Source of the DNA: a virus
Taxonomy: Duplodnaviria; Heunggongvirae; Uroviricota; Caudoviricetes
Virus record (IMG/VR): IMGVR_UViG_2740892233_000025
DNA: 9,631 nt
Direction: 5' to 3' (one strand)
Part shown: one piece after another, positions 1 through 9,631 of the stretch
Position numbering within the stretch: position 1 is the stretch's first letter
How the letters are laid out: the number at the start of each line of letters is the position of its first letter
Notes under the pieces: generated by a model
The model's input: the letters and a program-made list of their open reading frames with translations, nothing else
Database searches by the model: none
What the model was told of the DNA's origin: nothing
Program-made: the position numbers and the translations under genes

Positions 1-123
1 TCTCTGGTGTACGGCGTGTTTCCAAACCAGGACGGCACGTTCACCGCAATGACGTATACCAAAAGCAAAACGTTTAAAACCGAAAATGGTGCCCGTCGCT
101 GGCTTGCCAAAAATACCAGCTAA
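1..123 (+). CDS. 3' end of an ORF that starts upstream of the window (…GARRWLAKNTS*); product unknown
   Basis: Frame +1 is open from position 1 to TAA at 121-123 with no start codon in the window. I do not recognise the protein. Confidence 0.35.
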   Translation, partial: SLVYGVFPNQDGTFTAMTYTKSKTFKTENGARRWLAKNTS

Positions 124-321
124 ACCATTTATTGGATTAATTCAATATTCTTGCTGTAGGGGTATAGCCGAGGCCACCAAAGCCCGGAGGTGGTGAAATA
201 AAACCGGGCACAACACGAAGGCGCATTTCCGGTATCCATAAAGAGTCGGTCTTGTCTGTTAAATTTAAATGGTGGGAGTGCGCCTCCGGTTGTGAATAAC
301 AACACTGCTGTGTGTAGTCTT

Positions 322-368
322 GGCGGCATCAGTTTTTTCTTGAAGTTCGACTGATGTCCGCCCTTTTT
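322..368 (+). terminator. Candidate rho-independent terminator (imperfect hairpin plus T-run)
   Basis: ggcggcatcag (322-332) pairs with ctgatgtccgcc (351-362) with one bulge, followed by cttttt (363-368). It lies about 200 nt downstream of the stop at 123 and upstream of kilR. Confidence 0.35.
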
Positions 369-543
369 AAAGTGAATTTTGTGATGCGGTGAATGCGGCT
401 AAGCGCACGCGGCACAGTTAAAAGTCATGTTAGTCCTTATTGGTTTGGGTGGGAAAGCCGACTGTAATTGTTAACTGGTTGCAGTCACCTGGAGGCACCA
501 GGCACCGCATCAACAAAGTTCATTTGTAAAAATGGAGATAATT

Positions 544-765
544 ATGATTGCACATCACTTCGGAACTGATGAAATACCACGTCAGTGTGTGACTCCTGGT
601 GATTATGTTCTTCATGAAGGCCGGACATATATCGCCTCGGCAAACAATATTAAAAAGCGAAAACTTTATATTCGTAACCTGACTACAAAAACATGCATTT
701 CTGACTGCATGATTAAAGTCTTCCTCGGTCGTGATGGTTTACCTGTAAAGGCGGAGTCATGGTGA
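544..765 (+). CDS. kilR: KilR, Rac-prophage killing protein (FtsZ/cell-division inhibitor), 73 aa
   Basis: Translation [51 protein letters not shown]… matches my recollection of K-12 KilR. GGAG at 534-537 sits 6 nt before ATG 544; the ORF-track start at 532 is a less likely in-frame upstream ATG. Stop TGA 763-765 overlaps the next start. Confidence 0.85.
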
Positions 766-935
766 TGACTAAGAAAATAAAATGTGCTTACCACCTTTGC
801 AATAAAGGAATTGAAGAAAGCAAAAGCATTAAAAGACCACTTCATTTCATGCGTGGAGTTATCCCAACGACGGAAATGAAAAAATATTGTAGTGAAAATT
901 GTGCCGAAAAAGACCAGATGGCACACGAACTTTAA
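765..935 (+). CDS. ydaE: YdaE-like small zinc-binding protein (Cys-rich), 56 aa, variant allele
   Basis: [56 protein letters not shown]. Conserved CxxxxC…CxxxC ends, diverged centre relative to the second copy. Start ATG 765 overlaps the kilR stop (gTGATGa). Too short for the supplied ORF track. Confidence 0.7.
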   Translation: MTKKIKCAYHLCNKGIEESKSIKRPLHFMRGVIPTTEMKKYCSENCAEKDQMAHEL

Positions 936-989
936 TTAACTGACTATGCGAAACTGAATTTATGCCAGCAATGGCAGGGATTCGCTCAA

Positions 990-1001
990 CCTTAATTAAG
1001 G
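990..1001. promoter_or_regulatory. Perfect 12-bp palindrome ccttaattaagg overlapping the racC Shine-Dalgarno
   Basis: Seen directly; conserved at 2733-2744 in the second copy. Function unknown; could be a dimeric protein-binding site or a translational element. Confidence 0.25.
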
Positions 1002-1008
1002 AGAAAAA

Positions 1009-1284
1009 ATGATTACCAATTATGAAGTCACTGTTGTAACTACCGATGACATTGTTCACGAGGTTAATCTGGAAGGAAAGCGTATTGGCTACGTGATTAA
1101 AACAGAAAATAAAGAAACCCCATTCACTGTGGTTGATATTGACGGTCCATCAGGCAACGTAAAAACACTTGATGAAGGTGTCACAAAAATGAGTCTGGTT
1201 CACATCGGAAAGAATCTGCCCGCAGAAAAAAAAGCCGGATTTCTGGCAACTCTGATTGCAATGAAATTAAAAGGTGAAATCTGA
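1009..1284 (+). CDS. racC: RacC, Rac-prophage protein of unknown function, 91 aa
   Basis: MITNYEVTVVTTDDIVHEVNLEGKRIGYVIKTENKETPFTVVDIDGPSGNVKTLDEGV… matches my recollection of K-12 RacC. AAGGAG at 999-1004 precedes ATG 1009. Confidence 0.8.
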   Translation: MITNYEVTVVTTDDIVHEVNLEGKRIGYVIKTENKETPFTVVDIDGPSGNVKTLDEGVTKMSLVHIGKNLPAEKKAGFLATLIAMKLKGEI

Positions 1285-1293
1285 AAAAAGAAA

Positions 1294-1312
1294 GCCTGCA
1301 CAACGTGCAGGC
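1294..1312 (+). promoter_or_regulatory. racC-recE intergenic RNA hairpin (copy A)
   Basis: gcctgcac / gtgcaggc 8-bp stem. The same position in copy B (3034-3058) has a different sequence that still pairs (agcctgcg / cgcaggct), i.e. compensatory changes. Confidence 0.35.
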
Positions 1313-1382
1313 CTGAGTGAAGAACCTGGGACATTTATTCATCACTCGCAGTAATTTTAATCTGAGTTGAGGTTAAAAAACA

Positions 1383-2332
1383 ATGAGCACAAAACCACTC
1401 TTCCTTTTACGGAAAGCGAAAAAATCATCCGGTGAACCTGACGTCGTCCTGTGGGCAAGCGACGATTTTGAATCAACCTGTGCCACTTTGGACTACCTGA
1501 TCGTTAAGTCAGGTAAAAAACTGAGCAACTATTTTAAAGCTGTTGCCACAAATTTTCCTGTCGTTAATGACCTTCCCCCTGAAGGTGAGATCGATTTTAC
1601 CTGGAGTGAACGCTATCAACTCAGCAAAGACTCCATGACCTGGGAACTAAAACCGGGAGCAGCGCCAGACGACGTTCACCATCAGGAGGATGCACCGGAA
1701 ACCGAAGAACCGACGGGAGGCCAGGAAGAAAACGCGCAGGCAGACGCCCACGAGGATTGCCAGGATTGCGAAGTCTCTGTAGCCACTTTGCGGTTCACAC
1801 AGCGTCTTCTGCACATTTTTACGTATGCAGCCGGGGATCGAAAATACCTGCATCATGCCACCCGTGAACAACGCAAACACATTACTGCTCTTGAGATGGA
1901 TCAGGAAAACAGCTATGTCCAGAATCTGCTGTTGGCCATACGCAGCATGGCAGAACCGACAACTCTGGATAATGCCGCCCTGCTCCGCCTGACTGATGCA
2001 ATTAAGGCAGTGTTCTCTATCACGAAAAAACATCAGCCCTATGAATTTAAGAATTTCATTTCAGCCTGGCTGGATACCGAACACATTGATCGCGGTCTTC
2101 TGACAAAAGAATGGCGAAAAGGGAATCGTGTTTCACGCATCACTCGCACGGCTTCCGGTGCTAATGCTGGCGGCGGGAACCTCACCGATCGCGGCGAAGG
2201 TTTCGTCCACGATCTGACATCACTGGCGCGCGATGTAGCCACTGGCGTACTGGCCCGTTCAATGGACGTGGACATCTATAACCTTCATCCGGCACACGCT
2301 AAACGCATTGAGGAAATTATCGCTGAAAATAA
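1383..2332 (+). CDS. recE: RecE (exonuclease VIII) N-terminal region, variant allele, 3'-truncated by the N-run at 2333
   Basis: N-terminus [26 protein letters not shown]… and the segment from DRGLLTKEW to EEIIAEN match the second recE copy. Codons ~97-235 (about 1671-2087) are replaced by unrelated sequence ([14 protein letters not shown]…HEDCQDCEV…). The ORF runs into the N-run. Confidence 0.7.
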
Positions 2333-2342
2333 NNNNNNNNNN
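2333..2342. other. N-run (10 nt), contig junction/gap
   Basis: Literal n characters. Upstream flank is mid-recE, downstream flank is mid-kilR, so the flanks are not contiguous biology. Confidence 0.95.
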
Positions 2343-2508
2343 CGATTATGTTCTTCATGAAGGCCGGACATATATTGCCTCGGCAAACAATATTAAAAAG
2401 CGAAAACTATATATTCGTAACCTGACCACAAAAACATGCATTACTGACCGCATGATTAAAGTCTTCCTCGGTCGTGATGGTTTACCTGTAAAGGCGGAGT
2501 CATGGTGA
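2343..2508 (+). CDS. kilR: KilR, 5'-truncated second copy (begins at …[16 protein letters not shown]…)
   Basis: In-frame kilR C-terminal 55 codons straight after the N-run, ending …[12 protein letters not shown]. Differs from copy A at TCITDRM versus TCISDCM. Confidence 0.75.
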
Positions 2509-2678
2509 TGACTAAGAAAATAAAATGTGCTTACCACCTTTGCAAAAAAGACGTTGAAGAAAGCAAAGCTATTGAAAGAATGCTTCACTTCATGCACGGG
2601 ATTTTATCAAAAGACGAACCGAGAAAATATTGCAGTGAAGCTTGTGCCGAAAAAGACCAGATGGCACATGAACTTTAA
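2508..2678 (+). CDS. ydaE: YdaE, Rac-prophage small zinc-binding protein, 56 aa
   Basis: [56 protein letters not shown], as I recall K-12 YdaE. Start overlaps the kilR stop (TGATG). Confidence 0.8.
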   Translation: MTKKIKCAYHLCKKDVEESKAIERMLHFMHGILSKDEPRKYCSEACAEKDQMAHEL

Positions 2679-2752
2679 TTAATTGACTATTCGAAACTGA
2701 ATTTATGCCAGAAATGGCAGGTATTCGCTCAACCTTAATTAAGGAGAAAAAC

Positions 2753-3028
2753 ATGATTACCAATTATGAAGCCACTGTTGTAACTACCGATGACATTGTT
2801 CACGAGGTGAATCTGGAAGGAAAGCGCATTGGCTACGTAATTAAAACAGAAAATAAAGAAACCCCATTCACTGTGGTTGATATCGATGGTCCATCAGGCA
2901 ACGTAAAAACACTTGATGAAGGTGTCAAAAAAATGTGCCTGGTGCATATCGGAAAGAATCTGCCCGCAGAAAAAAAAGCCGAATTTCTGGCAACTCTAAT
3001 TGCAATGAAATTAAAAGGTGAAATCTGA
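2753..3028 (+). CDS. racC: RacC, second copy, 91 aa
   Basis: MITNYEATVVTTDDIVHEVNLEGKRIGYVIKTENKETPFTVVDIDGPSGNVKTLDEGVKKMCLVHIGKNLPAEKKAEFLATLIAMKLKGEI. The ORF-track start at 2705 is an unlikely upstream extension; AAGGAG at 2742-2747 precedes ATG 2753. Confidence 0.85.
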   Translation: MITNYEATVVTTDDIVHEVNLEGKRIGYVIKTENKETPFTVVDIDGPSGNVKTLDEGVKKMCLVHIGKNLPAEKKAEFLATLIAMKLKGEI

Positions 3029-3033
3029 AAGAA

Positions 3034-3058
3034 ATAGCCTGCGTATGGCGCAGGCTAT
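3034..3058 (+). promoter_or_regulatory. racC-recE intergenic RNA hairpin (copy B)
   Basis: atagcctgcg / cgcaggctat 10-bp stem with loop tatgg. Structure is conserved with copy A while the stem sequence differs. Confidence 0.35.
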
Positions 3059-3129
3059 GAACAGTGTGTATCCGGCAAGATCATTCACTGAACAAAACGA
3101 ATTTTAATCTGAGTTGAGGTTAAAAAACA

Positions 3130-6100
3130 ATGAGCACAAAACCACTCTTCCTGTTACGGAAAGCGAAAAAATCATCCGGTGAACCTGACGTCGTCCTGTG
3201 GGCAAGCAACGATTTTGAATCGACCTGTGCCACTCTGGACTACCTGATCGTTAAGTCAGGTAAAAAACTGAGCAGCTATTTTAAAGCTGTTGCCACGAAT
3301 TTTCCTGTCGTTAATGACCTGCCCGCTGAAGGTGAGATCGATTTTACCTGGAGTGAACGCTATCAACTCAGCAAAGACTCCATGACATGGGAACTAAAAC
3401 CGGGAGCAGCACCAGACAACGCTCACTATCAAGGCAATACCAACGTCAACGGCGAAGACATGACTGAGATTGAGGAGAATATGCTACTCCCAATTTCTGG
3501 CCAGGAACTGCCCATTCGTTGGCTTGCTCAACACGGCAGCGAAAAACCGGTAACGCACGTTTCACGCGACGGACTCCAGGCATTACACATTGCTCGGGCT
3601 GAAGAACTACCGGCTGTTACTGCCCTGGCTGTTTCCCACAAAACCAGCCTGCTCGACCCGCTGGAAATTCGCGAACTCCACAAACTGGTTCGTGACACTG
3701 ACAAAGTTTTCCCTAATCCTGGTAATTCAAACCTGGGACTGATAACTGCTTTTTTCGAAGCATACCTGAACGCTGACTACACCGATCGAGGACTGCTGAC
3801 AAAAGAGTGGATGAAGGGTAATCGTGTTTCACACATCACTCGCACGGCTTCCGGTGCTAATGCTGGCGGCGGAAACCTCACCGATCGCGGCGAAGGTTTC
3901 GTACACGATCTGACGTCACTGGCGCGGGACGTAGCCACTGGCGTACTGGCCCGTTCAATGGATCTGGACATCTATAACCTTCATCCGGCACACGCTAAAC
4001 GCATTGAGGAAATTATCGCTGAAAATAAACCACCCTTTTCTGTTTTCCGCGACAAATTCATCACCATGCCTGGCGGGCTGGATTATTCCCGCGCCATCGT
4101 GGTTGCGTCCGTAAAAGAAGCACCAATTGGGATCGAGGTCATCCCCGCGCACGTCACTGAATATCTGAACAAAGTACTGACTGAAACCGATCATGCCAAC
4201 CCTGATCCGGAAANNNNNNNNNNGAAAGAAGCACCAATTGGGATCGAGGTCATCCCCGCACACGTCACTGAATATCTGAACAAAGTACTGACTGAAACCG
4301 ATCATGCCAACCCTGATCCGGAAATCGTGGATATTGCCTGCGGTCGCTCCTCGGCCCCGATGCCGCAACGAGTAACAGAAGAAGGAAAACAGGACGATGA
4401 AGAAAAACCACAACCATCTGGCGCAATGGCAGATGAACAGGCAACGGCTGAAACAGTGGAACCGAATGCAACTGAACATCATCAGAACACGCAGCCGCTG
4501 GATGCTCAGTCACAGGTAAATTCTGTTGATGCGAAATATCAGGAACTGCGNNNNNNNNNNTGCCCCGATGCCGCAGCGAGTAACAGAAGAAGGAAAACAG
4601 GATTATGAAGAAAAACCGCAACCATCTGGAACAACGGCAGTTGAACAGGGAGAGGCTGAAACAATGGAACCGGACGCAACTGAACATCATCAGGACACGC
4701 AGCCGCTGGATGCTCAGTCACAGGTAAATTCTGTTGATGCGAAATATCAGGAACTGCGGGCAGAACTCCATGAAGCCCGGAAAAACATTCCATCAAAAAA
4801 TCCTGTCGATGCCGATAAATTGCTTGCTGCATCACGTGGTGAATTTGTTGACGGAATTAGCGACCCGAACGATCCGAAATGGGTTAAGGGGATCCAGACT
4901 CGCGATTCTGTGTACCAGAACCAGCCAGAAACGGAAAAAATCAGCCCGGATGCGAAACAACCTGAGCCAGTAGTGCAACAGGAACCGGAAATAGTCTGCA
5001 ATGCCTGCGGTCAGACTGGCGGGGATAACTGCCCTGACTGTGGTGCGGTGATGGGCGACGCAACATACCAGGAAACATTCGATGAAGAGAGTCAGGTTGA
5101 AGCTAAGGAAAATGATCCGGAGGAAATGGAAGGCGCTGAACATCCGCACAATGAGAATGCTGGCAGCGATCCGCATCGCGATTGCAGTGATGAAACTGGC
5201 GAAGTCGCAGATCCCGTAATCGTAGAAGACATAGAGCCAGGTATTTATTACGGAATTTCGAATGAGAATTACCACGCGGGTCCCGGTGTCAGTAAGTCTC
5301 AGCTCGATGACATTGCTGATACTCCGGCACTGTATTTGTGGCGTAAAAATGCCCCCGTGGACACCACAAAGACAAAAACGCTCGATTTAGGAACCGCTTT
5401 CCACTGCCGGGTACTTGAGCCGGAAGAATTCAGTAACCGCTTTATCGTAGCACCTGAATTTAACCGCCGGACAAACTCCGGAAAAGAAGAAGAGAAAGCG
5501 TTTCTGAGGGAATGCGCAAGCACAGGAAAAACGGTTATCACTGCCGAAGAAGGCCGGAAAATTGAACTCATGTATCAGAGCGTTATGGCTTTGCCGCTGG
5601 GGCAATGGCTTGTTGAAAGCGCCGGACACGCTGAATCATCAATNNNNNNNNNNTACAAACGCCGGAAAAGAAGAAGAGAAAGCGTTTCTGATGGAATGCG
5701 CAAGCACAGGAAAAACGGTTATCACTGCGGAAGAAGGCCGGAAAATTGAACTCATGTATCAACGCGTTATGGCTTTGCCGCTGGGGCAATGGCTTGTTGA
5801 AAGCGCCGGACACGCTGAATCATCAATTTACTGGGAAGATCCGGAAACAGGAATTTTGTGTCGGTGCCGTCCGGACAAAATTATTCCTGAATTTCACTGG
5901 ATCATGGACGTGAAAACCACAGCGGATATTCAACGATTCAAAACGGCTTATTACGACTACCGCTATCACGTTCAGGATGCATTCTACAGTGACGGTTATG
6001 AAGCACAGTTTGGCGTGCTGCCAACTTTCGTTTTTCTGGTTGCCAGCACAACTGTTGAATGCGGACGTTACCCGGTTGAGATTTTCATGATGGGCGAAGA

Positions 6101-6233
6101 AGCAAAACTGGCAGGCCAGCAGGAATATCACCGCAATCTGAGGACCCTGGCTGACTGCCTGAATACCGATGAATGGCCAGCTATTAAAACGTTATCACTG
6201 CCCCGCTGGGCTAAGGAGTATGCAAATGACTAA
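3130..6233 (+). CDS. recE: RecE, exonuclease VIII (5'-3' dsDNA exonuclease), full gene but broken by three N-run junctions with duplicated flanks
   Basis: Protein matches my recollection of K-12 RecE from [14 protein letters not shown]… to …[13 protein letters not shown]. Pieces are 3130-4213, 4224-4550, 4561-5643 and 5654-6233; each neighbouring pair overlaps by about 100-190 nt of near-identical sequence, so the span (3104 nt) exceeds the expected ~2.6 kb. The frame is kept across the first junction and shifts at the second and third. Stop TAA 6231-6233. Confidence 0.85.
4214..4223. other. N-run (10 nt), contig junction with duplicated flank
   Basis: About 100 nt before the Ns ([33 protein letters not shown]) is repeated straight after, with one mismatch (gcgcacgtc versus gcacacgtc). 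Confidence 0.95.
4551..4560. other. N-run (10 nt), contig junction with duplicated, diverged flank
   Basis: About 190 nt before the Ns ([17 protein letters not shown]…DAKYQEL) is repeated after with roughly 15 substitutions (…GKQDYEE…[26 protein letters not shown]…). Confidence 0.95.
5644..5653. other. N-run (10 nt), contig junction with duplicated, diverged flank
   Basis: About 170 nt ([16 protein letters not shown]…[24 protein letters not shown]) is repeated after the Ns with substitutions (…FLMECAS…MYQRVMAL…). Confidence 0.95.
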
Positions 6234-7035
6234 GCAACCACCTATCGCAAAAGCCGATCTGCAAAAAACCCAGGGAAACCGTGCACCAGCAGCAGTAAAA
6301 AATAACGACGTGATCAGCTTTATTAATCAGCCATCAATGAAAGAGCAACTGGCAGCAGCTCTCCCACGCCATATGACGGCTGAACGAATGATACGTATCG
6401 CCACCACAGAAATTCGTAAGGTTCCGGCGCTAGGAAACTGTGACACCATGAGTTTTGTCAGTGCGATCGTTCAGTGTTCACAGCTCGGCCTTGAGCCAGG
6501 TAGCGCCCTCGGCCACGCATATTTACTGCCTTTTGGTAATAAAAACGAAAAGAGCGGTAAAAAGAACGTTCAGCTAATCATTGGTTATCGCGGCATGATT
6601 GATCTGGCTCGCCGTTCTGGTCAAATCGCCAGCCTGTCAGCCCGTGTTGTCCGTGAAGGTGACGAGTTTAGTTTTGAATTTGGCCTTGATGAAAAGTTAA
6701 TACACCGCCCGGGAGAAAACGAAGATGCACCAGTGACCCACGTCTATGCTGTCGCAAGACTGAAAGACGGAGGGACTCAGTTTGAAGTTATGACGCGCAA
6801 ACAGATTGAACTGGTGCGCAGCCAGAGTAAGGCTGGTAATAACGGGCCATGGGTAACTCACTGGGAAGAAATGGCAAAAAAAACGGCTATTCGTCGCCTG
6901 TTTAAATACCTGCCTGTCTCAATTGAAATCCAGCGTGCAGTATCAATGGATGAAAAGGAACCACTGACAATCGATCCGGCAGACTCCTCTGTATTAACCG
7001 GGGAATACAGTGTAATCGATAATTCAGAAGAATAA
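6226..7035 (+). CDS. recT: RecT, single-strand annealing recombinase, 269 aa
   Basis: [50 protein letters not shown]… matches my recollection of K-12 RecT. AGGAG at 6214-6218 sits 7 nt before ATG 6226; the ORF-track start at 6169 is an in-frame upstream extension. Overlaps the recE stop by 8 nt. Confidence 0.93.
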
Positions 7036-7091
7036 TTCAGCCTGGCGGTGTAATGCACCGCCAACGTGAGACAGTTTTTATGACAAAAATT

Positions 7092-7286
7092 ATGAGATAT
7101 GACGATGTTAAACCATGTCCGTTTTGTGGTTGTCCATCTGTTACAGTGAAAGCAATTTCAGGATATTACCGGGCAAAATGCAACGGATGCGAATCCCGAA
7201 CTGGCTATGGTGGAAGTGAAAAAGAAGCACTCGAAAGATGGAATAAACGAACTACTGGAAATAATAATGGAGGTGTTCATGTATAA
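7092..7286 (+). CDS. ralR: RalR (Lar), restriction-alleviation protein and type I toxin (DNase), 64 aa
   Basis: MRYDDVKPCPFCGCPSVTVKAISGYYRAKCNGCESRTGYGGSEKEALERWNKRTTGNNNGGVHV, a CxxC…CxxC zinc-ribbon protein at the Rac lar/ralR position. In-frame ATG at 7080 (MTKIMRYD…) is an alternative start. Confidence 0.78.
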   Translation: MRYDDVKPCPFCGCPSVTVKAISGYYRAKCNGCESRTGYGGSEKEALERWNKRTTGNNNGGVHV

Positions 7287-7467
7287 AATAACTGCCACTA
7301 TTGAAAAAGAAGGTGGCACTCCTACTAACTGGACAAGATATTCAAAATCTAAATTAACGAAATCAGAATGCGAAAAAATGCTCTCAGGGAAAAAAGAAGC
7401 AGGCGTGTCCAGAGAGCAGAAAGTAAAGCTGATAAATTTTAATTGCGAGAAACTTCTGTCCTCGTGA
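7279..7467 (+). CDS. Small hypothetical protein at the position of Rac ydaC (62 aa from ATG 7279)
   Basis: ORF 7207-7467. GGAGG at 7268-7272 precedes ATG 7279 (MYKITATIEKEGGTPTNWTRYSKSKL…). Overlaps the ralR stop by 8 nt in another frame. I do not recall the ydaC sequence, so the identity is positional only. Confidence 0.5.
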   Translation: MYKITATIEKEGGTPTNWTRYSKSKLTKSECEKMLSGKKEAGVSREQKVKLINFNCEKLLSS

Positions 7468-7522
7468 GTTGCATTATATACAAATTAGAACTTCATAGCT
7501 GATTATTAAAAATCAACCACAC

Positions 7523-7551
7523 CCGCCAGTATTCTGTATATTTACTGGCGG
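7523..7551. promoter_or_regulatory. Palindrome ccgccagta-N11-tactggcgg upstream of xis
   Basis: Perfect 9-bp inverted repeat seen directly; no T-run follows, so it is not a canonical terminator. Possible operator or RNA structure. Confidence 0.3.
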
Positions 7552-7573
7552 TCATATCGTAAGAGGTATGGCA

Positions 7574-7855
7574 ATGAATCTTGTGACACTCAAAACGTGG
7601 GGAAAACTCAGATATCCGGATAACCCACCATCAATATCAACGCTGAGACGATGGGCAAGGAATGGAAACATTTATCCTGCACCTGAACTACACGGGAGGA
7701 GTTACAGGGTGGTTCCGGAAGCTTTCTATATCAACCCAAATAAGGTTGATACCGATATAACACACCATCAGCCTAATGGGCGACAAGGGAGAGACAGTCC
7801 GTTACTGGAGAAGTTAAAACATGCAGCGGAAAAAATACGATCCCAATTTACCTAA
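7574..7855 (+). CDS. xis: Excisionase (Xis-like recombination directionality factor), 93 aa
   Basis: MNLVTLKTWGKLRYPDNPPSISTLRRWARNGNIYPAPELHGRSYRVVPEAFYI… resembles lambda Xis in its N-terminal half. AAGAGG at 7561-7566 sits 7 nt before ATG 7574 (ORF-track start 7568 is too close to the SD). The 3' end overlaps int by 35 nt, as in lambda. Confidence 0.7.
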   Translation: MNLVTLKTWGKLRYPDNPPSISTLRRWARNGNIYPAPELHGRSYRVVPEAFYINPNKVDTDITHHQPNGRQGRDSPLLEKLKHAAEKIRSQFT

Positions 7856-8897
7856 AAACTTAACATATCGAAGGAGGGACAAAGCATATTACTGGCGCAA
7901 CCCTCTGACGAAAGAAGAATTTACACTAGGTAAAATTTCAAGAAGAGATGCAGTAGCGCAGGCAATTGAAGCAAATCATTATATATACAAAAACTACTCT
8001 CCTGCTGCCTTAATTGAAAAACTAAAAGGGTTCGACTCATTTACTATGGCAGACTGGATTGAACGTTACAAAACGATTCTTATAAGGAGAAAAGTGTCCA
8101 GAAATACTTATAAAATTCGGGTAAATCAACTGGAGACAATAAAAGAAAAATTAGGAGGGGTTTTACTGACAGAAATAACCACTCGCCATATTGCCGAGTT
8201 TCTTGATTTGTGGATTGAAGGAGGGAAAAACACGATGGCAGGATCAATGCGTTCTGTGTTATCTGATATGTTCCGCGAGGCCATTGTTGAAGGACGTATA
8301 TCTCAAAATCCAGTAACGCCAACAAGAGCACCGAAAATAGTAGTTACAAGAGAACGGCTGAAACTAAAGACATACAACTGCATCAGGGAGGCAGCAGATC
8401 AACTTCCGACATGGTTCCCATTAGCTATGGACTTAGCCCTTGTAACAGGACAACGTCGCGAAGACATAACAAATATGCGGTTCAGTGAGATTTATGATGA
8501 TCGTCTCCACATCAGGCAAATTAAGACAGGAATGATGATTGCTATCCCCCTGTCACTCAGCCTTCCTGTCGCTGGTTTACGACTTGGTACAGTAGTTGAA
8601 CAGTGCCGCATGGTAAGTAGGGGGGATTATCTAATCAGTGCCGGGATTAGAAAAAACAGCCCTGACGGCAGCATTCACCCGGACGGCCTGACAAAGAAAT
8701 TTGTCGCAGCCAGAAAATTAACAGGTATCCAGTTCAGTGAAAACCCACCAACTTTTCACGAGATCAGAAGCCTGGCTGGACGATTGTACAAAGAAACATG
8801 TGGGGAAGAATTTGCTCAACGTCTACTTGGCCACACATCGGAGAAGACAACAAAAATGTATCTTGATGAGAGAGAAAAAACGTACTTACTGCTCTGA
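7821..8897 (+). CDS. int: Lambda-family tyrosine integrase, 358 aa
   Basis: Collinear with lambda Int as I recall it, e.g. [24 protein letters not shown] versus lambda LAMELAVVTGQRVGDLCEMKWSDI, and [19 protein letters not shown]…[18 protein letters not shown] versus lambda FEGDPPTFHELRSLSARLY…LLGHKSDTMASQYRDDRG. It is not the P4-type IntR of K-12 Rac. Confidence 0.9.
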
Positions 8898-8944
8898 TTT
8901 TAACGTAAATGGATTGTTAAATGTGTTTTGGTTGTGATATAACC

Positions 8945-9047
8945 AAAAAAGACCGGAATACAGAAATTCGAGTAAATTTCGAGTAATTTCGGGGAGACGT
9001 TTGCAACTAATTGATTTTAAATACAATTAAAAAAAGACCGAATACGA
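8945..9047. other. attL-like junction: P' arm with direct repeats plus a core that coincides with the sdsR 3' terminator
   Basis: ttcgagtaa repeated at 8967-8975 and 8978-8986 (11-bp phasing, candidate arm-type Int sites). Core candidate aaaaaaagaccgaatac at 9029-9045; a near-copy aaaaaagaccggaatacag at 8945-8963. Confidence 0.5.
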
Positions 9048-9131
9048 TTCCTGTATTCGGTCCAGGGAAATGGCTCTTGGGAGAGAGCCGTGCGCTAAAA
9101 GTTGGCATTAATGCAGGCTTAGTTGCCTTGC
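9029..9131 (-). ncRNA. sdsR: SdsR (RyeB) sRNA, sigma-S-dependent, about 103 nt
   Basis: Minus-strand sequence GCAAGGCAACUAAGCCUGCAUUAAUGCC…GACCGAAUACAGGAAUCGUAUUCGGUC plus U7 matches my recollection of E. coli SdsR. The terminator hairpin has a 10-bp perfect stem (9036-9045 / 9053-9062). A sigma-S-type -10 lies upstream and the expected neighbour yebY is adjacent. Confidence 0.7.
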
Positions 9132-9258
9132 CCTTTAAGAATAGATGACGACGCCAGGTTTTCCAGTTTGCGTGCAAAATGGTCAATAAAAAGCGTGGTG
9201 GTCATCAGCTGAAATGTTAAAAACCGCCCGTTCTGGTGAAAGAACTGAGGCGGTTTTT
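9034..9258 (+). ncRNA. ryeA: RyeA (SraC) sRNA, antisense to sdsR; 5' end uncertain
   Basis: In E. coli ryeA is transcribed opposite to and fully covers sdsR. The + strand terminator at 9224-9260 is the likely 3' end. A candidate promoter ttgcaa-N15-tacaat (9001-9027) lies on the prophage side of the core, so the 5' end may be phage-remodelled. Confidence 0.35.
9134..9170 (-). promoter_or_regulatory. sdsR promoter, sigma-S-type extended -10 (tctattcttaaa)
   Basis: Minus-strand tctattcttaaa at 9145-9134 resembles the sigma-S -10 consensus and sits directly upstream of the sdsR 5' end at 9131. Confidence 0.45.
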
Positions 9259-9260
9259 TT
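9224..9260. terminator. Bidirectional rho-independent terminator (ryeA on + strand, yebY on - strand)
   Basis: Interrupted hairpin ccgcc-c-gttct / agaac-tga-ggcgg flanked by an A-run (9219-9223) and T7 (9254-9260). Confidence 0.6.
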
Positions 9261-9289
9261 ATTGGAAATCAAAAGGCTATTTTAGGTAA

Positions 9290-9631
9290 TTAACAGAGTT
9301 TTTCAGCTCGTTCTATAAACGGTGCCAGACTCATTTTTTCGCCGGGATTGTTAGGATCATCAATCTGAATCACCGAAATGGGTTGGGCTTTAGTCTTCCC
9401 ACTGGCAACTTCCTTTTGTGCGATATCGTTTAAAGGATACTGCACGAGGGTACTTGGGTTAATGACATACAAAGCATTACCCGGTCTGCAAGTCAGCATC
9501 ACCTCTTCGCGATTAAACGCCCATTTGTCTTTACCCACTTCAAAACGACTGACGGTAATCACCTGCGGTGCAGCCAGCGCCGCTGCAGAACTGGTGAGTA
9601 ACAGAAACGTCAGAATACTTTTTTTCATCAT
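9290..9631 (-). CDS. yebY: Small exported protein with N-terminal signal peptide and two Cys (YebY-like), 113 aa; host flanking gene
   Basis: [24 protein letters not shown]… is a clear Sec signal peptide. The size and the position next to sdsR/ryeA fit the E. coli pphA-sdsR-yebY arrangement. The symbol rests on that context and an imperfect recollection of the sequence. The start codon sits at the window edge. Confidence 0.6.

Follow-up and report, generated by a model that had tools for sequence, protein, structure and literature searches.

The window analysed here, a 9,631-nt stretch of DNA from a virus of the class Caudoviricetes, very probably consists of interleaved contigs of two Rac-family prophages. 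The block in which its two recE 5' regions differ very probably represents ancient alleles of a single protein domain that have been shuffled by recombination. What is seen here is prophage mosaicism of an ordinary sort, affecting a gene that is already well annotated, and no new kind of system. Blocks would be exchanged by homologous recombination; the catalysts are probably divergence-tolerant RecET/Red-type systems encoded by the phages themselves, and crossovers would fall in the conserved sequence on either side of the block. Crossovers at these positions would account for the recurrence of junctions at domain boundaries. The alleles themselves would be functionally interchangeable parts of the non-catalytic N-terminal region of RecE.

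Organisation of the window

Four spacers of ten Ns (2333-2342, 4214-4223, 4551-4560 and 5644-5653) split the window into five pieces, and translations of open reading frames that cross these spacers contain XXXX runs. Neighbouring pieces share overlaps of 100-1,732 nt, with identities of 88-99%: positions 601-2332 recur as 2344-4028, 4114-4213 as 4225-4324 (99%), 4354-4550 as 4562-4758 (92%) and 5471-5643 as 5655-5827 (97%). The pieces were mapped onto the complete genome of a close relative, E. coli O26:H11 11368 (NC_013361.1), to which they are near-identical, using the regions of its Rac-like prophage at the yebY site (L001) and of its Rac prophage at the ttcA site (L002). For pieces 1, 3 and 5, identity is 99.9-100% with the yebY prophage against 93-95% with the ttcA Rac; for pieces 2 and 4 it is 99.95% and 99.2%, respectively, with the ttcA Rac against 91-97.5% with the yebY prophage.

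Piece 1 (1-2332, plus strand; 99.96% over 2,332 nt to L001 4619-6950 and 93-94% to the ttcA Rac) carries kilR, ydaE-like and racC-like genes and the 5' part of recE, referred to here as the A allele. Piece 2 (2343-4213, plus strand; 99.95% over 1,871 nt to L002 6214-8084) covers again what piece 1 contains at 601-2332, with the 3' part of kilR, ydaE, racC and the 5' part of recE (B allele); the spacer after it is flanked by sequences that are 99% repeats of each other. The middle part of recE follows in piece 3 (4224-4550, plus strand) as the allele of the yebY prophage, with 100% identity to L001 7035-7361 and 94.8% to L002. Piece 4 (4561-5643, plus strand) holds the middle and 3' part of recE as the ttcA Rac allele (99.2% to L002 8113-9195; 97.5% to L001). 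Piece 5 (5654-9631, plus strand; 99.9% to L001 8073-12049) carries, according to the annotation of L001 and to Pfam and Rfam matches, the 3' end of recE (to 6233), recT (6226-7035), ralR/RalA, a DUF1187 gene, xis, int, ryeA/ryeB and yebY.

Judged by this mapping to the complete genome of a close relative, the window is best described as a reference-ordered, gapped scaffold that interleaves contigs of two paralogous prophages from one E. coli genome, the background of which is O26/O103-like EHEC. The yebY and ttcA loci lie approximately 700 kb apart in NC_013361.1 (record positions ~2.577 Mb and ~1.875 Mb), and the pieces map to them alternately; the two recE 5' regions are therefore paralogous alleles and do not represent a tandem duplication. 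The original prediction had placed two recE copies in one locus, which is an artefact of scaffolding. The other apparent duplications and the frameshifted XXXX open reading frames spanning the pieces are likewise artefacts, because the contigs alternate between paralogous prophages. Genes that appear "duplicated, partly replaced" in gapped scaffolds can thus be contigs of paralogous prophages placed side by side. It is for this reason that recE breaks up assemblies, and most of its database matches are labelled "partial".

Membership of the RecE family was assessed on the complete genes of NC_013361.1, whose identity to the window pieces is 99.9-100% (99.2% for piece 4). Both proteins align end to end with the NCBIfam equivalog NF007259 (cutoff 1,269 bits), at 1,679.6 bits for A and 1,822.3 bits for B. 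Both also match Pfam PF06630 (cutoff 25 bits), at 226.2 bits for A (residues 2-182) and 327.1 bits for B (residues 2-178). The nuclease domain, residues 622-883, is the only part of the protein with a solved structure (3H4R); it matches 3h4r_A with a phmmer E-value of 7.2e-178 and Pfam PF12684 with 97.5 bits. The recT gene of the window was identified by a Pfam RecT match (E 1.5e-56). An overlap of recE with recT is annotated in both L001 and L002, where the gene order is kilR-ydaE-racC-recE-recT-ralR-xis-int.

A sharply bounded block of divergence between the recE alleles

Allele A is represented by codons 1-316 (1383-2332, plus strand), its open reading frame being cut by the first spacer; the complete gene encodes 883 aa (WP_000105101.1, NC_013361.1). 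Allele B is represented by codons 1-361 (3130-4213, plus strand), the product of which is identical to MG1655 RecE (b1350) at 361/361 aa, confirming that its segment is K-12-like, as had been predicted. The full-length B protein has 866 aa, A being 17 aa longer. Outside aa 97-235 of A and 97-218 of B the full-length proteins are ~96% identical, whereas the two blocks share only ~20% amino acid identity.

A maximum chi-square test for two breakpoints on the DNA alignment of the two alleles placed the block at A 1680-2088, with a chi2 of 341 against a maximum of 21.4 among 200 permutations. Identity is 40% inside the block (249/414 columns differ) versus 94.6% outside it (29/541 differ), in agreement with the near-identical flanks and sharp boundaries that had been claimed. 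At base level and in a sliding profile the left junction falls at A ~1680-1685/B ~3427-3432 and the right junction at A ~2085-2090/B ~3781-3786, DNA identity being ~95% on the 5' side and 93-100% on the 3' side. The coordinates originally given for the block (1671-2087 and 3418-3783) match aa 97-235 and 97-218, respectively, to the codon and lie within ~10 nt of the DNA breakpoints.

Of 5,426 complete E. coli genomes, 278 (predominantly O26, O103 and related STEC) contain the A arrangement without interruption at 99.9-100% identity, under the annotation recE. For the B arrangement, 1,445 genomes show query coverage of 80% or more, and many STEC genomes contain both alleles. Between A and B the flanks remain ~5% different (pS 0.06-0.07), and this particular pair has therefore not undergone recent exchange.

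Domain map of the RecE N-terminal region

Structure prediction for each variant had been proposed earlier; AlphaFold2 (AF2) models of both predict a disordered linker followed by an all-helical domain within the block. The left flank, aa 1-96 (1383-1670, plus strand), is an N-terminal alpha/beta domain with 93/96 aa identical between A and B; in A its pLDDT is ~86-94 over most of its length and lower (76) for residues 1-10. In A, the block opens with an acidic, predicted disordered linker, aa 97-127 (1671-1763, plus strand; pLDDT <50), which ends at CQDCEV, and continues with the variable part of the helical domain, aa 128-235 (1764-2087, plus strand), where helices are modelled at 138-231 with pLDDT ~90. 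Homologue alignment defines the right flank, aa 236-266 (2088-2180, plus strand), as a near-invariant last helix starting DRGLLTKEW and a Gly-rich linker. In model A (mean pLDDT 78.5) the all-helical domain as a whole spans ~130-245, followed by the Gly-rich disordered linker at 259-272 (pLDDT <50) and further helices at 278-315.

Module B, aa 97-218 (3418-3783, plus strand), has a shorter linker and a divergent helical domain, with AF2 helices at 127-228. Model B (mean pLDDT 77.7) comprises the alpha/beta domain (1-96), a disordered linker (98-104), an all-helical domain (111-228; pLDDT 51-88), the Gly-rich linker (239-251) and further helices (261-349). According to these models, the block is the linker plus most of one all-helical domain of ~110 aa. 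On the left the block opens at the beginning of the linker, and on the right it stops where the last, near-invariant helix of the domain begins; from there, columns D236-G265 are invariant or near-invariant across 36 diverse homologues. The outcome is a domain-level map of the region: alpha/beta domain, acidic linker, exchangeable helical domain, invariant helix with Gly-linker, and further helices.

The right-flank stretch (A 2088-2180, B 3784-3876) is the most conserved of the N-terminal region, with 17 invariant columns among the 36 homologues; part of it falls within the Gly-rich linker that is predicted to be disordered, and it is a site at which recombination junctions recur. The HEDCQDCEV motif that had been singled out is indeed present in the acidic segment of copy A, but it is conserved only in A-like types; it has only two Cys residues and is located at the margin of the disordered linker. 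Further downstream, a zinc-ribbon-like CxxC-x8-CxxC motif was observed at RecE aa ~545-560 (piece 4, ~5040-5090), within the central low-complexity, acidic part of the protein, where a Pfam DZR match is weak (E 0.75).

Homology of the A and B modules

The segments had been described as unrelated. Compared directly by BLASTP, modules A and B give a co-linear but borderline match (23% identity, E 0.13). Among 120 database relatives, a web of BLAST matches connects them: B matches P0103 (37% over 115 aa), P0103 matches P0088 and P0091 (43% over 125 aa), and P0088 and P0091 match A (31-35% over ~104 aa), while P0112 matches both modules. With hhalign, a wide A-family profile aligned with a strict B group containing no B-side bridges at E 6.9e-6 over 101 columns, and inclusion of bridging sequences gave E 5e-14 with a probability of 98%; a comparison of only the close relatives of A with only those of B was not significant (probability 2.9%). 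As this strictest pair of profiles is not significant, homology rests on the intermediates, the wider A profile and predicted secondary structure. Three hydrophobic core residues of the module (L143, F211 and F225) are invariant across 36 diverse sequences, and the AF2 helices of A and B pair one to one at an offset of -17, the match of folds being judged by this correspondence of helices. Taken together, these alignments and models support the view that A and B are distant homologues, that is, ancient and highly diverged alleles of one helical domain, contrary to the original description.

Module types, reassortment and copy number

The N, module and C regions of 79 sequences were each clustered at 80% identity, which yielded six N types, eleven module types and ten C types in 27 combinations. 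Four-gamete quartets are present for every pair of regions, and identities calculated region by region show that N-flank, module and C-flank vary independently. Across homologues the block thus falls into discrete types, and the proposal that a discrete module is exchanged by recombination is supported by this reassortment of types with flanks. P0017 (A type) and P0062 (B type), for example, both pass into a downstream region of 50% identity directly after GANAGGGN, and in P0096 a B module is joined to an unrelated N-terminus at ~aa 100. The same two junctions, at ~aa 100 and after GANAGGGN, are used repeatedly. Both lie in conserved flanks that could support crossovers: the left flank has 97% protein identity and the right, DRGLLxKEW...GANAGGGN, is near-invariant.

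Modules are shuffled among Rac-like prophages of Enterobacteriaceae, and the A module is also present in Rac prophages at the ttcA site. An exhaustive profile search of 1.84 billion proteins returned 329 representative proteins (E <= 1e-3); in many of these the match begins only at the module or only past the Gly-linker. In 12 of 267 collected relatives the module is present twice in tandem, the repeats being 24-32% identical (E 8e-10 to 1e-18). The module is therefore an autonomous domain, and relatives differ in how many copies of it they carry as well as in which allele. The relatives with tandem modules are P0109, P0130-P0133, P0135, P0138, P0146, P0154, P0160, P0179 and P0199.

P0016 was considered as a third module type and rejected, being an A type with a 39-aa in-frame deletion. 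The deletion removes approximately two helices (A aa 182-220), and P0016 may be either a pseudogene or a natural variant that has lost the domain.

Constraint on the module and its genomic partners

dN/dS was estimated from seven A-type alleles, which are non-independent sequences. It is lowest in the C-flank (0.06), followed by the helical domain (0.12) and the N domain (0.14), and highest in the acidic linker (0.47), where pS also exceeds that of the neighbouring regions. The value of 0.12 indicates that the helical domain is kept by selection.

K-12 RecE is a 5'-3' dsDNA exonuclease, and the full-length protein stimulates linear-linear recombination (PMC11611040, PMC11610958). The same reviews tie the N-terminal region to this enhanced linear-linear recombination without a defined function, which they describe as unknown or unclear (PMC11611040, PMC11610958), consistent with the statement in the original prediction that its function is poorly defined. 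Our literature searches, the coverage of which was not exhaustive, returned no earlier description of allelic or domain variation in the N-terminal region of RecE. Fold searches returned no credible relative.

Module type is not tied to integration site or prophage backbone. It had been suggested that the module could reflect host or partner specificity. The A and B modules of the O26 genome adjoin RecT proteins that are 99.3% identical to each other. The A module of STEC711 occurs together with a nuclease domain of only 29% identity and with a RecT lacking BLAST similarity to Rac RecT. Specificity for RecT was therefore rejected on the examples examined, as module type follows neither RecT nor the nuclease domain. 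The STEC711 locus (L004, NZ_CP041416.1, 8694-12943) encodes a 1,048-aa RecE, of which the N-terminal ~750 aa are of Rac type and include the A module, followed by a 362-aa RecT-family protein; this represents a larger swap of the catalytic end and the annealase partner.

Evaluation of alternative explanations

The presence of N spacers and repeated segments in the window might suggest that copy A is a misjoined chimera or that the 5' end of recE is truly present in tandem. Either is highly improbable: the A arrangement is uninterrupted in the 278 complete genomes mentioned above, which already refutes the chimeric assembly that had been named as a possible source of error; the block junctions lie well within piece 1, 240-650 nt from the spacer; and the mapping of the pieces to two distant loci argues against a tandem. 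Hypermutation or fast divergence in situ, driven for instance by a diversity-generating retroelement or a cassette system (invertible or silent), would also produce a sharply bounded hypervariable stretch within an otherwise conserved gene. We attach next to no probability to this, as the window contains neither an inverted repeat, nor a template copy of the module, nor a reverse transcriptase open reading frame. A repeat search of the window found 0 inverted repeat pairs, and the direct repeats are contig overlaps only. Moreover, the same module types recur unchanged with other flanks, in all four-gamete combinations, and the divergence between types includes indels and saturated synonymous sites while selection within a type is purifying. 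Programmed variation of any of these kinds (diversity-generating retroelement, shufflon or silent cassette) was rejected, the window having no reverse transcriptase or invertase open reading frame; its sole recombinase is the prophage integrase.

There are two functional readings of the block, both of which we regard as unlikely. One holds that the ~110-aa helical domain is a previously undefined, autonomous exchangeable unit, present in one or two copies and at least eleven types, the type of which tunes the activity of the protein. If so, module type may tune linear-linear recombination, in which full-length RecE differs from the nuclease domain, or the interaction with a host or phage factor, and natural alleles such as A and B would differ in function. 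The other, which we consider slightly less probable still, is that the block is a specificity cassette setting the partner or host factor of RecE, with A and B functionally distinct. There are many discrete module types, and only the hydrophobic core is kept between types while conservation within a type is strong (dN/dS 0.12), a pattern that would also be expected of a binding surface under type-specific constraint. Against a specificity cassette, module type does not co-vary with RecT, nuclease domain, integration site or backbone, both types are found in one host cell, and fold and family searches gave no match pointing to a binding function. Ancient alleles of one domain, reassorted by recombination, remain the reading that we prefer.

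The natural variants, namely the alternative alleles, the 39-aa in-frame deletion and the tandem duplications, could help to dissect the advantage of full-length RecE. With them it could be addressed why the full-length protein outperforms the truncated enzyme in linear-linear recombineering.

Other features of the window

Two further divergent patches were observed between pieces 1 and 2. One (810-900 versus 2553-2643; ~70% identity against a background of ~95%) lies in the middle of 58-aa ydaE-like open reading frames at 759-935 and 2502-2678, which encode a YdaE-family zinc-binding protein. The other is intergenic, just upstream of recE (1289-1345 versus 3033-3092). Mosaicism is therefore not limited to recE.

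In piece 5, the antitoxin sRNA RalA (7285-7463, minus strand; Rfam 219 bits) overlaps open reading frames at 7053-7286 and 7207-7467 (plus strand) and is antisense to the region of ralR (Lar family) and DUF1187, as in the K-12 Rac. The integrase gene (7821-8897) is followed immediately by a bidirectional sRNA locus formed by SraC/RyeA (9025-9169, plus strand; Rfam 179 bits) and SdsR/RyeB (9029-9128, minus strand; 118 bits), and then by yebY (9290-9631, minus strand). The yebY-side prophage ends beside this sRNA locus, directly behind its integrase gene, at what appears to be its chromosomal junction. The SraC/RyeA-SdsR/RyeB locus is a reported hot spot of insertion.

Comparison with known systems

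The closest known counterpart of copy A is the RecE of the K-12 Rac prophage (exodeoxyribonuclease VIII, b1350), which it resembles in domain order, in the overlap of recE with recT and in the 96%-identical remainder of the protein. It differs in carrying another allele of the linker and helical domain (aa 97-235 versus 97-218), and its prophage is located at yebY/ryeAB and not at ttcA.

In both alleles, the match to Pfam PF06630 ('Exonuc_VIII', 203 positions) takes in the alpha/beta domain together with some of the helical module, Pfam treating the two as a single domain. The AF2 models and the junctions instead indicate two units (1-96 and ~128-245) with a disordered linker between them, the latter unit being duplicated in some relatives.

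Mosaics among lambdoid and defective prophages have been attributed to relaxed homologous recombination by Rad52-like recombinases, including RecT of Rac, with a median mosaic length of ~400-500 bp and gene fragments being exchanged more often than whole modules (PMC3945230). The recE block is like the mosaics described by De Paepe et al. 2014 (PMC3945230) in being a sharp block of ~400 bp, a size in line with the median given there, with conserved flanks, and in reflecting exchange of gene fragments between temperate phages and defective prophages. Those mosaics are defined by identity of at least 90% against a divergent background, while here the block is divergent and the background conserved (PMC3945230). 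Unlike in those mosaics, the recE junctions coincide with predicted boundaries of protein domains.

Follow-up and report, generated by a model that had tools for sequence, protein, structure and literature searches.

The window analysed here, a stretch of 9,631 nt, carries a second copy of kilR-ydaE-racC-recE(5′) together with a fragmented recE, and the question it raises is whether this arrangement is a real tandem duplication or a product of assembly. Both features were pointed out in the initial annotation and both are genuine properties of the record. The window is the opening 9.6 kb of the short-read draft scaffold CCPX01000164.1 (NCBI GCA_000752875.1); a literature search found no paper mentioning CCPX01 or GCA_000752875. 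The record was identified by an exact protein match of the ORF that crosses the first N-run, whereas a pattern across the first junction, Ns included, had no match in a scan of genome contigs. Taken at face value, the record has two tandem copies, as would be expected if kilR-ydaE-racC-recE5′ had been partially duplicated inside a single prophage and the Ns stood for small sequencing gaps. We hold with high confidence that the apparent duplication is instead a scaffolding artefact of the draft assembly, in which two Rac-like prophages were mixed.

Four runs of 10 N (2333-2342, 4214-4223, 4551-4560 and 5644-5653) break the window up into five segments, A to E; the structural boundaries coincide with these runs in four of four cases. 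The public record CCPX01000164.1 has the runs too, and masking by the data provider was ruled out as their origin, since they occur in the NCBI copy and have duplicated flanks. BLAST of the segments against each other revealed flank duplications of 100 nt with 1 mismatch for B/C (E 3e-49), 197 nt with 15 mismatches for C/D (E 5e-80) and 173 nt with 5 mismatches for D/E (E 3e-82). With the initial mismatched base included, the arms measure 101 nt with 2 mismatches, 198 nt with 16 and 174 nt with 6, respectively. The N coordinates and these alignments bear out the earlier observation that the runs are bordered by imperfect repeats. The first junction had been read as a different kind of join, which did not hold: A (600-2332) and B (2343-4028) overlap as well, with 91-93% identity over 1095 + 246 nt. 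This junction looks like mid-recE joined to mid-kilR because a block without nucleotide similarity (1684-2088 versus 3431-3784; 405 and 354 nt) interrupts the overlap. Copies that are only ~91% identical, that differ by such a non-homologous block and that are joined through Ns, with no continuous sequence between them, argue against a tandem duplication.

The segments were then assigned to two alleles, for which we used as references the loci L001 (allele 1) and L003 (allele 2), both located on one chromosome, NZ_CP074958.1. The resulting map is given below, with "RefSeq" marking genes taken from the RefSeq annotation of L001.

1-2332 (+), segment A: allele 1 (Rac-like prophage on the yebY side), 100% over 2332 nt to L001 6001-8332
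1-123 (+), A: 3′ end of a DUF1391 gene (RefSeq)
544-765 (+), A: kilR (RefSeq)
765-935 (+), A: ydaE (RefSeq)
1009-1284 (+), A: racC-like gene (RefSeq)
1383-2332 (+), A: 5′ part of recE, cut (RefSeq)
2333-2342 (no strand), N buffer 1, 10 N
2343-4213 (+), segment B: allele 2 (canonical Rac, ttcA), 1871 nt with 1 mismatch to L003 6102-7972
2343-2508 (+), B: kilR, 5′-truncated
2508-2678 (+), B: ydaE
2753-3028 (+), B: racC
3130-4213 (+), B: 5′ part of recE
4214-4223 (no strand), N buffer 2
4224-4550 (+), segment C: internal recE, allele 1, 100% to L001 8417-8743
4551-4560 (no strand), N buffer 3
4561-5643 (+), segment D: internal recE, mostly allele 2, 1083 nt with 8 mismatches to L003 8001-9083
5644-5653 (no strand), N buffer 4
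5654-9631 (+), segment E: allele 1, 100% over 3978 nt to L001 9455-13432
to 6233 (+), E: 3′ end of recE (RefSeq)
6226-7035 (+), E: recT (RefSeq)
7092-7286 (+), E: ralR (RefSeq)
7279-7467 (+), E: DUF1187 gene (RefSeq)
7574-7855 (+), E: excisionase gene (RefSeq)
7821-8897 (+), E: integrase gene (RefSeq)
9025-9169, E: SraC/RyeA-SdsR/RyeB (Rfam match)
9290-9631 (minus strand), E: yebY

The order kilR, ydaE, racC, recE, recT, ralR/RalA, excisionase and integrase is that of a Rac-type RecET module, a call based on the RefSeq annotation of the reference loci and on Pfam families in the record's gene calls. Its recE contains a DUF3799 nuclease domain, and the RalA sRNA was matched with 219 bits (Rfam). 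The boundary between prophage and chromosome lies near 9027/9028, as genomes without the prophage align from window position 9028 onward only.

No base of segments A, C and E differs from the Rac-like prophage adjoining yebY/ryeA-ryeB in complete genomes of the O26:H11 lineage, a prophage found in O26:H11, O111:H11 and O103 EHEC (for example NZ_CP074958.1 2297819-2305250); it agrees with the window in gene order from kilR to integrase and in its chromosomal junction. The window differs from it in that 84 nt and 711 nt are represented by the B and D paths alone, with 4 allele-2 bases. For segments B and D the match is with the canonical Rac prophage at ttcA, at ~99.7% (1 and 8 mismatches). The O26:H11 genomes contain this second locus too, with kilR, ydaE, racC and recE annotated, and B is 99.9% identical to it; D shows 25 mismatches to allele 1. 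The two loci lie ~640 kb apart in the same complete genomes, the second at about 2942700-2949600 of NZ_CP074958.1. The arrangement kilR-ydaE-racC-recE-recT-ralR-xisR-intR at ttcA is known from the Rac module of E. coli K-12, and B and D correspond to the Rac locus of O26:H11; unlike in K-12, these pieces are embedded in the scaffold of a different prophage, and their true neighbours (Rac recT, intR and ttcA) lie outside the window. The pieces should not be merged, because the home of B and D is a different locus, Rac at ttcA.

Exactly two alleles explain every base of the window. At all nine mismatches of B and D to Rac, the window has the other allele's base and never a novel one; the 34 distinguishing sites in D divide into 26 with the allele-2 base and 8 with the allele-1 base, again with none novel. 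A third allele was considered and proved unnecessary for every base. The allele-1 locus is present in 158 complete genomes, and among the best matches listed it spans either 7,432 nt or, with an IS600 insertion, ~8.7 kb, with one kilR...recE set in each case. Such single-copy spans, and the fact that each copy in the window matches its own, separate locus in related complete genomes, are further evidence against a tandem duplication.

Two E. coli strains sequenced together, through contamination or in a mixed culture, and with one Rac-like prophage each, might have contributed the same two alleles. The window alone does not separate paralogues from strain variants, and both would leave an equal signature in the assembly graph. 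However, the two alleles (100% and 99.3-99.9%) coexist in the same closed chromosomes, directly so in NZ_CP074958.1, and at least 17 of the best 25 allele-1 genomes are also among the best allele-2 matches, at another position. Segment E moreover continues as 4 kb of pure allele 1 into unique chromosome without further graph bubbles, which a mixture should have added. We consider a mixed sample highly unlikely, and both alleles appear to come from one genome. Of the two sources initially proposed, paralogous prophages and a mixed population, the former is supported by the presence of both prophages in the same complete genomes and the latter is not needed. The source strain probably belongs to, or lies near, the O26:H11/O111:H11 EHEC lineage.

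The exact positions of the segment ends reveal how the pieces were joined. Each of the four 3′ ends stops exactly 64 nt inside a run that the two alleles share without a difference (67 nt for A, 92 nt for B, and 190 and 79 nt), and all four 5′ ends fall on the first differing base following a shared run (offset 0), the run before B being 599 nt long in the aligned region and 770 nt in full. This asymmetry of 0 at the 5′ side and 64 at the 3′ side gives k = 65, an odd value, and a model of de Bruijn-graph nodes with k = 65 predicted 8 of 8 boundaries. By rough arithmetic, taking ~11 possible boundaries in 4.2 kb of each allele, such a register would arise by chance with a probability of the order of 1e-20. 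In each duplicated flank pair, the two members are the arms of a single predicted bubble (1733/1686, 101/101, 198/198 and 174/174 nt), with the following coordinates.

600-2332 (+), bubble 1, allele-1 arm, the last 1733 nt of A, separated by N buffer 1 from the allele-2 arm
2343-4028 (+), bubble 1, allele-2 arm
4113-4213 (+), bubble 2, allele-2 arm
4224-4324 (+), bubble 2, allele-1 arm, in C
4325-4352 (+), shared node of 28 nt, in C
4353-4550 (+), bubble 3, allele-1 arm, in C
4561-4758 (+), bubble 3, allele-2 arm, in D, followed by a collapsed stretch
4885-5011 (+), allele-1 tract in D, 8 consecutive distinguishing sites
5470-5643 (+), bubble 4, allele-2 arm, in D
5654-5827 (+), bubble 4, allele-1 arm, in E

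Every boundary coincides with an N-run and with a k-mer-register breakpoint, which speaks against a genuine tandem duplication, and each of the three additional "duplications" of 101-198 nt within recE would break the gene. With these observations added to the allele matches, we regard such a duplication as very improbable. The doubt that the initial annotation had cast on a true duplication is thereby supported, by the matches to two separate loci and by the register alike.

The origin of the scaffold may be pictured as follows. In a lineage with two Rac-like prophages carrying paralogous kilR-ydaE-racC-recE-recT modules, stretches of at least 65 nt that are identical in both prophages would collapse to shared nodes of a k = 65 graph, and the diverged stretches between them would open into bubbles with two arms. 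Those with short arms (65, 65 and 96 nt) would be reduced to a single path and those with long arms (101, 174, 198 and ~1,700 nt) would be kept. The scaffolder would then take the two arms of a kept bubble for neighbouring unique nodes and write them in series, with a buffer of the minimum length, 10 N, in between. The outcome would be a walk alternating between alleles 1, 2, 1, 2 and 1 that mimics a tandem duplication and leaves recE in five pieces. In the window, arms of 65, 65 and 96 nt occur once and arms of 101, 171, 174, 198 and 1530/1483 nt occur twice.

Velvet requires an odd k, leaves the first k-1 bases out of its node sequences and outputs gaps under 10 as 10 N; its max_branch_length is 100 by default. 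The 0/64 asymmetry, the odd k (65) and the 10 N in every gap all match these Velvet-type conventions, and we infer that the assembler was Velvet with the Pebble scaffolder. A literature search found no direct statement of the 10-N minimum gap or of the max_branch_length default. Pebble merges neighbouring nodes without a resolved path between them using a buffer of Ns (PMC2793427), and the removal of bubbles by Velvet is controlled by max_branch_length (PMC4120145, PMC6356778). Misassembly at collapsed repeats or unresolved bubbles by Velvet Tour Bus and Pebble (Zerbino et al. 2009, PMC2793427) resembles the present case in its k-1 breakpoints against paralogue-shared sequence, in the reduction of short bubbles to one path, in the N buffers joining unresolved nodes and in its chimeric consensus paths. 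In the usual de Bruijn misassembly, bubble arms are merged or left as separate contigs, whereas here four bubbles have both arms placed serially in one scaffold.

The same paralogue problem could also have surfaced in another tool chain, in which contigs are ordered against a reference and joined by a fixed 10-N spacer. Some contig-ordering scripts do use fixed spacers of this length, and B and D would map to the Rac-like region of a reference with one such prophage. However, stand-alone de Bruijn contigs normally have the k-1 overlap at both ends, in contrast to the 0 nt (5′) and 64 nt (3′) found here, a pattern expected if node sequences were appended inside the graph. Under the k = 65 model, each of the internal segments B, C and D has arms of one and the same allele at its two ends, which indicates read-based phasing. 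Segment C, moreover, is only 327 nt long. Reference ordering seems quite unlikely to us.

Some details count against our explanation by graph-internal scaffolding of paralogues. A 191-nt bubble occurs only once, as a single path, contrary to the length rule, and the allele-2 arm of the 167-nt bubble after it is absent from the window. A shared run of 96 nt (707-802 and 2450-2545) is unbroken in A and B, though runs of 67-92 nt act as breakpoints elsewhere. The 191-nt bubble and the 96-nt run are thus the exceptions to a simple Velvet length rule. In addition, the start of the scaffold (L001 5999) lies 170 nt inside the 770-nt shared run, a position not predicted by the two-allele model; a third allele may be needed to explain it.

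The sites at which B and D depart from Rac were considered separately for each segment. Segment B has the allele-1 base at site 4032. The same base is found in a natural Rac allele on a MAG contig that was matched by an 83-nt B-specific pattern, and the view that the site necessarily marks a popped bubble was dropped. This single site is ambiguous because the base occurs in that natural allele. Segment D, with its 8 other-allele sites, is probably an assembly chimera. Shared runs of 190 nt and 70 nt flank its allele-1 tract (4885-5011). Among 5,426 complete E. coli genomes, none matches the switch region 4685-5095 at 100%, and the best match reaches 99.3%. The tract reflects either a chimeric path or local gene conversion. 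We give a small chance to the latter, a real patch transferred from the yebY-side recE to the Rac recE via the flanking shared runs. If so, two co-resident RecET prophages would homogenise each other; there would then never have been a bubble at the tract, which would account for the 191-nt bubble being the sole long one with a single path.

Under the scaffolding artefact, the earlier description as unmerged contigs is upheld, but its question of which copy is real is replaced by a different answer: both copies are real and their juxtaposition is not. Deletion of the redundant arms restored a sequence of exactly 7,432 nt with 4 mismatches to the reference and an intact recE of 883 aa, and the allele-2 path was reconstructed as exactly 2,982 nt. 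The value of this correction is practical only, and no new biology is implied. Uncorrected, the record would mislead counts of recE/recT copies, prophage typing and the training of gene models. The 0/64 register offers a simple recogniser of the same artefact, namely 10-N gaps with near-identical flanks whose ends are fixed k-1 bases into shared sequence. The gene calls of the record comprise a truncated kilR, two copies each of ydaE and racC, and recE in five fragments. Three chimeric ORFs among these calls, of 325, 492 and 393 aa, cross N-runs and have out-of-frame tails, and a public protein collection already lists at least the one of 325 aa.

The window corresponds to bases 3-9633 of the public scaffold CCPX01000164.1 (58,544 nt; NCBI GCA_000752875.1), and its four N-runs of 10 nt each (2333-2342, 4214-4223, 4551-4560, and 5644-5653) are already present in that NCBI record. 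When the five segments set apart by these runs (A to E) were compared with each other by pairwise BLAST, the flanks were found to overlap over 100 nt with 1 mismatch at junction B/C, 197 nt with 15 mismatches at C/D, and 173 nt with 5 mismatches at D/E. Chance matches were discounted because the E-values ranged from 1e-49 to 1e-82, and the imperfectly duplicated flanks described in the initial annotation were thus confirmed. The first junction, previously regarded as a different kind of join, proved to be an overlap too: A 601-2332 aligns to B 2344-4028 with 91-93% identity, the alignment being broken by a block without nucleotide similarity (1684-2088 versus 3431-3784). All four junctions are therefore overlaps of imperfectly matching sequence.

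A megablast search with the full window covered 5,426 complete E. coli genomes and found the locus in 158 of them, the best matches belonging to the O26:H11 / O111:H11 EHEC lineage. The locus spans 7,432 nt in the best complete genomes, or ~8.7 kb with IS600 in recE; the window measures 9,631 nt. Strain 03_3013 (NZ_CP074958.1) was taken as the reference for allele comparison. Its chromosome carries both alleles, ~640 kb apart: allele 1 (locus L001) is a Rac-like prophage whose integrase adjoins the SraC/RyeA-SdsR/RyeB sRNA locus and yebY, and allele 2 (locus L003) is the canonical Rac, annotated kilR-ydaE-racC-recE-recT-ralR-xisR-intR, beside ttcA.

Segments of the window and their matches to the two alleles of strain 03_3013
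A, 1-2332: L001 6001-8332, 100%; allele 2 (L003), 93-94%
B, 2343-4213: allele 1 (L001), 91-96%; L003 6102-7972, 1 mismatch in 1871 nt
C, 4224-4550: L001 8417-8743, 100%; allele 2 (L003), 94.8%
D, 4561-5643: allele 1 (L001), 25 mismatches; L003 8001-9083, 8 mismatches in 1083 nt
E, 5654-9631: L001 9455-13432, 100%; allele 2 (L003), 94.8%

From these matches, the order along the scaffold is allele 1 / 2 / 1 / 2 / 1. No base in the window is novel, every mismatch of B or D to allele 2 being the allele-1 base. This holds for the sole mismatch in B (window 4032) and for all eight of the consecutive sites at which D differs (4885-5011). The 34 allele-distinguishing sites in D read, in order, 16 allele-2, 8 allele-1, and 10 allele-2, with the two switches in shared runs 190 nt and 70 nt long. 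The switch region (4685-5095) had no perfect match in the 5,426 complete genomes (best 99.3%). The only mildly novel possibility here is that the two recE paralogues underwent local gene conversion.

Alleles 1 and 2 were then aligned and their identical (shared) runs listed. The 3' ends of A, B, C, and D each fall 64 nt inside a shared run (of 67, 92, 190, and 79 nt, respectively), and the 5' ends of B, C, D, and E each fall at the first differing base past one (599 nt in the alignment and 770 nt in full for B; 80, 92, and 182 nt for the others). This is the pattern of de Bruijn-graph nodes spelled out by the final base of every k-mer, with k-1 = 64. A model with k = 65, in which an allele-specific node begins at the first differing base and ends 64 nt after the last and nodes split at shared runs of at least 65 nt, predicts all eight segment boundaries; by rough arithmetic, with ~11 candidate boundaries in every 4.2 kb of each allele, the probability that all eight match exactly by chance is ~1e-20. 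A shared run of 96 nt (707-802 and 2450-2545) is unbroken, with no N-run, in both A and B, although shorter runs of 67-92 nt did act as breakpoints. The start of the scaffold itself, at L001 5999 and 170 nt inside the 770-nt shared run (L001 5830-6599), is not predicted by the two-allele model; it would fit a third DUF1391-region paralogue that differs at L001 5934.

In the k = 65 model, the two members of each duplicated flank pair are alternative arms of a single bubble, a stretch of the graph where the alleles differ.

Bubbles written as two arms
Bubble 1: 600-2332 (allele 1) and 2343-4028 (allele 2), 1733 and 1686 nt
Bubble 2: 4113-4213 (allele 2) and 4224-4324 (allele 1), 101 and 101 nt
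Bubble 3: 4353-4550 (allele 1) and 4561-4758 (allele 2), 198 and 198 nt
Bubble 4: 5470-5643 (allele 2) and 5654-5827 (allele 1), 174 and 174 nt

Four further bubbles have only one path: allele 1 is kept in a 65-nt SNP bubble and in one of 191 nt, allele 2 in one of 96 nt and in a second 65-nt SNP bubble. Arms of up to 96 nt thus appear once and those of at least 101 nt twice. The 191-nt bubble alone departs from this; one of its arms was possibly lost to a coverage cut-off, or it is possibly a genuine gene-conversion patch. Shared nodes are written once; that of the 92-nt run, 28 nt long and found only in C, exactly fills the interval separating B from D on the Rac coordinates. Phasing across the shared nodes is correct, since B, C, and D each start and finish in arms of the same allele. 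Joining A, window 4029-4112, C, window 4759-5469, and E restores an allele-1 path of exactly 7,432 nt, which has 4 mismatches to the reference, all in single-path bubbles, and encodes an intact RecE of 883 aa. The allele-2 path (B, 28 nt from C, and D) has a length of exactly 2,982 nt, and each of its 9 mismatches is an allele-1 base.

These features are best explained by a de Bruijn-graph assembly, at k = 65, of one genome with two Rac-like prophages. In such an assembly, stretches common to both would collapse and short bubbles would be left with one path; the arms of longer bubbles, which each have single-copy depth, would pass for adjacent unique nodes and be linked through a minimal buffer of Ns. 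Velvet leaves out the first k-1 bases of a node sequence, accepts only odd k, writes gaps below 10 as 10 N, and has a default maximum bubble length of 100. Its bubble removal is governed by max_branch_length (PMC4120145, PMC6356778). We are highly confident that the window structure is a general scaffolding artefact, and lean toward Velvet as the specific assembler. Concatenation of finished contigs along a reference fits less well, given that the shared-sequence overlap is asymmetric (0/64) and the arms are in phase.

A real tandem duplication is contradicted on several counts: the copies share only 91% identity, each is identical to a different locus, every boundary carries an N-run and falls in k-mer register, and the complete genomes listed have single-copy spans. 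The two loci and the register bear out the earlier reading of unmerged paralogous prophages. That reading had also allowed for a mixed population. A mixed culture would give the same graph, but it is unnecessary as the source of the two alleles: the closest complete genomes carry both (of the 25 best allele-1 genomes, at least 17 are also among the best allele-2 matches listed, at another position), and E runs on as allele 1 alone for 4 kb without another bubble. What the N-runs mark is, with the same high confidence, a scaffolding artefact of an ordinary kind in a publicly available draft genome and no biological structure; the two Rac-like prophages with RecET that the O26:H11 lineage carries are already represented in annotated complete genomes.

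Among the gene calls on CCPX01000164.1 are a KilR fragment of 54 aa, ydaE and racC for a second time, a C-terminal piece of RecE (192 aa), and three chimeric ORFs of 325, 492, and 393 aa (scaffold 1385-5751, window 1383-5749). Each chimera crosses an N-run and ends in an out-of-frame tail; they are products of the assembly artefact. The 325-aa chimera, across the first N-run, was found in one public record only, CCPX01000164.1. At least one chimera (the 325-aa product) is already indexed in a public protein collection.

The boundary between prophage and chromosome lies at ~9027/9028, prophage-free genomes including K-12 MG1655 aligning only from 9028 on. It coincides with the edge of two overlapping sRNA genes, and the allele-1 prophage therefore directly abuts the 3' end of sdsR. 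Integrase-side sequence is contiguous with yebY in only 228 of the 5,426 complete genomes.

sRNA genes in the window
9025-9169, plus strand: SraC/RyeA, at the boundary
9029-9128, minus strand: SdsR/RyeB, overlapping SraC/RyeA
7285-7463, minus strand: RalA sRNA, 219 bits

In the N-terminal region of recE, a 405-nt block of allele 1 (1684-2088) is replaced by 354 nt in allele 2 (3431-3784), which accounts for RecE lengths of 883 aa versus 866 aa. The blocks encode ~135 versus ~118 aa, unrelated by eye, between flanks that are >90% identical; this resembles a cassette exchange in a portion of RecE that lies outside the C-terminal nuclease domain. In several O26-lineage genomes (e.g. 20.1, H19, RM6927) the yebY-side prophage has IS600 within recE (5322-6478 in the O26-lineage locus L002), and recE is then annotated as two pseudogene parts.

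The allele-1 base of site 4032 is also present in the natural Rac allele of a MEGAHIT contig (JAFAEO010000035.1, 1-5341) from the MAG 'Proteobacteria bacterium isolate OH_SBlB_131', a species representative in its genome collection. The E. coli Rac-type kilR-recE region of this contig is 99.95% identical to segment B and may be E. coli-derived sequence binned into the MAG.

The type I toxin-antitoxin pair RalR/RalA lies at 7092-7467. In the reference strain, ralR is annotated as 195 nt in the yebY-side prophage versus 150 nt in the canonical Rac, and CCPX01000164.1 calls a longer 77-aa ORF there, with a Lar_restr_allev Pfam match.

Follow-up and report, generated by a model that had tools for sequence, protein, structure and literature searches.

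The window, by which we mean the whole 9,631-nucleotide stretch of DNA analyzed here, carries, towards its right end, an excisionase and an integrase gene followed by the bacterial gene yebY. Its final 932 bases are 100% identical to E. coli O103 RM8385. The rac/lambda-like prophage of RM8385 is ~55 kb long and extends from int to a point just short of pphA. In the annotation of that genome, a rac-like early region (kilR, recE, recT, ralR, xis, int) finishes with a tyrosine integrase beside yebY. The features discussed below are as follows, with positions given in the window.

~7092-7286: ralR coding sequence, per the RM8385 annotation
7285-7463, minus strand: RalA sRNA (Rfam RF02694, 219 bits), antisense to a DUF1187 gene
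7568-7855, plus strand: xis, excisionase gene, overlapping the start of int (95-aa ORF; annotated as an excisionase in the identical RM8385 record)
7821-8897, plus strand: int, lambda-family tyrosine integrase of 358 aa with an N-terminal arm-binding domain (ORF)
8945-8963, plus strand: near-copy of the core half-site, outermost element of the P′ arm (aaaaaagaccggaatacag; A-run at 8945-8950, GACCGGAATAC at 8951-8961)
8964-8994, plus strand: three arm-type direct repeats, predicted from sequence, equivalents of P′3-P′1
9004-9016, minus strand: predicted H′-like match to the IHF consensus (AATCAATTAGTTG = WATCAANNNNTTR; pattern match only)
9025-9260, plus strand: remainder of ryeA (sraC) without its promoter, up to a terminator at ~9222-9260 (Rfam RF00101 SraC_RyeA at 9025-9169, 179 bits)
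9028-9054: att identity block of 27 bp, mapped by aligning attP and the empty site with the junctions at the two prophage ends (four-way alignment)
9029-9128, minus strand: sdsR (ryeB) sRNA gene (Rfam RF00111 SdsR_RyeB, full-length, 118.1 bits against a gathering score of 38)
9036-9062: sdsR terminator hairpin (C′ half-site 9036-9045, phage-derived; loop 9046-9052; B half-site 9053-9062, bacterial)
9290-9631, minus strand: yebY, bacterial flank (ORF; annotated as yebY in RM8385 and in an MG1655 derivative)

The excisionase locus of RM8385 (18875-19156) corresponds to positions 7574-7855 of the window. Upstream of it, positions 7092-7463 hold the RalR/RalA type I toxin-antitoxin of rac-type prophages. 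The RM8385 prophage (L003, 26500-34850) also carries cargo genes, namely sodC, a gene for a Lom/Ail-family outer-membrane protein and, beside the pphA-side att, the type III effector gene nleG7. The integrase contains the domains PF09003, PF22022 and PF00589 (assigned on a 100%-identical cluster representative), which are the arm-binding N-domain, the central domain and the catalytic domain. It is 38% identical to lambda Int and 41% identical to HK022 Int (residues 9-355). Homologues with 60-74% identity are found across the Enterobacterales, including Salmonella, Citrobacter, Cronobacter, Serratia, Yersinia, Pantoea, Rahnella and others. The Yersinia homologues are 62-64% identical, and the Salmonella relatives, at 72-75%, are inserted at the same site. 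An Int that is 98% identical is encoded in PP818812.1 (L004), deposited as 'Actinobacillus phage vB_Apl-pPE4' (hereafter pPE4). The attP core of this phage matches the E. coli sdsR terminator, and going by its sequence, Actinobacillus looks doubtful as its host. The integrase of Salmonella phage ZC-S1_prp (OK490361.1, L005, a 19.6-kb record) is annotated in two pieces and gives a tblastn match in two segments; it is probably frameshifted in its record.

A first-pass annotation of the window had placed the prophage end at the 3′ end of sdsR, with an att core of about 17 nt. Its coordinates and sequences proved exact when the window was re-read, and the placement holds. A matching core is present as a direct repeat at the distal prophage end, and comparison with the empty K-12 pphA-sdsR-yebY site puts the junction exactly where it had been predicted. 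The core, on the other hand, is longer than proposed. The block shared by attP, the two prophage junctions and the empty site measures 27 bp, spans the whole terminator loop and ends two bases into the right stem. The rows of the four-way alignment read ...AATTAAAAAAAGACCGAATACGATTCCTGTTTTCGTCAAC for attP, ...AATTAAAAAAAGACCGAATACGATTCCTGTATTCGGTCC for the int side, ...AGATAAAAAGAGACCGAACACGATTCCTGTTTTCGTCAAC for the pphA side and ...AGATAAAAAGAGACCGAACACGATTCCTGTATTCGGTCC for the K-12 attB. The pphA-side prophage end of RM8385 is ...ACAGATAAAAAGAGACCGAACACGATTCCTGT joined to TTTCGTCAAC..., the empty K-12 site is ...ACAGATAAAAAGAGACCGAACACGATTCCTGTATTCGGTCCAGG, and the unintegrated attP of PP818812.1 is ...ACAATTAAAAAAAGACCGAATACGATTCCTGTTTTCGTCAAC.... 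The core region consists of an A-run (9029-9035), GACCGAATAC (9036-9045), the loop GATTCCT (9046-9052) and GTATTCGGTC (9053-9062). The two 10-bp halves of the terminator stem form an inverted repeat around the 7-nt loop, which is the geometry expected of core-type sites.

The attP and K-12-type attB blocks are identical at 25/27 positions, the mismatches being at 9034 (phage A, host G) and 9043 (phage T, host C). Both positions carry the phage allele at the int-side junction and the host allele at the pphA-side junction, and on the int side the change to the host base comes at position 9055. Taken together, the four sequences show the textbook pattern of attP x attB recombination into attL and attR. 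Because the alleles switch between 9043 and 9055, strand exchange can be placed within ACGATTCCTGT (9044-9054), i.e., the 7-nt terminator loop and its edges. The int-proximal core of one other record (IMGVR_UViG_2690316318_000021; L063/L160) reads CCTGTTTTCGGTCC, with the phage T at the equivalent of 9055 followed by host GGTCC. This T does not agree with strand exchange confined to 9044-9054: either the crossover or heteroduplex reached further right there than in RM8385, or the host is polymorphic at that position.

From position 9028 rightwards, and only there, the window is common to all 5426 complete E. coli genomes; the int arm is present as well in 228 of the 5426, counting matches over at least 80% of the query. 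The phage-type allele AAAAAAGACCGAATACGATTCCTGTATTCGGTCC occurs in 268 complete E. coli genomes vs. the 228 with this int arm, and thus ~40 genomes may hold other, related elements at the same site. The ryeA/sdsR locus was named in the first-pass annotation as an insertion hot spot in Salmonella, and it is indeed documented as one: PMC7380047, citing Balbontin 2008, gives a phage att site as the last 23 bp of ryeB. The sdsR hot spot also features in Bobay 2013 (PMC3603311), and islands labelled '.RyeB' are reported in PMC10111431. We regard as probable an explanation that covers both this junction and the near-copy described below. Its first part is that positions 8898-9062 are the int-proximal junction (P′ arm-C′-overlap-B; attL in lambda terms) of a lambdoid prophage seated in the sdsR terminator hairpin and integrated by a heterobivalent lambda-family tyrosine integrase.

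The last ~26 nt of sdsR overlap the att block. A terminator scan called an 11-pair hairpin with a T-run on the minus strand (9063-9035). The SdsR hairpin folds at -15.8 kcal/mol in the lysogen, which is the K-12 value, and folding of the free attP gave no hairpin comparable to the sdsR terminator. The U-run is longer in the lysogen, with 7 U vs. UCUUUUU in K-12. It had been suggested that the phage supplies or rebuilds this terminator. The alleles at 9034 and 9043 confirm that the phage-derived half rebuilds it, as they match attP and not the host copy kept at the distal end. Integration keeps sdsR intact, with the phage copy giving the 3′ half-stem and the 7-U tail.

RyeA in K-12 is a 272-nt RNA that encompasses sdsR, and its promoter fragment ends at sdsR +132, ~40 nt past the SdsR 3′ end (PMC6610125). 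Of the two junctions, only the one on the pphA side aligns with K-12 sequence leftward of the core. Thus, the native promoter and the first ~40 nt of RyeA now lie ~55 kb away, next to pphA. The first-pass annotation had raised the possibility that the phage replaces the ryeA promoter. The displacement of the native promoter to the pphA side stands, but the promoter scan and the conservation across arms yielded no convincing candidate for a replacement. The only sigma-70-like match, TTTGCA-16-TACAAT at 9000-9027, does not exceed chance expectation and lacks conservation. The 5′ end of Rfam RF00101 (AauUAAAAAaAGaCCGaauac) begins at the att core and is closer to the phage-type junction than to K-12 (AGATAAAAAGAGACCGAACAC); the model is thus confined to ryeA sequence rightwards of the insertion point. 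In K-12, pphA is made by read-through from the sdsR promoter (PMC6610125), and the prophage would therefore cut pphA off from that promoter. Lysogeny has been found to alter the 5′ end and expression of ryeA, with RyeA down and RyeB up in Salmonella carrying PhiW104 (Balbontin 2008, as cited in PMC7380047). For the prophage described here, we infer the consequences for sdsR, ryeA and pphA from the anatomy of the junction.

The direct repeats behind int had been noted as candidate arm-type sites. They are AAATTCGAG (8964-8972), AAATTTCGAG (8974-8983) and AATTTCGGGG (8985-8994), with a period of 10-11 bp. Their conserved position, lineage-dependent sequence and recurrence on the other arm all argue for the prediction. 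The unintegrated attP sequences have the repeats at -72/-61/-51 from the core in 7/9 cases and at -71/-60 in an eighth, and most of the nine have one or two copies in the same orientation on the P arm, at +133 to +154. The sequence of the repeat varies by Int lineage (..TTCGAG, ..TTCGGA(C), ..TTCGTG or ..TTCGAT). One P′ arm, in L162 (IMGVR_UViG_2921308868_000001), is one repeat longer and has four arm-type repeats (ATTTTCGTG x4). Between the arm repeats and the core, Salmonella-type (TAACCCATTGATT) and Serratia-type (AATCAACAACTTA) arms likewise match the IHF consensus, again as a pattern match only. As judged from these predicted sites, the phage carries a lambda-type attP of ~265 bp. At ~180 bp into its distal arm, RM8385 has a partial copy of the core, ATTCCTGTATT (L003, 35440-35462). 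This copy recurs in an IMG/VR attP (L054), is absent from pPE4 and is probably due to chance.

The outermost element of the P′ arm is the near-copy at 8945-8963. It is a direct repeat of the C′ half-site that lies outside the outermost arm repeat (8964), at an offset of 12-13 bp from it. The 11-mer AAAAAAGACCG has exactly two matches in the window (8945 and 9030) vs. 0.03 expected, and 0/200 shuffles reached two. We compared 159 places that contain the core; they comprise the window, three deposited phage genomes and IMG/VR contigs, some of the contigs having been fetched in both scans. In 157 of them a GACCG(N)AATA-like copy precedes the core at a distance of 82-87 bp (~8 helical turns). The diversity of attP was sampled from IMG/VR; a single-protein contig search gave two close loci only. 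A chance similarity in A/T-rich DNA has to be considered for so short a motif, and 10-mers with one mismatch do occur by chance in the window. Given that the exact 11-mer occurs at these two places only and that the copy is conserved family-wide at a fixed distance, the probability of chance is negligible.

The near-copy is present in the unintegrated attP of three deposited phage genomes, whose Int are 98%, 73% and 50% identical. The carriers with unintegrated attP are pPE4, ZC-S1_prp, Tbat2_3 and six IMG/VR contigs. Conservation was measured in 31 representatives (arms <88% identical to one another, with the deletion variant L031 left out). The mean majority fraction is 0.88 for the near-copy columns (entropy 0.47 bits), 0.78 for the arm-repeat columns (0.69 bits) and 0.57 for the columns of the spacer between arm and core (1.32 bits). 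Serratia/Yersinia-type phages have the near-copy directly 3′ of the int stop codon (CTG TAA AAGACCGAATAT CA AAATTCGAG). Thus, the near-copy marks the outer edge of attP. No equivalent was found on the P arm of the nine unintegrated attP.

The first-pass annotation had offered the near-copy as a possible remnant of a previous insertion into this hot spot. It would then be a degenerate att scar, and 8964-9028 would be leftover foreign DNA. The locus is documented for successive insertions in PMC7380047, and the copy is imperfect, the E. coli type having one extra G inside the motif. However, a scar should not already be within the unintegrated attP of deposited phages and IMG/VR contigs, nor should its spacing to the core stay fixed at 82-87 bp even where Int identity has fallen to 50%. 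A majority fraction of 0.88 vs. 0.57 in the adjacent spacer is not what neutral decay leaves behind. The supposed debris in 8964-9028 contains the IHF consensus as well as the arm repeats, copies of which are found on this phage's other arm too, and is therefore functional attP. A scar is hence highly unlikely. The presence of the near-copy in free attP, its fixed distance from the core and its conservation above that of its flanks indicate instead that it is a selected, integral component of the phage attP. This is the second part of the explanation that we consider probable as a whole.

The near-copy had also been put forward as a secondary site. It is unlikely to serve for crossover, as the adjoining loop-equivalent AGAAATT mismatches the core loop GATTCCT. 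A deletion between near-copy and core was found in L031 (IMGVR_UViG_2728369554_000022, about 2620-2660), which lacks 85 bp and reads ..ATAACCAAAAAAGACCGAATACGATTCC.... The deletion junction is inside the shared AAAAAAGACCG, and all three arm repeats and the IHF-consensus site are lost. Int-mediated recombination at the near-copy was rejected as the origin of L031, since the junction is within the shared 11-mer and the loop-equivalent bases mismatch the core loop. An L031-type junction is absent from all 5426 complete E. coli genomes. From its sequence L031 is a rare, homology-type deletion, and having lost the arm repeats and the IHF-consensus site, the prophage can presumably no longer excise. 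Near-copy and core form a direct repeat, and deletion of the whole P′ arm through it may be a side effect, with L031 the one case seen.

The conserved letters of the near-copy are identical to those of the C′/B half-sites, and its spacing is fixed with an IHF-type bend site in between. On these grounds we tentatively propose, at somewhat less than even probability, that Int binds the near-copy as one more core-type site, located where the P′ arm ends. It may hold the catalytic/core-binding part of a protomer whose N-domain occupies the adjacent arm site. Alternatively, it may nucleate the P′-arm intasome. Several observations speak against an Int site. The near-copy and core changed in parallel in one lineage only (L131/L136, A->G in both), the core changed alone in L028, L154 and L155, and a C/T difference follows phylogeny. 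Covariation with the core or the host half-site is inconsistent. The extra G of the E. coli type is perhaps intolerable in a strict half-site, and lambda is without such an element, hence there is no experimental precedent in the paradigm. A more far-reaching version is that the near-copy is a fifth functional core-type Int site (C′-like) and gives a widespread Enterobacterales clade a distinct attP architecture, with a role in intasome assembly or directionality and a built-in route to P′-arm deletion. This we view as possible, if rather doubtful.

The inconsistent covariation would also suit a near-copy bound not by Int but by another protein, for instance the phage excisionase or an architectural protein of the host, the likeness to the core being incidental or historical. 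Conservation and helical phasing point to a constraint at the DNA level without naming the protein. The conserved letters GACCG..ATA(C/T) are nevertheless those of the C′/B half-sites, and no IHF or Fis consensus is visible within the near-copy. The Xis sites of lambda attP are on the P arm instead. Binding of another protein is improbable.

The near-copy could also act as RNA. It lies in the int 3′ UTR, directly behind the int stop codon, and would be co-transcribed with int. A sib-like retroregulation could then couple the fate of the int mRNA to the integrated vs. free state, with the near-copy either competing with the left half of the core for the right half of the terminator or pairing with the SdsR 3′ end. 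The terminator scan called no intrinsic terminator between int and the core, and the hairpin downstream of int is strong only when integrated (-15.4 vs. -4.9 kcal/mol). An RNA element would, however, hardly explain the strict 82-87 bp spacing. There is no compensatory variation, as the near-copy varies while the core stays fixed. The A-run is missing from the near-copy of Tbat2_3, and the SdsR 3′ end is locked in a stable hairpin. Taken jointly, the two RNA versions are quite unlikely.

Finally, the near-copy region might be the start of a rightward phage transcript that replaces the ryeA promoter, with TGATATAAC (8934-8942) as an extended -10 and the transcription start in the A-run. A TGnTATAAC-like sequence is found upstream of the near-copy in the E. 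coli and Salmonella-type arms, and the native ryeA promoter has moved to the other prophage end. Yet this upstream block is absent in the Serratia/Yersinia-type and Tbat2_3 phages, in which the int ORF abuts the near-copy. With the block missing there, and with no call by the promoter scan, TGATATAAC was rejected as a general extended -10. A promoter at this position is very improbable.

The attP described here, with an additional core-type site as our tentative reading of the near-copy, can be set beside that of lambda. The two have homologous Int proteins (38% identical) with the same three domains, and int and xis are arranged in the same way, reading towards the att site. Both have, on the int side, three tandem arm repeats at ~50-85 bp from the core, with further repeats at ~130-155 bp on the other arm, and an IHF consensus between the core and the P′ repeats (in the present case a consensus match) within an attP of ~265 bp overall. 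They differ in that the lambda core is in the gal-bio intergenic region, whereas the core here is in an sRNA terminator hairpin. The lambda int stop codon overlaps P′3 and no core-like half-site lies beyond it, unlike the extra one found here. The sequence CAATTTTGT beyond P′3 of lambda was considered as an analogue of the near-copy; it is inside the int ORF and in the wrong orientation, and so is not comparable.

PhiW104 of Salmonella DT104 is similar in location. By the summary of Balbontin 2008 (J Bacteriol 190:4075) in PMC7380047, its att falls within the final ~23-27 bp of ryeB/sdsR, and insertion replaces the 5′ part of ryeA but spares the sRNA gene. The setting differs, as the host here is E. 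coli O103 and Int is ~73% identical to the Salmonella lineage. The junction also resembles integration at the 3′ ends of tRNA and tmRNA genes. In the Williams 2002 model, cited in PMC3603311, the crossover is likewise in a 7-nt loop with a symmetric stem, and a phage copy of the 3′ part of the gene regenerates the RNA gene. Here, in contrast, the target is the Rho-independent terminator of an Hfq-type sRNA, and the convergent antisense ryeA is disrupted. A prophage next to yebY has been reported independently in Yersinia enterocolitica BT 1A (vB_Yen_24-YE00064; PMC12653942). It likewise has a 27-bp att and lies between its integrase and yebY. The authors draw no link to sdsR, and the likeness is made here from their description.

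A prophage in the sdsR terminator, with the sRNA 3′ end rebuilt and the ryeA promoter displaced, is already in the literature. Limited text searches of the literature turned up no report of an attP of this kind with an additional core-type site. What is new is a modest, small addition to the lambda attP scheme: an extra half-site, conserved throughout the family, that bounds the P′ arm on its outer side. If Int binds the near-copy, this attP would deviate from the lambda paradigm in a simple way. This int arm is found at sdsR in about 4% of complete E. coli genomes (228/5426), and its recognition is useful for annotation. The toxin-antitoxin-like pair SdsR/RyeA and the sdsR-pphA read-through unit would be rewired in these carriers, and the regulation known from K-12 should therefore not be assumed for them.
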